A stretch of DNA of 64,000 bases from Sphingobium sp. (GCA_041396745.1 JAWKXZ010000002.1:724665-788664); one strand, 5' to 3'; positions 1 through 64,000 are shown, numbered from the stretch's first letter. Numbers and translations: made by a program. Notes: generated by a model from the letters alone, not told the origin.

Positions 1-339
1 CAAGGCGTGCGCGGCTTCGCGATCCCGCCGATCCTTCGATCGTGCCCCTGCCTGCTGTGCGGCGACCGTCACGAGACGACGCTGCAAATCGTCTCGCAAG
101 AAGCTTTCCTCGATTGGCGCCTGCTTTTGCAGCTCCTCGAAGCGATCCTGCGCGATAAGGGTGGCGAGCGCCTCCCGGCGCACCTGTGCCGCCACGATGG
201 CGTCGTCGTCAATACATTCGTTGCGCTCACCGATCCGAATCCACTCGGCCAGGGCCGCGTCGACACGGGCGAGATGCCCCCGGCATATCTCGAGTATCTC
301 TTCACGCGTGACGATGCGCACGACTTTCGGCCCGCTCAT
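1..339 (-). CDS. Hypothetical protein, N-terminal part only (gene runs off the window edge); translationally coupled to the helicase fusion gene
   Basis: ATG at 339-337 overlaps the TGA stop (338-336) of the 2092-aa ORF (ATGA). Hand translation of the reverse strand gives MSGPKVVRIVTREEILEICRGHLARVDAALAEWIRIGERNECIDDD..., open for 113 codons down to position 1. It is absent from the ORF track because no stop lies in the window. No family recognised. Confidence 0.5.
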   Translation of the reverse strand, partial: MSGPKVVRIVTREEILEICRGHLARVDAALAEWIRIGERNECIDDDAIVAAQVRREALATLIAQDRFEELQKQAPIEESFLRDDLQRRLVTVAAQQAGARSKDRRDREAAHAL

Positions 340-3300
340 GGCCGAGCACCCAGTGCAGCGGTTACGGCGGCTCTCAGCCGGTCCCGCTCCCGCGCGGGCT
401 CGTGAAACCAGCGATGCGACGAAACGCGGTGAATCACGGGGATCGACCGCCGCAGCACGCTGGGCCGCCAAAGCTCTCTGGCGCGCGCGGCTTCGAGAAG
501 CCCATGACGCGGCGCATCACATTCGATCCCGATGCCATAAAGACCAGTTCGCGGGTCCTCGATCGCAAAATCGAGCCCGAACGCGCCATCGTCGCTGACC
601 GCGCTCGGCTGCCACCCGAGCGCCCGGATTTCCTCGGCGACCGCGTCTTCAAGCCCGTCGCCCAGACCATCATAACGGCCATGGCTGCGGCGCTGCTCGG
701 GGGTTAAACGCGTCAGCAAGACACCAGCGGCATCCAAGTCGCCATCGGAAACGCAGCGGGCATATTCGAAATAGGCCTGGAGGAAATCCCGCGGACTGGT
801 GGCCTGCCGCCGCGTGGAAAGAAGGTCGGAGATCAGCGGAATCGGCATCGAGGTCACGAGAATGACCTTCTGCCGGGCCCGCGTCACCGCGACATTGAGC
901 CGGCGCTCACCACCATTTTGTCCGAGCACGCCGAAGAAACGACGAAACGTGCCCTGCGCGTTGCGGCCGAACGTCGACGAGAAGACGATGACGTCGCGCT
1001 CGTCGCCTTGCACATTCTCGACGTTCTTGACGAAGAAGCCCATATCCTCGCCGCCTTCAACCCGATCCCGCTCGCGCGTGAGCGCAATGCGGAACGCGGC
1101 ATCATCCTCGGCGCGGTCCTCGAGCACTTCCTCGATCAGGTCCGCTTGCTTGCGATTGAAGGTCACCACGCCCACCGTCGGGATCTTGCCTGCTCCGGCT
1201 TGCCACAGTCTGCGGAGCGTATCAGCGACAAGCTCGGCTTCGGTGCGGTTCGTCTGATCCTCATAGACGCCGTCCGCCCGGATCATCTCGATCGGCTGGG
1301 CGCGTCGGATCTCGTCCGCCGGATGCCGCGCCGGTACGCTCAGGCGGTTGACGTAGAAGGAGGCATTCGAGAACTGGATGAGCTCGCGATAGGCTGAGCG
1401 ATAGTGAATCTGGAGCGTGGTCGATGGCAGAACCGTCTTGGCGAGCTGCAGCAGGTCCGGGCAATCCTTGATCTCACGGCGGTTCCACGTCTCCGCCGCT
1501 GCCTCACGCTCCTCCTCGCCAAGCTCATCGTCTATGTCCTGACCGTCATAGACTTCCGCTTCGTCGCTTTCGACCCGGCTCGCGAAGAAGGCGGTCGGCG
1601 GCATCTGCTTTTCATCGCCGCTGACGATCATGTTACGGCTGCGATAGAGCGTCGGCAGGGCATATTCGATCGGCATCTGCGATGCCTCATCGAAGATGAC
1701 CGTATCGAACAGCGCCTTGCGCAGGGGCAGCAGTCGGCTCGCCACGTCCGGATTGACCAGCCAGACCGGGCGAAGCTGCATTAGGCCGAGATCCGCACCG
1801 AGATCGACAAACTCCCGCAGACGCTTGGCGCGAACCCCGCGCAGGCGGGTGATGTCTTCCCATTCGCGCAGGGGCCGCATCCGGCTGGCGTCCAATCCGT
1901 CGACCAGCAACCGCCGGTTGAGGGTCCGCATCTCCTGATCGGCCGCCGCCAGCGCCTTCGCCTTGGCTTCGAGCTCTGCTGCCTCAAGAAGCAGGTTCGG
2001 ATCGGCTGTTTCGAGCCGCGACTTCCATGCCAGACGAGCTTCGGTGCCGAGGATACGGCGCACCACGGGCTCGAGCGCCTCATCGTCGAGGCCTTCGAGT
2101 TTGTCGCGAACCCGCGCAAGTTCGGCGAAAATCGCCATGGCGTCTTCGCCGAGCTGCGGGACGCGCGCGCGAAAACGCTGATAAGCGCCGATATGTGGCG
2201 CGTCGCGCTGGAGCCGGTCGAGCTGCGCCAGATCGGTCCGGTCCCCCGCGATCGCATTCGACGCGGCCTCGACCCACGTCTCGCTCATCCAGGGCACCAA
2301 ACGCCTGAGCGCGGCCGCGCAGCTAAGGCGAGCGGCATGTCGAGCCAGGCCCTGGTCGATGCCCTCGATCAAATCCTCGACGGCTTGCCGGTTCGTTGCG
2401 CGCGCCATTGCAAAGGCCGTGTCGCGCTCGGGATAGGCTTCGAGGCGAGTCACCAGCATTTCGGCATCGGAAAGCTGCGCGAGCGCCCCCCGGGCCGATT
2501 CAAGCAATCCCGCGACCCGCAGCGGCGGCAAATGCCCCGAAGGTTCGCCAATGTCGCTGACCGCTTCGATCAGCCGCGCTCGAATCGGGCGAAGGCCCTT
2601 CTCGCGGTGGAGCGCCTCCCCGAATGCCGGACCGTCGATGAGGCCTTCCTGTTTGAACAACTGGCGGCGTCGCCAGCTGGCAACCCAGCGTGATGGCGAC
2701 AGCCTTTCCATGAAGCTTGGCCGGGCCAGCAGCCGGTCGGACAATGCCGTCCATTCGTCCAGCGCGTCATCGGAGAGCGCCCGTGCGACCTCGATCGCAT
2801 CGTCCGGCGCCTCGTCCGCCGGGAGGCGCAGCAGGCTCTGTTCGACCTCCGCCACGGCCGTTTGCATGGCCGTGCTGCCCGGCGCGCGCGCCGACGCACC
2901 AGAAAGACGGTCGAGCCAGCGCGTCAGACGGCTTCGTGCATCCTGATCCAGACCCAGCAAATGTGCGCCATGATTATGGGACCAGGCGCGATAGGGTTCA
3001 GGATCATTGATCGTCAGCGCATTGGGGGTGCGCTCGTTGACGCCCTGCCGCTCGCGCTCTAGCCGTATGAAATCCTGAAGGTCTTGCGTGAAGGTTTCGA
3101 GGGTGCCGACATCGACGCCGAACGGGCGCGTATCGGCGAGTGCGCTGCCTTCGAAATGGGCGGGCAGCCACAGCCGGGCGACGGGCGCGCAGCTCTCCTG
3201 CAGCACGACGAGGCGCCCGGGGTCCAATGCACCCAGCAGATAGCGCAGCGACGGCAAGGACGGCGCCTCGCCTTCCCGCGCGAGACCGATCAGATCGCCG

Positions 3301-6300
3301 AGGATCAGCCGATAGGATAATCCGGTCTGCTCGTCGGTCGCATGCAGCGCGCGATGTTGCCCATCGAGTTCGCGCTCGAGCGCCTCGATGCGGGCGGCCA
3401 TCTGCTGACGCTGTTGCCGCCAGCCCGACGCGCCATAGGGACGCTGGTATAGCTCCTCGAGCTGTTCCCGTATCGCGCGAATAACTGGCTCGCGATCCTT
3501 GTTGACGTCATTGACCATGATGACCCGCTCACCGAGGCCAGCGGCATCGAGGCGCTTGTGGACGACCTCGAGCGCCGCCTGCTTCTGACAGACCACAAGC
3601 AGGCTGCGGCCGGTGCCGATCGCATCAGCGACCATGTTGACGATTGTCTGGCTCTTGCCGGTACCCGGCGGCCCTTCCACCAGAAGCCCGCGACCATTGC
3701 GCGCCTCCAACACCGCCGCTTCCTGTGAAGGGTCACTATCGGCCGTGAAATAGCGATTGATTTCGGCGACGCGCACCGGCACCGCCCGCTCGACCTCATC
3801 ACCGACGCGAAAGGCGGTTTCCAGGCTGGAGCCGGCCGGCGGCATAGCTTTGAGCTGACGCAGATCCTCCATCACCGCCTGGCCGAGAAAGCCGAGATGG
3901 AACAAGGCAGCCGAGCAGACAATCCGGTCATCGCCCGCTCGCACTTTGAGATCCTTCGAAGGAAGCCCGACAAGGTCGCGGCCCTCAACCGCGGCGAACT
4001 CCCGAAACGCATCGACCACTTCTGCCGCATTGACAGACGACCGGGACAGGACCTCATTGGCGGTCTCGCGCCAACGGCTCGCCGCATCGAGACCCAGCAA
4101 TGTCTCGAAGGCCGGGTTGAGCCGGACTTCTTCCCGGTCGCGATCAAAGGCGAGCGTGACCCGCCCGCGCGATCCTACCTCGGGCGTGAGCCGGACCGGC
4201 CACAGCAGGATCGGGGCGATCCGAGGCCGCGTACTCGCCTTGGCTTCCTGCATGACGAGAAACGGGAAGCCCATATAGAGCCCGTCAATGCCGGTGTCGC
4301 GGCGATAGAGCGTGGCATGCGCGTAAAGCGTGCGCAGTCGGCGTTCGAGCCGCGGGTCCTCGGTCAACGGCGCGGGATCGACCTCGATCGCCTGGTCATT
4401 GCGTAACAGCAGATGATCGAGCAAGTCGGCCGCGCGGCGGCGGGGACTGTCGAGTTCGATGAGATCGATGCGTGCGGTGGTCTTGCCGATGACCATGCGC
4501 GTGAGCGGGCCGCGCATGATCGACCCGGTGATTCGCCGTGCGAAGAAATCCAGAAGGGTCGCAACATAGGATTGCCGCGGCGGTTGGCGCCAGCGGTCTT
4601 CCGGGACGCCAAGGACCGCCAGAGCGCGGGCGATGGGAAGCCGCCGCTCGAGGCGAAACTGGTCGGCCCATTCGTCGATGCGATCCAGGCCGCTGCGCGC
4701 AAAGCCCTCGATCCGGCCTTCCAGCTCGGCATGCAGCTCGCGCCGGGGCAGCGCGAGCCGGGCAATTGCCGCCTCGCGATCGAAGCCTTCGAGACCGGCG
4801 CGGCGCGCGGCTTGCTCGGCTTCCTCGACAATGGCATCCGCGCTGCGGAACTGCGACACTGCCGCGCTGAGAAGGAGGATCAGATCCTCCTCTTCGGTGA
4901 TGCGTCGTTCGACGATCGCCAACAATCCGGGATGATCGGTGTCCGGAAGGATACGCCGCTGCTCCTCCCAGACACTGGCAAGCCGGCTCTTGGACGTGGA
5001 CAGCGCCAGCGTTCGCAACTTGGTCTCATCGAGCTCGACATCGAGTTGGCGTGCGCGATCGCGCACCCGCGCCTCGCGGCGCTTCAACCGGGAAAGCCAG
5101 AGTTCGGAATCGTCGCGCTCGAGCCGGTCCGGTACGGGACCGGTGATCAGCGCATAGCCTTCTGCGGGATGATCGATCAGCCAACCGGGCGTCACGATCT
5201 CACCGTTTACCACCAGCGGCATCGCCGGATTAAGCGCCTTGAGCGCAAGCGCGAGCCGAAAATCCTCGGAAACCTGCTCGATACCAGAGATCTGGCGGAC
5301 CTCGGCACGCAGATCGGGATGGAGCCCGGCTTCCTCCATCCAGGTCACAAGCTCACCACGGAGGAGGAGGTCGCGCGCCTCATCCCAATGATCGGTCTCT
5401 GCGGCCGCCAAAGCGAACGGCACGCCGCCCGAAAATCGCTGTTCGCCCAGCATGATGGACCGGCTCGCCCTGTCATCGGCCAAGGTGCCCTGCCGCGCCG
5501 GGGCTTCGGGAATATCACCGTCGAGCCAACGCCGCACTTCGGGCCAGCACCAGCGCAAACGCCGATCAGACGCCAACAGGCCGCGAAGCAAGGCATCGAC
5601 TTCGGGCGCAAGTCCGTCAGGAATCGGCGCGCCGTTGGTCAGCACACTGATCAGAAAGGCCTGGTCATCCGCGCCGGCAAAGCAAGCGCCATGCGTGACC
5701 TGCTCAAGAATGAGCATGCCAAGGCTCCACCAGTCGCTCGCCGCGGCGACGCCCCCCGCAACCGCTTCGGGCGCGGTGTAGCGCGTGATCTCGAGCGGCG
5801 ACACGATATCGAGGTCGTAGTCGGAGAGTCGCGCCGAACCGAACCCGGTTACGACGAGATCGAGCGGATCGCGGGACCGCACCATGATCGCGCCGGGCCG
5901 CAGGTCTCGATGGCGCAGGCCACATTCGGCAAGCGCAGCAAGCGCGCCGCCTACCTCTTCGAGAATGCGCGAAAGCGTGGCGACATCGTCAGCGACAAGA
6001 CCGAGATCGGCGAAGGTTCCGCCGCGCAAATCCTCGGTGACTTCATAGGCCCGGTCGCCATAATGGCCGGTCTCCAGGATCTCGGGGACATGGTCACGGT
6101 CGAGCGTCCGCAAGATCTCATAAACGTCAGGATCGGGCTCGCTGCCCAGCGCATAGAGCGTGACGATCGCCTCGCGCTCGTCCGTGTCGCGCGACGCTTC
6201 GTAGCGCTCACGTACATGGCTGGTCGTCGGTAAGCGCCTGAGCAGGCGCCATTCGCCGATCCGGGTCTCGCTGGCCGGTTCGTCGGCAGGCGCCGAGACC

Positions 6301-6614
6301 GCTTCCGTACCGGCTGAAGACCGACCCGCCGGCACTTCGACATCCGCAGGGCTGGTGGCCATCACGACATCGGCGCCGCAGATCGCACAAATCAGATCGC
6401 CTGGCTCGACCGCATGGCCGTTGGCGCATCGCAGCTCGGGCGGCGCGACCGAAGGAGTAGATACAGGAGAGCCCTGCTCGGCCGGACGCCATCCCGGTTG
6501 TCGCAGCGCGACGCCAGACAGGGGCCAGTCGCAGAGCTTGCCGTCCAGCTCACCCTCGCAGAACATCTCGTCGATCGGCCGCTCGCTTCGGCAATTTGGG
6601 CAGAAGCGGATCAT
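336..6614 (-). CDS. 2092-aa multidomain protein: N-terminal zinc ribbons, degenerate Ser/Thr-kinase-like domain, DUF4011-like region, Upf1-like SF1 helicase (AAA_11/AAA_12 type), C-terminal Vsr/DUF559-like endonuclease fold
   Basis: Zinc ribbons: CPNC...C...C and C..H...CAIC (aa 5-80). Kinase-like motifs: HRDLRPGAIM (aa 235), GFG in place of DFG (aa 257), TRYTAPE, DWWSLG. DUF4011-like stretch: LYMGFPFLV...APILLWPVRL. Walker A GPPGTGKS (aa 981-988, nt 3651-3674). Walker B VIFDEASQ (nt 1677-1700). Also IHYRS, VENVQGDERDVIVFS, and motif VI NVAVTRAR (nt 873-893). C-terminal GLDFAIED...GIGIECDAPRH resembles PD-(D/E)xK Vsr/DUF559 domains. Confidence 0.9.
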   Translation of the reverse strand: MIRFCPNCRSERPIDEMFCEGELDGKLCDWPLSGVALRQPGWRPAEQGSPVSTPSVAPPELRCANGHAVEPGDLICAICGADVVMATSPADVEVPAGRSSAGTEAVSAPADEPASETRIGEWRLLRRLPTTSHVRERYEASRDTDEREAIVTLYALGSEPDPDVYEILRTLDRDHVPEILETGHYGDRAYEVTEDLRGGTFADLGLVADDVATLSRILEEVGGALAALAECGLRHRDLRPGAIMVRSRDPLDLVVTGFGSARLSDYDLDIVSPLEITRYTAPEAVAGGVAAASDWWSLGMLILEQVTHGACFAGADDQAFLISVLTNGAPIPDGLAPEVDALLRGLLASDRRLRWCWPEVRRWLDGDIPEAPARQGTLADDRASRSIMLGEQRFSGGVPFALAAAETDHWDEARDLLLRGELVTWMEEAGLHPDLRAEVRQISGIEQVSEDFRLALALKALNPAMPLVVNGEIVTPGWLIDHPAEGYALITGPVPDRLERDDSELWLSRLKRREARVRDRARQLDVELDETKLRTLALSTSKSRLASVWEEQRRILPDTDHPGLLAIVERRITEEEDLILLLSAAVSQFRSADAIVEEAEQAARRAGLEGFDREAAIARLALPRRELHAELEGRIEGFARSGLDRIDEWADQFRLERRLPIARALAVLGVPEDRWRQPPRQSYVATLLDFFARRITGSIMRGPLTRMVIGKTTARIDLIELDSPRRRAADLLDHLLLRNDQAIEVDPAPLTEDPRLERRLRTLYAHATLYRRDTGIDGLYMGFPFLVMQEAKASTRPRIAPILLWPVRLTPEVGSRGRVTLAFDRDREEVRLNPAFETLLGLDAASRWRETANEVLSRSSVNAAEVVDAFREFAAVEGRDLVGLPSKDLKVRAGDDRIVCSAALFHLGFLGQAVMEDLRQLKAMPPAGSSLETAFRVGDEVERAVPVRVAEINRYFTADSDPSQEAAVLEARNGRGLLVEGPPGTGKSQTIVNMVADAIGTGRSLLVVCQKQAALEVVHKRLDAAGLGERVIMVNDVNKDREPVIRAIREQLEELYQRPYGASGWRQQRQQMAARIEALERELDGQHRALHATDEQTGLSYRLILGDLIGLAREGEAPSLPSLRYLLGALDPGRLVVLQESCAPVARLWLPAHFEGSALADTRPFGVDVGTLETFTQDLQDFIRLERERQGVNERTPNALTINDPEPYRAWSHNHGAHLLGLDQDARSRLTRWLDRLSGASARAPGSTAMQTAVAEVEQSLLRLPADEAPDDAIEVARALSDDALDEWTALSDRLLARPSFMERLSPSRWVASWRRRQLFKQEGLIDGPAFGEALHREKGLRPIRARLIEAVSDIGEPSGHLPPLRVAGLLESARGALAQLSDAEMLVTRLEAYPERDTAFAMARATNRQAVEDLIEGIDQGLARHAARLSCAAALRRLVPWMSETWVEAASNAIAGDRTDLAQLDRLQRDAPHIGAYQRFRARVPQLGEDAMAIFAELARVRDKLEGLDDEALEPVVRRILGTEARLAWKSRLETADPNLLLEAAELEAKAKALAAADQEMRTLNRRLLVDGLDASRMRPLREWEDITRLRGVRAKRLREFVDLGADLGLMQLRPVWLVNPDVASRLLPLRKALFDTVIFDEASQMPIEYALPTLYRSRNMIVSGDEKQMPPTAFFASRVESDEAEVYDGQDIDDELGEEEREAAAETWNRREIKDCPDLLQLAKTVLPSTTLQIHYRSAYRELIQFSNASFYVNRLSVPARHPADEIRRAQPIEMIRADGVYEDQTNRTEAELVADTLRRLWQAGAGKIPTVGVVTFNRKQADLIEEVLEDRAEDDAAFRIALTRERDRVEGGEDMGFFVKNVENVQGDERDVIVFSSTFGRNAQGTFRRFFGVLGQNGGERRLNVAVTRARQKVILVTSMPIPLISDLLSTRRQATSPRDFLQAYFEYARCVSDGDLDAAGVLLTRLTPEQRRSHGRYDGLGDGLEDAVAEEIRALGWQPSAVSDDGAFGLDFAIEDPRTGLYGIGIECDAPRHGLLEAARARELWRPSVLRRSIPVIHRVSSHRWFHEPARERDRLRAAVTAALGARP

Positions 6615-7255
6615 GCCGCGAACCCCCCGCGCATCTCCGAGGTGCGAGCGCGATGACCTGCCGCCGAAAGCGCGCGGCGTAGCCGCCCGATATCGCCGCG
6701 TGCCGGAATGCCGGCAAGCCAGGCATCGCCATCGGCATCGAACATCACATCAAGCTTGCGGTCGCCGCTCACCAGGTCCCGATCATAGCCCGCCATCGCC
6801 TGCCCGCGTGGGGTCAGGATATGCAGCTGCTGATTGTCGCTCCCGCGCATCGCCTTGGTCTGCGAAAGCTCGGCGCGGAAAGGCCCGGTGACGATCGCAT
6901 CGACAAGATCCGGATGAGCCGACAGCCAAGTCTGGAGGTCGGCGATCTCGCGCCCCGTGAACAGCAGGACCGAGCGATCGGAGAGGTTGCGCCAGGCGGC
7001 AAGTATCGCGGCAAGCGCGTCGGGCTGATCGAATGGCTCACCCCCGGAAACAGTAAGGCCCTCAGCCTCGCCTGCCAGCGCCGCGATCCGCTCGGTCACA
7101 TCGGACAGCGGCACATGACCCACATCGTGGGCCCAGGTGTCGACCGAAATACAGCCCGGACATCGGATGCTGCAGCCCTGGAGCCACAGGCCGATCCGGC
7201 GCCCGGGTCCCAGCGCGGTCACGGGAAAGTGGAGGCGCGACACGGCGATCCGCAT
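6611..7255 (-). CDS. Radical SAM protein of the NrdG/PflA glycyl-radical-activase type (4Fe-4S single-cluster domain)
   Basis: ALGPGRRIGLWLQGCSIRCPGC contains CxxxCxxC (C28, C32, C35; nt 7151-7174). The SAM-binding-like motif LTVSGGEPFDQ is present. The 214-aa size is typical of activases. Start overlaps the upstream stop by 1 nt (TGATG) and its stop overlaps the downstream start (ATGA at 6611-6614). Confidence 0.85.
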   Translation of the reverse strand: MRIAVSRLHFPVTALGPGRRIGLWLQGCSIRCPGCISVDTWAHDVGHVPLSDVTERIAALAGEAEGLTVSGGEPFDQPDALAAILAAWRNLSDRSVLLFTGREIADLQTWLSAHPDLVDAIVTGPFRAELSQTKAMRGSDNQQLHILTPRGQAMAGYDRDLVSGDRKLDVMFDADGDAWLAGIPARGDIGRLRRALSAAGHRARTSEMRGGFAA

Positions 7256-9081
7256 CAGGCGTCTCCGAGCTCGAGCGTCGTGATCGCGCCAGCGGACAAG
7301 CTGCGAATGACAGCCGGGCCTTCGCTCTCGCGCTCGAACAGGGCGCGGGCCAGCGGATTGATCAGATGTGCCTCAATCTTGTTGCGGATGCCGCGACCGC
7401 CATTGCCAAGATCCGCAGTGCACAATTGTTTGAGCTTGGCATGCGCCTCGGGCGCGATGGTGATCGAGCGGCCGGCATCGGCCGCATCCGCGAGAACCGA
7501 TGCCACCATTGCGTCGAAAATCGTTCCGGCAACCTCGCTTCGGATGAAATCGAAAACGATGATGTTCTCGCCAAAGCGGTTCAGGATCTCGGGACGGTTG
7601 AGAACAAGCTTGAAGTGGTTCTCGATCTCGGTGCGCACGCGACTCTGCACCTCCTCGAAGGGCTGGTCGGATGTGACGTTGGCGCGGCGCTCGCCGTCCG
7701 GTCCGGTGGCGTAGATGCCAAGGTTCGAGGTAAAAATGATGAGCGCTTCGGAAAAATAGACCCGATCACCGCGCCCGGAGGTCAGCACACCATCATCGAG
7801 AATCTGCAGGAACTTGTCGAGAATACGCGGATGCGCCTTCTCGATCTCGTCGAACAACACGACGCTGAAGGGCCGCTCGCGGACCGCATTGGTCAGTTCG
7901 CCGCCGACATCATAGCCGACATAGCCGGGTGGCGCGCCGATCAAGCGCTGGTCAGCATGCTCCGCGCTGAACTCGGACATGTCGAACCGGATATAGGCGC
8001 TTTCATCCCCGAACAGCAGTTCGGTAATGGTCTTGGCAAGCTCGGTCTTTCCGACACCGGTCGGTCCAGCCAGAAAGGCGATGCCGCGCGGGCGCCCGCC
8101 CCGGCGGCTACCGCCGATACCGGTTGCCGCGCGCTTCACGATATCGAGCATATGAACGACCGCATGGTCCTGCCCGACGACCCGGCGGCGGATCGCATCC
8201 GCCCCTTCAAGAATGCGGTGACGCTCGATCTTGCGCCACGCATCTTCAGTTACGCCCACCTTGTAGCGCCGCACGGCTTCGGCGACATCGCCGATCGGCA
8301 CCCCCTCGGCGCGGGCGAGCTGCGTCACCGCGTTCAGATCGACCAGCAACATACCTTCGGTCGTATCGACAAGGTCATCCTGCGCCTTGGCAAGCGCTTC
8401 GGCCGAGGCGTCGCGGCCGCCCGGCATACCACGCACCAGCGAGGGCCCTACGGCGCGGCGTGCGGCGCGGTCGGGTGTCGCGATCGGAATGTGCCGCAGG
8501 CGCGGATTGTCGATCATCAACCAGTCGGGGAGGTCGCCTTCCTTCTCGACAATCCAGATGATGCTGTTGAAGCGGGGCGCGCGTTCGGGACCCACGGGCC
8601 GTGCTTCGGCGGATTGCCCGAGCACGAGCGCCTGGGTGAAGAGCTGCTGCTCGACGGGCGACAGCGCATCGCTGCGAATGACCAATCGCGAGGCGAAATC
8701 GACGATCAACGCCAGCGGGGGGCCATCGAGATCGGCAAGCCGCTGGAGCGTGGTCGCAAGGAGCTCGATGCCGCCTGCAGCGCGGCCATTGGCGGGAGTT
8801 AGCCCGAGACGGACAAGCGCCGCCGCTGGATCATCGGACGGATTGTCAGGATTGGCGATTGCCGCGAATCCTTGTACGGGATCGTATCGAACCACATCGG
8901 CATAGCCCGCGCCCGATAAGGTCGCGGCGAGCACCTCGGTAAGCGAAGCCGCCGCCGCCCGGTCTCTAATCGCGCGTATGTGAAGATCGCGGACATTGCC
9001 CGTCAGCACGAACTGACTTTTCAGTGGCAGGAAACGGGTGAGATCACGCACCCAGCGTGGTTGCAGATCCTCACCCGTCAC
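7255..9081 (-). CDS. ClpB/ClpA D2-like AAA+ ATPase with a divergent ~300-aa N-terminal region
   Basis: Walker A GPTGVGKT (aa 339-346, nt 8044-8067). IRFDMSEF..IGAPPGYVGY, Walker B VVLFDEIEKAHP, DDGVLT and IIFTSNLG match the AAA_2 (Clp D2) signature. A C-terminal GGRGIRNKIE ClpB_D2-small-like motif is present. GTG start at 9081 is preceded by GAGGGGGA. Confidence 0.85.
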   Translation of the reverse strand: MTGEDLQPRWVRDLTRFLPLKSQFVLTGNVRDLHIRAIRDRAAAASLTEVLAATLSGAGYADVVRYDPVQGFAAIANPDNPSDDPAAALVRLGLTPANGRAAGGIELLATTLQRLADLDGPPLALIVDFASRLVIRSDALSPVEQQLFTQALVLGQSAEARPVGPERAPRFNSIIWIVEKEGDLPDWLMIDNPRLRHIPIATPDRAARRAVGPSLVRGMPGGRDASAEALAKAQDDLVDTTEGMLLVDLNAVTQLARAEGVPIGDVAEAVRRYKVGVTEDAWRKIERHRILEGADAIRRRVVGQDHAVVHMLDIVKRAATGIGGSRRGGRPRGIAFLAGPTGVGKTELAKTITELLFGDESAYIRFDMSEFSAEHADQRLIGAPPGYVGYDVGGELTNAVRERPFSVVLFDEIEKAHPRILDKFLQILDDGVLTSGRGDRVYFSEALIIFTSNLGIYATGPDGERRANVTSDQPFEEVQSRVRTEIENHFKLVLNRPEILNRFGENIIVFDFIRSEVAGTIFDAMVASVLADAADAGRSITIAPEAHAKLKQLCTADLGNGGRGIRNKIEAHLINPLARALFERESEGPAVIRSLSAGAITTLELGDA

Positions 9082-9115
9082 GTACCGAATCCCCCTCGTC
9101 GCGCCCCATCCTATC

Positions 9116-9127
9116 CTAGCGCGCTAG
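9116..9127. promoter_or_regulatory. Perfect 12-bp palindrome CTAGCGCGCTAG about 35 nt upstream of the AAA+ gene start; candidate operator
   Basis: Palindrome read directly. It lies in the low-GC divergent intergenic region between the cargo operon and the recombinase module. No binding protein is identified. Confidence 0.3.
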
Positions 9128-10036
9128 AGCAAGGTATCCAGTTAAGTGACAAGGTCAATGTTGAGCCGTGACAATAGTTTGCCAATTGACATAAAGAAGA
9201 AATCTACCGGTTCATTTCTTGTAGAGCTGCACAGGCCGCAAAAGTCGCTTAGCTCCAAAAACGGGATCATTCCTCTGGTGCAAAGTGATGGTGCGTTATG
9301 GTCCGCTGTAGAGTAGTTCGTTCTCGTGCTGCACCCCTGTATTCCTCGCGCGATCGACGCTGAGGCAAATGCGGGCTGAACGGCCACGTCCGTCGGGAGC
9401 CACCGCTCTGGCGAGCCCTTTCAAGCATTTGAATGCTCAGTTGGCCGCTTGAGCAAGAATTTCGGCGCGGACGGTATCGCTCTTAGATCAACGGACTCTC
9501 GATTCTGGCCGCTCATGCGATGATGCAGGTCCTTTCCCATCATCATATCTGCGAATCCCGCCTCAAAAAATTTCGGTGAAACCCATATAGAACAAGCAGT
9601 TTGTTGTATAAAGTCACCGAGGTTACGATCGGCCGTCAGTTTTGACTGAGACTGTGGAACAGATACAAGGTAACGATAGCCCTACCGGGCTGATCCCCAT
9701 GAATAATATCGGGCGCGTAGCGTCAGTCGGTTCTCGCCCTAATGTACAGCAACTTACGGGAGCAGTTGGCGAGCACTCGGATGACCGTAATTAAGGCGCT
9801 TTGCTGACATAGCCCCTGGGAGCGAGGAATGTCCGGTTACCCCGGTTCAGTTCGTACAAGCAGACTAACCGGATCGTCTGAACAGGCGACATTCTGCTCG
9901 ACTTCCGGTGTAATGTGAGCATTGGTGTTTTTGTTGAATCGCGCCGGTGAACGACCGGCGCTGCCCTGACCGAGCAATCGGCGGGGCTGTGGGTGGTGGG
10001 AGCGACATGGCGTCGCTCCGACAAGGAGACCACCCA

Positions 10037-10321
10037 ATGGATATAATTGAACAGACCGAAGCATCCGCGACCACCGTTGCCACCACCTTTGAGGCGTCTA
10101 CTGACGCACCAACCGCGCCAACGTCCCGGATCACAAAATCAGCAGCAGTGACCAAGCTGCTCTCGCGCAACAAAGGTGCCACGCTGGGTGAGATCATGGC
10201 GATTACGCACTGGCAGCCACACAGCACCCGAGCCTTCCTCACCGGATTGCGGAAGAAGGGTGTCGAACTGCTGCGCGAGACGCGAAGCGGTGGCGAGACC
10301 AGCTACCGGATTGACCGTTGA
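10037..10321 (+). CDS. DUF3489 domain protein
   Basis: TKSAAVTKLLSRNKGATLGEIMAITHWQPHSTRAFLTGLRKKG matches the DUF3489 pattern. The ATG at 10037 is preceded by AAGGAG. The longer track ORF (9947) lacks an RBS. Confidence 0.7.
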   Translation: MDIIEQTEASATTVATTFEASTDAPTAPTSRITKSAAVTKLLSRNKGATLGEIMAITHWQPHSTRAFLTGLRKKGVELLRETRSGGETSYRIDR

Positions 10322-10767
10322 TGGCTCGATTGGAAGACCAGCTTGATATGCTGGAAGCTATGTCGAAGGCCCAGCTCCGTGCCGAATGGCGACGCTGGCA
10401 CAAGGAGCAGCTGATACCGGTGGGACTGGGCCGGGATCTTGCAACCCGCGCCATCGCCTGGGCAATGCAGGAGAAGGTGCACGGCGGGCTCACGCCCGCC
10501 GTCACACGCCAGTTGCGCGGTCTTGCAAAGGAACTGGACGAAACCGGCGATATCGATATTGGGAAAACTATCTCCCTAAAACCCGGCACCAAGCTGACAC
10601 GCGAGTGGCATGGCCATATCTACCATGTGCTGGTCCTGGAACAGGGCTTCCAGTTTCAGGACCGGCATTACCGCTCGCTTACACCCATCGCGCGCGAGAT
10701 CACCGGCGCCCACTGGTCGGGCCCACGCTTCTTCGGTCTCAAGGAGAAGGCCGGTGTCGCCTCGTAA
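10318..10767 (+). CDS. DUF2924 domain protein
   Basis: LRAEWRRWH...LATRAIAWAMQEKVHGGL...TREWHGHIYHVLVLEQGFQFQDRHYRSLTPIAREITGAHWSGPRFFGL is typical of DUF2924. ATGA overlap with the upstream gene. It sits just upstream of a serine recombinase, the usual context for this family. Confidence 0.75.
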   Translation: MMARLEDQLDMLEAMSKAQLRAEWRRWHKEQLIPVGLGRDLATRAIAWAMQEKVHGGLTPAVTRQLRGLAKELDETGDIDIGKTISLKPGTKLTREWHGHIYHVLVLEQGFQFQDRHYRSLTPIAREITGAHWSGPRFFGLKEKAGVAS

Positions 10768-12319
10768 CAGGCGCCGCTGCGCCATCTATACTCGCAAGTC
10801 GACCGAGGAAGGTCTGGATCAGGCCTTCAATAGTCTGGATGCCCAGCGTGAGGCCTGTGCCGCCTACGTGATGAGCCAATGCCATGAGGGGTGGGAGCTG
10901 GTGCCAGATCTCTACGACGATGGCGGTTATTCCGGCGGCAATATGGATCGTCCGGGCCTCAAACATCTCCTGGATGACGTGAAGGCAGGTCGAGTCGATA
11001 TCATTGTCGTCTACAAGGTTGATCGCCTCACCCGAAGCCTCGCCGACTTCGCAAAGATCGTTGAGGTACTCGACAAGCAGGGCGCCTCGTTTGTCAGCGT
11101 AACCCAAGCGTTTAATACCACGAACAGCATGGGACGGCTTACCTTGAATGTTCTCCTGTCCTTCGCCCAGTTCGAACGCGAGGTGACGGGCGAACGCATC
11201 CGCGACAAGATTGCGGCATCAAAGGCCAGGGGCATGTGGATGGGCGGCTCGGTACCACTTGGCTATGAGGTCAAGGACCGCAAGCTCGTCGTCGTACCTG
11301 AGGAAGCTGACAGGGTCCGCATGATCTTCGAGCGCTACCTCACCTTAGGTTCGGTGCTCGTGCTGGCAGAGAATCTCAAGGCGGAAGGAATAAGGAGCAA
11401 GGTGCGCGTAAGCCGAACAGGCAAGGAATATGGCAATGCGCCATTCAGTCGTGGTGCGCTCTATCTCATACTCAAGAACCGCATCTATCTGGGCGAGATC
11501 ATGCACAAGGGAAAGGCCTATCCCGGCGAGCATGACGCGATTATCGACCCAGACCTGTTCAATCGTGCCGCCGCCTTGCTTCGGCAGAACCGGAACAACC
11601 ATGTGAACGGTGTCCATGCGGAAGAACCCAGCCTGCTCGTCGGCAAGGTTTACGATGGTCTTGGCCGCATAATGTCGCCAGACCATGCCAGTAAGAGGGG
11701 CAGACGCTATCGTTATTATGCCAGCCGTACCGAAGGGAGCTGCAAGGAGCCAAAGGCATGGCGCGTTCCGGCAGGTGATCTCGAAGGGCTGGTGCTAAGC
11801 CAGCTATCCCGGCGCTTCGATCCGGAGACGATGTCGACGGAAATCCTCTCGATCCCCAATATGGCAATGAGTGAGCAGCGTGCGCTGATCGGAACCACGA
11901 TCGAACGGATCGACATTCACCTCGACCGGGTAGACATCCGCTTCACTGATGGCGAACAGACAAGTGTTGCCGCGCCCATCATCCGTCGCGGCCGGGAGAC
12001 TCGCCTTGCCGTTCCGCCTGATCAGCAAGCTCACGCCCAACGCGACCCAGCGCTGATCAAGCTGCTCATAAAGGCGCATCGCGCGCGCCAAGCGGTTGAA
12101 ACCAACAACGATCGCGCGATTGCGGAGCTTGCCCAGATGCAAGGGTACAGCCGCGACTATTTTGGTGTGTTGCTGCGCATCGCCTATCTGGCGCCCGACA
12201 TCGTCGCAGCCATCCTCGATGGGCGGCAGCCGGTGCAGCTCAATCGCCAGCGCCTTGCTCGTGCCACCAACCTGCCACTCGACTGGCAGGGGCAGCGCGC
12301 CATGCTGGGGTTCACTTAA
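10754..12319 (+). CDS. Large serine recombinase (resolvase/invertase N-terminal catalytic domain plus recombinase domain)
   Basis: RCAIYTRKSTEEGLDQAFNSLDAQREAC carries the catalytic Ser motif. DGGYSGGNMDRPGL, VVYKVDRLTRS, SMGRL..NVLLSFAQFEREVTGERIRDKI and GYEV.DRKLVV are also present. GTG at 10754 is preceded by AAGGAGAAGG. The track start at 10610 lies inside the DUF2924 gene and was rejected. Confidence 0.9.
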   Translation: MSPRNRRRCAIYTRKSTEEGLDQAFNSLDAQREACAAYVMSQCHEGWELVPDLYDDGGYSGGNMDRPGLKHLLDDVKAGRVDIIVVYKVDRLTRSLADFAKIVEVLDKQGASFVSVTQAFNTTNSMGRLTLNVLLSFAQFEREVTGERIRDKIAASKARGMWMGGSVPLGYEVKDRKLVVVPEEADRVRMIFERYLTLGSVLVLAENLKAEGIRSKVRVSRTGKEYGNAPFSRGALYLILKNRIYLGEIMHKGKAYPGEHDAIIDPDLFNRAAALLRQNRNNHVNGVHAEEPSLLVGKVYDGLGRIMSPDHASKRGRRYRYYASRTEGSCKEPKAWRVPAGDLEGLVLSQLSRRFDPETMSTEILSIPNMAMSEQRALIGTTIERIDIHLDRVDIRFTDGEQTSVAAPIIRRGRETRLAVPPDQQAHAQRDPALIKLLIKAHRARQAVETNNDRAIAELAQMQGYSRDYFGVLLRIAYLAPDIVAAILDGRQPVQLNRQRLARATNLPLDWQGQRAMLGFT

Positions 12320-12344
12320 GCTTACATAGCATCAAAACCGCATC

Positions 12345-12460
12345 ATGCTGCGCATCGCAGCACCGTGCCGCCTCATATGCCCTTCAGAGAAAAGCGCCTT
12401 TGTTGTGGCAGATCGACCCGACGAAAAGTGTCTCCACGCACGGTGACGGATGCGCAGCAT
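12345..12460. repeat. 12-bp perfect inverted repeat pair (ATGCTGCGCATC / GATGCGCAGCAT) separated by 92 bp, between the recombinase gene and tRNA-Phe
   Basis: Arms at 12345-12356 and 12449-12460, read directly. A separate hairpin CCCGCAGaaCTGCGGG lies at about 12470-12486. Confidence 0.5.
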
Positions 12461-12542
12461 CAGCCTGACGCCCGCAGAACTGCGGGAGTTTGCGGTCGCC
12501 CCCAAGGTGCCGCAATGATAGGTCTCTAATATTTTGAAAAAG

Positions 12543-12618
12543 TGGTGCCCGGGGGCGGGATCGAACCACCGACACTGCGATTTTCAGTCGCATGCTCTAC
12601 CAACTGAGCTACCCGGGC
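12543..12618 (-). tRNA. tRNA-Phe (anticodon GAA), CCA encoded
   Basis: The reverse complement GCCCGGGTAGCTCAGTTGGTAGAGCATGCGACTGAAAATCGCAGTGTCGGTGGTTCGATCCCGCCCCCGGGCACCA folds as a cloverleaf: 7-bp acceptor stem, anticodon loop CTGAAAA, T-loop TTCGATC. Confidence 0.95.
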
Positions 12619-12773
12619 ATATCAGCAAGAGCGGTTCACCCTCGCGGACAAGAGAGCGCGCTATAGTCACCCCTACCCGGTGCTGTCCAGCGCATTTTCA
12701 GAAAAAGTGGGACCTGATTTTCCGCCTGAAAATATCCCGAAATTCTTCCAGACCATTTCCGGGTCTGTGGGCA

Positions 12774-12983
12774 TCAACGCCCTTCTTCAAAATCGCCAGC
12801 TCCATAATCGCTGCTTTTTTGCAGTTCATCCTCTTCGGTCGATCGTCCGGCAATGCGATAGTCGCCGCCCATCCATTTGAGGAGGTCGCGATCCCGGCAT
12901 CCCCGGCTGCAAAAAGGTGCAAATTCCTGTGTTTGCGGTGCCTTGCACAGAGGGCAGCGCGTGGCCTTGCGATCAACCGACAT
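12774..12983 (-). CDS. yacG: DNA gyrase inhibitor YacG (zinc-binding)
   Basis: MSVDRKATRCPLCK...FAPFCSRGCRDRDLLKWMGGDYRI carries the CxxC...CxxxC zinc motif. The start at 12983 overlaps the upstream gene's stop. It sits in the conserved infA-maf-rng-yacG context. Confidence 0.8.
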   Translation of the reverse strand: MSVDRKATRCPLCKAPQTQEFAPFCSRGCRDRDLLKWMGGDYRIAGRSTEEDELQKSSDYGAGDFEEGR

Positions 12984-13989
12984 GATATTGCTCCAGCGCA
13001 AGCTTAGGATCGGCCTGTACCGAAACCGCGCCGCCGCGCCGCTTTTCAAGGCGTGACATCCAGTCGGGCATACGCCGTACCAGGTCGGCAACCGCGGGAC
13101 TCGCCGTCATCGTTACGGGTCCGCCCCCCGCCCCGCGCGCACCTTCCCACCGTTCTGCCTGCCGCAGCAACGCCATTGCCGCCGTACGCACGGGATCGTC
13201 GCGAAGCAGCTCAACCAACGAAGGACGCTCGCGTTTCCGGATGATCTGAATGAAACCGAAGCCGTTAACCGCCGTCCGCTCAAACGGCTGTGGCAAGATC
13301 TTGTCGATCTGCGCTGCGGCGATGCTGCGCTCTTCCTTGTTGTTCATCGTCGGCAGGTCGATACCGATCGAACCGGTCAGCCCCATTGCGCGTATCGCCT
13401 GTGCCGCGAGTTTCGCACCCTTGGGACCAAGCTGCGCGGGCGGCAGACTGCCATCGACATCGATCAACACCATGGCCGGCGTCGGGAATATCCGCAGCGC
13501 CGCTGCTTCCGTGCCCACCTCACCGCGCATCGCACTGTCCAGCAACTCGCTCCAACCATGCGCCTCCAGCGCGTCTTCCTCGTGCGGCAGGCAAGGAATA
13601 ACAAGCAGACCAGTCGCGCGAATGCGTTGCAGCAGGCTGGGCCCGGGATGTGGCTTTTCCCCCGGAGATGCTGCACGGGCGAGCGCCAGCTTGTCGCGCC
13701 GCTCACCATCCAGCCCGGCCTCGCCAATCGCCTCGCGCCGGATTTCGACCAGCACCATGCCGCCTTCCGCCAGTCGCGGCGGTATCGGCTCCAACAGCAC
13801 CTCTTGCCCCGACGTCAGCCGGACGATGCCGCGCTTCTTGGCGATCAACGTTTTGACAAGCCGCCCCTGCACCACCGCGCCTGAAAGAGCATGGTCGCCT
13901 TCGCGCTCAACATGCGCCTCGACAATCCGTCCATGCGCGACCAGCGCGGCACGGCATTCGCCAATTCCTTCTTCGTACAGCCATTGCAT
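12973..13989 (-). CDS. Ribonuclease E/G family protein (short form)
   Basis: MVLIDVDGS and GLTGSIGIDLPTM resemble the RNase E/G catalytic Asp motifs. Conserved position between maf and yacG in alphaproteobacteria. Confidence 0.7.
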   Translation of the reverse strand: MQWLYEEGIGECRAALVAHGRIVEAHVEREGDHALSGAVVQGRLVKTLIAKKRGIVRLTSGQEVLLEPIPPRLAEGGMVLVEIRREAIGEAGLDGERRDKLALARAASPGEKPHPGPSLLQRIRATGLLVIPCLPHEEDALEAHGWSELLDSAMRGEVGTEAAALRIFPTPAMVLIDVDGSLPPAQLGPKGAKLAAQAIRAMGLTGSIGIDLPTMNNKEERSIAAAQIDKILPQPFERTAVNGFGFIQIIRKRERPSLVELLRDDPVRTAAMALLRQAERWEGARGAGGGPVTMTASPAVADLVRRMPDWMSRLEKRRGGAVSVQADPKLALEQYHVG

Positions 13990-14561
13990 CAGAGCGTATA
14001 TCCTGCGGCGATCAGTAACGTGCGCGTTTCATAGAGCGGCAAGCCGACGACACCGGAATGACTGCCCGACAATGCACGGATCAGCGCCGCGGCACGCCCC
14101 TGTATCGCATAGCCACCTGCCTTGCCATGCCATTCGCCGCTCGCGACATAGGCATCGATTTCCGTTGGATGCAGGCGCTTGAACGTGACGATACTATCCG
14201 ACAGCCGGTGCCGCGCCACGCCATCCGCATCAATCAGGGTCACCGCCGACAGCACATGGTGACGCCTACCGGAAACCAGCTTCAGGCAAGCCCGCGCCGT
14301 CGCCTCATCCTCCGCCTTGGGCAGAATGCGCTGTCCGCAAGCAACGACCGTATCGCCAGCGAGCACCAGCGCGCCGGGGTGGCGCGCAGCCACCGCCGCC
14401 GCCTTCTGCGCAGCCATGCGCGCGGCGTATCGCGTCGGCGGTTCGCCCTTGCAGGGTGTCTCATCGATATCGGCAGGGTCGGTCACATCGGGAGTGACCC
14501 CGATCTGCGCCAGCAGGTCAAGTCGGCGTGGAGACGCAGATGCCAGAACGAGCCGCATCAT
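13989..14561 (-). CDS. maf: Maf-like nucleoside triphosphate pyrophosphatase
   Basis: LVLASASPRRLDLLAQIG...GKAGGYAIQG. Confidence 0.9.
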   Translation of the reverse strand: MMRLVLASASPRRLDLLAQIGVTPDVTDPADIDETPCKGEPPTRYAARMAAQKAAAVAARHPGALVLAGDTVVACGQRILPKAEDEATARACLKLVSGRRHHVLSAVTLIDADGVARHRLSDSIVTFKRLHPTEIDAYVASGEWHGKAGGYAIQGRAAALIRALSGSHSGVVGLPLYETRTLLIAAGYTL

Positions 14562-14575
14562 CGCGGCGGTTTCGG

Positions 14576-14827
14576 TCAGCTATTATACCCGGCGGGGCCG
14601 CCGCGACCGGGCATGAAGCGATAGGTAATGCGGCCCTTGGTCAGGTCATAGGGAGTTAGCTCGACGAGCACTTCATCGCCGACCAGCACGCGGATGCGGT
14701 TCTTGCGCATCTTGCCTGCGGTATGGCCCAATATCTCATGGTCATTTTCAAGCTTCACGCGGAACATCGCATTGGGGAGGAGCTCCACCACCGTGCCGCG
14801 CATTTCAAGTAATTCTTCTTTCGCCAT
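14576..14827 (-). CDS. infA: Translation initiation factor IF-1
   Basis: [71 protein letters not shown]. Confidence 0.95.
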
Positions 14828-14888
14828 ATCGTCCTGGAAATCGCTAAAATTCGCGCCGCCATAGCGCCTAATCCTGTAAAAGAAAAGC

Positions 14889-16175
14889 TTAACCGCCGAA
14901 TTCGCCTGCCGCGCTCTCTATAGCGTCAAAGATTGCATCGATTTCGTCGACGGAACAACAATAGGGCGGCATGGCGTATATCGTATTACCCAGCGGTCGC
15001 AACAACAGGCCGCGTTCAAGAAAATAGGGCCGCAATGCCGTCGCGACATCGGAGAGATAACCGCCACCCTCGCCCGCCCGGAGATCAACCGCCGCAATCG
15101 CACCCAGACAGCGCGGATTTTCAAGCGCGCGATGACCGGACAGCCGATCCAGCCGCTCATTCATATGCGTGTTCAGGTCGCCAATGCGCGCGCCCACATC
15201 GTTGCTTTCCCAGATCGCGATATTGGCGGCGGCGGCCGCGCAGCTGATCGGGTTGGCTGTGAAGCTGGACGAATGAAAAAACATGTCGGCGCGGTCCTGC
15301 GACAGATGCGCGTCGAAGATTTTTGCGCGCGCCAATGTCGCCGCGAGCGGGACCGACCCGCCCGTCAGCCCCTTTGCCGTGCATAGAATGTCGGGAACCA
15401 CTCCGGCCTGCTCACAGGCGAACAAGGTGCCGGTCCGGCCCCAACCGGTCATCACCTCATCAGCAATGAACAATACATCATGATGCGCGCATATCTGCGC
15501 CATAGCCTTCAGCACATCGGCAGAATAGATGAACATGCCGCCTGCGCCCAGAACGAGCGGCTCGACGATCAACGCTGCGGGCCTATCATCGCCGCGACAT
15601 GCCGCCTCCAGCGCGTCGAGCGTAGCCTGTTCCGCACCGGCTGCGGGGTAGGGAATCGTTCCCACATCGAACAGCAGCGGCGCATAGGCCCGGTTGAACA
15701 CGCCGCGTTCACCGATCGACATCGCGCCGATCGTGTCGCCATGATAGCTATGCTCCATCACGAGGATGCGGTGACGCGGGTGGCCGATATTATGCCAATA
15801 TCCCAGCGCCATTTTGAGACCCACCTCTACCGCGGTCGATCCGCTGTCGGAGAAAAACACATGCGCCAGCGGGTCGTCCGACGGCAGCGTCTTGTCGGTG
15901 AGGCGCAGCACACCGCGCGCCACCGCCTCCGCCGGAGCATGCGTATAGCCCGCGAATATCATCTGATCGAGCTGCGCGGCCTGTTCCTGAATGGCGGCAA
16001 CGATACGCGGATCGCAATGGCCATGGGTAATGACCCACCAGCTTGATATGGCGTCGATCAGCACACGACCGTCTGCGCAATGCAGCAGCGCGCCTTCTGC
16101 CCTGTCGATCTGCGGAATCGCTTCGCCAAGGCCATGTTGTGTGAACGGGTGCCAGACCGGCGACGAAATACTCAC
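14889..16175 (-). CDS. bioA: Adenosylmethionine-8-amino-7-oxononanoate aminotransferase
   Basis: Class III aminotransferase motifs ([20 protein letters not shown]). Position in the bioF-bioD-bioA operon with overlapping stop/starts. Confidence 0.9.
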
Positions 16176-16813
16176 TGGACCAACGCCCCAATCGCTTCGA
16201 TGTCGATATGCGCCTGCATCGCACAGTGCAGGCTCGATGGATCGAGCGAATCCAGATGCGGCAAACGACCCAGAGACCGGACACCGGACAGGCGCGGAAT
16301 GATCGTCTCATTCTCCTCATGCGCATCGCCCACAAAAATGATCCCGCCCATGGGAATGTCACGCGCCCTGAGCGCCGAGACGGTAAGCAGGCTGTGATTG
16401 ATCGTGCCGAGCGCCGTACGCGCGACAAGGATGACCGGCTTACCCCAGCGCGCAAACATGTCGATGTTCAGCAGAGTATCGGTCAGCGGCACCATGACGC
16501 CGCCCGCCGATTCGACGATGAGCGGCGCAGAAGCCTGCGGCAAGGCCAGCCTGTCCGGGTCAATCACGACGCCATCGATACGCGCCGCCAGATGCGGCGA
16601 TGCGGGAGTATCAAGGCTGTAGGCTTCGGGAAGAAAATGCTGGTCGGGTAGTCCTGACAAAAGCTTGGCGCGCTGCGTATCACTCGCTGGATCGAGCCCC
16701 GCTTGCACCGGCTTCCAATAGAGCGCGTCGGGGATGCAGCGCACAAGCCCGGCTGCAACCACCGTCTTACCGACATCAGTGTCCGTCCCCGCGATAATCA
16801 GCGCCCGGCTCAT
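16172..16813 (-). CDS. bioD: Dethiobiotin synthase
   Basis: N-terminal P-loop IIAGTDTDVGKT. Operon context. Confidence 0.9.
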   Translation of the reverse strand: MSRALIIAGTDTDVGKTVVAAGLVRCIPDALYWKPVQAGLDPASDTQRAKLLSGLPDQHFLPEAYSLDTPASPHLAARIDGVVIDPDRLALPQASAPLIVESAGGVMVPLTDTLLNIDMFARWGKPVILVARTALGTINHSLLTVSALRARDIPMGGIIFVGDAHEENETIIPRLSGVRSLGRLPHLDSLDPSSLHCAMQAHIDIEAIGALVQ

Positions 16814-17961
16814 GCGCCCGAAACCCTTGATCGCACCAATGGATTCAATACCTCCGCCAGCGCCGCAATGTCATGAGCCGTGATGTTCAGCGTTATGGAC
16901 AGCCGCAACCGCCCGGTGCCGACCGGCACTGTGGGCGGTCGGATGCCCCGCACGTCAAAGCCCGCATGCTGGCAGGCCTGTGCGGCAGACATTGTCCAGC
17001 GATCATCGCCAAACAGGACGGGAAAGATCTGACTGGTTGGCGTATCGAGACCCAAAGGACGGCAAATATATTTGTCGACAGCGTCGATATGCCCGCGCAG
17101 GCGCTGACGCCGCCCATCGCCGTCGGACCCCGCAATGCAATCGAGTGCAGCGCCGACTGCAACGGCCATCAGTGGAGACGGAGCGGTCGAAAAGATAAAC
17201 GGTCGCGCCTTGTTGACCAGCGTATCGATCAACACCCTAGGCGCACAGAGTAACGCCCCTTCGACGCCGAGCGCCTTGCCGCAGGTATGAAGCGCGACGA
17301 CATTTTGCGCGCCTTCCAGCTTGGCCGTCAGCCCTTTGCCATCTTTGCCGAAAACACCCGTTGCGTGTGCCTCATCGAACATCAGCATCGCGTCGTAACG
17401 CTCTGCTATTGCAGCAAGATCGTCAACCAAAGCCATGTCGCCATCCATCGAATACAGCGTTTCCACCACGATCCACGGCGTGCCCATGCCGCCTTCGATG
17501 CGCCACCGGCGAATGGCGTCCTCACATGCCTGGGGGTCGTTGTGCGCGACAAAAACAGCCTTGGCCTTTGACTGACGAATGCCGTCATGCATGCTCGCAT
17601 GGCACAGTTCGTCGGCGACGATCAGGTCACCGGCGCGCGGCAGGACGGACAGAGCCGACATATTGGCGACAAACCCATTGGCCATGAACAAAGCCGCCTC
17701 CGCCCCGAAAAACGTTGCCGCATGGGCTTCCAGCGCCTCATGCTCGGGCGCATTGCCGCGCAACAGGCGCGATCCGCCGGAGCCCGCCGGCACGCCGCGC
17801 GCGGCAGCATCACTGACCGCTTGCGCTATCGCTTTGTCCCGAGCCAGCCCCAGATAGTCGTTGGACGAAAAGTCGATGCCAGAACGCGGGCGCAATTGGC
17901 GCGACCGCCCCCGCGCTTCCAGCGCCTGAAGCTGTGTAAAATAAGGGGCGAGCCGGTTCAT
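16810..17961 (-). CDS. bioF: 8-amino-7-oxononanoate synthase
   Basis: Alpha-oxoamine synthase family (FSSNDYLGL, DEAHATGVFG, HTCGKALG). Operon with bioD/bioA. Start taken at the internal ATG 17961 (MNRLAPYF); the track ORF extends to 18012. Confidence 0.85.
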   Translation of the reverse strand: MNRLAPYFTQLQALEARGRSRQLRPRSGIDFSSNDYLGLARDKAIAQAVSDAAARGVPAGSGGSRLLRGNAPEHEALEAHAATFFGAEAALFMANGFVANMSALSVLPRAGDLIVADELCHASMHDGIRQSKAKAVFVAHNDPQACEDAIRRWRIEGGMGTPWIVVETLYSMDGDMALVDDLAAIAERYDAMLMFDEAHATGVFGKDGKGLTAKLEGAQNVVALHTCGKALGVEGALLCAPRVLIDTLVNKARPFIFSTAPSPLMAVAVGAALDCIAGSDGDGRRQRLRGHIDAVDKYICRPLGLDTPTSQIFPVLFGDDRWTMSAAQACQHAGFDVRGIRPPTVPVGTGRLRLSITLNITAHDIAALAEVLNPLVRSRVSGA

Positions 17962-18133
17962 CCGCGCGCATATAACGCCATTTGCGTTAAATAAAAATCC
18001 GCCGGATCCCATGACGGAATCCGGCGGATGGCGACCCGAATGCGCAAGGGCGTCCGGCTAGAGTGTGAAAGGCCTACCGCAGCTACCCATGCGCCCGAGC
18101 TAAAAGGAAAGCCCCCACAAAGTTCAAAGAGCA

Positions 18134-18163
18134 AAGGGGAAGAATATCAAAATATTACCCCTT
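18134..18163 (-). terminator. Hairpin downstream of hppA (AAGGGG...CCCCTT with an inner AATAT/ATATT stem)
   Basis: Read directly. Followed on the minus strand by TGCTCTTTG, so the U-tract is only moderate. Confidence 0.45.
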
Positions 18164-18172
18164 GTTCCGTCG

Positions 18173-20284
18173 TCACATCGCGCCATGTGACAGCGCGGAA
18201 AGTAACAAAAGTGCAACAATATTGGTGATCTTTATCATAGGATTGACTGCCGGGCCAGCCGTGTCCTTATACGGATCACCGACAGTATCACCCGTCACAG
18301 CGGCTTTATGGGCTTCAGAGCCCTTCCCGCCATGGTTGCCATCCTCGATATACTTCTTCGCATTGTCCCATGCCCCGCCGCCGCTGGTCATCGAGATCGC
18401 GACGAACAGGCCGGACACGATCACGCCCAGCAGCAACGCGCCGAGCGCGGCAAACCCCTCGGATTGCCCCGCAACCTGCGTGATGATGAAATAGACGAGA
18501 ACAGGCGTCAGCACCGGGAGCAGCGAGGGAAGGATCATTTCCTTGATCGCCGCCTTGGTGACGATATCGACGGTGCGGGCATAATTGGGACGCGACGTTC
18601 CCGCCATGATGCCCGCATCCGCGGCGAACTGGTCACGCACGTCCTGCACCACCGATCCGGCAGCGCGACCCACGGCGGTCATGCCGAATGCACCGAACAG
18701 ATAGGGCAGCAACGCGCCCAGCAGCAGGCCGACGATGACATAGGGATTGCTCAGCGAGAAATCGACTTCGACGCCCGGAAAATATTCCTTGAGGTCGGTC
18801 GTATACGCGCCGAACAAAACGAGCGCGGCGAGCGCCGCCGACCCGATCGCATAGCCCTTCGTCACGGCCTTGGTCGTGTTGCCTACCGCATCGAGGGCGT
18901 CGGTGCGTGTACGCACATCGTCAGGTAGTCCGGCCATTTCGGCGATACCACCTGCATTGTCGGTCACCGGGCCATAGGCATCGAGCGCGACGACCATGCC
19001 TGCAAGCGCCAGCAGCGATGTTGCGGCAAAAGCCACGCCAATGATGCCAGCAATCTGGAACGTTGCGATCACCGCAACGACAATGACGAGCGTCGGCAGT
19101 GCGGTCGCCTCAAGGCTGATGGCCAGCCCCTGAATGACGTTGGTGCCATGGCCGGTCGCGCTTGCCTGTGCGATCGATTTCACCGGGCGATAGTTGGTGC
19201 CGGTGTAATATTCGGTGATCCAGACCAGCAGTCCGGTGACGGCAAGGCCGATCAGCATGCACCAGAAAAGCGCCATGCCTGTATAACCGCCATTGTTTGC
19301 GAGATCCGCACCGAACACCGTATTCATATCGCCGAGCGTTTGCGCGGTGACATAGTAGATGGCGGGCACCGACAGGATCGCGGTGGTCCAGAAGCCTTTG
19401 TACAACGCACCCATGATATTGTTGGAGCTACCAAGGCGCACCAGATAGGTGCCGATGATTGAGGTAATGATGCATACCCCGCCCACGATAAGCGGCAGCG
19501 ACATCAGCGCCATCAATTCCGCCGACGAAGCCTGCACCAGCAGCGCGATCGACACCATGGTGAGACCGAGCGTCACGACATAGGTTTCGAAAAGGTCGGC
19601 GGCCATCCCGGCGCAGTCGCCGACATTGTCACCGACATTGTCCGCGATCACGGCTGGGTTGCGGGGGTCATCCTCAGGAATGCCGGCCTCAACCTTGCCG
19701 ACAAGGTCCGCACCAACATCCGCCGCCTTGGTAAAGATGCCGCCGCCAAGACGGGCGAAAATGGAAATGAGCGAGGCGCCGAATGCCAGCGCCGTCAACG
19801 CCGCGACGATGTCGCGATCATTGGGGGCCAGACCCGATATGTCCGTCAGATACCAGAACAGCACGGCAATCGCGAGCAGGCCGAGACCCGCCACAAGCAT
19901 GCCGGTGATCGCGCCAGAACGGAACGCCAGCGTCAGCCCGCTTTGTAGCGAGGACCGTGCGGCTTCCGCGGTGCGCACATTCGCCCGCACCGAAATATGC
20001 ATGCCGACATAGCCCGCCACGCCTGAAAGAACCGCCCCTATCAGAAAGGAAACGGTGGAGAGCCAGCCAAGCGTGAACGCCAGAATGACGGCGACCACAA
20101 CGCCGACGATGGCGATTGTCCGATATTGCCTGCCAAGATAGGCTTTTGCGCCTTCCTGAATGGCAGCGGCGATAGACTGCATTTGCTCGTTGCCGGCCGG
20201 TGCCTTCAACACCTGCTGACTGGTGAATAGACCATAGAGCACAGCCAGCAGACCGCACCCTATGGCAATCAAAACGACTGACAT
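18173..20284 (-). CDS. hppA: Membrane-bound proton-translocating pyrophosphatase
   Basis: Multi-TM protein with V-PPase motifs ([53 protein letters not shown]). The ATG at 20284 is preceded by GGAGAGGAAAG. Confidence 0.9.
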
Positions 20285-20732
20285 ATGGCTTTCCTCTCCC
20301 CCGTTGTGGATTTCATCAGGTGCGCTCCGCCGGGGATTGATGGGCACCCATTTTATGTGGTTGGAGACGACAGGATATCGCGGGCTGAATCACCGCTTCG
20401 GGTGCCTCAGTCTTTTTCCTCCCCGCCTTCAGCATCGTATCGGCCATTATTTGGATTCCGATCTGGGCTGACTATCGTCGGGGTTGAACCTATCGGCGCA
20501 TTTTCCCGCGTCAAGTCGGTTCATTTTTCGCGGCTCAAACGAGGAGCCCCGGCATCAGGCTCTTCTCCCTGCACCACCCCACATGCCAACTACCGCCCCT
20601 TCCGCACGGCCCGTCGCGCGCAGGTCGCTGGAATTGCCGTATTAATTTGACTTTAACCCTCGTCCTTCACAAAAGTGCCGCAAATTCGCGTCGTTCGGAC
20701 GCGCGATAGTAGGGCCACCGGGGGGTTGCCGA

Positions 20733-22349
20733 TTGTTTGCGAAGACTGATTTTGGTGCGGTTCAAGGCGGCTCCGGTGCATCCGGCGGTGCGCTATGGCT
20801 CACCCACGGCCTCAAGAGCAGCGCCAAGTCAGCCGCACAGCATGTTTCGACGAAGATCATCCGAAAAGGCGCGGGTGACTGGCGCTCCCGCATCAAATAT
20901 TGGGCTGAAGACGTCAACCTGACCCCTGACCTGGGCCAGAATATCGGCAGCCGCCAATGGTTGCGCGGAGCCGCCACATGTTTCGCGCTCTGCTTTGCCG
21001 CGGTCCGTATGACGCCCGATTTCGCGGCACTTCCTGCTGCTCCCGAACCAGTGATGACGGCGGCGAGTTACGACGAGTTCCGGTCCCAAATGATTACACC
21101 GCTGGCGCTCGGCGCTGATAGCGGGCGGCATATGGGACCGACCGATGCCGTCGCAGCGCTGAGAGAAACTCCCGAACGCCCGATGATACAGCTTTCGGCA
21201 GCGATAGGGCATGGCGACAGCTTTCGTCATGCGCTGACCCGCGCAGGGGTCAGCAGCGCCGACAGTGCAGCCGTTATGGAATTGCTGGGCGACGATGCCG
21301 CTGCGGGTACCCTGACGCCCGGCACGCGCCTCAACCTGACGCTCGGACGCCGGGAAAATCGCAACATGGCCCGTCCGCTCGACGCGCTCGCTTTCCGCGC
21401 ACGGCTCGACCTGGCGATTGATGTCACCCGGGAAAATGGCGCACTGGTCGCCCATCGCATGCCGATTGCTGTGGACAACACGCCCTTGCGCATTCGCGGC
21501 GTCGTGACCGACAGCTTATATCGCGCGGCGCGGGCAGCCGGTGCCACGCCGGGAACCGTGCAGACCTATCTGCGCGTCATTGGCAAACAGATGTCGCTGG
21601 GCAAGATCCGCGCGGGCGACCGTTTCGATATCATTGTAGCGCATCGACGCGCCGCGACGGGAGAGACCGAGACCGGCGCCCTGCTCTATGGCGGCCTGCA
21701 GCTCGCCAGCGGCAAGAAGATCGACATGCTCAAATGGGACCATGGCGGCAAGAGCGAATGGTTCGAGGCATCGGGCGTCGGCCAAACCCGCCCTGGCCTC
21801 GCACGACCTGTCACAAGTGCTCGGCTGTCCTCCGGTTTCGGCATGCGTTTTCACCCAATCTTGGGCTATTCGCGCCTTCATGCCGGTGTCGACTATGCAG
21901 CGCGCACCGGCACGCCGATCTATGCCGTTACCGATGGCCGCGTGTCCTATGCCGGACGGCATGGCGGCCATGGCAATTACGTCAAGCTCACCCACAATGG
22001 TGGCCTCGCCACGGGTTATGCGCATATGAGCCGAATTGCCGTGCACTCGGGCGAGCGCGTGAAGCGCGGCCAGGTGATAGGCTATGTCGGCTCCACCGGC
22101 CTGTCGACCGGTCCGCATCTGCACTATGAGGTGTATCGCAACGGCAAGACGGTCAATCCGACATCCGTCAAGTTCGAAGAAACGCCGCAACTGGCCGGCA
22201 GCGAACTCAAACAGTTCCGGTCGCGGCTGGCCTCGCTCAAGTCGATTTCCAACAGCCCGGTTCTGCAAGCGCCCGCGACACCGCCAGCAGCTCCCGAGGT
22301 CCGGCAGGCATCCACCACCAAGACGCCCGCGAAAATCGCGATGCGCTAA
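20733..22349 (+). CDS. M23 family metallopeptidase (peptidoglycan endopeptidase)
   Basis: LSSGFGMRFHPILGYSRLHAGVDYAA..GTPIYA...GYAHMS...GSTGLSTGPHLHYEV. The TTG start is uncertain. Confidence 0.8.
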   Translation: MFAKTDFGAVQGGSGASGGALWLTHGLKSSAKSAAQHVSTKIIRKGAGDWRSRIKYWAEDVNLTPDLGQNIGSRQWLRGAATCFALCFAAVRMTPDFAALPAAPEPVMTAASYDEFRSQMITPLALGADSGRHMGPTDAVAALRETPERPMIQLSAAIGHGDSFRHALTRAGVSSADSAAVMELLGDDAAAGTLTPGTRLNLTLGRRENRNMARPLDALAFRARLDLAIDVTRENGALVAHRMPIAVDNTPLRIRGVVTDSLYRAARAAGATPGTVQTYLRVIGKQMSLGKIRAGDRFDIIVAHRRAATGETETGALLYGGLQLASGKKIDMLKWDHGGKSEWFEASGVGQTRPGLARPVTSARLSSGFGMRFHPILGYSRLHAGVDYAARTGTPIYAVTDGRVSYAGRHGGHGNYVKLTHNGGLATGYAHMSRIAVHSGERVKRGQVIGYVGSTGLSTGPHLHYEVYRNGKTVNPTSVKFEETPQLAGSELKQFRSRLASLKSISNSPVLQAPATPPAAPEVRQASTTKTPAKIAMR

Positions 22350-22391
22350 GGCGCTTGCCGCGCAGTAAACGACGCCTTACACCTCCCGCTC

Positions 22392-23390
22392 ATGCCGAAC
22401 CACACCGCTTCCTACCCCGCCCTGCGCCTGCGCCGCACCCGAGCCAGCGCATGGAGCCGCGCGCTGCACGCCGAGCACCGCCTGCACCCGAGCGACCTCA
22501 TATGGCCGCTGTTCATAACCGATGGCAAAGGGATAGAGGAGCCGGTTGCCTCGCTACCCGGCGTGTCGCGCTGGTCCGTAGACCTGATCGCTGCGCGGGC
22601 CAAGGAAGCGCGAGATGCAGGCATCTCTTGCCTCGCCCTGTTCCCCAACACGCAGCCCGACCGGCGCAGCGATGATGGACGCGAGGCGCTGAACCCCGAC
22701 AATCTAATGTGTCGGGCGATCCGTACGATCAAGGATGCGGTGCCTGATATCGGCATCCTTACCGACGTGGCGCTCGACCCTTACACGGCGCACGGGCAGG
22801 ACGGCCTCGTCGATGATGCTGGAACCATCCTGAACGACGATACCATCGACATACTGGTGGGCCAGTCGCTCAATCAGGCGGCCGCGGGCGCGGATATCAT
22901 CGCACCCAGCGACATGATGGACGGGCGCGTAGGCGTCATTCGCTCAGCGCTGGAGCAGGACGGCCATATCAATGTGCAGATCATGGCCTATGCCGCCAAA
23001 TATGCCAGCGCCTTCTACGGCCCGTTCCGCGATGCGGTGGGCTCACGCGGGTTGCTGAAAGGCGACAAGAAAACCTATCAAATGGACCCGGCCAATAGCG
23101 AGGAAGCCCTGCGCGAGGTTGCGCTCGATCTCGCCGAGGGCGCGGACAGCGTGATGGTAAAACCCGGCCTGCCCTATCTCGACATCGTCACCAAGGTGAA
23201 ACAGCGGTTCGAGGTGCCGGTCTTCGCCTATCAGGTGTCCGGCGAATATGCGATGATAGAGGCCGCTGCTGCGGCTGGCGCAGGCGACCGCGATGCGCTG
23301 GTGATGGAAACTCTCCTCGCCTTCAAACGCGCAGGCTGCACCGGGGTACTGACCTATCATGCGATGCATGCTGCAAGGCTGATGGGTTAG
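22392..23390 (+). CDS. hemB: Porphobilinogen synthase (delta-aminolevulinate dehydratase)
   Basis: LRLRRTRASAWSRAL..LIWPLFI...APSDMMDGRV...MAYAAKYASAFYGPFRDA...VMVKPGLPYLDI. Confidence 0.9.
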   Translation: MPNHTASYPALRLRRTRASAWSRALHAEHRLHPSDLIWPLFITDGKGIEEPVASLPGVSRWSVDLIAARAKEARDAGISCLALFPNTQPDRRSDDGREALNPDNLMCRAIRTIKDAVPDIGILTDVALDPYTAHGQDGLVDDAGTILNDDTIDILVGQSLNQAAAGADIIAPSDMMDGRVGVIRSALEQDGHINVQIMAYAAKYASAFYGPFRDAVGSRGLLKGDKKTYQMDPANSEEALREVALDLAEGADSVMVKPGLPYLDIVTKVKQRFEVPVFAYQVSGEYAMIEAAAAAGAGDRDALVMETLLAFKRAGCTGVLTYHAMHAARLMG

Positions 23391-23419
23391 TCCGGAATCC
23401 TTGATGGCTCCGGTCTTTC

Positions 23420-23959
23420 TCAAGGCTCCTTGAGTACCGCCCTCAGTTCATCGACACGGTCATTTTGCACATCGACCATCGACAGGACCGGCGCGCGGGC
23501 GGATTCAATTTCCGCAACGCCACCCTGTGCCTCACCTGCCGCGACCGCCCTCATGCGGTCGGCGTAAAGCGTGTCCAGACTGGCCAGCGCATACACGCTG
23601 TCATAGCGGGCCTGCTCCAGCTGTCCGAGGTCGACATTGGCGGCGACCCATTTCTCGCTGGAAATCGCCGCTCCATCGGCGAGTCGCACGCGCGGAGCGA
23701 CAATCGAATACACCGCATCGAACGCCGCCTTACCCTTTTCCGACTGCTTGGTCAGCGTCGTCAGCTGGGCAATGAGACCGGGCTCTACCGGTTGCGCAGC
23801 CTCCTCGTCGCGCGTCAAATCCTGCGTGATTACCGCATCACCCGGCACATTGGACTCCATTGGTCGCTTGGCAAGCGACGGATAGCCGCGCCCATCCTGC
23901 CCCATGCCGGTGCACGCGGAAAGAATCAGGGAAAAGGCAGCAAAGATGCGTCGCGTCAT
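23420..23959 (-). CDS. Hypothetical lipoprotein
   Basis: MTRRIFAAFSLILSAC is a signal peptide plus lipobox. Start chosen at the internal ATG 23959. No family recognised. Confidence 0.55.
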   Translation of the reverse strand: MTRRIFAAFSLILSACTGMGQDGRGYPSLAKRPMESNVPGDAVITQDLTRDEEAAQPVEPGLIAQLTTLTKQSEKGKAAFDAVYSIVAPRVRLADGAAISSEKWVAANVDLGQLEQARYDSVYALASLDTLYADRMRAVAAGEAQGGVAEIESARAPVLSMVDVQNDRVDELRAVLKEP

Positions 23960-24053
23960 AGCGACCTGCATGTATGAAACCCGCGCTGGACATGCAATAG
24001 CGCGCATGGTCAACGGATTGGCAACGTCCACAAATCCGCATATGGCGCCCACC

Positions 24054-24992
24054 ATGCTAGCGATATTCGTCACTATTCTGCCGGTGTTCCTGATGATCCT
24101 TGCCGGCTATGGCGCGCGGCGGCTGAATGTGCTGCCCGAAGGTTCGGGCATGTTGCTCACCCGCTTCGTCACCTGGATTCCTCTTCCCGCGCTGATGTTC
24201 CATATCGTTGCAACGACGGACTGGCATGCGGTTTGGGACAGCGATTTCGTCATCGCATCGGCAGGCGGCAGCCTGATCGCATTTGGCACCGGCATGGTTC
24301 TTGGGCGCATGCGCGGACTGAGCGCAGCGGACATCGCTGTCGATGGCCTTAACGCCAGCTATTCCAACGCGGCCTATATCGGCCTGCCGCTGTTTCTTCT
24401 GGTCCTCGGGCCACAGAGCGCGCCTTTTGTGATCATCGCCGCGACGCTGACGCTCATGATCTTGTTCGCCTGCGCCGTTATCTTGATCGAACTGGGCCAT
24501 CACCGCGATTTGGGAGCGCTTCACGCGATGCGCATGGCAACCTTGGGCGTTTTGCGCAATCCGGTCACAATCGCTCCTCTTGCGGGCCTCATCTGGTGGA
24601 CGACGGGCCTTGGACTCACGCCTTCCATAGAACGGTTCACCGCCATGCTGGGCGGTGCGGCAAGCCCGGCGGCATTGGTAGCTATCGGGCTGTTCCTTGC
24701 CGAAAGGCCAATCGCAGAAGCGATCCGTAATCCTTCGGTACTCAAACTGGCAGGCGCAAAATTACTTCTGCACCCGCTGGTGACGGCGGCAATCGCCTAT
24801 CCCCTGTTGCGCATGGAGGCATTCCCCGGCGCTCTGGCGGTGGCGATCGCGGCGCTGCCCACTGGAACCGGTCCGTTCATGGTAGCCAGCTTCTATGCGC
24901 GCAATGGCGAGGTTACCTCCGGAACCGTGCTCGTTACGACACTGCTCTCGACCCTCACTTTGACCGCAATACTGGCATTTCTGCCGCACTAA
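24054..24992 (+). CDS. AEC (auxin efflux carrier) family transporter
   Basis: About 10 TM segments. N-terminus MLAIFVTILPVFLMILAGYGARR is typical of the family. An alternative ATG lies at 24042. Confidence 0.75.
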   Translation: MLAIFVTILPVFLMILAGYGARRLNVLPEGSGMLLTRFVTWIPLPALMFHIVATTDWHAVWDSDFVIASAGGSLIAFGTGMVLGRMRGLSAADIAVDGLNASYSNAAYIGLPLFLLVLGPQSAPFVIIAATLTLMILFACAVILIELGHHRDLGALHAMRMATLGVLRNPVTIAPLAGLIWWTTGLGLTPSIERFTAMLGGAASPAALVAIGLFLAERPIAEAIRNPSVLKLAGAKLLLHPLVTAAIAYPLLRMEAFPGALAVAIAALPTGTGPFMVASFYARNGEVTSGTVLVTTLLSTLTLTAILAFLPH

Positions 24993-25110
24993 TCCTGTCG
25001 AATGCGGTTGACAGCCCAGCCCCTATCCACTAACGGCCCTTCTTCCGCGTTGGACCTCGGGTTGCTGCCCTTGGGCTGCGCCAAGCAATTTTGGATGAAG
25101 AGATTAAGCC

Positions 25111-25476
25111 ATGTTCGCAGTTGTGCGCACGGGCGGCAAACAATATCGCGTTGCCGCAGGAGACAAGATAGTCGTCGAGAAGCTGGCTGGTGAAGCTGGC
25201 GACAAGGTCACGTTGGACGATGTCCTGCTGGCCGGTGAAGGCGCTGACCTGAAGGACACCAAGGGCCTGACCGTAGCGGCGGAAATCGTTGCACAGGCGA
25301 AGGGCGAAAAGGTCATCGTTTTCAAGAAGCGTCGCCGCCACAATTATCGCCGCCGCAACGGACATCGCCAGAACCACACGATCCTGAAGATCGTTGCGAT
25401 TGGCGCCGACAAGCCGAAAAAGGCCGCCGCGAAGAAAGCGGAAGCCACCGACGAAGCCACGGCTGCAGAAGCCTGA
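25111..25476 (+). CDS. rplU: 50S ribosomal protein L21
   Basis: [25 protein letters not shown]. Confidence 0.95.
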
Positions 25477-25504
25477 GCCGACCCAATTCAAGGAGTCTTG
25501 AGAG

Positions 25505-25774
25505 ATGGCACATAAAAAAGCTGGCGGTTCATCCCGCAACGGTCGCGACTCAGAAAGCAAACGCCTGGGCGTGAAGAAGTTCGGCGGTCAGCACGTGATC
25601 GGCGGCAACATCATCATTCGCCAGCGCGGCACCCGCGTTTACCCCGGTCGCAATGTCGGCATGGGCAAGGATCACACATTGTTCGCGCTGGGCGAAGGCC
25701 GCGTCGTATTCCACGATGGCAAGCTTGGCCGCAAATATGTGTCGGTCGACGCGATGGCAGAAGCCGCCGAATAA
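25505..25774 (+). CDS. rpmA: 50S ribosomal protein L27
   Basis: [29 protein letters not shown]. Confidence 0.95.
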
Positions 25775-25844
25775 CGGACGATCAATCACCGGATCGTCCA
25801 ACAGGACGCTCCGGAACATGACTGATTCGCACCAGAATAGTCAC

Positions 25845-25880
25845 AAACGGGGCGCCCGAACTGGGTTGGCCCCGTTTTCT
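25845..25880 (+). terminator. Rho-independent terminator after rpmA
   Basis: AAACGGGGC (25845-25853), a 15-nt loop, then GCCCCGTTT (25869-25877) followed by TCT. Confidence 0.6.
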
Positions 25881-26020
25881 ACGTATTATTCCTGATCTTG
25901 GGTTTTCGGCTTGTCCGATGCATCACTCGGATCGGGGCATAAACGGGTCCACCCTCGATATTGTCGTATTCGTGCAACCTGCAGCGCGTAAAGCCGGTCG
26001 GGTTGAGAGAGGTAAAGACC

Positions 26021-26593
26021 ATGTTTTCGAGAACAGAGAGACTCTTGCTGCGCCCGGGCTGGGCCGAGGATGCTCCCGCTTTGCATGCGGCCATCGCCGA
26101 CGAGGCTATCGTTCGCAACCTGTCGACCGCGCCATGGCCCTATTCCATTGGGGATGCCGAGGCGTTCCTTGCGCGTGAGCGCAATGAGGCGCTGCCCGAA
26201 TTTCTGATGTTTCTGCGCACACGCGGCACCCCGCATCTGGTGGGCGGCTGCGCGATCGTTGACGGGGACCATGGCAAACGTGAGCTGGGCTATTGGATAG
26301 CCCGCCCCTATTGGGGCCTTGGATTCGCGACGGAAGCGGCCAGTGCCGTCATGCGGATCGCGCGCTCCTCAGGCATCGGAAATATCACCGCCAGCCATTT
26401 CGCCGACAATCCGGCATCTGGCAGAGTGCTGTGCAAAATCGGCTTTCGCCCAACTGGACGGGTCGAAAAACGCTACAGCCTGGCGCGCGGCGAGGATGCT
26501 GATTGCGTCCTATTTGAGGACGGCGGCGTCATACCTATGCGCCCCGACCCTTCGCTTGACCTGTATCGGGACAGGGTTCTCCAAGCCGCCTGA
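26021..26593 (+). CDS. GNAT family N-acetyltransferase
   Basis: TERLLLRP...GYWIARPYWGLGFATEAASAV is a RimJ/RimL-like pattern. ATG at 26021 after GAGAGAGG. Confidence 0.75.
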   Translation: MFSRTERLLLRPGWAEDAPALHAAIADEAIVRNLSTAPWPYSIGDAEAFLARERNEALPEFLMFLRTRGTPHLVGGCAIVDGDHGKRELGYWIARPYWGLGFATEAASAVMRIARSSGIGNITASHFADNPASGRVLCKIGFRPTGRVEKRYSLARGEDADCVLFEDGGVIPMRPDPSLDLYRDRVLQAA

Positions 26594-29390
<2,797 letters not shown>

Positions 29391-29394
<4 letters not shown>

Positions 29395-30536
29395 CGACCA
29401 TGCCCGCACTTTCGCCCCAACCCGGCTTCCCCCCCGCCTCCGTCAAACGCCTTGTCGTAAAAATCGGCTCTGCTTTGCTGGTCGACAGCGACGGCGCGGT
29501 GCGCAGCGCATGGCTAGAAGCGGTAGTCACCGACATCGCCGAGCGCGTCGAGGCAGGGCAGCAGATCATCGTCGTATCCTCGGGCGCAATAGCATTGGGC
29601 GCGCGCCGGTTGCGGCTTGCCAAGGGCGGCCGCGGCAGCTTGGACGATGCGCAGGCCGCCGCCGCCGTGGGCCAGATCGCGCTGTCGCAACATTGGGCGA
29701 GCCTGCTCGCTGCACGCGGGCTGACCGCCGCGCAAATGCTGCTGACGCTCGACGATCTGGAGAATCGCCGCCGTTATTTGAACGCGGCAGCCACATTGGA
29801 GCGCCTGCTCTCGCTGGGCGTCGTTCCCGTGGTCAATGAGAATGACAGCGTCGCGACTACCGAGATCCGGTTCGGCGACAATGACCGGCTGGCCGCACGC
29901 ATAGGGCAAGCGGCGCGCGCGGATGCCGTGGCGCTGCTGTCGGACGTCGATGGGCTCTACTCGGCCAACCCGCATGACAATCCCGACGCGCGACTGATCC
30001 CTGAGGTCAAGCGCATCGATGCGAAGATACAGGCAATGGCCGACGGCGGCTCTGGCAGCGGCATGGGATCGGGCGGCATGGCGTCCAAGATCGAGGCGGC
30101 ACGCATCGCCACAAGCGCCGGCGCGCACCTCGCGATCATTTCCGGCGCGGCGAACCGGCCGCTTTCGGCATGGCTGGATGGCGCGAACGGCACGATTTTC
30201 CATGCACAAGCAGGCAAGCGTGCGCGGCAGAACTGGCTCGCCGGGCGGCTGTCCATTAAGGGGCGGATTATTGTGGATGCAGGCGCTCAAGCGGCGCTGG
30301 CGAAGGGCAACAGCCTGCTGCCTGCCGGTGTCACCGACGTCAGCGGCGCGTTCGCGCGCGGAGATGTCGTCGATATCGTTGATGCGGACGGCCACCCGAT
30401 CGCGCGCGGCCTTGCCGAATATGACGCCGCCGAAGCGACGCTTATCAAGGGCAAACGCAAGGACGCGGTGGCGGCTGCACTCGGGACCCCCGCGCGCCCC
30501 GCGCTTGTCCATCGCGACCACATGGTCCTGCTGTGA
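29391..30536 (+). CDS. proB: Glutamate 5-kinase
   Basis: VVKIGSALLVD...VNENDSVATTEIRFGDNDRLAA, plus a C-terminal PUA-like region. Confidence 0.9.
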
Positions 30537-31438
30537 CGCGCACCGTTGCGATGACGGGCGCGACGGGTTTTGTCGGCGCGGAAACGCTTGAGCAATTGCT
30601 GGCCGCTGGGTTCAACGTCCGCGCTCTGGCCCGCCGTGCGCAGCCCGCGCGAGATCACGTGGTCTGGATCGCAGGCGCGCTTGACGATCCAGACGCGCTC
30701 GATGCGCTGGTCTCCGGCGCGGATGTTGTGCTGCATATCGCGGGCGTCGTGAATGCCCCCACCCGCGCCGCCTTTGAGGCAGGCAACAGCACTGGCACGG
30801 CTAATATCATCGCGGCGACGAAGCGGGCAGAACTCGCCCGCCTGATACAGGTCTCGTCCTTCGCCGCGCGTCAGCCGGACCTGTCCGATTATTGCTGGTC
30901 GAAGGCACTGGCAGAGGAGCATGTGCGCGCGTCCGGCCTCGACTGGACCATGGTACGTCCCCCCGCTGTCTACGGCCCGCGTGACACCGAGTTCATCGAA
31001 GCGCTGAGGCTCGCGCGCTCGGGTTTCATGCCCGTACCGCCAAAAGGACGCGCATCCATCATTCACGTGCGCGATCTCGCGGCCGTGCTTGTCGCCCTCT
31101 GCGGCAAAGCGGGTGACGGCCATGCGGATGCGACATGGGAGGTCGACGACGGAACACCCGACGGCCTTTCGCATATTGAATTGGCTGGCGCCTTCGGTCG
31201 TGCGCTCGGAAAAAAGGTGCGCCCGGTCCCCTTACCCCAGAAGCTGTTGCTGGGCATCGCAGCGGCGGACCGGTTCGTGCGCGGCAGTGGCGCAAAACTG
31301 ACGCCCGACCGCGTCCGTTACATGTGCTATCCAGACTGGGTCGTCGACCCTGCCAAGCGCCCCCCCCCGTCGTTCTGGCGCCCGCAAATCGGTGCGGACG
31401 AAGGGTTGAGGGAGATTGCCCTCCCCCTGCTGCGCTGA
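30533..31438 (+). CDS. NAD-dependent epimerase/dehydratase family (extended SDR); candidate ceramide reductase
   Basis: N-terminal Rossmann motif VAMTGATGFVG. Located immediately upstream of ACP-spt. The ceramide reductase function is inferred from context only. Confidence 0.75.
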   Translation: MTRTVAMTGATGFVGAETLEQLLAAGFNVRALARRAQPARDHVVWIAGALDDPDALDALVSGADVVLHIAGVVNAPTRAAFEAGNSTGTANIIAATKRAELARLIQVSSFAARQPDLSDYCWSKALAEEHVRASGLDWTMVRPPAVYGPRDTEFIEALRLARSGFMPVPPKGRASIIHVRDLAAVLVALCGKAGDGHADATWEVDDGTPDGLSHIELAGAFGRALGKKVRPVPLPQKLLLGIAAADRFVRGSGAKLTPDRVRYMCYPDWVVDPAKRPPPSFWRPQIGADEGLREIALPLLR

Positions 31439-31546
31439 AACCAACCCAAGTACCGGCCAGATCATGCCCGATTGCGGCCTTATTCACTTGCCAAAGGGCC
31501 ATTGGGGAAGGCATGACCCGCCCATTCATTGCGAAAGATTGAGACC

Positions 31547-31789
31547 ATGACCGACCGCCAGCAGATTTTCGATTCTGTCGCCGCACAGATCGCGCCCTTC
31601 AACAAGAAGGAAGTCGAACTGACCGAAGCGACGACATTCGCCGGCGACCTTGAGTGGGACAGCCTGACGGTGATGGACTTCGTCGCCGCCATCGAAGACG
31701 AGTTTGACATCATCATCACGATGAACATGCAGGCCGAGATCGAAACCATCGGCCAGCTTGTCGATGCCGTTGTAAAACTGCAGGGGTAA
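31547..31789 (+). CDS. Acyl carrier protein (sphingolipid-pathway ACP)
   Basis: GDLEWDSLTVMDFVAAIEDEF carries the DSL phosphopantetheine attachment motif. Adjacent to spt. ATG at 31547 preferred over the track's TTG at 31529. Confidence 0.85.
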   Translation: MTDRQQIFDSVAAQIAPFNKKEVELTEATTFAGDLEWDSLTVMDFVAAIEDEFDIIITMNMQAEIETIGQLVDAVVKLQG

Positions 31790-31798
31790 TCGACTGAA

Positions 31799-33004
31799 AT
31801 GGCTGATCTTTTTTCAAAGTTCGATGCGCTGATTGCCGAGCGCGAAGCATTGCTCGCCACCGGCGTGCGCGATCCCTTCGCCATCGTTATGGATGAGGTG
31901 AAATCTCCTACCCTCGCGGTAATCAAGGGCAAGGAAACGATCTTGCTCGGCACCTATAACTATATGGGCATGACCTTCGACCCGGATGTCGTTCAGGCGG
32001 GCAAGGACGCGCTCGATAACTTTGGTTCTGGCACCACCGGCAGCCGCGTCCTCAACGGCACCTATCAGGGGCACAAGGAATGCGAAGAGGCGCTGAAGGA
32101 ATTTTACGGCACCGAACATGCGATGGTCTTTTCGACCGGATATCAGGCCAATCTCGGCATGATATCCACCCTGGCGGGCAAGGGCGATTATATCATTCTA
32201 GATGCGGACAGCCACGCATCCATCTATGACGGCTGCTATCTCGGCAATGCGGAGATCGTCCGGTTCCGCCACAACAGCGTCGAGGACCTCGACAAGAGGC
32301 TCGGACGCCTGCCCGCCGACGCGCAAAAGCTGGTCGTTCTTGAAGGCGTCTATTCGATGCTGGGTGATGTCGCCCCCCTGCCCGAGATGGTCGCTGCAGT
32401 CCGCAAGCACGCCAACTGCATGATCCTGGTCGACGAAGCGCATGGCATGGGCTTCTTTGGCGAGCATGGCCGTGGCGTCTATGAAGAACAGGGCGTTGAA
32501 AAAGACGTCGATTTCGTCGTCGGCACCTTCTCCAAATCGGTCGGAACCGTCGGTGGCTTCTGCGTATCGAACCACCCAAAGTTTGAGGTGCTCCGCCTCG
32601 TCTGCCGCCCCTATGTATTCACCGCGAGTCTGCCTCCCAGCGTCGTCGCAACCGCCGCGACATCGATACGCAAGCTGATGCACGCCGGGAACAAGCGCGC
32701 TCACCTGTGGGAAAACAGCAAGCGGCTGCATAGCGGGCTGCGCGAAATGGGCTTTAAGCTCGGTACGGAAACCCCGCAATCCGCGATCATCGCCGTCATC
32801 CTCAACGACCAAACGCAAGCGGTGGCGATGTGGCAATCGCTGCTGGAACTGGGCCTCTACGTCAACATGGCGCGCCCGCCTGCGACACCGGCCGGAACGT
32901 TTCTGTTGCGCTGCTCGCTGTGTGCGGAACATTCCAGCGAACAAGTCGGGCAGATCCTTGAGATGTTTCGGGCAGCAGGCAAGGCTACTGGCGCAATCCA
33001 GTAA
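31799..33004 (+). CDS. spt: Serine palmitoyltransferase
   Basis: Very close to my recollection of Sphingomonas SPT: DPFAIVMDEVKSPT, LLGTYNYMGMTFDPDV, ILDADSHASIYDG, GTFSKSVGTVGG, YVNMARPPATPAGTFLLRCS. Confidence 0.9.
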   Translation: MADLFSKFDALIAEREALLATGVRDPFAIVMDEVKSPTLAVIKGKETILLGTYNYMGMTFDPDVVQAGKDALDNFGSGTTGSRVLNGTYQGHKECEEALKEFYGTEHAMVFSTGYQANLGMISTLAGKGDYIILDADSHASIYDGCYLGNAEIVRFRHNSVEDLDKRLGRLPADAQKLVVLEGVYSMLGDVAPLPEMVAAVRKHANCMILVDEAHGMGFFGEHGRGVYEEQGVEKDVDFVVGTFSKSVGTVGGFCVSNHPKFEVLRLVCRPYVFTASLPPSVVATAATSIRKLMHAGNKRAHLWENSKRLHSGLREMGFKLGTETPQSAIIAVILNDQTQAVAMWQSLLELGLYVNMARPPATPAGTFLLRCSLCAEHSSEQVGQILEMFRAAGKATGAIQ

Positions 33005-33071
33005 ACTGTACCATTTCGGCACAGTAATGGCGCCACTTTCATCCTTTCCCCATTTGGCCTAAACGTCCGAC

Positions 33072-35087
33072 ATGGATGACCAGACGGGCATGATGAGCGA
33101 GGACGAGGCGCCATGGCGCCGGCGTGTCGACCGCTTTCTGCCTCCGTTGATCGGGGTCGGCCTTTTCATTGCCATCGGCGCTCTTCTGTTTTTCGTGTCA
33201 AGCGCGGGGCGAGAACGGGACCAGGCTTTGGCGGAGCAGCGGCGCAGTTACGAGATCGTAACGCTTGCACGACGCCTGGATGCGACGGTCGCCAAGGCGG
33301 AATCTTCCCTCGCCCGCTATGTGATCAGCATGGACAAGGATATTGGCCGTCAATATCAGGACGACTGGAATACGGCCGCGGGCGAGCTCAATGTTCTCAG
33401 CAGAGCGACCAGAAACGACCCTGTTCAACGCCAGTTGGTTGACCAGCTCGAAGCGGCGTTCACGCAGCGCGGCCAGGCGTTGAACGATATCGCGCTGCGC
33501 ACGACCTACGATCAGAAAGTGGCCTCGCTTGGTAAATTCTATGAGGCGAGCAAAGCGCAAAGCCTCCGTCGCATCACATCCTTGCTCGAACAGGTCATCG
33601 ACACCGAAAATGCACGCCTGCGCGAGCGCAGCTTGAATGTCGAACGGGCAGGCGCATCTCTCGAGACGGTGATGACGACCTATCGCCTTGTCGGCCTGGT
33701 CATATTGATCGCCGCCCTCATTCTGGCGTGGATCGCGCGGTCGGCCATCAAGGGACGACGACAGGAACAACGTCAGATCGATGAAGAATATTATCGGGCA
33801 CAGGCGCTCGAAAAGGCCGTTGCCGAACGAACCGCGGAACTCGAGCAGGCATATGGAAAATTGCAGCGCGAGTCCGAGGACAAGGCCCGCGTGGAAGACA
33901 GCCTGAGGCAAATGCAAAAAATGGAAGCCGTCGGCCAGCTAACCGGCGGCATCGCCCATGATTTCAATAATATGCTGGCGGTCGTCGTCGGCGGGCTGGA
34001 GCTGGCGCGCCGTCGCGTCGGCGACAATGCAGAGGCCGACCGGCATTTGAGTAATGCTCTGGAAGGTGCCAATCGCGCCTCCGCTCTCACCCGTCGCCTG
34101 TTGGCATTCGCGCGATCGGAACCCAACCTTCCCGAAGCGCATGGTCTGGACCCGCTGATAACCGATATGGTGGAGCTGCTCGATCGCTCCATCGGTGATC
34201 AGATTAAGGTCGCGCTCGATCTCGATTGCGGCGGCTGGCAAGTCTATACCGACCGTCATCAGCTCGAAAACACGATACTCAACCTCGCGGTTAATGCCCG
34301 CGATGCCATGGACGGGCGCGGCACGCTACAGATCCGCACACGGCAGGCGCGGCTGCAAGCTGGCGACATTGGCGAATGCATAGCTGGCGAATATCTGCGC
34401 CTGTCTATAATCGACACCGGGTGCGGCATGACGCCGGACGTTTTGGAGCGGGTATTCGAACCATTTTACACGACGAAGGAAGTCGGCAAAGGAACGGGCC
34501 TCGGCCTCAGCCAGGTGTTCGGTTTTGTCGGCCAGAGCGGCGGTGAAATCGAGCTTCTCTCCAAGCCCGGCAAGGGGACCGAGGTCAGATTATATTTCCC
34601 CCGCCACATGACATCGGGATCGACAATCGACGGTGAAAAGCCCGGCTCGGTTGATGACGAGAAAGACGTACTCGCCTCCGCTGACGGCCCTGACACAGCG
34701 CTTTCCATTCTGGTGGTAGAAGACGACCCGCGTGTCCTCGCCCAAACGCGATCCGCGCTCGCCGAGTTGGGCCATGAAGCGATTTGCTGCGATCATCCTG
34801 CAAAGGCCGTCGATATGTTAGGCCGCTCTGGCAATGTCGACATGATCCTGAGCGACGTATTGATGCCCGACATGACCGGGCCGGAAATGATCGCCGCGCT
34901 GCCCAACCAGTATAAATCAATTCCTGTCGTTTTTGTAACCGGTTATGCCGGAGATATTGCAGACAATCGCATGTTCGAAGGGCATCTTCTGCTGCGCAAA
35001 CCCTATACGCTGGCCGCGCTCAAGAAGACCATCCGTGACGCCGCTACCCGATTGCCCGGCTCACGAACAAACGCGGCAACAGTGTAA
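33072..35087 (+). CDS. Hybrid sensor histidine kinase/response regulator (CHASE3-like periplasmic region, HisKA, HATPase_c, REC)
   Basis: H-box GGIAHDFNNML, N-box NLAVNARDAM, G-boxes DTGCGM and GKGTGLGLS, and a C-terminal receiver (ILVVEDD...SDVLMPDMTG). Confidence 0.85.
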   Translation: MDDQTGMMSEDEAPWRRRVDRFLPPLIGVGLFIAIGALLFFVSSAGRERDQALAEQRRSYEIVTLARRLDATVAKAESSLARYVISMDKDIGRQYQDDWNTAAGELNVLSRATRNDPVQRQLVDQLEAAFTQRGQALNDIALRTTYDQKVASLGKFYEASKAQSLRRITSLLEQVIDTENARLRERSLNVERAGASLETVMTTYRLVGLVILIAALILAWIARSAIKGRRQEQRQIDEEYYRAQALEKAVAERTAELEQAYGKLQRESEDKARVEDSLRQMQKMEAVGQLTGGIAHDFNNMLAVVVGGLELARRRVGDNAEADRHLSNALEGANRASALTRRLLAFARSEPNLPEAHGLDPLITDMVELLDRSIGDQIKVALDLDCGGWQVYTDRHQLENTILNLAVNARDAMDGRGTLQIRTRQARLQAGDIGECIAGEYLRLSIIDTGCGMTPDVLERVFEPFYTTKEVGKGTGLGLSQVFGFVGQSGGEIELLSKPGKGTEVRLYFPRHMTSGSTIDGEKPGSVDDEKDVLASADGPDTALSILVVEDDPRVLAQTRSALAELGHEAICCDHPAKAVDMLGRSGNVDMILSDVLMPDMTGPEMIAALPNQYKSIPVVFVTGYAGDIADNRMFEGHLLLRKPYTLAALKKTIRDAATRLPGSRTNAATV

Positions 35088-35952
35088 TAGCCGCGAGCAA
35101 CGGGTGACGCCGTTGCCATGGCGTGATGACGATTTTCGTCCCGGCATGGCGATTGATCTTCCAGGCGAGATAGTCGATGCCGCCCGCAAAGGTGAAGCTG
35201 GCTTTTATCAACCGAACGACGCTGAGCCACTTGCCGCGCCTTTGCAGACGTCGCCATGTGCGGCCTGTACGCTCAGTTTGATACGCATTCACGGCGGCAT
35301 CGGGCAGAACCGAACCGTCAGCAACAGCCGCCTCGAACGCAGCGCGATAATAAGCAGGATCGCTATCGACGATTGAGCCGGAGCGCGTCTTTCGTTCCGC
35401 TCTCAATTCGGCGCCATAGGTTCTTGAAAATCCGCTTTGAAACAGAGTATTCCAATCGTGCCGCTTATCGGCGGCAACTTCCGGAAACGCCAGATTCAGC
35501 AACGTTGGCACCGCTTGCACAACAGCATCGATAGCGGTTGAGCGAGCAGCATCGCCGTTGGCCCAGACTAGGCGGACCGGCTGTGCGAAGCGCGCCCATA
35601 CTGAGACATTGTCGGCCTGCCGCCCACATAGGCGGACAAAGTCGGCCTCTGACAGGACGGCGTATTTCGCACTTAACCCTTCGAATGCGAACGGAAATAC
35701 ATTGGGCGGAATAAGGCGGTTGGCGGTGGCCAGCCAGCCCTTGTCATACGCCGCGCGATAATCCGACACGATCAGGTAAAAATCGAGCATCAGTCCGTCC
35801 AGCTGACGCTCCCGCAGGCAGGAACCATAGAATAGGACGGCGCGTGCAGCGCCGGGATAGTGCGCGGCAATCGCCGCCGCCATGGCCGAAACGCGCGGAT
35901 CGACTTCGCGGGCCAGCTCGGTCGCGACCAGAGCCCTGAGTGCGCCGCTCAC
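35044..35952 (-). CDS. Hypothetical protein, possibly a Tam41/Mmp37-like nucleotidyltransferase
   Basis: VLFYGSCLRERQLDGLMLDFYLIVSDY resembles the YGS...DF..V.D signature of Tam41-type CDP-DAG synthases. The start overlaps the stop of the lipid kinase gene. The family call is tentative. Confidence 0.5.
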   Translation of the reverse strand: MSGALRALVATELAREVDPRVSAMAAAIAAHYPGAARAVLFYGSCLRERQLDGLMLDFYLIVSDYRAAYDKGWLATANRLIPPNVFPFAFEGLSAKYAVLSEADFVRLCGRQADNVSVWARFAQPVRLVWANGDAARSTAIDAVVQAVPTLLNLAFPEVAADKRHDWNTLFQSGFSRTYGAELRAERKTRSGSIVDSDPAYYRAAFEAAVADGSVLPDAAVNAYQTERTGRTWRRLQRRGKWLSVVRLIKASFTFAGGIDYLAWKINRHAGTKIVITPWQRRHPLLAAITLLPRLFVSRAIG

Positions 35953-36923
35953 GCCGCCAATCGCAGGAAAGGAACCGGAGGCGTCGATGTAAGGACGATG
36001 GGGTTGCCGTCCTGCGCCTGAAATATTTCCCCGTCGAGGATGACGCTACTGTTCTCACCTTCGATGCGGATGGTGTCCCCATGTTCAAGATGAATGCCCT
36101 GCATACGCTGCGAACCGAAACGCCCTATCGCACTCACGAAAAGCATCCGAAGCATGGCGGCGGCGCTATGGTCGACCGCCAGCAATTTCAGCCGCCCCCC
36201 CGCGCCGGCGCCGTTCGATGGCCGAGCGCCCAATAACAGCTTTTCGAGAGTGGTGACGATCAGCACAGCGAACTTGCCCACAAGCTGCCCGTCGCGAATG
36301 AGCGATATCGAAACCGGCTTTGCTTGCGGAGGCATATATTTGCCTTTCATCCCGAAAAAGATCGAAGCCAGCACAGCCAAAGCGGTGATAAAATGCGAGA
36401 TGCCGTTCGACAGGCCGAGCGGATAGATGCGATTGCGGCAGTAGAGGATGGAATCCGCCAGCCCCGCGCCCCCCAGGAACATGCCCAGGACAGGACGGCT
36501 GCTCGCCTGACCATCGGACAGCGCGATCAGCTCCCGCGCTACGACATGGCTTTCGACGCCATTCTTGGCGATATCGACAATCTGCTCCAGTGCCTTGATC
36601 GGATCGCCCCTGATGCCGAGGTCAAGCGCAATGAGGTTGGTCTTGCCATTGGGCAAGACAGCAACGGGGGGAACGGCTCCGCCGAAATGATCGCTCTGAT
36701 AAAGTTCGGTGAGCGCCGTCTGGACCGTGCCATCGCCGCCATTAATAACAATCACGGTCGGTTTGACATGCGCGATCATCTGCATCGCGCGACCGATCTG
36801 GTCGACGCTTTCCACCTCATAGTGGAAAATGTCGGAATGATTGGCGCAATAGCTTCGTACACGCGGCAACAATCGCCGGTTGCCCGTCGATTTGGGATTG
36901 GAGAGAAGCGCGACGCTTACCAT
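35949..36923 (-). CDS. Diacylglycerol/lipid kinase family protein (YegS/DAGK_cat type); candidate ceramide kinase
   Basis: VIVINGGDGTVQTAL is the DAGK catalytic motif. About 320 aa. The substrate is inferred from sphingolipid context only. Confidence 0.75.
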   Translation of the reverse strand: MVSVALLSNPKSTGNRRLLPRVRSYCANHSDIFHYEVESVDQIGRAMQMIAHVKPTVIVINGGDGTVQTALTELYQSDHFGGAVPPVAVLPNGKTNLIALDLGIRGDPIKALEQIVDIAKNGVESHVVARELIALSDGQASSRPVLGMFLGGAGLADSILYCRNRIYPLGLSNGISHFITALAVLASIFFGMKGKYMPPQAKPVSISLIRDGQLVGKFAVLIVTTLEKLLLGARPSNGAGAGGRLKLLAVDHSAAAMLRMLFVSAIGRFGSQRMQGIHLEHGDTIRIEGENSSVILDGEIFQAQDGNPIVLTSTPPVPFLRLAA

Positions 36924-36948
36924 ATGGACCCGTGATTATCCCTTCTCG

Positions 36949-37452
36949 TCACATATATTGCAGCCTGATCGCGATGCTCGTCGGGTGCTTGCCGACGCTT
37001 ATCGCGACCTTCTCGGCCGAAGGTTTGCCGAGATTGAACAGGGTCGCTTTGGGGTTATTTGAAAACCCGCCGCCATCTTTCCAGATGTCCGTCTTGCGAT
37101 TGTCATTGGTATCATGGCGCACGGCTATACCGTAGCTGCCAGCGACCGGAACCGGCATACAAACGCGCATCACGCCGTTGACCGGCTTCACGTTCTGCTC
37201 GATCCGGTAAAGCCAGCGGCCCTTTTCAAGCCATTCCGCCTTGGTCGCGCGATAGGATTGCACGCGCAAAGTACCACTATCGCTTTCGAACCCGCGAATT
37301 TCGATGAGCACGGCAGGGCCGGCGTCGGACGTGCATTTGCTCATGTCGTTTGTCACGACCTGCCCGGCATAGGCCATCGACGACGTGCTGACGGCGCATA
37401 GAGCGACGCTGGCAAGCACCGAAACCGGACCCCTGCGGGAAAATTTAAACAT
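36949..37452 (-). CDS. DUF2141 domain secreted protein
   Basis: Signal peptide, then GIAVRHDTNDNRKTDIWKDGGGFSNNPK, which is typical of DUF2141. Confidence 0.65.
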   Translation of the reverse strand: MFKFSRRGPVSVLASVALCAVSTSSMAYAGQVVTNDMSKCTSDAGPAVLIEIRGFESDSGTLRVQSYRATKAEWLEKGRWLYRIEQNVKPVNGVMRVCMPVPVAGSYGIAVRHDTNDNRKTDIWKDGGGFSNNPKATLFNLGKPSAEKVAISVGKHPTSIAIRLQYM

Positions 37453-37576
37453 GACCTAGTCTCTCCTCGAAGCTATAGCCCGCACAACAAACTGATTTGC
37501 GCAGGTGGCCCTGTTCGCCCCGATTTTCATATGGGCGACATTTGCGGCCAAAACATGGTGATGGGACGACGACAAG

Positions 37577-38791
37577 TTGAAACTTTTTGACTCAACAGAC
37601 CGTTACATCGCCCGGCTGATCGCGGTCCCGCTGACCAGTACGCTGATCATCGCTGCGATGTTGCTGGTGCTCGATAAAATGTTGCGCCTGTTTGATTTTG
37701 TGGCCGCGCAAGGTGGACCGGTGAATGTGGTGTGGCGCCTGCTCGCCAGCATGCTGCCTGAATATCTCTCTCTTGGCATTCCGATTGGGCTTATGCTCGG
37801 TATCCTGCTTGCCTTCCGTCGGTTGGCATTGTCGTCAGAGCTCGACGTGTTGCGCGGCGTCGGCCTACCCCCCGCACGACTTTTGAAGATGCCCTATGTC
37901 TATGCGATTGCGCTTGCCATCGTGAATTTCGCCATCGTCGGCTTTATTCAGCCTTATTCGCGATACGCCTATGAAGGCCTGCAATATGAACTGAGATCAG
38001 GCGCATTGGGCGCATCGATCAAGGTGGGAGAGTTCACCAATCTGGGCAAGGGCATGACCCTGCGGATCGAGGAAAGCCGCGATTCGGGGCGTGATTTGCA
38101 TGGCATTTTCATCCGTGTGGCACAAAAGGACAATCAGTCGCTGGCTGTTACCGCCGCGCAGGGCACCTTTCTAGGCACGGACGACCCGGACACGATCATT
38201 CTGCGCCTGACCGATGGCGTATTGGTGCAACGGTCTGACAAGCTCGACAGCCCGCGCATCTTGAGCTTTTCAGGTCATGACCTGCCCATTGACCTGCCCA
38301 AGATCGACAGTTTTCGCGGAAGAGGCGATGCGGATCGCGAGTTGACCCTGCCTGAGCTGGTTCGTGTAGGCTCAGCGGACAAAACGGATCAAATGACCCG
38401 CAATGAGGTCTTGGCCAACTTTCATTTCCGACTGGTCGAAGTGGCGATGATGATGCTGTTGCCGCTCGCCGCGCTCGCTTTTGCAGTGCCACCCAAACGC
38501 TCGACCTCTGCGCTGGGTGTATTCCTGTCGATCATCTTCATCGTGACCTATCACAAGATCAACCAATATGCGGAGGACATGGGCGCAGCAGGCCGCATCG
38601 ACCCGGCGCTGGCGCTTTGGGGGCCGTTCATCCTGTTCGCGGGTCTGATATTGTGGATGTATTACGTGGTCGCGCACAAGCCGGGCGGCCAACCAATCGG
38701 CGCGCTGGAGGCGGTGTTTGCAAAAATAGTCAAATGGACGACTTTGTGGTTCCGCTTCGGCCGCCGCAAGCTCCGGCATCATCACATATAG
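37577..38791 (+). CDS. lptF: LptF-type ABC transporter permease
   Basis: YjgP/YjgQ family pattern (DRYIARL..., 6 TM with a large periplasmic loop). Paired with lptG. TTG start. Confidence 0.8.
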   Translation: MKLFDSTDRYIARLIAVPLTSTLIIAAMLLVLDKMLRLFDFVAAQGGPVNVVWRLLASMLPEYLSLGIPIGLMLGILLAFRRLALSSELDVLRGVGLPPARLLKMPYVYAIALAIVNFAIVGFIQPYSRYAYEGLQYELRSGALGASIKVGEFTNLGKGMTLRIEESRDSGRDLHGIFIRVAQKDNQSLAVTAAQGTFLGTDDPDTIILRLTDGVLVQRSDKLDSPRILSFSGHDLPIDLPKIDSFRGRGDADRELTLPELVRVGSADKTDQMTRNEVLANFHFRLVEVAMMMLLPLAALAFAVPPKRSTSALGVFLSIIFIVTYHKINQYAEDMGAAGRIDPALALWGPFILFAGLILWMYYVVAHKPGGQPIGALEAVFAKIVKWTTLWFRFGRRKLRHHHI

Positions 38792-38803
38792 GGTCCTGGC
38801 TAC

Positions 38804-39904
38804 ATGCAGCTTCAGTTTTTTCCGTCCCGACGCATGGCCCTCTATATGGCGCGCAGCTTCCTGGTCAGGACGTTCGCGGTTCTGGCCATGCTCGCTATTG
38901 TCCTGATGACGCTCGACCTGTTGGGTGAAAGCGGGAAAGTGCTGGCTGCGCCCGGCAACGGCGAGCCGGAATTGTGGCGATATGTGGGCCTGCGCCTGCC
39001 GCAGATCGTTGCCCGCTTCCTGCCGTTCTCAGTCCTGCTCGGCACCCTGATCACACTGGCGACAATGAATCAGCACAGCGAGATCGTATCGATGAAATCC
39101 GCGGGACTGTCAGCGCATCAGATCCTCGCCCCTCTCATTCTCGCGGCCATGGGGATCGCCGTCATCAGCTTTGTGTTCAATGAGCGAATAGTGGCCCGGT
39201 CCAGCGCGGCGCTTGACGCGTGGGAAGCGGTTGATTTCGGCGAAATACCGCGTGACAGCGGTGTCAAAACCGATGTCTGGGTGCGCGAAGGCAATAATCT
39301 CGTCACCGCCGCCATCGTATCCGGCCGAGGCGACGATGTTGTGCTGCGACAGGTGGAGATATTTCACCGCGTCGACAATCGCCTGATCGACATCGTCCGC
39401 GCGCCGATCGCCCGCTATGATGCGAAGGCGCAAAACTGGATATTGGAGAATGCTCGCCAGTTTGACGTGAACCGGGGCACGAGCCGCCGGCTCGGCACCA
39501 TTCGCAACGCCGGTGGCATTCGTCCCGATCAGTTCACGCTCGCGAAGGTCGATGCCGATGGCCTGAACTTTATGGAACTGCGCAGCGCCATCGCAGATTT
39601 GCGTGACGCCGGCCGCCCCGTGGCCACGCTGGAGGCGAGCCTATGGCACAAGATATCCGGGCCGCTTTCCGCCGTTCTCATGCCCCTGCTCGGGTCGGTG
39701 GCGGCGTTCGGCCTGGCGCGGTCCGGTCATTTGTTCGTCCGCGCCGTCACCGGCATGGGACTTGGTTTCGCCTATTTCGTAGCAGACAATTTCGCGCTCG
39801 CCATGGGCAACCTTGGCGCCTACCCGCCATTGCTGGCGGCATGGGCGCCGTTCCTGCTTTTCCTGCTGCTTGGCGAGACGGTACTGATCCGCACCGAGGA
39901 ATGA
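38804..39904 (+). CDS. lptG: LptG-type ABC transporter permease
   Basis: YjgP/YjgQ family. Adjacent to lptF. Confidence 0.8.
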   Translation: MQLQFFPSRRMALYMARSFLVRTFAVLAMLAIVLMTLDLLGESGKVLAAPGNGEPELWRYVGLRLPQIVARFLPFSVLLGTLITLATMNQHSEIVSMKSAGLSAHQILAPLILAAMGIAVISFVFNERIVARSSAALDAWEAVDFGEIPRDSGVKTDVWVREGNNLVTAAIVSGRGDDVVLRQVEIFHRVDNRLIDIVRAPIARYDAKAQNWILENARQFDVNRGTSRRLGTIRNAGGIRPDQFTLAKVDADGLNFMELRSAIADLRDAGRPVATLEASLWHKISGPLSAVLMPLLGSVAAFGLARSGHLFVRAVTGMGLGFAYFVADNFALAMGNLGAYPPLLAAWAPFLLFLLLGETVLIRTEE

Positions 39905-39916
39905 TCAGGGGAACGA

Positions 39917-41026
39917 TCAGCGCCTGACCATGGTGCTGCGTGCTATCTTGACCACCAGCGGGATCAGGCCGCCATAGTTCGCACCGCGATACGTCGACTG
40001 ATCGCCCAGCTCTGCCGTCAACCGCCGATGCGCTTCAGCCAGAGAGTGATAGGGCATGCTGGGCAGCAAATGGTGCAAGGCGTGATACCGCAGACCCACA
40101 GGAGCCCAAACAGCCGCAAAGGGTACAGGCGGCGGAACATTGACCGAATCGAGGAATTGCGCAGTCACCGTCATCGGCTCACCGTCATTTTCCCAGAGAT
40201 GCGCCACCAGCGTACGCAACTGGTTGAGCACTGCTGTCAGCGAAAAGACGGCGAGCGCGATAAGCAGCGGCCGCCAACCGATCACCTGTGTGCTTGCCAA
40301 CAGCGCGATCGCCCAAAGGCTTGCCCCCAGTTCCTGCCAGAACACCCGGCGCTTGAGCTCCCCCTCCGGCGGGCGACGACGAAAGCCTGGGTTGATAGAC
40401 AGCGCGGAAAACCGCTCCCAGACCAGGCGGCGCAATGGCGGAACCACCAATCCCAGCGGTTTCAGTATGGCAAATCGGAAAAGCAAGGCGGGAGGAGCGA
40501 GCAACGCAACCAGAATGAAGGCCGGCAGCGACCATGGCTTCATCAGCGCAAGCGGCAGATATTCGGGATCCTCTGGCGTTCCATAGCGTGTGCGCGCATG
40601 ATGCAGCGTATGAACGCCTTCATACATGAAAGACGGCGTCAGCATCGGGATGCCGACCAGCACATTCCAGGCCAGACGAAAACCGGGCAGTGCATTTTTG
40701 TGAATATGTGTCAGCTCGTGGATGAACAGCAACGCGCGATAAAGCGCCAGAGCCGCCACAACGCCTGACAGAATGGCAAGCGGCACCGCGTCGATCACTA
40801 TCGCTCCAGCAAGCGCGGCATACCCAATCGCCGCCGAAACGAGCATATCCGACCAGTAAATCTCGGGACGCGCCGTGGATATGTCGCGCGTCAACTCTAC
40901 GGCGGCACGCAGCATCACCGCGTCATCCGCCCCCTTCAGATTGCGTTTCAACCCGATACGCCCGTTGGTCGGAACACCTGCAGAAATGGTTTCAATCACC
41001 GTCATATCAGCGCCCCTAGCGGTCAA
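39917..41026 (-). CDS. Fatty acid desaturase family membrane protein
   Basis: Three histidine boxes: HELTHIH, HTLHH and HALHH. Confidence 0.8.
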   Translation of the reverse strand: MTARGADMTVIETISAGVPTNGRIGLKRNLKGADDAVMLRAAVELTRDISTARPEIYWSDMLVSAAIGYAALAGAIVIDAVPLAILSGVVAALALYRALLFIHELTHIHKNALPGFRLAWNVLVGIPMLTPSFMYEGVHTLHHARTRYGTPEDPEYLPLALMKPWSLPAFILVALLAPPALLFRFAILKPLGLVVPPLRRLVWERFSALSINPGFRRRPPEGELKRRVFWQELGASLWAIALLASTQVIGWRPLLIALAVFSLTAVLNQLRTLVAHLWENDGEPMTVTAQFLDSVNVPPPVPFAAVWAPVGLRYHALHHLLPSMPYHSLAEAHRRLTAELGDQSTYRGANYGGLIPLVVKIARSTMVRR

Positions 41027-41146
41027 ATGCGCGCAGATCGTGGCAGCAACATGACATAATCATTGTCGTGACCAACGGTCCAGCTTAACAGGTTCCCGGA
41101 AAAATTTCCTACAATCAGTCAAACCCCTCAGCCAAAAGGCGTTGCC

Positions 41147-42304
41147 GTGACCTCATCGGACCTAGTGATTGCTCCCGTTTCCGGCAAGGCCGAACTCAAA
41201 ACCTTCGTCGACTTCGCTTGGGAGGTATATCGGGACGATCCGGCCTGGGTACCTCCGCTGAAAGACGAAGTTCTTGGCATGCTGACACCCGGCAAGAACC
41301 CGTTTTTCGAGCATGCGCGCGCGCAATATTTCCTCGCACGGCGCGACGGGAAGGTCACCGGGCGCATCTCCGCCCATATCGATGAACTCGCCCTCACTAT
41401 GCCACCCGAACAGGGGATGGGTCCGGGAACCGCCTTCTGGGGCATGTTCGACGCATTGGATGAGGATAGCGCCAAAGCACTGATCACCGCTGCGGAAGAC
41501 TGGCTGCGCGGCCAGGGCATGACGCGCGCTCTGGGGCCAGTCTCGCTTTCCATCTGGGAAGAACCCGGGTTGCTGACGTCGGGTCACGATCATCCGCCTA
41601 CCGTGATGATGGGCCATCACCGACCGGAATATGAGGCATGGGTCAAGGCTGCCGGCTATGATGGCGTCAAGGAGCTGCGCACATATGATGTGAATATCAC
41701 GAATGGCTTCCCTCCACTCATTCAACGCATTGTTCAGTCAGGCGAGAAAAACCCCCGCATCCGTATTCGCAAGGTCGACAAGAGCAAATTCGACAGCGAG
41801 GCAGCTATCATCCTCGGCATCCTCAACGATGCATGGGGCGACAATTGGGGTTTTGTCCCGATCACCGATTCGGAGGTCGCCTTTACGGGCAAAAAGCTGA
41901 AACCGATCGTTTTTGAAGACCTGATCCGTATCGCGGAGCTCGATGGTGAACCTGTCGCCTTCATGATGACTTTGCCGGATCTGAATGAAGCACTGAAATC
42001 GCTCAACGGGTCACTGTTCCCGTTCGGGTGGGTTAAATTATTGTGGTGGCTCAGAAAACCGAAGCTGCGCACCATGCGCGTTCCTTTGATGGGCGTTGTC
42101 AAACGGCTGCAGGCCTCTCGTATGGCGAGCCAGCTCGCTTTCATGATGATTGAATATATCCGTCGTGATGCAATCGCCCGCTACGGCGCATCTCGCGGGG
42201 AAATCGGCTGGATCCTTGATGACAATCAGGGAATGAACGCCATTGCCGATGCCATCAACAGCAGCGTCAACAAAACCTATGTGATTTATGAGAAGCGCAT
42301 CTGA
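41147..42304 (+). CDS. GNAT-like acyltransferase of unknown specificity; possible bacterial ceramide synthase candidate
   Basis: A 385-aa soluble protein with an N-acyltransferase-like architecture. GTG start. The ceramide synthase idea comes from context only. Confidence 0.55.
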   Translation: MTSSDLVIAPVSGKAELKTFVDFAWEVYRDDPAWVPPLKDEVLGMLTPGKNPFFEHARAQYFLARRDGKVTGRISAHIDELALTMPPEQGMGPGTAFWGMFDALDEDSAKALITAAEDWLRGQGMTRALGPVSLSIWEEPGLLTSGHDHPPTVMMGHHRPEYEAWVKAAGYDGVKELRTYDVNITNGFPPLIQRIVQSGEKNPRIRIRKVDKSKFDSEAAIILGILNDAWGDNWGFVPITDSEVAFTGKKLKPIVFEDLIRIAELDGEPVAFMMTLPDLNEALKSLNGSLFPFGWVKLLWWLRKPKLRTMRVPLMGVVKRLQASRMASQLAFMMIEYIRRDAIARYGASRGEIGWILDDNQGMNAIADAINSSVNKTYVIYEKRI

Positions 42305-42333
42305 CACGCGTAACTTTGTGCATTTACAAAGCC

Positions 42334-42362
42334 GCATCGGCTCAGGCATAATCCGCCGATGC
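42334..42362 (+). terminator. Hairpin GCATCGGC(13-nt loop)GCCGATGC downstream of the GNAT-like gene
   Basis: 8-bp perfect stem read directly. The T-tract (CATTTG) is weak. Confidence 0.35.
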
Positions 42363-42387
42363 CATTTGCGCCCCTTGACCGTCTTTT

Positions 42388-43779
42388 ATGACGGTGACCA
42401 CCCCTATCACGGCGCAGGCTGCGATGATTGAGAGCGATGCCCTGCTTGCGGCCATCGTGCGCTCTTCGTCCGACGCCATCGTCAGCAAAGATCTGAACGG
42501 CATCGTGATGAGCTGGAATCCGGCGGCGCGGCGTATATTCGGATTTACTGCTGAACAGATGATCGGACAGTCGATCCGCAAACTCATCCCTTCAGACCTT
42601 CAGTTTGAGGAGGACATGATCCTCGACCGGATAAAAGAAGGCGAACAGATCAAGGGGTTCCAGACTATCCGCCTGACGGCATCCGGCATGAAAATTCCCG
42701 TGTCGGTAACCGTTTCGCCGGTGAAAGATTCGAACGGCACCATCATCGGCGCATCGAAGATCGCACGCGACATGCGGGAATCAACCGCAATCGATGAACG
42801 GTTGAAAGACACCGAGCAACGCCTGCATATGCTGGCCGATAACATCTCCCAGTTCGCATGGATCGCGGATGCGGAGGGATATATCTTTTGGTACAATCGC
42901 CGCTGGTACGACTATACCGGCACGACGCTCGAGGACATGAAGGGCTGGGGCTGGAAGGCCGTTCACCACCCCGATCATGTCGATCGTGTGGTTGAGCGCA
43001 TTCAGCGCAGTTGGGACACTGGCGAAGAATGGGAAGACGTATTCCCATTGCGCAGCAAGACCGGCGAATATCGCTGGTTTCTCTCCCGCGCGATGCCCGT
43101 TCGCAACGACCAGGGCGAGATCCACTGCTGGTTCGGGACAAATACCGATATCACGGAAGAGCGCGAACAGCGCGAACAGATCCGCCTGTTGATGCGCGAA
43201 GTCAGCCATCGCAACAAGAACATGCTCTCGATGGTCCAGGCGTTAGCGCGACGAACAGCGCCCGCCGAACATCCAGAATTCGTTCAAAGTTTTGAGGAAC
43301 GCCTGCGCGCTCTGGCGGCCAATCAGGAATTGCTGGTCGATCGCAAGTGGACGGGCGTGCAAATGGCCGAACTCGCGCGCACACAACTCTATCTCGTCGA
43401 GGACCTGGTCGAAAGTCGCGTCGTCATTTCAGGCCCCGATATTCTGATCAAGCCGACGCCCGCCGAAACGATCAGCATGGCACTGCACGAACTGGCGACG
43501 AACGCAACGAAATATGGGGCGTTGTCCAACGATGCGGGCAAGGTCGAAATCAGCTGGACGATCGAAGAAGACGCGGATGGCAGAGAGCAATTCACCCTTT
43601 CATGGACTGAAAGCGGCGGACCGCTGGTTCAAACGCCCGACCATGAGGGTTTCGGTAGCACTGTCATCAGACGCGTCCCGGCCATCAGCCTGAACGCCGA
43701 GGTGGAGAACGACTTCAGACCCGAGGGGCTGGCCTGGTCGATCCGCTGCGACTCTGCGCGGGTACTCGACGACGAATAG
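42388..43779 (+). CDS. PAS-domain sensor histidine kinase, HWE/HisKA_2 family
   Basis: Two PAS/PAC regions (IVSKDLNGIVMSWNPAARRIFG; WFGTNTDITE), the H-box EVSHRNKNMLSMVQAL, and a C-terminal HATPase region. Confidence 0.85.
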   Translation: MTVTTPITAQAAMIESDALLAAIVRSSSDAIVSKDLNGIVMSWNPAARRIFGFTAEQMIGQSIRKLIPSDLQFEEDMILDRIKEGEQIKGFQTIRLTASGMKIPVSVTVSPVKDSNGTIIGASKIARDMRESTAIDERLKDTEQRLHMLADNISQFAWIADAEGYIFWYNRRWYDYTGTTLEDMKGWGWKAVHHPDHVDRVVERIQRSWDTGEEWEDVFPLRSKTGEYRWFLSRAMPVRNDQGEIHCWFGTNTDITEEREQREQIRLLMREVSHRNKNMLSMVQALARRTAPAEHPEFVQSFEERLRALAANQELLVDRKWTGVQMAELARTQLYLVEDLVESRVVISGPDILIKPTPAETISMALHELATNATKYGALSNDAGKVEISWTIEEDADGREQFTLSWTESGGPLVQTPDHEGFGSTVIRRVPAISLNAEVENDFRPEGLAWSIRCDSARVLDDE

Positions 43780-43782
43780 GGA

Positions 43783-45123
43783 TCAACGGCTTCCGGGGAA
43801 TTCCGTCGCCGAAAATCTGACTGCCTCACCGACGGCATCATTGGCCAGCGTGTCTTCCCACATCACCTTGTGACCACGGACAAATGTACCGACTGCCTTG
43901 CCGGTCAACTCCATGCCGTCAAATGGTGACCAACCGCAGCGGGACGCAAGCCATTGGGGACCAATGGTCCAGCGCTTCTTCAGATCAACGACGGTGAAAT
44001 CGGCATCATAGCCCAAGGCAATGCGCCCCTTGCCCACCAGACCGAATATCCGTTGCGGCCCGGCGCTTGTCATTTCGATGAAGCGTTGCAGGGTCAACCG
44101 CCCGTTCGCGACATGGTCGAGGAACAGCGGCACGAGCGTCTGCACGCCCGGCATTCCACTCGGCGAAGCAGGATAGCTCTTCGCCTTTTCTTCGATGGTG
44201 TGCGGCGCATGATCGGACCCGATAACATCGGGCACGCCGCGGTTGAGCCAATGCCACAACCCTTCCCTGTGCGCCTCGGACCGGATCGGTGGGTTCATCT
44301 GCGCATAGGTACCGAGCCGCGGATAGGCGTCTTCACCGGAAAGCGTCAGGTGCTGCGGCGTGACCTCACAGGTCGCCACATCCTTGTTGCGCGCAATATA
44401 TTCCAGTTCAGCGGGCGTCGTGATGTGAAGGATATGGATGTGGCGCTTGGCCGCGCGGGCGAGCGCGATGATTCTCTTGGTCGCCATCATCGCGCTTTCA
44501 TCGTCGCGCCAGACGGGATGCGAAGACGGGTCTCCTTCGACGCGCAGATCTTTACGCGCATTCATCCGCGCTTCGTCTTCTGCGTGGATCGCTACGCGGC
44601 GCGAGCCCGATGCCAGCACGCGGGCCAGCGCTGCGTCGTCATCGACCAGCAGGCTGCCGGTTGAGGCGCCCATGAAGATCTTCACGCCTGCGGTACCCGG
44701 GACACGTTCCAGGTCTTTCAACTCTTCTGCATTTTCAGCGGTCGCGCCGACATAGAAGGCATGGTCGCACCACATGCGATGATGCGCGCGGGACAGCTTG
44801 TCGGCGATACGATCGGCCGTGTCCGTATTGGGGTTGGTGTTGGGCATTTCGAAAACAGCGGTAACGCCGCCCAACACAGCCGCGCGGCTGCCCGATTCCA
44901 GATCTTCCTTGTGCTCGAGGCCCGGTTCGCGAAAATGCACCTGACTGTCGATCACACCGGGCAGCACGTCGAGTCCGGCACAATCGACCACCTCACCGGC
45001 ATCGCCAAGATCCGTGCCGATTGCGACGATCTTTCCGCCCGTCACCCCGATATCGGCGGTCCCTGCCCCGCCGGGTGTGTGAACAGTGCCGTTTTTGAGG
45101 ATGAGATCGAAAGTGCTGGGCAT
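43783..45123 (-). CDS. pyrC: Dihydroorotase (cyclic amidohydrolase family)
   Basis: VIDSQVHFREPG...GGVTAVFEMPNTNP...HAED...GSDHAPH. Confidence 0.8.
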   Translation of the reverse strand: MPSTFDLILKNGTVHTPGGAGTADIGVTGGKIVAIGTDLGDAGEVVDCAGLDVLPGVIDSQVHFREPGLEHKEDLESGSRAAVLGGVTAVFEMPNTNPNTDTADRIADKLSRAHHRMWCDHAFYVGATAENAEELKDLERVPGTAGVKIFMGASTGSLLVDDDAALARVLASGSRRVAIHAEDEARMNARKDLRVEGDPSSHPVWRDDESAMMATKRIIALARAAKRHIHILHITTPAELEYIARNKDVATCEVTPQHLTLSGEDAYPRLGTYAQMNPPIRSEAHREGLWHWLNRGVPDVIGSDHAPHTIEEKAKSYPASPSGMPGVQTLVPLFLDHVANGRLTLQRFIEMTSAGPQRIFGLVGKGRIALGYDADFTVVDLKKRWTIGPQWLASRCGWSPFDGMELTGKAVGTFVRGHKVMWEDTLANDAVGEAVRFSATEFPGSR

Positions 45124-45165
45124 GGTGCTTTGGTCCTTGGCGTGGGCGTGATCACGTCCTACCTA

Positions 45166-45921
45166 ATGCGCATGCCCGATGCCACCCAATATGCCACCAC
45201 CCTGCAAGATCGCGCGATCATCCGTGTATCGGGCGAGGAAGCCCGCACATTCCTGCAAGGGCTGATCACGCAAGATGCTGTTACGCTGACGCCCGATGCC
45301 CCGCGCTGGAGTGGCCTACTGACACCGCAGGGCAAAGCCCTGTTCGATTTCATCCTGTGGGCGGACCGCGACGATATTCTGATCGATTGCGAGGCCGCTC
45401 AAGCCGACGCGCTGGCCCGTCGCCTCACTCTGTACCGGCTACGTCGAAAGGTCGTGATCGCGCGCGACGACACAATTGCCGTCCACTGGGCAAAGGATGC
45501 CGCCGGAAAACCACTCGACCCGCGATTGCCGGAACTCGGCCACCGCTGGCTGGCCCCACCGGCCAAAGGCGATGCAAGCGCCGCCTTTCGCGCCCACCGA
45601 CTGTCATTGGGCGTGACAGAGGGTGTTCAGGAAATTGGCAGCGACAAGACGCTATGGCTCGAAGCGAATGCGCAGGAGCTGAACGGTGTGGATTACAAGA
45701 AGGGCTGTTATGTCGGGCAGGAAAATACCGCCCGCATGCATTATCGCAGCAAGGTCAATCGCCGTCTGGTCGTGCTTCCGCTCGACCGGTCCGAACCCGC
45801 GCGACAGGTGACTGAGATCCCTGACCTGGGCCTCGCGGTCGATCATCGCCGCGTTGAGGATCTGAGCGACATCGATCTGCCTTCCTGGTTGGCACAGGCA
45901 ATCGGTCAGGAGACGGCGTGA
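45166..45921 (+). CDS. ygfZ: Folate-binding protein YgfZ (GcvT-like)
   Basis: RAIIRVSGEEARTFLQGLITQD and the signature KKGCYVGQENTARMHYR. Start at the internal ATG 45166; the upstream part of the track ORF is antisense to pyrC. Confidence 0.75.
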   Translation: MRMPDATQYATTLQDRAIIRVSGEEARTFLQGLITQDAVTLTPDAPRWSGLLTPQGKALFDFILWADRDDILIDCEAAQADALARRLTLYRLRRKVVIARDDTIAVHWAKDAAGKPLDPRLPELGHRWLAPPAKGDASAAFRAHRLSLGVTEGVQEIGSDKTLWLEANAQELNGVDYKKGCYVGQENTARMHYRSKVNRRLVVLPLDRSEPARQVTEIPDLGLAVDHRRVEDLSDIDLPSWLAQAIGQETA

Positions 45922-46676
45922 AGCTGTTCGCGCCGTTCGTCGCGCTTGCGCTGCTATTCTCGACGCCAGCCTGTGCGGACACGCAATGGAAGCTCGTCCG
46001 CAGCTACCCCCATGATGCCGGAGCGTTCACGCAGGGCCTGCTCTTTCACGATGGCAGCCTGTACGAAAGTACCGGCCAATATGGCGCGTCGAGCATAAGG
46101 GAAGTCCGGCTGAAGGATGGCAAGGTGTTGCGGGAGCATGCCCTGCCCGGCGTGTATTTCGGCGAAGGCATGACCTTGTGGAACGACACGCTGCTGACGC
46201 TAACATGGCGCAATGGCCTCGGCTTTTGCTGGAGCAGGATCGATTTCGATCAGACCTGCAGCTTTTCCTATGACGGCGAAGGATGGGGTCTCACCCATGA
46301 CGGCGAGTCACTGATCATGAGCGACGGGACTGCCGACATCCGGTTTCTGAACCCGGAAACCTATGCCGAGCAACGCAGAATCACGGTGACGTGGAATGAC
46401 CGGCCCGTTTCCCGCCTCAACGAGCTGGAATTTGTGAAGGGCGAAATCCTTGCCAATGTCTGGATGACCGATCGCATCGCACGGATCGACCCGGAAACCG
46501 GTAAGGTGATTGACTGGATCGACCTCTCCAAACTGACCCAAAAGGCGCAGCCGTCAAGCTATGACGCTGTCCTGAACGGCATCGCCTATGACGCCAAAGC
46601 GGACCGCCTGTTCGTGACCGGCAAATATTGGCCCAAACTGTTCGAGATTGAGCTTAAAACTGGCCCAACACGATAG
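45918..46676 (+). CDS. Glutaminyl-peptide cyclotransferase (bacterial/plant type)
   Basis: Signal peptide, then YPHDAGAFTQGLLFHDGSLYESTGQYGASSIREV...ANVWMTDRIARIDPETGKV. Confidence 0.8.
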   Translation: MKLFAPFVALALLFSTPACADTQWKLVRSYPHDAGAFTQGLLFHDGSLYESTGQYGASSIREVRLKDGKVLREHALPGVYFGEGMTLWNDTLLTLTWRNGLGFCWSRIDFDQTCSFSYDGEGWGLTHDGESLIMSDGTADIRFLNPETYAEQRRITVTWNDRPVSRLNELEFVKGEILANVWMTDRIARIDPETGKVIDWIDLSKLTQKAQPSSYDAVLNGIAYDAKADRLFVTGKYWPKLFEIELKTGPTR

Positions 46677-46787
46677 GTATCCGGATGCCCCGCCCATCGT
46701 TCAGTTCATAAACCCAAAATATTAGGAATGAGGTTACTACGGCGCGCTATCATCGGTGACATGAATGAATTGACGGAGGAAACTTCA

Positions 46788-46922
46788 GTGAAAAAGGCTC
46801 TTGTTGCGCTCGTTCTGCTGGCTGGCTTCGGCACATCGGGTTGCGTGGCGTTGCTCGCTGGCGCCGCTGGTGCGGGTGCCGTCGCATGCACCGAAAAGGA
46901 AATCGACTGCCCGGTCGACTAA
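46788..46922 (+). CDS. Small putative lipoprotein (44 aa)
   Basis: GTG at 46788 is preceded by GGAGGA. VKKALVALVLLAGFGTSGC is a signal/lipobox-like sequence. Confidence 0.4.
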   Translation: MKKALVALVLLAGFGTSGCVALLAGAAGAGAVACTEKEIDCPVD

Positions 46923-46971
46923 CGAAATGGGTACCCGGCCTCTGCGTTTATAAGCCCGTTCAGATCCGGGC

Positions 46972-48084
46972 CTAAACCCGCATCGGCATCAGCACGTAGA
47001 GCGCAGGCGACTTGTCATTTTCACGGATCAGCGTCGGTGCGGCCTGATCGGCAAGGTGCAGCTCCACCAGATCGCCTTCCAGCTGCTGCAGGATATCCAG
47101 CAGATAGCGCGCATTGAAACCGATTTCGAAGCCTTCCGATGCATAGTCGCCCGGCACCTCTTCGGCAGCCGTGCCATTTTCCGGGCTGGTGACCGACAGC
47201 GTGATCTTGTCCTTGTCGAGCGCCATCTTCACCGCGCGCGTCTTTTCCGTAGCGATCGTGGCGACACGGTCGACGCCGTCCTCGAAACTACGCGGATCGA
47301 TCTTCAGCAACTTATCGTTGCCGGTCGGAATGACGCGGCTATAGTCGGGGAATGTGCCGTCGATCAGCTTGCTCGTCAGAATGGCATTGCCGATGCTAAA
47401 CCGGATCTTGCTGGCCGAAAGCGCGATATCGACGCTGCCCTCCACCTCGTCGAGCAGCTTGCGCAGCTCCGCAATGCATTTGCGAGGGACAATGATGTCG
47501 GGCATCCCCTCGGCGCCATCGGGCCGGGCAACCGTCACGCGCGCCAGCCTGTGGCCGTCGGTCGCGGCGGCCTTCAGCACCGGCTGCGGGTCTTCCGACA
47601 CATGGAAGAAAATACCGTTGAGATAATAGCGCGTTTCCTCGGTCGAGATGGCAAAGCGCGTCTTGTCGATGATCTGCTTTAGCGTTTCGGCCGGCAGCGA
47701 GAAGTTGGTCGGCAGATCGCCCTCGGCAATAATCGGGAAATCGTCGCGCGGCAGCGTCGAGAGGTTGAAGCGCGCGCGTCCCGCCTGAATCAGCATCTTG
47801 CCGTCGGCCGCCTGCATGGACACCTGGCTGCCCTCAGGCAGCTTGCGGGCGATGTCGAACAGGGTGTGCGCCGATATCGTCGTCGACCCCGCTGTTTCAA
47901 CCTGCGCCTGAACCTGCTCCACCACCTGAAGGTCAAGATCAGTCGCCATCAGGCGGATCGTGCCGTCGGCAGCCGCCTCTATCAGCACGTTGGACAGGAT
48001 CGGAATGGTATTGCGGCGCTCCACCACCGACTGGACGTGGCTCAAGCTCTTGAGCAGCGTTGCGCGTTCGATGGTTGCCTTCAT
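46972..48084 (-). CDS. dnaN: DNA polymerase III beta sliding clamp
   Basis: MKATIERATLLKSLSHVQSVVERRNTIPILSNVLIEA...LMPMRV. Confidence 0.95.
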   Translation of the reverse strand: MKATIERATLLKSLSHVQSVVERRNTIPILSNVLIEAAADGTIRLMATDLDLQVVEQVQAQVETAGSTTISAHTLFDIARKLPEGSQVSMQAADGKMLIQAGRARFNLSTLPRDDFPIIAEGDLPTNFSLPAETLKQIIDKTRFAISTEETRYYLNGIFFHVSEDPQPVLKAAATDGHRLARVTVARPDGAEGMPDIIVPRKCIAELRKLLDEVEGSVDIALSASKIRFSIGNAILTSKLIDGTFPDYSRVIPTGNDKLLKIDPRSFEDGVDRVATIATEKTRAVKMALDKDKITLSVTSPENGTAAEEVPGDYASEGFEIGFNARYLLDILQQLEGDLVELHLADQAAPTLIRENDKSPALYVLMPMRV

Positions 48085-48297
48085 CCCTGTTCCGTTCCCG
48101 CTCTAATTTTCATTCGCACTATTGCCCCCCCGCAAGAATCTCAATGGGAAAGGCTACAATCGGACAATCTTCATTAACGACAATCAACCGCGGAGCAAGC
48201 CGAAGCGGTGCCATTATTGCGATAATGCTGTGGTTTTTCCACACGTGCCGCGGCAATGCGCTTGCAAATGTCCCGTTCATGCGCTTTCCCCGGTGGG

Positions 48298-48786
48298 ATG
48301 AGATGGATTTGTGTTCTTTCGGCAGTCGCGGCAGCGCTCTGCGTACCAGCGCAGGCGCGCGATTCGCTGGGCGTGTTCGATCAATGGGGCGCGTTTCGCG
48401 ATGCCAAAGGGCCGCGTTGCTATGCCATTGCCGAGCCCGCAAGAACATCATCAGGGCGAGGCAATCTGCGCGCTTTCGCCGCTGTCGGCACATGGCCGAA
48501 AAACGGCGTGCGGGGGCAAGTGCATTTTCACCTGAGCCGCGAACGCGCGGATGGCAGCGCGCTGTGGCTGAGCATTGGGGAGCGCCGTTTCGCACTCATG
48601 GCCGGTAAGACCGACGCATGGGCGCAGGAAAAGCGCATGGACGCCGCCATCGTCGCGGCGATGCGGTCCTCGGTCAGGATGAGCGTGGAGGGAAAGGCGA
48701 AAAATGGCCGTTCCTTCTATGACATCTATACGCTCAAAGGCGCGGCAACCGCGATGGACGCTGCTGCGCTGGGATGCGCGAAGTGA
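48298..48786 (+). CDS. Hypothetical secreted protein
   Basis: MRWICVLSAVAAALCVPAQA is a signal peptide. Start chosen at the internal ATG. Family uncertain. Confidence 0.55.
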   Translation: MRWICVLSAVAAALCVPAQARDSLGVFDQWGAFRDAKGPRCYAIAEPARTSSGRGNLRAFAAVGTWPKNGVRGQVHFHLSRERADGSALWLSIGERRFALMAGKTDAWAQEKRMDAAIVAAMRSSVRMSVEGKAKNGRSFYDIYTLKGAATAMDAAALGCAK

Positions 48787-48796
48787 CGCAGCGAAC

Positions 48797-49210
48797 CTAG
48801 AAGCGCTTGATCAAACGCCTGACGCTGCTCGGGCCGGAACCGGGTTCCCGCGTACGTTCTGCTCCAACTTCCTTTTCCAGAGCGGCGCGAATCGCCTCAA
48901 GCTCGTGCTCGGTCATATGCTCGATGCCGATGAACTGGTTGCGCGCCTTGTCCACCGCACGGATGAGCTCGTCCAGTTTGGCCTGCATGGCGGCAGCGTC
49001 GCGGTTCTGACTGTTCTGGATGACGAACACCATCAGGAAGGTGACGATGGTCGTCGAGGTATTCACGATCAGCTGCCACGTGTCGGAATAGTGGAATACC
49101 GGGCCGGTCAGCGCCCAGACGACAATCGCGAGGATGGCGATAATGAATGCCCATGGCTGCCCTACGGCTGCGGATACGGCGGTGGAAATGCGGGTGAAGA
49201 AACGGTCCAT
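48797..49210 (-). CDS. Low-affinity iron permease family protein
   Basis: [22 protein letters not shown]...[27 protein letters not shown]. Start at the internal ATG 49210. Confidence 0.7.
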
Positions 49211-49289
49211 CTTTCGGGCCTCCGGCGGTGCGAACCAAACCGGCGAAAGGGCTGGCGGTTCCGCCGCTGTCATACTATATGCCGCGCCC

Positions 49290-50528
49290 ATGCAAATCCC
49301 CGGACATATCGACCCCGTGCCCGTTCCGCGCGCCATCACGCCGCGCGAGGATGGCCGTGTCGACCTGATGGGCCTTTCGCGCGCACAGATCCGCGCGGAG
49401 CTGGAAGCGGCTGGCCTCGATGTCAAACAGGCGAAGCTGCGGTCGAAGCAGATTTTCCATTGGCTCTACCATCGCGGCGTCACCGAATTCGATGCCATGA
49501 CGGACATCGCGAAGGCGCAACGCCCGTTTCTGGCTGAGCGCTTCGTCATCGGTCGCCCGCAAGTGGTCGAGGCACAAGTCAGCACCGACGGCACACGCAA
49601 ATGGCTGCTCCGTTCCGACGACGGGCAGGATTATGAGATGGTGTTCATCCCCGATGCGGACCGGGGCACATTGTGCGTTTCCAGCCAGGTGGGCTGCACG
49701 CTCAACTGCCGATTCTGCCACACCGGCACCATGCGCCTTGTCCGCAACCTGACGCCGGGCGAAATCGTCGGGCAGGTGATGTTGGCGCGCGACGCGCTGG
49801 GCGAATGGCCCAAGGGCAATATGGCGGGCTTCGGCGAGGAAGAGGAAAGCGACGACACGCCGCACTATTCGACCGATGGCCGCATGCTGACCAACATCGT
49901 GATGATGGGCATGGGCGAGCCGCTTTATAATTTCGACAATGTGCGCGATGCATTGAAGGTCGTGATGGACGGCGACGGGCTGTCGCTGTCGAAGCGCCGC
50001 ATTACCCTATCGACTAGTGGCGTGGTGCCGATGATGGCGCGCGCGGGCGAAGAGATCGGCGTCAACCTCGCCGTGTCGCTGCATGCGGTGACAAAGGAAA
50101 TCCGCGACGAGATCGTCCCGCTCAATCGCAAATATGGTATCGAGGAATTGCTGGCAGCCTGCGCCGCCTATCCCGGTGCGAACAATGCACGGCGCATCAC
50201 GTTCGAATATGTGATGCTGAAGGACAAGAATGACAGCGACGAGGACGCGCGCGAGCTTGTCCGCCTGATCCGCAAATACAAGCTGCCCGCCAAGGTCAAT
50301 TTGATCCCGTTCAATCCATGGCCGGGCGCGATCTACGACACATCCACGCCAGAGCGCGTGAAGCGTTTTTCCGACATCGTTTTCGAGGCAGGCATTTCAG
50401 CGCCGGTGCGTACGCCGCGCGGCCGCGATATTGCAGCGGCCTGCGGCCAGCTTAAAACACAGGCGCAGAAAATGAGCCGGGCGGAACTGGACCGGCTGGC
50501 CGAAGAAAAACAGGCCGCGCTTGGCTGA
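49290..50528 (+). CDS. rlmN: 23S rRNA/tRNA (adenine-C2)-methyltransferase, radical SAM
   Basis: [18 protein letters not shown] (CxxxCxxC), MGMGEPLYN, and the C-terminal ACGQL. Confidence 0.9.
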
Positions 50529-51282
50529 CTTACTGGTCGACGGCCTCATCGCTTTGCTGGCCGGAATGGTCGGCGGCGCGATGAACGCACTGGCGGGCGG
50601 AGGAACATTCGCCACCCTGCCCGCTCTGATCGCACTCGGCCTGCCCGCCAATATCGCCAACGCGACATCCAATTTCGCGCTGCTGCCGGGCGCTTGCTCC
50701 AGCGCATGGGTCTATAGACGCGAGTTGAAACCCCTCGGCGGCGTGCCCATCGGGTGGCTAGCCGTCATAACCTTCTTCAGCGGGCTCGCAGGCGGCATAT
50801 TACTCGTCGCCACGCCGACCGAGACATTCGACATCATCATCCCATGGCTTTTGTTGTTTGCGTTCGTGGTGATGCTGTTCGGTGCGAAGGCCAGCCAATG
50901 GTTACGCGCACGGATAACAATCGGCGTGCCAACGCTGATAGTGGCTCAAATGCTACTCGGCACTTATGGGGGATATTTCGGCGGCGGAGTCGGCCTTGTC
51001 ACCACGGCGCTTTATGGCTTGCTGGCCGGCATCACTATTCGCGAGATGTTCGCACCGCGCACGCTGATGCTGATGATCGCCAATTTCGCGGCGGCTTTCA
51101 TCTTCCTGTGGTTCGACATGATCGACTGGCGGCTTTGCCTTCCCATGCTCGTAGGTGCGGCCCTAGGCGGCTGGCTTGGCGCGCATGTCGGCAAAAAGCT
51201 GCCACTGCCGATCGTCAGAGCGTGGACATTGGCCGTGACGGCGGCGACAACGGCTGTCTTTTTCAGCAGGGCCTATTTTTAA
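50521..51282 (+). CDS. TauE/SafE family sulfite exporter-like membrane protein
   Basis: About 8 TM segments. [14 protein letters not shown] motif. Confidence 0.75.
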
Positions 51283-51295
51283 GCGCTGCCGCGAC

Positions 51296-51649
51296 TTAAG
51301 GCTTGGCGCTTAGCGCCTTGCTGACCTCGGCCATGCAGGTCTTGGCGTTCACCTCTTTCAACATGGCGGCCGCTTCCTGCGAATGGGTGCTGACCAGCGG
51401 GGCGATCGCCTGATTGGGGTGCCGTGTGGCGATCTTGCCGCCATAATAGGACACCGCGAGGCCAAGCTCGCTCTCCAGCTTGTCGGGCAGCTTTCCTTTC
51501 GCCTTCATGTCCCGGGCGGTCAGGCTGATGCCCATGAAACAGGCCATGTCATGCTTGTCGGCCGCGCTGAGCGCCGAGGCTGCGGGGGCAGGTGCGGCAA
51601 GGAAAGCCGCGCTCGCAAGCGCCGCAGTGAAAAATGCATAACGAATCAT
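51296..51649 (-). CDS. Hypothetical secreted protein
   Basis: MIRYAFFTAALASAAFLAAPAPA is a signal peptide. Internal ATG at 51649. Confidence 0.5.
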   Translation of the reverse strand: MIRYAFFTAALASAAFLAAPAPAASALSAADKHDMACFMGISLTARDMKAKGKLPDKLESELGLAVSYYGGKIATRHPNQAIAPLVSTHSQEAAAMLKEVNAKTCMAEVSKALSAKP

Positions 51650-51686
51650 GTGCTGCCTTTGGATTGATTTCTGGGTGGCTGGTGCG

Positions 51687-52910
51687 TCAGGCTGCCTTTT
51701 GCAGCTCCAGCTCCATGCGATCCCAGATTTCGACCAGCGCCGCAACCAGATCGCGCATCATTTCTTCGGTATGTGCAGGACCTGGGGTAAACCGCAGCCG
51801 CTCCGTTCCGCGCGGGACGGTCGGGTAATTGATCGGCTGCACATAGACGCCATATTCGGCAAGCAATATGTCGCTGATCTTCTTGGCTTTCACGGGGTCG
51901 CCAACCATCAGCGGCACGATATGCGTGACCGACGGCATGACCGGAAGGCCCGCTTCAGCCATCAGGTGCTTCAGCGTTGCGGCAGACGCCTGCTGCCCAT
52001 CCCGCTCCTCGCTCGACTGTTTGAGGTGCCGGACGCTCGCCAGCACGCCCGCGACCAGAACCGGCGAAAGCGATGTCGTGAAGATGAAGCCGGGCGCATA
52101 GCTGCGAATGCAATCGACAATCATCTGGTCGGCGGTGATATAGCCGCCCATGACGCCGAACGCCTTGCCAAGCGTACCTTCGATCACGGTAACGCGGTTC
52201 GCGACATCGTCGCGTTCGGTGATCCCGCCGCCACGAGCGCCATACATCCCGACCGCATGCACTTCGTCGCAATAGGTAAGTGCATTGAACTCATCGGCGA
52301 GATCGCAAATCTCGGCGATCGGCGCAACGTCGCCATCCATCGAATAGACGCTTTCGAATGCGATCAGCTTGGGCGTATCGACATCCTCCGCCGCCAGCAA
52401 TTCGCGCAGATGCGCCAGATCATTGTGACGGAACACGCGCTTTTCGCAGCCCGAATTGCGGATGCCCGCGATCATGCTGGCATGGTTCAATTCGTCGGAA
52501 AAGATGATGCAGCCCGGCAGCAGCTTGGCGAGCGTTGACAGCGTCGCCTCGTTCGAAACATAGCCGCTGGTGAACAGAAGTGCGGCTTCCTTACCGTGCA
52601 AGTCCGCCAATTCCCATTCTAAATCAACATGATAGTGGGTGTTTCCACCGATATTGCGCGTACCGCCGGAGCCCGCTCCAACATCGTGCAGCGCCTCTTC
52701 CATCGCAGCGACCACCTTGGGATGCTGCCCCATGGCAAGGTAATCGTTCGAACACCAGACGGTGATCGGCTTCGGCCCGTTATGCCCGTGAAAACAACGC
52801 GCGTTGGGAAACGCACCCTTGTTGCGCAGGATATCGATAAACACCCGATAGCGGCCTTCTTCATGAAGACGCTCGATCGCTTGGCTAAAAATATGTTTAT
52901 AGTTCGTCAT
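51687..52910 (-). CDS. hemA: 5-aminolevulinate synthase
   Basis: [29 protein letters not shown]...[14 protein letters not shown]...TLGKAFG. Alpha-oxoamine synthase family. Confidence 0.9.
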
Positions 52911-53020
52911 ACTTCGCGCTGCTGCCCCAAATTGCCGCAAGTCGCCCCCGAGGGCCGCCCTTTAACGCGGGCGAGGCGCTATGGCCAGCGATAATGGCTC
53001 GCAACTACTGGTAATATAGG

Positions 53021-53851
53021 TCAAAGCGCCTTGATCTGGAACAAATTAAAAGTTTCTAGCGCCGGTGCGAGCGCTGATATGTCCGCGCTCCTGCTGGTGA
53101 AGACCGCGATTCCCGGCGGACTCCGCTCGGGCCACTGCATATCCCCGTTCAGAAAGGCAATACGCCGGGCGATGCCATCGCCACCATGTAGAAACGCCAA
53201 TGGACCGATGCCCAACGCAGCTGCAGCCTCGGCGAGCTCTTGCTGCACCAGTGGAAAATGGGTGCAGGCAAGCACGACGCTGTCCATCCGGTCGCCGCCC
53301 GATTGCTCGACAAGACCCAGAAGAGCAGTTTTCGCCACCTCTGCGTCGAGCGGCTGCCCGCGCAATTTCGCTTCGGCCAGCGCGACGAGTGCCGCACTGC
53401 CGTGGCGCAGGATCGTGCAATCCGCGCCATGTTCAGCGGCCAGCCGGTCGACATAGGGCTGGCGCACCGTGGCATCGGTGCCCAACACACCGATCACACG
53501 CGTTTTGGAGGAAAGCGCCGCAGGCTTGATCGCGGGCACAGTACCCACGACCGGGATATCGAGGGCCGCGCGCACAGCAGCCAGAGCGATGGTCGATGCC
53601 GTGTTGCACGCGATCACGGCGATACGCGGGCGGTAGCGCTCCACCAGCCGCCCCAGCAAGGCGGGGACGCGCGCAGCAATTTCGGCCTCGCTCTTCGTGC
53701 CATAGGGATAGCCTGCGCTATCGGCCGCATAAACGACCGGCATGTGCGGGATCAGCCTCTGCGCAGGTTCGAGAATCGAGAGGCCACCGACCCCTGAATC
53801 GAAGAAAAGAACGGGGGCATCCGGCTGGCAGTCGGCAAAACTCACTGTCAT
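53021..53851 (-). CDS. murI: Glutamate racemase
   Basis: VLFFDSGVGGLS...ACNTAST...LACTHFP. Start at the internal ATG 53851. Confidence 0.85.
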   Translation of the reverse strand: MTVSFADCQPDAPVLFFDSGVGGLSILEPAQRLIPHMPVVYAADSAGYPYGTKSEAEIAARVPALLGRLVERYRPRIAVIACNTASTIALAAVRAALDIPVVGTVPAIKPAALSSKTRVIGVLGTDATVRQPYVDRLAAEHGADCTILRHGSAALVALAEAKLRGQPLDAEVAKTALLGLVEQSGGDRMDSVVLACTHFPLVQQELAEAAAALGIGPLAFLHGGDGIARRIAFLNGDMQWPERSPPGIAVFTSRSADISALAPALETFNLFQIKAL

Positions 53852-53967
53852 GGCCGCTTGTCTCTGTGTAGAAGGGTGCGAAGTCAAGCGCTGGTGGTTA
53901 GTGATGGCGTAACGACTGAGCGTTCGGCTACGAATACCGTCTGGATTTGTAAAATTGGGGAGCGACC

Positions 53968-54687
53968 ATGGCATCCACCCATAGCCCGGATATTTACCGC
54001 CACAGGCTGCCGACGCGGCTGTGGCACTGGATCAATGCCCTCTGCATCTATGTGCTGTTCACCAGCGGGCTCGGCATATTCAACGCCCATCCGCGCCTTT
54101 ATTGGGGCGAATATGGCGCCAATCTCGATATGGCCTGGCTGGAGCTGTCGCGCTTTCCCGGCTGGCTGACATTGCCCGAGCAATACAGCCTCGCCATGTC
54201 GCGCCACTGGCATTTGTTCACAGCGCCAATTTTCGCCTTTTCGCTCCTCTTCTATATGCTGTGGAGCCTGTTCGCGGGCCATATTCGCCGCGACCTGTCG
54301 TTCAGAAAGGGCGAACTCGCGCCCTCCCATATCTGGCAGGACATAAAGGATCACGCGCGGCTTAAGTTTCCAACCGGCGAGGCCGCCGCGCGCTATAATG
54401 TCCTGCAGAAAAGTTCCTATATAAAGGTAATCTTCCTGTTCCTGCCGATCATCATCCTGACCGGCCTCGCTATGTCACCCGGTATGGACGCGGCTTGGCC
54501 CTGGCTGACGCAGATGTGGGGCGGCAGGCAGTCGGCGCGGTCGATCCATTTCATCGCAGCATGGGTCCTTGCAGCGTTTTTTCTAGTCCATATCGCGATG
54601 GTGCTGCTTGCCGGGCCGGTCAATGAAATCCGCAGCATGATCACGGGGTGGTTCACGCCGCCGCAACAGAAGGAAGAGCAGGCATGA
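53968..54687 (+). CDS. Cytochrome b561-like membrane protein (Ni/Fe-hydrogenase b-type cytochrome family)
   Basis: RLPTRLWHWINALCIYVLFTSG, 4 TM segments with conserved His residues. ATGA-coupled to the downstream molybdoenzyme gene. Confidence 0.7.
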   Translation: MASTHSPDIYRHRLPTRLWHWINALCIYVLFTSGLGIFNAHPRLYWGEYGANLDMAWLELSRFPGWLTLPEQYSLAMSRHWHLFTAPIFAFSLLFYMLWSLFAGHIRRDLSFRKGELAPSHIWQDIKDHARLKFPTGEAAARYNVLQKSSYIKVIFLFLPIIILTGLAMSPGMDAAWPWLTQMWGGRQSARSIHFIAAWVLAAFFLVHIAMVLLAGPVNEIRSMITGWFTPPQQKEEQA

Positions 54688-55448
54688 GCCTTATCCTGAC
54701 GCGCCGCGCGCTGGTGGCTGGACTGGGTGTGTCGGCCACCGGGCTACTGACCGGCTGCGACAAACTGGCCGAGCATAAGGGCGTTCGCGACGCCTTGTTC
54801 TCCGCTGAGAATTTTCACCAATGGGCGCAGCGCAGCCTGATGAGCCGCGACACGCTCGCCCGCGAATATCGCCCGGATCAGGTCTCCCCGATTTTTCGGT
54901 CCAACGGGACGCGCAACCCCAATACCGACGAATATAAAAGCTGGTGGCGAGAGGATTTCGCCAACTGGCGGTTGCAGATTGATGGGCTGGTCGAACGACC
55001 GCTCGCCGTCTCACTGGCGCAGTTGCGACAGATGCCCGCGCGCGAACAGATTACGCGACATGACTGCGTTGAGGGCTGGAGCGCCATCGGCAAGTGGCGC
55101 GGGGTGCCGCTTTCATCATTGCTGAAGGCAGCAGGGCTGAGCGACCGCGCACGCTATCTCGTCTTTCACTGCGCCGATACGATGGGCGGCGGTGCCCCCT
55201 ATTATGAGAGCATCGACATGGTCGACGCGTTCCATGCGCAGACCATCCTCGCCTATGCCCTCAACGACCGACCTCTTAGCGTCGCCAATGGCGCGCCCTT
55301 GCGCCTGCGCGTTGAGCGGCAGCTTGGATATAAACAGGCGAAGTATCTCAAACGCATTGAAGCGGTGGAAAAAATCGCCACAGTGTACGGCGGCCATGGT
55401 GGCTTTTGGGAGGACCGCGCCGGATATGATTGGTACGCAGGCATTTAA
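54684..55448 (+). CDS. Molybdopterin-dependent oxidoreductase (sulfite oxidase/YedY-like fold)
   Basis: Tat-like signal TRRALVAGLGV. ITRHDCVEGWSAIGKWRGVPL...NGAPLRLRVERQLGYKQAKYLKRIE. Confidence 0.8.
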   Translation: MSLILTRRALVAGLGVSATGLLTGCDKLAEHKGVRDALFSAENFHQWAQRSLMSRDTLAREYRPDQVSPIFRSNGTRNPNTDEYKSWWREDFANWRLQIDGLVERPLAVSLAQLRQMPAREQITRHDCVEGWSAIGKWRGVPLSSLLKAAGLSDRARYLVFHCADTMGGGAPYYESIDMVDAFHAQTILAYALNDRPLSVANGAPLRLRVERQLGYKQAKYLKRIEAVEKIATVYGGHGGFWEDRAGYDWYAGI

Positions 55449-55478
55449 TGCACAGATGACGCAAAGGCGCACCACATC

Positions 55479-56723
55479 ATGGCGCTGATAGACATATTTC
55501 TCAGCCGCATCATCACCGACGGTACGCTGACGCTTGTGCGCACGGACGGATCCAGCCGGACATTCGGGTCCCCCCACCCCGATTTCCCCAATGTCACGAT
55601 GCGCCTCGTCGATCCGAAGGCCGGGCGCGATATCGTACTGCACCCGCGACTTGGTTTTACAGAGGCCTATATGGATGGCCGCCTGACCATCGATGATGAT
55701 GACATCATGGGGCTGGTGGCGCTCGTCAGGAGCAACAACCCTTGGGAGTCCCAAAAGAACATCGGGAAAGCCGGCCCTTTGCGCAAAACCGTCAAGGCTG
55801 CGACGAAGCGGCTGAAGCAGGCCAATGTCAGGGCAGCATCAAAGGCGAATGTCGCCCATCATTATGACCTGTCAGGCGCGCTCTACGATCTGTTTCTCGA
55901 CAAGGACCGACAATATAGCTGCGCCTATTGGGATCAGCCCGACGGCTTGCGGGGCGACGGGCTGGATCAGGCGCAGGAAGACAAGAAGGCCCATATCGCC
56001 GCCAAGCTTGCGCTCAAGCCGGGCATGAAAGTTCTCGACATCGGGTGCGGCTGGGGTGGCATGGCGCTTTACCTCCACCGCAAATGCGGGGTCGATGTGA
56101 CGGGCATCACCCTGTCGGAAGAGCAGCTGGAAGTTGCGCGCAAGCGTGCGGCCGATGCGGGCGTCGCCGACCATGTGCGGTTCGAGCTGATCGACTATCG
56201 CGACATGACGGGAACGTTCGACCGGATCGTTTCGGTCGGCATGTTCGAGCATGTCGGCGTGCCTTATTTCCGCGAATTTTTCCGCTGCTGCCACAATCTG
56301 CTGTCCGAGGATGGCGTGATGCTGCTGCACACGATCGGGCGTATGGGCGGACCGGGAACGACCGACGCGTTTACGCGCAAATATATCTTCCCGGGAGGCT
56401 ATATCCCAGCGCTGAGCGAAATATTGAAGGGCAGCGAACCCAACCGCCTGATGGTAACGGATGTCGAAGCGCTGCGTCTGCATTATGCGATGACGACGCG
56501 GGCCTGGTATGAGCGCTGCCGGGCGAACCGTGCGGAGATAGAAAAGCTTTACGACGCCAAGTTCTTTCGCATGTGGACGCTGTATCTGGCGGGTGCAACC
56601 GCCGCGTTCGAACATGGCGGCATGCTGATCTATCAGGTGCAATATGCGCGCAACCGGCGGACGTTACCGATCACGCGCGATTATATGGCAAAAGCGGAGG
56701 CGCGGTTAAGCGCCTCCGGTTGA
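55479..56723 (+). CDS. cfa: Cyclopropane-fatty-acyl-phospholipid synthase family methyltransferase
   Basis: AHYDLSGALYDLFLD..QYSCAYW, SAM motif VLDIGCGWGG, and SVGMFEHVG. Confidence 0.85.
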   Translation: MALIDIFLSRIITDGTLTLVRTDGSSRTFGSPHPDFPNVTMRLVDPKAGRDIVLHPRLGFTEAYMDGRLTIDDDDIMGLVALVRSNNPWESQKNIGKAGPLRKTVKAATKRLKQANVRAASKANVAHHYDLSGALYDLFLDKDRQYSCAYWDQPDGLRGDGLDQAQEDKKAHIAAKLALKPGMKVLDIGCGWGGMALYLHRKCGVDVTGITLSEEQLEVARKRAADAGVADHVRFELIDYRDMTGTFDRIVSVGMFEHVGVPYFREFFRCCHNLLSEDGVMLLHTIGRMGGPGTTDAFTRKYIFPGGYIPALSEILKGSEPNRLMVTDVEALRLHYAMTTRAWYERCRANRAEIEKLYDAKFFRMWTLYLAGATAAFEHGGMLIYQVQYARNRRTLPITRDYMAKAEARLSASG

Positions 56724-56741
56724 TACGCCCGTATCGGTTGA

Positions 56742-57338
56742 TCAGGAAGATTTGCCGGCTTTCCAGTCAGCCTTCTTCGCCTTCCAATAATCCATTCGCT
56801 CCTGCGAGGTTATGGTGCCGTTTTTGTCGGCATCGACCTTGTCGAAATGGGTCATGGCGGCGGTTTTGGCCTCGGCCATCGTGACCTTGCCGTCATTGTT
56901 GGCATCGGCCATGTCAAACATCTTGCCGCCCATCTTCATGCCATGATGACCGCGATGCCCCATCTTGCGATGGCCATCCCTGTCACCGCCACCGTCACGC
57001 ATTGCCATTTTCATCTTGCCACCACGATCAGCATGCGCGGTGTCGAATTCGGCTCGGCTGATCGAACCGTTGCCGTCCGCATCCATTTTCTTGAAATGCG
57101 CGTCCATGCGCTCGGCGCGCTTGGCGGCACGCTGGGCCTTGATCTCTTCCTTTGTAATCGCGCCATCCTTGTCGGTATCGACCATCGCGAAGCGCTCCTT
57201 GAGCTTTGCCTCGACATCGGCCTTGGTCATGTCGGCCATCATCATCTTGTGGCCACCGTCGCCTTCATGATGCGCGGCAATGGCCGGCACGGCGATGGCG
57301 GCCAGAGCGGCGCTCGCGATCAGAACTGCTTTATTCAT
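56742..57338 (-). CDS. Secreted EF-hand calcium-binding protein with His/Met-rich spacers
   Basis: Signal peptide MNKAVLIASAALAAIAVPAIA. Four EF-hand loops: DTDKDGAITKEE, DADGNGSISRAE, DANNDGKVTMAE and DADKNGTITSQE. AAGGAG RBS before the ATG at 57338. Confidence 0.75.
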   Translation of the reverse strand: MNKAVLIASAALAAIAVPAIAAHHEGDGGHKMMMADMTKADVEAKLKERFAMVDTDKDGAITKEEIKAQRAAKRAERMDAHFKKMDADGNGSISRAEFDTAHADRGGKMKMAMRDGGGDRDGHRKMGHRGHHGMKMGGKMFDMADANNDGKVTMAEAKTAAMTHFDKVDADKNGTITSQERMDYWKAKKADWKAGKSS

Positions 57339-57472
57339 TTCATGCTCCTTGAGAAACTCTTCGACCTGAAACGCTGATATCGCAGCAGCCATGCACCAAA
57401 GATGAACAATTGCAGCAGCCGAAATTCAGAAAAGCATGGCGCGCGTTAACCAAATATGTCAGTCGTGTCCGG

Positions 57473-58111
57473 ATGAGCGAGCGGCCTGACGCAATGACAA
57501 AAGCAAAGGCGACGTCCAGAGGACGCGGGCGCCCCCGTCAGTTCGACATCAGTCAGGCGCAAGACGCGGCGGCACTCCTGTTCCGCGCGCGCGGCTTTGA
57601 TCGCGTGACGCTCAATGACCTGACCGCCGTGATGGGGATCAACCCGCCGAGCTTTTATGCGGCATTCGGCAACAAGGCGTTGCTGTTCGTTCGAATCGCG
57701 GACGCCTATACCGCTGAATGGCTGAACGAAGTGCGCGGCGCGTTCGATGATGAAGAATCGCTCGCGGACGCGCTTGAGGCGATATTGCTGTTGTCCGCTC
57801 GCCGCTTCGCATGGCGGAATAACGGCTCAGGCGCATCCTGGGGCGGCTGTATGATTTTGGAGGCAGCGAACAATTGCAGCGACGCCGCCGTCATCGCGCA
57901 TCTGCGAAAGGCGCGCCTTGCCATTGCAGCGGCGCTCTATCGCGGCATCGCCCGCGCGGCACCAGACCGGGTCGTGGACGTTACAGACCATGTAATGATG
58001 CTGTTCGCCGGGCTGTCCGCCATTGGCAGGGACGGCACCTCTGCTGAGCGCCTCGCCGTGGTTGCCCGGCAGGCAGCACGTTCGCTCATGGTCGACGGGG
58101 CGATGGCTTAA
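57473..58111 (+). CDS. TetR family transcriptional regulator
   Basis: HTH region AAALLFRARGFDRVTLNDLTAVMGINPPSFYAAFGNK. Start position uncertain. Confidence 0.8.
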   Translation: MSERPDAMTKAKATSRGRGRPRQFDISQAQDAAALLFRARGFDRVTLNDLTAVMGINPPSFYAAFGNKALLFVRIADAYTAEWLNEVRGAFDDEESLADALEAILLLSARRFAWRNNGSGASWGGCMILEAANNCSDAAVIAHLRKARLAIAAALYRGIARAAPDRVVDVTDHVMMLFAGLSAIGRDGTSAERLAVVARQAARSLMVDGAMA

Positions 58112-58119
58112 CTCCCCAC

Positions 58120-58704
58120 ATGGACGCATTGCTGACCTCGACCGCGCTCGTTGCGCTTGCCGAAATGGGCGACAAGACGCAACTTCTTGCGATCCTTCTG
58201 GCAACGCGATTCCGCAAGCCCCTCCCTATCGTCGCAGGCATATTCGCCGCGACGATCCTAAATCATTTTCTCGCGGCATTGCTGGGCCATGGTGTGGCGG
58301 GACTGCTGGACAGCCTCGCCTTCCGCATTGCCGTCGCGCTGGGCTTTGTCGCGATGGGCGTGTGGACGCTGATCCCCGACAAAATGGATGACGACGAGTT
58401 GCGCTCGCATGGCCGCATGGGCGTATTCCTGACGACCGCAATCGCTTTTTTCCTCGTGGAGATCGGCGACAAAACCCAGATAGCCACCATTGCGCTGGGG
58501 GCGCAATTCGGCCGCAGCATAGCCGATGTTGCGATGGTGACGCTCGGCACGACGCTGGGCATGATGATCGCCAATGTCCCCGCGGTTTATCTGGGCGACC
58601 TGCTGATCCAGAAGATTCCGCTGGCGCTGATGCGGTCGCTCGCCGCGATCAGCTTCATCATTCTTGGCCTGTGGATGCTGGGCAGCGTGCTGGGCGCGTG
58701 GTGA
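58120..58704 (+). CDS. UPF0016/GDT1 (TMEM165) family cation transporter
   Basis: Two E-x-G-D-K-T motifs: AEMGDKTQLL and EIGDKTQIAT. Confidence 0.8.
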   Translation: MDALLTSTALVALAEMGDKTQLLAILLATRFRKPLPIVAGIFAATILNHFLAALLGHGVAGLLDSLAFRIAVALGFVAMGVWTLIPDKMDDDELRSHGRMGVFLTTAIAFFLVEIGDKTQIATIALGAQFGRSIADVAMVTLGTTLGMMIANVPAVYLGDLLIQKIPLALMRSLAAISFIILGLWMLGSVLGAW

Positions 58705-58774
58705 AGCTGTTGCGATTCGCAACCATCGCTGATAGGCGCGCCCACGATTATCATTCAGTTCGAAAGTTCAGCCG

Positions 58775-59992
58775 ATGTCAGAGAAGATCAACAAAGTAGT
58801 CCTCGCCTTTTCGGGCGGCCTCGACACCAGCGTGATACTGAAATGGCTGCAAAGCGAATATCAGTGCGAAGTGGTGACGTTCACCGCCGATCTGGGTCAG
58901 GGTGAAGAACTGGAACCCGCGCGCGCCAAGGCGAAGCTGATGGGCGTCAAGGACGAACATATCTTCATCGACGACCTGCGCGAGGAGTTCGTGCGCGACT
59001 ATGTGTTCCCGATGATGCGCGCCAATGCGCATTATGAGGGATGGTATCTGCTCGGCACATCCATCGCACGCCCGCTGATCGCCAAGCGGCAGATCGAGAT
59101 CGCCAAGCAGGTCGGCGCCGACGCCGTTTCCCATGGGGCGACGGGCAAGGGCAATGACCAGGTTCGGTTCGAGCTGGGCTATTATGCGCTGCAACCCGAC
59201 ATCAAGGTGATTGCGCCGTGGCGCGAATGGGATCTGACCAGCCGCACGAAGCTGATCGAATTTGCCGAGCAGCACCAGATCCCGATCCCGCGCGACAAGC
59301 GGGGCGAGGCCCCCTTCTCCACCGACGCGAACATGTTGCACACCTCGTCTGAGGGTAAAGTGCTGGAAGATCCGTGGGAGGAAACGCCCGATTTCGTCTA
59401 TTCGCGCACGGTCAATCCGGAAGATGCGCCGGATCAGCCGGAATATATCACGATCGATTTCGAACGGGGCAATGGTGTCGCCATCAACGGCGCGGCCCTG
59501 TCACCGGCGACGCTGCTCGAAACGCTGAACGAATATGGCCGCAAGCACGGCATCGGACGGCTGGATCTGGTCGAAAACCGCTTCGTCGGCATGAAGTCGC
59601 GCGGGATGTACGAGACACCGGGAGGCACCATCTATGCCGCCGCCCATCGCGGCATCGAGCAGATCACGCTGGATCGCGGCGCGGCCCATCTGAAAGATGA
59701 GTTGATGCCGAAATATGCCGAGCTGATCTACAACGGCTTCTGGTTCAGCCCCGAACGCGAAATGCTACAGGCGGCCATCAACCATAGTCAGGAAAAGGTG
59801 AGCGGCACGGTTCGCCTGAAGCTGTACAAAGGCAGCGTCAACATCGTCGGGCGCAAGTCACCCAACAGCCTTTACAGCGAGAAGGTCGTGACGTTCGAGG
59901 ATGACGCAGGCGCCTATGACCAGCGTGACGCCGCAGGCTTTATCAAGCTGAACGCCCTGCGCCTCCGACTTTTAGGCCGCCGCGACGGTTAA
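58775..59992 (+). CDS. argG: Argininosuccinate synthase
   Basis: [13 protein letters not shown]...[14 protein letters not shown]. Confidence 0.95.
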
Positions 59993-60271
59993 TCAGTTTT
60001 CGGTTGAAACTGTCGATTTCTGGTTTTCTTGCGCAACCGGGCTGCCCTGCGTGCCATCCGTGACAGGCTGCGACATTTCAATGGATGAGCTGGCTGGCTC
60101 TGCCGTACTGATGCCGCCGGCACCATTGTCCGATGTCAACGCGCCCGACACCCAGACAATGGTCATGATGCCGGCCGCAAGGAAAAGCGAAATACCCAAT
60201 ATATAGCGGACAATATGCGGCGTCTCTCCGCCCCGTGCGCGATCCGTTGTCTCGTGAATTTCCTGTGCCAT
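59993..60271 (-). CDS. Small hypothetical single-TM protein (92 aa)
   Basis: ATG at 60271 is preceded by GGAGATAAAG. One TM segment (IVRYILGISLFLAAGIMTIVWV). The longer track ORF was rejected. Confidence 0.5.
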   Translation of the reverse strand: MAQEIHETTDRARGGETPHIVRYILGISLFLAAGIMTIVWVSGALTSDNGAGGISTAEPASSSIEMSQPVTDGTQGSPVAQENQKSTVSTEN

Positions 60272-60370
60272 CTTTATCTCCTGTTCCGTGATTAACGATG
60301 CTGGGGCTGGCCTGTTCCCGGTCGCTGAAGTTTCACTCGATGATAGTGAATTCTGCGCTATGACATCGGT

Positions 60371-61705
60371 ATGACCGATATTCCGACCAGCGAAGCCGAC
60401 CGAGGAATACCCTGTCCCCGCTCCGCCGTAAGCCACGGCGTCGGCTTGTGCGGACTTGCCGGGCTTGCGATCTGGACATGGTTTGCGTGGGGAAACGGCA
60501 TGGACGGCCCGCATGCGGGGATCGTCGCTGTGCTGACGTGCGGCGTGCCGATGCTGCTTTGGTCCCTGCTGATCGACAAGGTACATCGCAACCCTTCCAC
60601 CGGCATCGACTGGTCCGGGGGTTTGCGCGCGCGGCGGGAGGCACTCGACATATCCATCGTGAAGCTGGCGGGCCTATGGGCAACCTGGGCGGCCATCGGC
60701 CTGTTCTACGCGACCGCCCGCTGGTATTGGGAGGGCGGCTATTCTCAGGCGATGCAGCTGCTCAGCTGGGCGGCAATCCCGCTCGTCCTGCTGTCGATCC
60801 CCTATGTGATATGGCTCGACCAGCGACTGATCGAACCGAAAGACGGCGCCTATGCCTTTGGCCAGTGGGTTATCGGCGGCGCGGCGGGCGCTCCGGCCGA
60901 GGGCGCGCTTGCCAACCATCTGCGCAGCTGGGGCGTGAAAGCATTCTTCCTCGCCTTCATGCTATCCATAACGCCTGCAAATTTTTCCAATGTCATCGGC
61001 TGGCGCATGGGCGACCCGTTGGCTGGCCCGGTGCCGTTCGCCAATTTCCTGATTGCGCTTCTGTTCATGATCGACGTCGCGTTCGCGACGATCGGCTATA
61101 TTTTGACGATGAGGCCGCTCGACGCGCATATTCGCTCTGCCAACCCGCATATGACGGGGTGGGTCGCGGCGCTGATCTGTTACCCGCCATTCGTTCTGAT
61201 GGGTGGCGGTGGCCCACTCGATTATCATCACGGGACGGCGGAATGGAGCAGCTGGTTCGCGGGCAACCAGGTGATGCTCTGGATCTGGGGCAGCATGCTG
61301 GTGGCGCTCACCGCGATGTACGCCTGGGCGACGGTCGCATTTGGTTTGCGATTTTCCAACCTTACGCATCGCGGCATCATTACCCACGGCCCCTATCGCC
61401 TGACGCGGCACCCCGCTTATCTTGCGAAAAACCTGTTCTGGTGGCTGTCCGTCATGCCCTTTCTATCCACCAGCGGAAGCGGGATAGATGTCGCACGCAA
61501 CTGTGCGCTGCTGGCGATCACCTCAGCGGTCTATTACTGGCGTGCGCGCACCGAAGAGCAGCATCTCGCCGAAGATCCCGACTATCACGCCTATCATGAT
61601 TGGATGGAACGGCACGCTCCTGTTCCCTGCCTCCTGTCGAAACTGCGCGGCAAAAGCCGCAGCCCGATCAGCGCGGCGGGCGCTATTCACCCAAAAAAGC
61701 GTTGA
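60371..61705 (+). CDS. Polytopic membrane protein with a C-terminal ICMT/PEMT-like methyltransferase domain
   Basis: THGPYRLTRHPAYLAKNLFWW...EEQHL is typical of isoprenylcysteine carboxyl methyltransferase-like proteins. Confidence 0.65.
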   Translation: MTDIPTSEADRGIPCPRSAVSHGVGLCGLAGLAIWTWFAWGNGMDGPHAGIVAVLTCGVPMLLWSLLIDKVHRNPSTGIDWSGGLRARREALDISIVKLAGLWATWAAIGLFYATARWYWEGGYSQAMQLLSWAAIPLVLLSIPYVIWLDQRLIEPKDGAYAFGQWVIGGAAGAPAEGALANHLRSWGVKAFFLAFMLSITPANFSNVIGWRMGDPLAGPVPFANFLIALLFMIDVAFATIGYILTMRPLDAHIRSANPHMTGWVAALICYPPFVLMGGGGPLDYHHGTAEWSSWFAGNQVMLWIWGSMLVALTAMYAWATVAFGLRFSNLTHRGIITHGPYRLTRHPAYLAKNLFWWLSVMPFLSTSGSGIDVARNCALLAITSAVYYWRARTEEQHLAEDPDYHAYHDWMERHAPVPCLLSKLRGKSRSPISAAGAIHPKKR

Positions 61706-61976
61706 TGCGCGCGGCCAGCGCAAAGTCCCGCTCGGACACGCCATCGGCATCGTGCGTCGTCAGGCGGATAGTTATGCGGTTGTAGACGTTGCTCCATTCC
61801 GGGTGATGATCGGCCTGCTCAGCGGCGATCGCGATCCGCGTCATCAGGGCGAACGCCTCGGAAAAATCCTTCAGCTTGATTTCACGAACCAATGCTTCGC
61901 CTTGGGTATCGTAGCGCCAGCCGGGAATTTCCCCGATCCGCGATGCAACCGCATCGGCACTAATTCTCGTAACCAT
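61683..61976 (-). CDS. phhB: 4a-hydroxytetrahydrobiopterin dehydratase
   Basis: GWRYD...ADHHPEWSNVYNRITIRLTTHDADGVSERD. Confidence 0.85.
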   Translation of the reverse strand: MVTRISADAVASRIGEIPGWRYDTQGEALVREIKLKDFSEAFALMTRIAIAAEQADHHPEWSNVYNRITIRLTTHDADGVSERDFALAARINAFLGE

Positions 61977-62096
61977 GACTCTCTCCGACAGATCCGTAGC
62001 TCACCCGTTATCCAAACTTCGGGCGCAGCGTAAAGGGTTGTTGCGTCGCGCGAAGTTTCGGGCTAGCAGCGCCCAACTTGCGCGCAAGACCTTAGA

Positions 62097-62170
62097 GGCC
62101 CGATGGCGGAGTGGTGACGCAGCGGACTGCAAATCCGTATACGCCGGTTCGATTCCGGCTCGGGCCTCCA
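62097..62170 (+). tRNA. tRNA-Cys (anticodon GCA), CCA encoded
   Basis: GGCCCGATGGCGGAGTGGTGACGCAGCGGACTGCAAATCCGTATACGCCGGTTCGATTCCGGCTCGGGCCTCCA has acceptor stem GGCCCGA/TCGGGCC, anticodon loop CTGCAAA and T-arm GCCGG-TTCGATT-CCGGC. Confidence 0.95.
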
Positions 62171-62383
62171 CGCATATTTCAGCAAAATCGACTGACGGAA
62201 TTAGTAGCGCGAAAGCGGCCCAATTCGGGCAATTTCTACTCCCAATATAACGACATATCCGTCTCTGCAGAGACTGAAAAGCCCGAAAATTCACCCCAAA
62301 TTCGCCATTGTCTCTGCGGCTATTTCTGCAGCGACGGTTTTGAAATTTGCGCCTGTCAGAGTTTAAGGTGCAAACGTCGCCAT

Positions 62384-62541
62384 TCCCGTTTCTGGCGTTT
62401 TAAACGTGAATTCTCCCAAAAATGGCATGTTCGAACGGGTTCGCGCATAGCTGAACCCCAGCAAATGCGTGGGTGTGGGGTTTGATTTCCCGTGACATGG
62501 AAACGGGAATTAAATGACATCAAAACGGGAGTTAAACGGGA
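62384..62541. repeat. Cluster of AACGGGA-type short repeats: four direct, one or two inverted
   Basis: AAACGGGA at 62501-62508, 62523-62530 and 62534-62541. AACGGG at 62434-62439. Inverted TCCCGTTT at 62384-62391. The inverted pair TTCCCGT (62487-62493) / ACGGGAA (62503-62509) forms a small palindrome. Confidence 0.55.
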
Positions 62542-62741
62542 AAGTTCGTTTTGTAATCGTGAAGTAATGGTGCGGCATATGTGGTGATGAGTATTTGATA
62601 ATTGCGTGACATACACTTGGATATGGGGTTGTGTATAAGTGTATGTCATTGATAATGTTGTATTTTATGTGAAATACTGTTTGATGATTTCTTGTGGCGC
62701 TGATATGTGTCCATGCCTTCGTTTCCTCATGGATCATCGTC

Positions 62742-64000
62742 ATGAATGCAGGTGAGCCCGTCATCAGAAAACGTCCCCGTCCCGAAGGGGCGGTGGGCGC
62801 GTCGCCTGCGCTGCGCAATCTTCCGGTTGAGCAGGTACGGCCCGAGCAGGACTATGTGCCGGTCGATGCCCTTAAGCTGCCGCGACGCCAGGTCCGTCGT
62901 CATAACAAAAAGCAGATCGATCTGATCGCCGATAATCTGAAGACCTTCGGCCAGATCAAGCCGATCGTCATCGATGCGCAAGGCGTGATCGTTGCCGGGG
63001 TTGCGGTCTATGAAGCGCTGCGCGCGCTGGGCGTGGCCGAGGTTCAGGTCGTGCGGGTCGAGCATCTCAGTCCCGAAATGCTCGAGCTTTATGCCATCGC
63101 GGACAACAAGCTTGCCGAGTTGAGCAGTTTTGATCCCGAGGTGCTGGTCGACATCTTTAAGGACTTTGAGGATTTGGATTTCGATCTGGGCCTGACCGGC
63201 CTCGAGCCTTTTGAAATCGATAATATCTTTGCCGAGACTGCCGGGGAAGAAGTGGATGAGCCTGAAGATATTCCCGATGCACCCGCTGTACCCGTCTCCA
63301 GTCTGGGTGATATGTACAGGTTGGGAGACCATCTTTTGCTGTGCGGCAATGCGCTCGAACGGGAGAGTTATGTTGCGCTGATGGGTGACGAGCGCGCCAC
63401 CATGATCGTGACGGACAGCCCATATGACGTTAAAATCCGTGGCAATGTAAGCGGCCTTGGCAAGGTCAAGCATGACGATTTCATCATGGGTTCGGGTGAG
63501 CTTGGCCGCGACGGGTTTATCGCGTTTCTCAAGACCAGTTTCACGCATATGGTCGAGTACAGCATCGATGGCTCGATTCACTTCGCCTGCATGGACTGGC
63601 GTCATGTCTATGAAATGATGGTTGCCGGTGAGGCCTGCTATTCGCAGCTCAAGAATATATTGGTGTGGAACAAGGGATCGGGTGCGATGGGCTCCTTTTA
63701 TCGGAGCCAGCATGAGTTCATCTTTTCCTGGAAGAAGGGCGAGGAACCGCACATCAATAATTTCGGGCTGGGGGGCAACGGGCGCCGCACCCGTACCAAT
63801 GTCATCACCATGCCCGGCGCGAGCAGCTTCTCGCGCACGCGTCAGGAAGATCTTGCAGCCCACAGCACCGTCAAGCCCACGCGCCTCTTTGCCGATCTGA
63901 TCCTCGACGTGTCGCGTCGCGGCGATATCGTGCTTGATCCCTTCTGCGGCTCGGGCACGACTTTGCTCGCGGCCGAGCGTACCGGTCGCAAGGCCCGCTG
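62742..64000 (+). CDS. ParB-like N-terminal domain fused to an N6-adenine/N4-cytosine DNA methyltransferase (beta class); C-terminus outside the window
   Basis: Hand translation from the ATG at 62742 stays open to the window end, which is why it is absent from the track. The ParB-N-like part is LKLPRRQVRRHNKKQIDLIADNLKTFGQIKPIVID..GVIVAGVAVYEAL. The methyltransferase catalytic motif is TDSPYD (frame checked at 63402), followed by motif I LDPFCGSGTT. Confidence 0.85.
   Translation, partial: MNAGEPVIRKRPRPEGAVGASPALRNLPVEQVRPEQDYVPVDALKLPRRQVRRHNKKQIDLIADNLKTFGQIKPIVIDAQGVIVAGVAVYEALRALGVAEVQVVRVEHLSPEMLELYAIADNKLAELSSFDPEVLVDIFKDFEDLDFDLGLTGLEPFEIDNIFAETAGEEVDEPEDIPDAPAVPVSSLGDMYRLGDHLLLCGNALERESYVALMGDERATMIVTDSPYDVKIRGNVSGLGKVKHDDFIMGSGELGRDGFIAFLKTSFTHMVEYSIDGSIHFACMDWRHVYEMMVAGEACYSQLKNILVWNKGSGAMGSFYRSQHEFIFSWKKGEEPHINNFGLGGNGRRTRTNVITMPGASSFSRTRQEDLAAHSTVKPTRLFADLILDVSRRGDIVLDPFCGSGTTLLAAERTGRKAR

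What the first reader, a model, noticed from the sequence alone, without database searches (positions are those of the whole stretch)
1..9081. Translationally coupled AAA+ / radical SAM / pseudokinase-helicase-nuclease operon on a tRNA-Phe island: candidate undescribed defence system
At least four minus-strand genes are joined by overlapping stop/start codons: TGATG at 7253-7257, ATGA at 6611-6614 and ATGA at 336-339. This argues for one stoichiometric unit. (1) A 608-aa ClpB-D2-like AAA+ ATPase. (2) A 214-aa NrdG/PflA-type radical SAM protein. (3) A 2092-aa fusion of zinc ribbons, a kinase-like domain, a DUF4011-like region, an Upf1-like SF1 helicase and a Vsr/DUF559-like endonuclease fold. 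(4) An unknown protein of at least 113 aa that continues beyond the window. The operon is the cargo of an island that carries a serine recombinase and abuts a tRNA 3' end. Each part (helicase-nuclease fusions, kinases, radical SAM enzymes, AAA+ remodellers) is a recurrent building block of anti-phage systems. I cannot match this particular combination to any named system I know, such as Mokosh, Hachiman, Gabija, Zorya, Druantia, viperin, Dpd, TerY-P or Qat.
Basis: partly seen in the sequence, partly recalled or inferred. Interest (0 to 1): 0.9.

Follow-up and report, generated by a model that had tools for sequence, protein, structure and literature searches.

The report
Radical-SAM, unfoldase, helicase-nuclease defence-like operon
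A mobile four-gene operon joins a Clp-like protein unfoldase, a radical-SAM enzyme of the glycyl-radical-activase type, a dead-kinase/helicase/nuclease giant and a helical protein. It is one branch of a large, apparently undescribed family of conflict systems, so it is a strong candidate for a new kind of anti-phage or anti-plasmid immunity.

Summary
Four minus-strand genes overlap at TGATG/ATGA/ATGA junctions, and the domain calls hold.

The cassette keeps the same order and overlapping junctions in alpha- and gamma-proteobacteria and Acidobacteriota. It sits in different flanks:
- ICE transfer genes
- conjugative Rhizobium megaplasmids
- next to Old/AriA-like, PDC-S06 and Tiamat genes
- here, a serine-recombinase island at tRNA-Phe

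New finding: the 214-aa radical-SAM family nearly always sits in one of three neighbourhoods. In 43 of 51 well-flanked species loci it lies with the same two-tier Clp-like AAA+ and a Ser/Thr kinase.
- Class B has an active kinase, usually a Zn-ribbon/FHA gene, and sometimes PP2C or a CHAT protease.
- Class A (this window) has a degenerate kinase fused to an Hhe/ProA-like DUF4011–SF1 helicase–Vsr-like nuclease.

No PADLOC model exists for the radical-SAM protein or gene 4. The giant protein scores far below the NCBIfam ProA and Hhe cut-offs. I found no paper describing the combination.

Best reading: an undescribed defence-type system with a helicase-nuclease effector controlled by an unfoldase/radical-SAM/helical-protein module. 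Defence function and the radical-SAM substrate are inferred, not shown.

The parts
7255..9081 (-). Gene 1: 608-aa two-tier Clp/Hsp100-like AAA+ ATPase (GTG start).
   Evidence: ORF. Pfam AAA_2 1.3e-45 and ClpB_D2-small. Best PDB match is the ClpB D2 domain 4lj4, E 4e-59, over residues 264-589.
8296..9081 (-). AAA+ N-terminal half (aa 1-262): a family-specific, probably degenerate D1 AAA module with no P-loop lysine. Its first ~100 aa are shared with the ATPases of class C loci.
   Evidence: No profile similarity to the C-terminal half. The profile matches the VAT/VCP AAA 'R-x-I-x-I-x-x-PD-x-x-x-R' region at E 0.0024. Found in 60 of 80 species loci, and residues 21-101 match class C AAA proteins.
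7258..8295 (-). AAA+ C-terminal half (aa 263-608): ClpB-D2-type motor with Walker A GPTGVGKT (K345), Walker B FDEIEKA and pore loop GYVG all intact.
6611..7255 (-). Gene 2: 214-aa radical SAM protein of the NrdG/PflA (glycyl-radical activase) type, with a conserved ~65-aa C-terminal extension.
   Evidence: Fer4_12 6.4e-23. NrdG TIGR02491 scores 71.9 bits, below its 126.1 cut-off. Profile versus PDB gives PflA 3c8f at 1.9e-9. The AF2 model (pLDDT 80) has PflA as best Foldseek hit at 8.5e-5.
7151..7174 (-). CxxxCxxC [4Fe-4S]/SAM cluster motif (C28, C32, C35). The invariant G16-x-G18-x-R20 loop lies just upstream.
   Evidence: Invariant columns in the 25-sequence alignment A1.
336..6614 (-). Gene 3: 2092-aa fusion of Zn ribbons, pseudokinase, DUF4011, SF1 (Upf1-like) helicase and Vsr-like nuclease.
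   Evidence: PADLOC PDC-S37 3.7e-144, Hhe 1e-68. NCBIfam ProA 485.6 bits and Hhe 320.7 bits, both far below cut-off.
6345..6614 (-). Two N-terminal zinc ribbons (aa 1-90), shared with class B kinases and Zn-ribbon/FHA proteins.
   Evidence: Conserved Cys pairs. jackhmmer hits to class B kinases and ZnR-FHA proteins.
5520..6272 (-). Pseudokinase domain (aa ~115-365). HRD is kept. The beta3 Lys is replaced by Thr, the catalytic-loop Asn by Ala, and DFG by GFG.
   Evidence: Pkinase 5.4e-14. Alignment against class B kinases, which keep VxK / HRDxKPxN / DFG.
5160..5462 (-). Post-kinase conserved domain (aa ~385-485), shared with the ~800-aa class B kinases.
   Evidence: jackhmmer gives 1e-15 to 1e-23 against class B kinases. 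See also the alignment tail.
4095..4358 (-). DUF4011 segment (aa 753-840).
   Evidence: PF13195 1.1e-12.
840..3782 (-). SF1 helicase core (aa ~945-1925). Domain 1A has GPPGTGKS (K987). A poorly conserved ~500-aa insertion follows (aa 1100-1600). Domain 2A has DEASQ and VAVTRAR.
   Evidence: AAA_11, AAA_12 and AAA_19. SMUBP-2 4b3f at 3.4e-11. The motifs are invariant in 15 class A sequences.
366..650 (-). C-terminal MTES_1575/Vsr-like PD-(D/E)xK nuclease (aa 1989-2083). D2015 and D2033 are invariant; E2031 is nearly so.
   Evidence: PF18741 4.9e-16. Conservation.
1..339 (-). Gene 4 ('G4'): the first 113 codons of a ~436-443-aa protein cut off by the window edge. It is a long helical bundle or coiled coil plus a small C-terminal beta/alpha domain. 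It has no Pfam, NCBIfam or PADLOC family.
   Evidence: Full-length homologues. AF2 model of a 440-aa Novosphingobium homologue (P0167), pLDDT 80 and pTM 0.72. No Foldseek hit in the PDB. The family has 1100 representative clusters at E<=1e-3.
9082..10609 (.). Lower-GC spacer (0.54-0.60) with three small ORFs that have no family. No convincing minus-strand sigma-70 promoter was found by consensus scan.
10610..12319 (+). Large serine recombinase (569 aa), the probable integrase of the element.
   Evidence: Resolvase 1.7e-38 plus Recombinase 4.9e-13.
12543..12618 (-). tRNA-Phe(GAA). Its 3' end faces the island, marking the island/chromosome boundary.
   Evidence: ARAGORN. Rfam 68.1 bits. Housekeeping genes lie beyond it.

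Best explanation
This is a horizontally mobile, four-protein conflict (anti-phage or anti-plasmid) system. SHOWN: four translationally coupled genes are conserved as a block across phyla with changing flanks, and they belong to a larger family whose constant core is a Clp-like AAA+, a glycyl-radical-activase-like radical SAM protein, a kinase(-like) protein and the helical G4 protein. INFERRED: the killing part is the C-terminal two-thirds of the giant protein, an Hhe/ProA-like DUF4011-SF1 helicase with an intact Vsr-like nuclease that translocates on and cuts invader (or, abortively, host) nucleic acid. Its N-terminal Zn-ribbon, pseudokinase and post-kinase module no longer phosphorylates anything. 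It serves as the adaptor that docks this effector onto the core, which explains why the FHA and PP2C phospho-signalling genes of class B are absent here. G4 is a coiled-coil scaffold or sensor. The AAA+ is an active single-motor unfoldase (dead D1, live ClpB-type D2 with a GYVG pore loop). It remodels or threads a protein partner. The radical SAM enzyme, the size and shape of NrdG/PflA with the substrate-loop motif GxGxR, then uses SAM to abstract a hydrogen from an exposed segment of that protein. This would act as a licensing or irreversible switch for the effector. The protein-substrate step is the least certain part.
For: Coupling and conservation. Core co-occurrence: of 51 species loci with >=18 kb, 43 have the AAA+ (same N-domain) plus a kinase, 7 have the Hsp70-type neighbourhood and 1 has neither. 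G4 homologues in class B usually sit directly upstream of, and overlapping, the AAA+ gene. Mobility and defence context: the tRNA-Phe/serine-recombinase island here; ICE transfer genes (TrbL/VirB8/CagX/TrbI) or Toprim/YAcAr blocks next to the cassette in Sphingobium and Novosphingobium; conjugative Rhizobium megaplasmids with IS66/IS21; adjacent Old/AriA-like (2e-54), PDC-S06 (1.6e-163) and TmtA (8e-66) genes; integrase plus HipAB; the flank of P. aeruginosa defence hotspot cDHS1 (PMC10250203). Effector: homology to the anti-phage families ProA, Hhe and PDC-S37, with helicase and nuclease motifs invariant. Adaptor idea: a stand-alone ProA lacks both the N-terminal kinase module and the AAA+/rSAM/G4 genes; the kinase is catalytically intact in class B but degenerate in class A. 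Radical SAM: the best sequence and fold matches are glycyl-radical activases; CxxxCxxC, GGEP and G16/G18/R20 are invariant; the gene always lies beside protein-remodelling ATPases, either Clp-D2-like or Hsp70-like.
Against: There is no experimental phenotype anywhere. No glycyl-radical-type acceptor motif (RVxG[YF]) is conserved in any partner, and the 'GLGYEV' glycine of G4 is not conserved in class B. The hosts are mostly strict aerobes, where glycyl radicals are unstable. The cassette is reported as core in every P. aeruginosa isolate, which is unusual though not unknown for defence genes. G4 was absent from 2.9 million viral contigs, so prophage carriage, common for defence systems, was not seen. 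The D1 assignment rests on a weak hit (E 0.0024). Defence neighbours were found in only 3 loci (4 of the 9 large flanking proteins tested, from 6 loci).
Confidence: 0.55

Rival explanations
1. Same system, different chemistry. The radical SAM enzyme acts on a nucleotide or other small molecule, making either a viperin-like chain terminator or a second messenger. The AAA+ and helicase-nuclease respond to that product or act in parallel.
For: After PflA, the next Foldseek hits of the model are viperin-like enzymes (E 7e-3 to 6e-2). Weak NCBIfam similarity to QueE (7e-4). Viperins and QueE/Dpd are the precedents for radical SAM enzymes in defence (my own knowledge). No protein acceptor motif was found.
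Against: The viperin alignments cover only ~75 residues (the cluster/SAM core), whereas PflA aligns over 130. The protein is NrdG-sized and lacks the extra barrel strands that enclose small substrates in viperin and QueE (inference). It keeps the activase loop GxGxR. It is always paired with protein-remodelling ATPases.
Confidence: 0.15
2. It is not immunity but a genome-maintenance or stress module. A helicase-nuclease repair or replication-restart factor has its assembly controlled by a chaperone and a redox/SAM-sensing Fe-S protein, and it is retained as core in some species.
For: It is reported as present in every P. aeruginosa isolate, with fixed position (PMC10250203). PA2727/PA2728 are annotated under replication, recombination and repair (PMC4918941). 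A genuine ProA lies next to SbcCD-like genes. The system was not found on phages.
Against: Distribution is patchy with changing flanks: ICE and plasmid carriage, a tRNA island with its own recombinase, and neighbouring Old/PDC-S06/Tiamat genes. Sister class B carries CHAT proteases and FHA/PP2C signalling, typical of conflict systems. The nearest named families are anti-phage proteins.
Confidence: 0.12
3. It serves the mobile element rather than the host, as an ICE/plasmid competition, entry-exclusion or addiction module that degrades rival incoming DNA or kills cells that lose the element.
For: It lies directly beside conjugative transfer genes in three sphingomonad elements and on conjugative megaplasmids. 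It is the last cargo before the recombinase and att end in the window.
Against: It is also found away from recognisable transfer genes (L002 between MarR/MFS and a TRAP transporter; L016; L019). It is reported fixed in the P. aeruginosa chromosome. The distinction from 'defence' is largely one of beneficiary, not mechanism.
Confidence: 0.13
4. The four genes are unrelated neighbours, and the overlapping junctions are a by-product of compact high-GC operons.
For: Overlapping ATGA/TGATG junctions are common in bacteria (general knowledge).
Against: The same four genes occur in the same order, with the same junctions, in at least 14 species-level loci from three phyla plus 8 plasmids. The radical SAM family is accompanied by the AAA+ and a kinase in 43 of 51 loci.
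Confidence: 0.02

Closest known systems
ProA (NCBIfam NF058533 'anti-phage protein ProA') and Hhe (Gao et al. 2020; NF042953), with PADLOC candidate PDC-S37
   Same: A DUF4011 segment, an Upf1-like SF1 helicase with a long insertion, and a C-terminal Vsr/DUF559-type nuclease in one giant polypeptide. The match spans ProA profile positions 645-1707.
   Different: Scores are far below the family cut-offs (485.6 versus 1500; 320.7 versus 2000), whereas a genuine ProA from a Bosea plasmid scores 1698. The N-terminal ~640 profile positions of ProA are not matched; Zn ribbons, a pseudokinase and a post-kinase domain sit there instead. ProA and Hhe are single-gene systems, whereas this protein is always flanked by AAA+, radical SAM and G4 genes. 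I could not trace the source of the name ProA in the literature.
Glycyl-radical-enzyme activases (NrdG, PflA)
   Same: Small Fer4_12-type radical SAM fold, CxxxCxxC, GGEP SAM motif and a GxGxR loop. PflA is the best hit by sequence profile and by fold. Identity to phage and bacterial NrdG is about 33% over residues 3-144.
   Different: It scores below the NrdG cut-off (71.9 versus 126.1). The Asp of DGxGxR is replaced by Leu. It has a conserved 65-aa C-terminal extension. No glycyl-radical enzyme is encoded nearby and no RVxG[YF] acceptor was found. The hosts are aerobes. The neighbours are ATPases, kinases and nucleases.
Clp/Hsp100 unfoldases; Dodola DolB and PADLOC PDC-M37B (ClpB-like defence ATPases)
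   Same: ClpB-D2-type AAA+ module with an intact pore loop and D2-small domain. Weak PADLOC hits to PDC-M37B (96 bits) and DolB (64 bits) cover the ATPase core.
   Different: It has no ClpB N-domain, middle domain or active D1. Instead it has a family-specific degenerate N-half. The PADLOC hits cover only ~120-180 residues. The DolA partner (DUF6414) is absent.
Class B relatives found here: kinase + G4 + AAA+ + radical SAM, usually a ZnR-FHA gene, sometimes PP2C or CHAT (Streptomyces and other actinomycetes, beta-proteobacteria, Synergistaceae, Firmicutes)
   Same: Homologous AAA+ (both halves), radical SAM protein, G4, Zn ribbons, kinase fold and post-kinase domain.
   Different: The kinase is catalytically intact and about 800 aa with an unknown C-terminal region. 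A ZnR-FHA gene is detected in 37 of 44 class B loci, PP2C in 9 and CHAT in 17. There is no helicase or nuclease. As far as I could find, this class is also undescribed.
CoCoNuT type III-B CnuH (PMC10542128) and Mokosh MkoA
   Same: Upf1-like SF1 helicase used as an immune module. In type III-B it is fused directly to a Vsr-like nuclease and works with coiled-coil partners. The MkoA PADLOC hit is 160 bits over the helicase 2A region.
   Different: There is no McrB-like GTPase or McrC (CoCoNuT) and no PLD nuclease (Mokosh). Neither of those systems has a radical SAM or Clp-like component.

Membership tests
ProA (NCBIfam NF058533, equivalog) | Whole-protein score at or above the curated cut-off of 1500 bits, over the 1903-position profile. 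| tested here: not met
   485.6 bits, covering profile positions 645-1707 only. Positive control: the Bosea plasmid protein scores 1698.2 bits.
Hhe (NCBIfam NF042953; PADLOC PDLC02194) | Whole-protein score at or above 2000 bits, in a single-gene DUF4011-helicase-Vsr architecture. | tested here: not met
   320.7 bits. PADLOC Hhe scores 229.9 bits, and the best stretch covers only residues 1610-2074. The protein is always encoded with three partner genes.
PADLOC candidate PDC-S37 | HMM match to PDLC05009 with PADLOC's own coverage and E-value rules (single-gene candidate). | tested here: inconclusive
   E 3.7e-144 and 480 bits, but in three stretches. The best covers residues 1406-2087 against profile positions 715-1341 of 1550. 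PADLOC's thresholds were not available, so the tool might label this gene PDC-S37.
NrdG / class III RNR activase | Score at or above the 126.1-bit cut-off (TIGR02491), with a cognate NrdD glycyl-radical reductase. | tested here: not met
   71.9 bits. None of the neighbouring gene families scanned with Pfam in the window or related loci matched NrdD/Gly_radical.
Glycyl-radical-enzyme activase superfamily (works-like test) | CxxxCxxC cluster, GGEP SAM motif and a DGxGxR substrate loop. | tested here: met
   C28/C32/C35, G71-G72-E73-P74 and G16/G18/R20 are invariant in 25 sequences. The Asp is replaced by Leu15. PflA is the best structural match.
Glycyl-radical-enzyme activase superfamily (works-like test) | A partner protein with a conserved RVxG[FYW] glycyl-radical loop. 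| tested here: inconclusive
   No such conserved motif appeared in the alignments of AAA+, G4 or the kinase/giant protein. The true substrate could be a foreign protein or a non-canonical site.
ClpB / ClpA / ClpV chaperones | Two active AAA+ tiers plus N and M domains, with a score at or above 1232 bits (TIGR03346). | tested here: not met
   252.7 bits, covering the D2 region only. The N-half has no P-loop.
Dodola (DolA + DolB) | A DolA (DUF6414) gene next to a ClpB-like DolB. | tested here: not met
   The DolB hit is only 63.6 bits over the ATPase core. None of the four operon proteins matched DolA.
Mokosh | MkoA helicase with a PLD nuclease (MkoB), or the fused MkoC. | tested here: not met
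   MkoA and MkoC hits are limited to helicase domain 2A. The nuclease is Vsr-like (MTES_1575), not PLD.
TerY-P triad | vWA (TerY) + PP2C phosphatase + active Ser/Thr kinase. | tested here: not met
   No vWA or PP2C domain is present in the four operon proteins, and the kinase is degenerate. PP2C occurs only in class B relatives.
CoCoNuT type III-B | McrB-like GTPase (CnuB) and McrC (CnuC) with the CnuH helicase-Vsr fusion. | tested here: not met
   No McrB/McrC-type domains were found in the cassette. The definition comes from PMC10542128.
Prokaryotic viperin (pVip) | Viperin-type radical SAM enzyme with a nucleotide-binding C-terminal domain. | tested here: not met
   No PADLOC hit for the radical SAM protein. 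Viperin-like structures align over only ~75 residues, at E >= 7e-3.

The most novel reading that the evidence does not exclude
The AAA+/radical SAM/G4 trio is a protein-radical immune switch. The Clp-like unfoldase feeds an exposed segment of a protein (its own effector, G4, or a phage protein) to a glycyl-radical-activase-like enzyme, which makes a backbone radical. In these aerobic hosts, oxygen would then cleave the chain at that site. SAM-dependent radical chemistry would thus act as an irreversible 'protease-like' trigger that licenses different effectors: helicase-nuclease here, CHAT protease or kinase signalling in class B, and Hsp70-type partners in class C. That would be a new biochemical principle in prokaryotic immunity and a new role for the activase family outside anaerobic metabolism.
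Probability: 0.17. Interest if true: 0.95.

Novelty: new variant of a known kind. Interest (0 to 1): 0.8.

Why it matters
Radical SAM enzymes known in immunity make small molecules (viperins, the QueE of Dpd) or mature peptides (HXS). An NrdG/PflA-type activase wired to a Clp-like unfoldase, a kinase module and exchangeable effectors has not been described, as far as I could find.

The family is large. G4 alone has 1100 representative clusters. The systems span Proteobacteria, Actinomycetes, Firmicutes, Cyanobacteria, Acidobacteriota and others.

A version sits in every P. aeruginosa genome at the edge of its main defence hotspot, where it has been treated only as a landmark. If it is a defence system, it adds a common, unannotated immune module to ICEs, plasmids and an important pathogen. 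It would also give a tractable model (PA14/PAO1) for asking what a glycyl-radical-type activase does in an aerobe.

Tried and rejected
- **Named multi-gene system:** PADLOC has no model for the radical SAM protein, G4, or the class B FHA, CHAT and Hsp70 parts. NCBIfam gives only generic or sub-threshold hits.
- **Literature:** nine full-text searches found only Johnson et al. 2023, which mentions the P. aeruginosa genes as hotspot flanks. The origin of 'ProA' was not traced.
- **AAA+ N-half as a recognisable duplicate of the D2 module:** hhalign found nothing. Only a weak VAT/VCP lid-junction match turned up later.
- **G4 fold:** the confident AF2 model of a 440-aa homologue has no Foldseek hit in the PDB. 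A profile hit to poly-ubiquitin is rejected because that region is helical in the model and single ubiquitin scores E ~0.8.
- **Glycyl-radical acceptor motif in partners:** not found.
- **att repeat of the tRNA-Phe island inside the window:** none. The far end lies outside the window.
- **Phage or prophage carriage:** G4 is absent from IMG/VR. The radical SAM hits in phage collections are ordinary NrdG.
- **Promoter:** the sigma-70 consensus scan found no clear minus-strand promoter upstream of the AAA+ gene.
- **P. aeruginosa sequences:** I could not fetch them, so the equation with PA2725-PA2728 rests on the two papers and my memory of the PAO1 annotation.


Full report
**1. Observation**

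The ORF list shows four co-directional minus-strand genes:
- 7255-9081, 608 aa, GTG start
- 6611-7255, 214 aa
- 336-6614, 2092 aa
- an ORF starting at 339 that leaves the window after 113 codons

Read on the minus strand, the junctions are TGATG, ATGA and ATGA at the stated coordinates. tRNA-Phe(GAA) lies at 12543-12618(-). A 569-aa large serine recombinase lies at 10610-12319(+). Beyond the tRNA come Maf, biotin-synthesis genes and an H+-pyrophosphatase. GC is about 0.65 across the cassette and drops to 0.54-0.60 between it and the tRNA. The window comes from a Sphingobium sp. metagenome-assembled genome, because the radical SAM protein is 100% identical to an NCBI entry of that name.

**2. 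Anatomy**

*Gene 1 (AAA+).* The C-terminal half (aa 263-608) is a ClpB-D2-type AAA+ module.
- Pfam AAA_2 scores 1.3e-45, with ClpB_D2-small also present.
- The best PDB match is 4lj4 at E 4e-59.
- Walker A (K345), Walker B and the GYVG pore loop are conserved across 35 homologues.

The N-terminal half (aa 1-262) has no Pfam family and no profile similarity to the D2 half. Its profile weakly matches the 'R-x-I-x-I-x-x-PD-x-x-x-R' lid junction of VAT/VCP AAA modules (E 0.0024). It has a G-N-x-x-D loop where a P-loop would be. I read it as a degenerate D1 tier.

*Gene 2 (radical SAM).* This is a Fer4_12 radical SAM protein.
- It is closest to NrdG (71.9 bits, below the 126.1 cut-off) and PflA.
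- Its profile finds PflA 3c8f in the PDB at 1.9e-9.
- Its AF2 model (pLDDT 80) has PflA as best Foldseek match (8.5e-5), ahead of viperin-like enzymes.
- C28/C32/C35, GGEP and G16/G18/R20 are invariant. The last set corresponds to the DGxGxR loop that, from my knowledge of the PflA-peptide structure, contacts the substrate.

*Gene 3 (giant fusion).* It combines the following parts:
- two Zn ribbons
- a kinase fold (Pkinase 5.4e-14)
- DUF4011
- an Upf1-like SF1 helicase (AAA_11/AAA_12)
- an MTES_1575 Vsr-like nuclease

The helicase motifs (K987, DEASQ, VAVTRAR) and nuclease acidic residues (D2015, D2033) are invariant in 15 orthologues.

*Gene 4 (G4).* It has no family in Pfam, NCBIfam or PADLOC. 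Full-length homologues are 436-443 aa. The AF2 model of a 440-aa Novosphingobium homologue (pLDDT 80, pTM 0.72) is a long helical bundle plus a small C-terminal beta/alpha domain, with no PDB fold match.

**3. Conservation and mobility**

The same four genes occur in the same order in many places:
- Neomegalonema, Novosphingobium, Sphingomonas, Bradyrhizobiaceae, Methylorubrum/Methylobacterium, Hahella, Pseudomonas sp. LD120 and two Acidobacteriota
- eight Rhizobium or Caballeronia megaplasmids

Where genes were called independently, the junctions overlap in the same way (L004, L088, L089, L091, L094).

The flanks differ from locus to locus:
- Integrase and HipAB in L004
- MarR/MFS and a TRAP transporter in L002
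- IS66, TcmP and an N6-methylase on pRL1
- IS21 on pRLgr12_2
- In Sphingobium sp. 3R8 and C100 the cassette follows TrbL/VirB8/CagX/TrbI of an integrative conjugative element.
- In a Novosphingobium MAG it follows a Toprim/YAcAr/helicase block typical of such elements.

I tested nine large flanking proteins from six loci. Four of them, in three loci, matched defence models: Old/AriA-like (2e-54) with a second GajA/LmuB-like ABC-ATPase in L009, PDC-S06 (1.6e-163) and Tiamat TmtA (8e-66).

Johnson et al. [quoted passage not shown] PA2727/PA2728 are annotated as kinase or repair genes. From memory, PA2725 and PA2726 are 'probable chaperone' and 'radical activating enzyme'. I could not fetch these sequences.

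The cassette is therefore mobile cargo in alpha-proteobacteria and apparently fixed in one species.

**4. A larger family**

Scanning one genome per species with the radical SAM alignment gave 80 loci. Six-frame profile searches on them give the following for the 51 loci with at least 18 kb.

| Neighbourhood | Loci |
|---|---|
| AAA+ (same N-half) plus a kinase domain | 43 |
| of which class A (this architecture) | 10 |
| of which class B | 33 |
| Class C (Hsp70-like genes instead) | 7 |
| Neither | 1 |

*Class B.* It has a kinase of roughly 700-950 aa (median ~830), with the same Zn ribbons and post-kinase domain. A G4 homologue (E 1e-50 to 1e-80) usually overlaps the start of the AAA+ gene. 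The radical SAM gene is present. A Zn-ribbon/FHA gene is detected in 37 of the 44 class B loci, PP2C in 9, and in actinomycetes often a ~1300-aa CHAT protease (17 loci).

*Class C.* It has two Hsp70-like genes and a different AAA protein whose first ~80 residues match the N-terminus of the Clp-like AAA+.

*Kinase state.* Class B kinases keep VxK, HRDxKPxN and DFG. Class A proteins lose the beta3 lysine, the catalytic-loop asparagine and usually the DFG aspartate. This confirms 'pseudokinase' for the window and fits the absence of FHA and PP2C there.

*Family size.* The G4 profile finds 1100 representative clusters (430 at E<=1e-30) among 1.84 billion.

**5. Relation to known systems**

The giant protein hits these models.

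| Model | Result | Cut-off |
|---|---|---|
| PADLOC PDC-S37 | 3.7e-144, partial coverage | not available |
| PADLOC Hhe | 1e-68 | not available |
| PADLOC MkoA | 2e-47 | not available |
| NCBIfam ProA | 485.6 bits | 1500 |
| NCBIfam Hhe | 320.7 bits | 2000 |

As a control, a stand-alone DUF3320 protein on a Bosea plasmid scores 1698 bits for ProA. It has neither the kinase module nor AAA+/radical SAM/G4 neighbours. So the N-terminal ~750 residues and the three partner genes go together.

The AAA+ hits PDC-M37B and DolB only over its ATPase core. RefSeq names the plasmid copies 'AAA family ATPase', '4Fe-4S single cluster domain-containing protein', 'AAA domain-containing protein' and 'hypothetical protein'.

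Nine literature searches found no description of the combination. Aravind-lab and Koonin-lab surveys that I checked describe other ATPase/kinase/radical SAM or Upf1-Vsr systems, but not this one.

**6. Mechanism**

*Shown:* a conserved, coupled, mobile gene set; intact helicase, nuclease, AAA+ D2 and radical SAM catalytic motifs; a degenerate kinase.

*Inferred:*
- The Hhe/ProA-like helicase-nuclease is the effector.
- The Zn-ribbon/pseudokinase/post-kinase module docks it to the core.
- G4 is a coiled-coil scaffold or sensor.
- The AAA+ is a single-motor unfoldase.
- The radical SAM enzyme probably acts on a protein segment, not a small molecule.

The reasons for a protein substrate are that the enzyme resembles glycyl-radical activases in size, fold and loop motif, and that it always accompanies protein-remodelling ATPases. 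I could not identify the acceptor. No RVxG[YF]-type motif is conserved. One near-invariant Cys and Asp in the G4 C-terminal domain are the only candidate functional residues in that protein.

The hosts are aerobes, so a classical stable glycyl radical is unlikely. An oxygen-dependent, irreversible cleavage switch is the boldest reading that fits, at roughly 0.17 probability.

Rivals are weighed in the structured fields: a small-molecule product (viperin-like), a repair or stress role, and an element-selfish role.

**7. Verdict**

It extends to a broad family whose core (Clp-like AAA+, activase-like radical SAM, kinase, G4) appears undescribed.

I file the window's system conservatively as a new variant of the helicase-nuclease (Hhe/ProA) kind of defence. 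I note that the core module may deserve to be called categorically new once its chemistry is known.

- Interest: 0.8.
- Confidence that it is a conflict or defence system: about 0.6-0.7.
- Confidence in the specific protein-radical mechanism: low.

Noticed in passing
L046, L052, L058, L064, L069, L073, L078, L086 (e.g. L058 5274-14923): The same radical SAM family sits in a third neighbourhood in Firmicutes and cyanobacteria. It comprises two Hsp70-like genes, an 840-1400-aa AAA (PF00004 + AAA_lid_6) that shares only its first ~80 residues with the Clp-like AAA+, and a 526-aa unknown protein. There is no kinase.
   Followed up: partly
L033 10788-14639; also L036, L040, L043, L044, L057, L059-L061, L063, L068, L070, L072, L074, L083, L084: Class B loci in actinomycetes add a ~1200-1350-aa protein ending in a CHAT (caspase-like) protease domain (PF12770 2e-44). 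Zn-ribbon/FHA and, in some loci, PP2C genes accompany it. This suggests exchangeable effectors around the same AAA+/radical SAM/kinase core.
   Followed up: partly
L088 2412-7949; L089 1-2010; L091 945-7600: In sphingomonads the cassette is the cargo immediately after conjugative transfer genes (TrbL, VirB8, CagX, TrbI, DUF2274, HTH_17) or a Toprim/YAcAr/AAA_34 helicase block. A thermonuclease (SNase) gene follows on the other strand. These are ICE backbone genes, not part of the operon.
   Followed up: partly
L093 4760-15334 (Bosea sp. Tri-49 plasmid): A genuine ProA (1698 bits, above the 1500 cut-off) is split into 344-aa and 1562-aa ORFs. SbcD-like and 1163-aa SbcC-like ATPase genes follow it, which may be a separate association worth checking.
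   Followed up: no
window 9082-10609: A lower-GC stretch (0.54-0.60) lies between the operon and the recombinase. It holds three small minus-strand ORFs (81, 125 and 117 aa) without any Pfam family. No clear promoter for the operon was found by consensus scan.
   Followed up: partly
L009 640-6461; L011 4340-7018; L012 1862-6805: Known or candidate defence genes lie directly beside class A cassettes: an Old/AriA-like nuclease with an ABC-ATPase, PDC-S06, and a Tiamat TmtA-like 1647-aa protein.
   Followed up: partly
G4 homologue P0167, residues 204-254 and 376-387: The G4 profile gives a repeat-inflated hit to poly-ubiquitin, which I judge spurious because the region is helical in the model. 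Separately, a 'RDxDAExxWC' motif with a near-invariant Cys is conserved from class A to class B.
   Followed up: partly
L087 9367-15262 (R. leguminosarum pRL1): On this plasmid the giant gene is annotated as two CDSs (DUF4011 protein plus AAA protein) and the AAA+ gene is not listed. Possible explanations are a frameshift or pseudogenisation in some copies, or gaps in the PLSDB gene table.
   Followed up: no
window 62097-62170: A second tRNA gene, tRNA-Cys(GCA), lies on the plus strand far from the finding.
   Followed up: no
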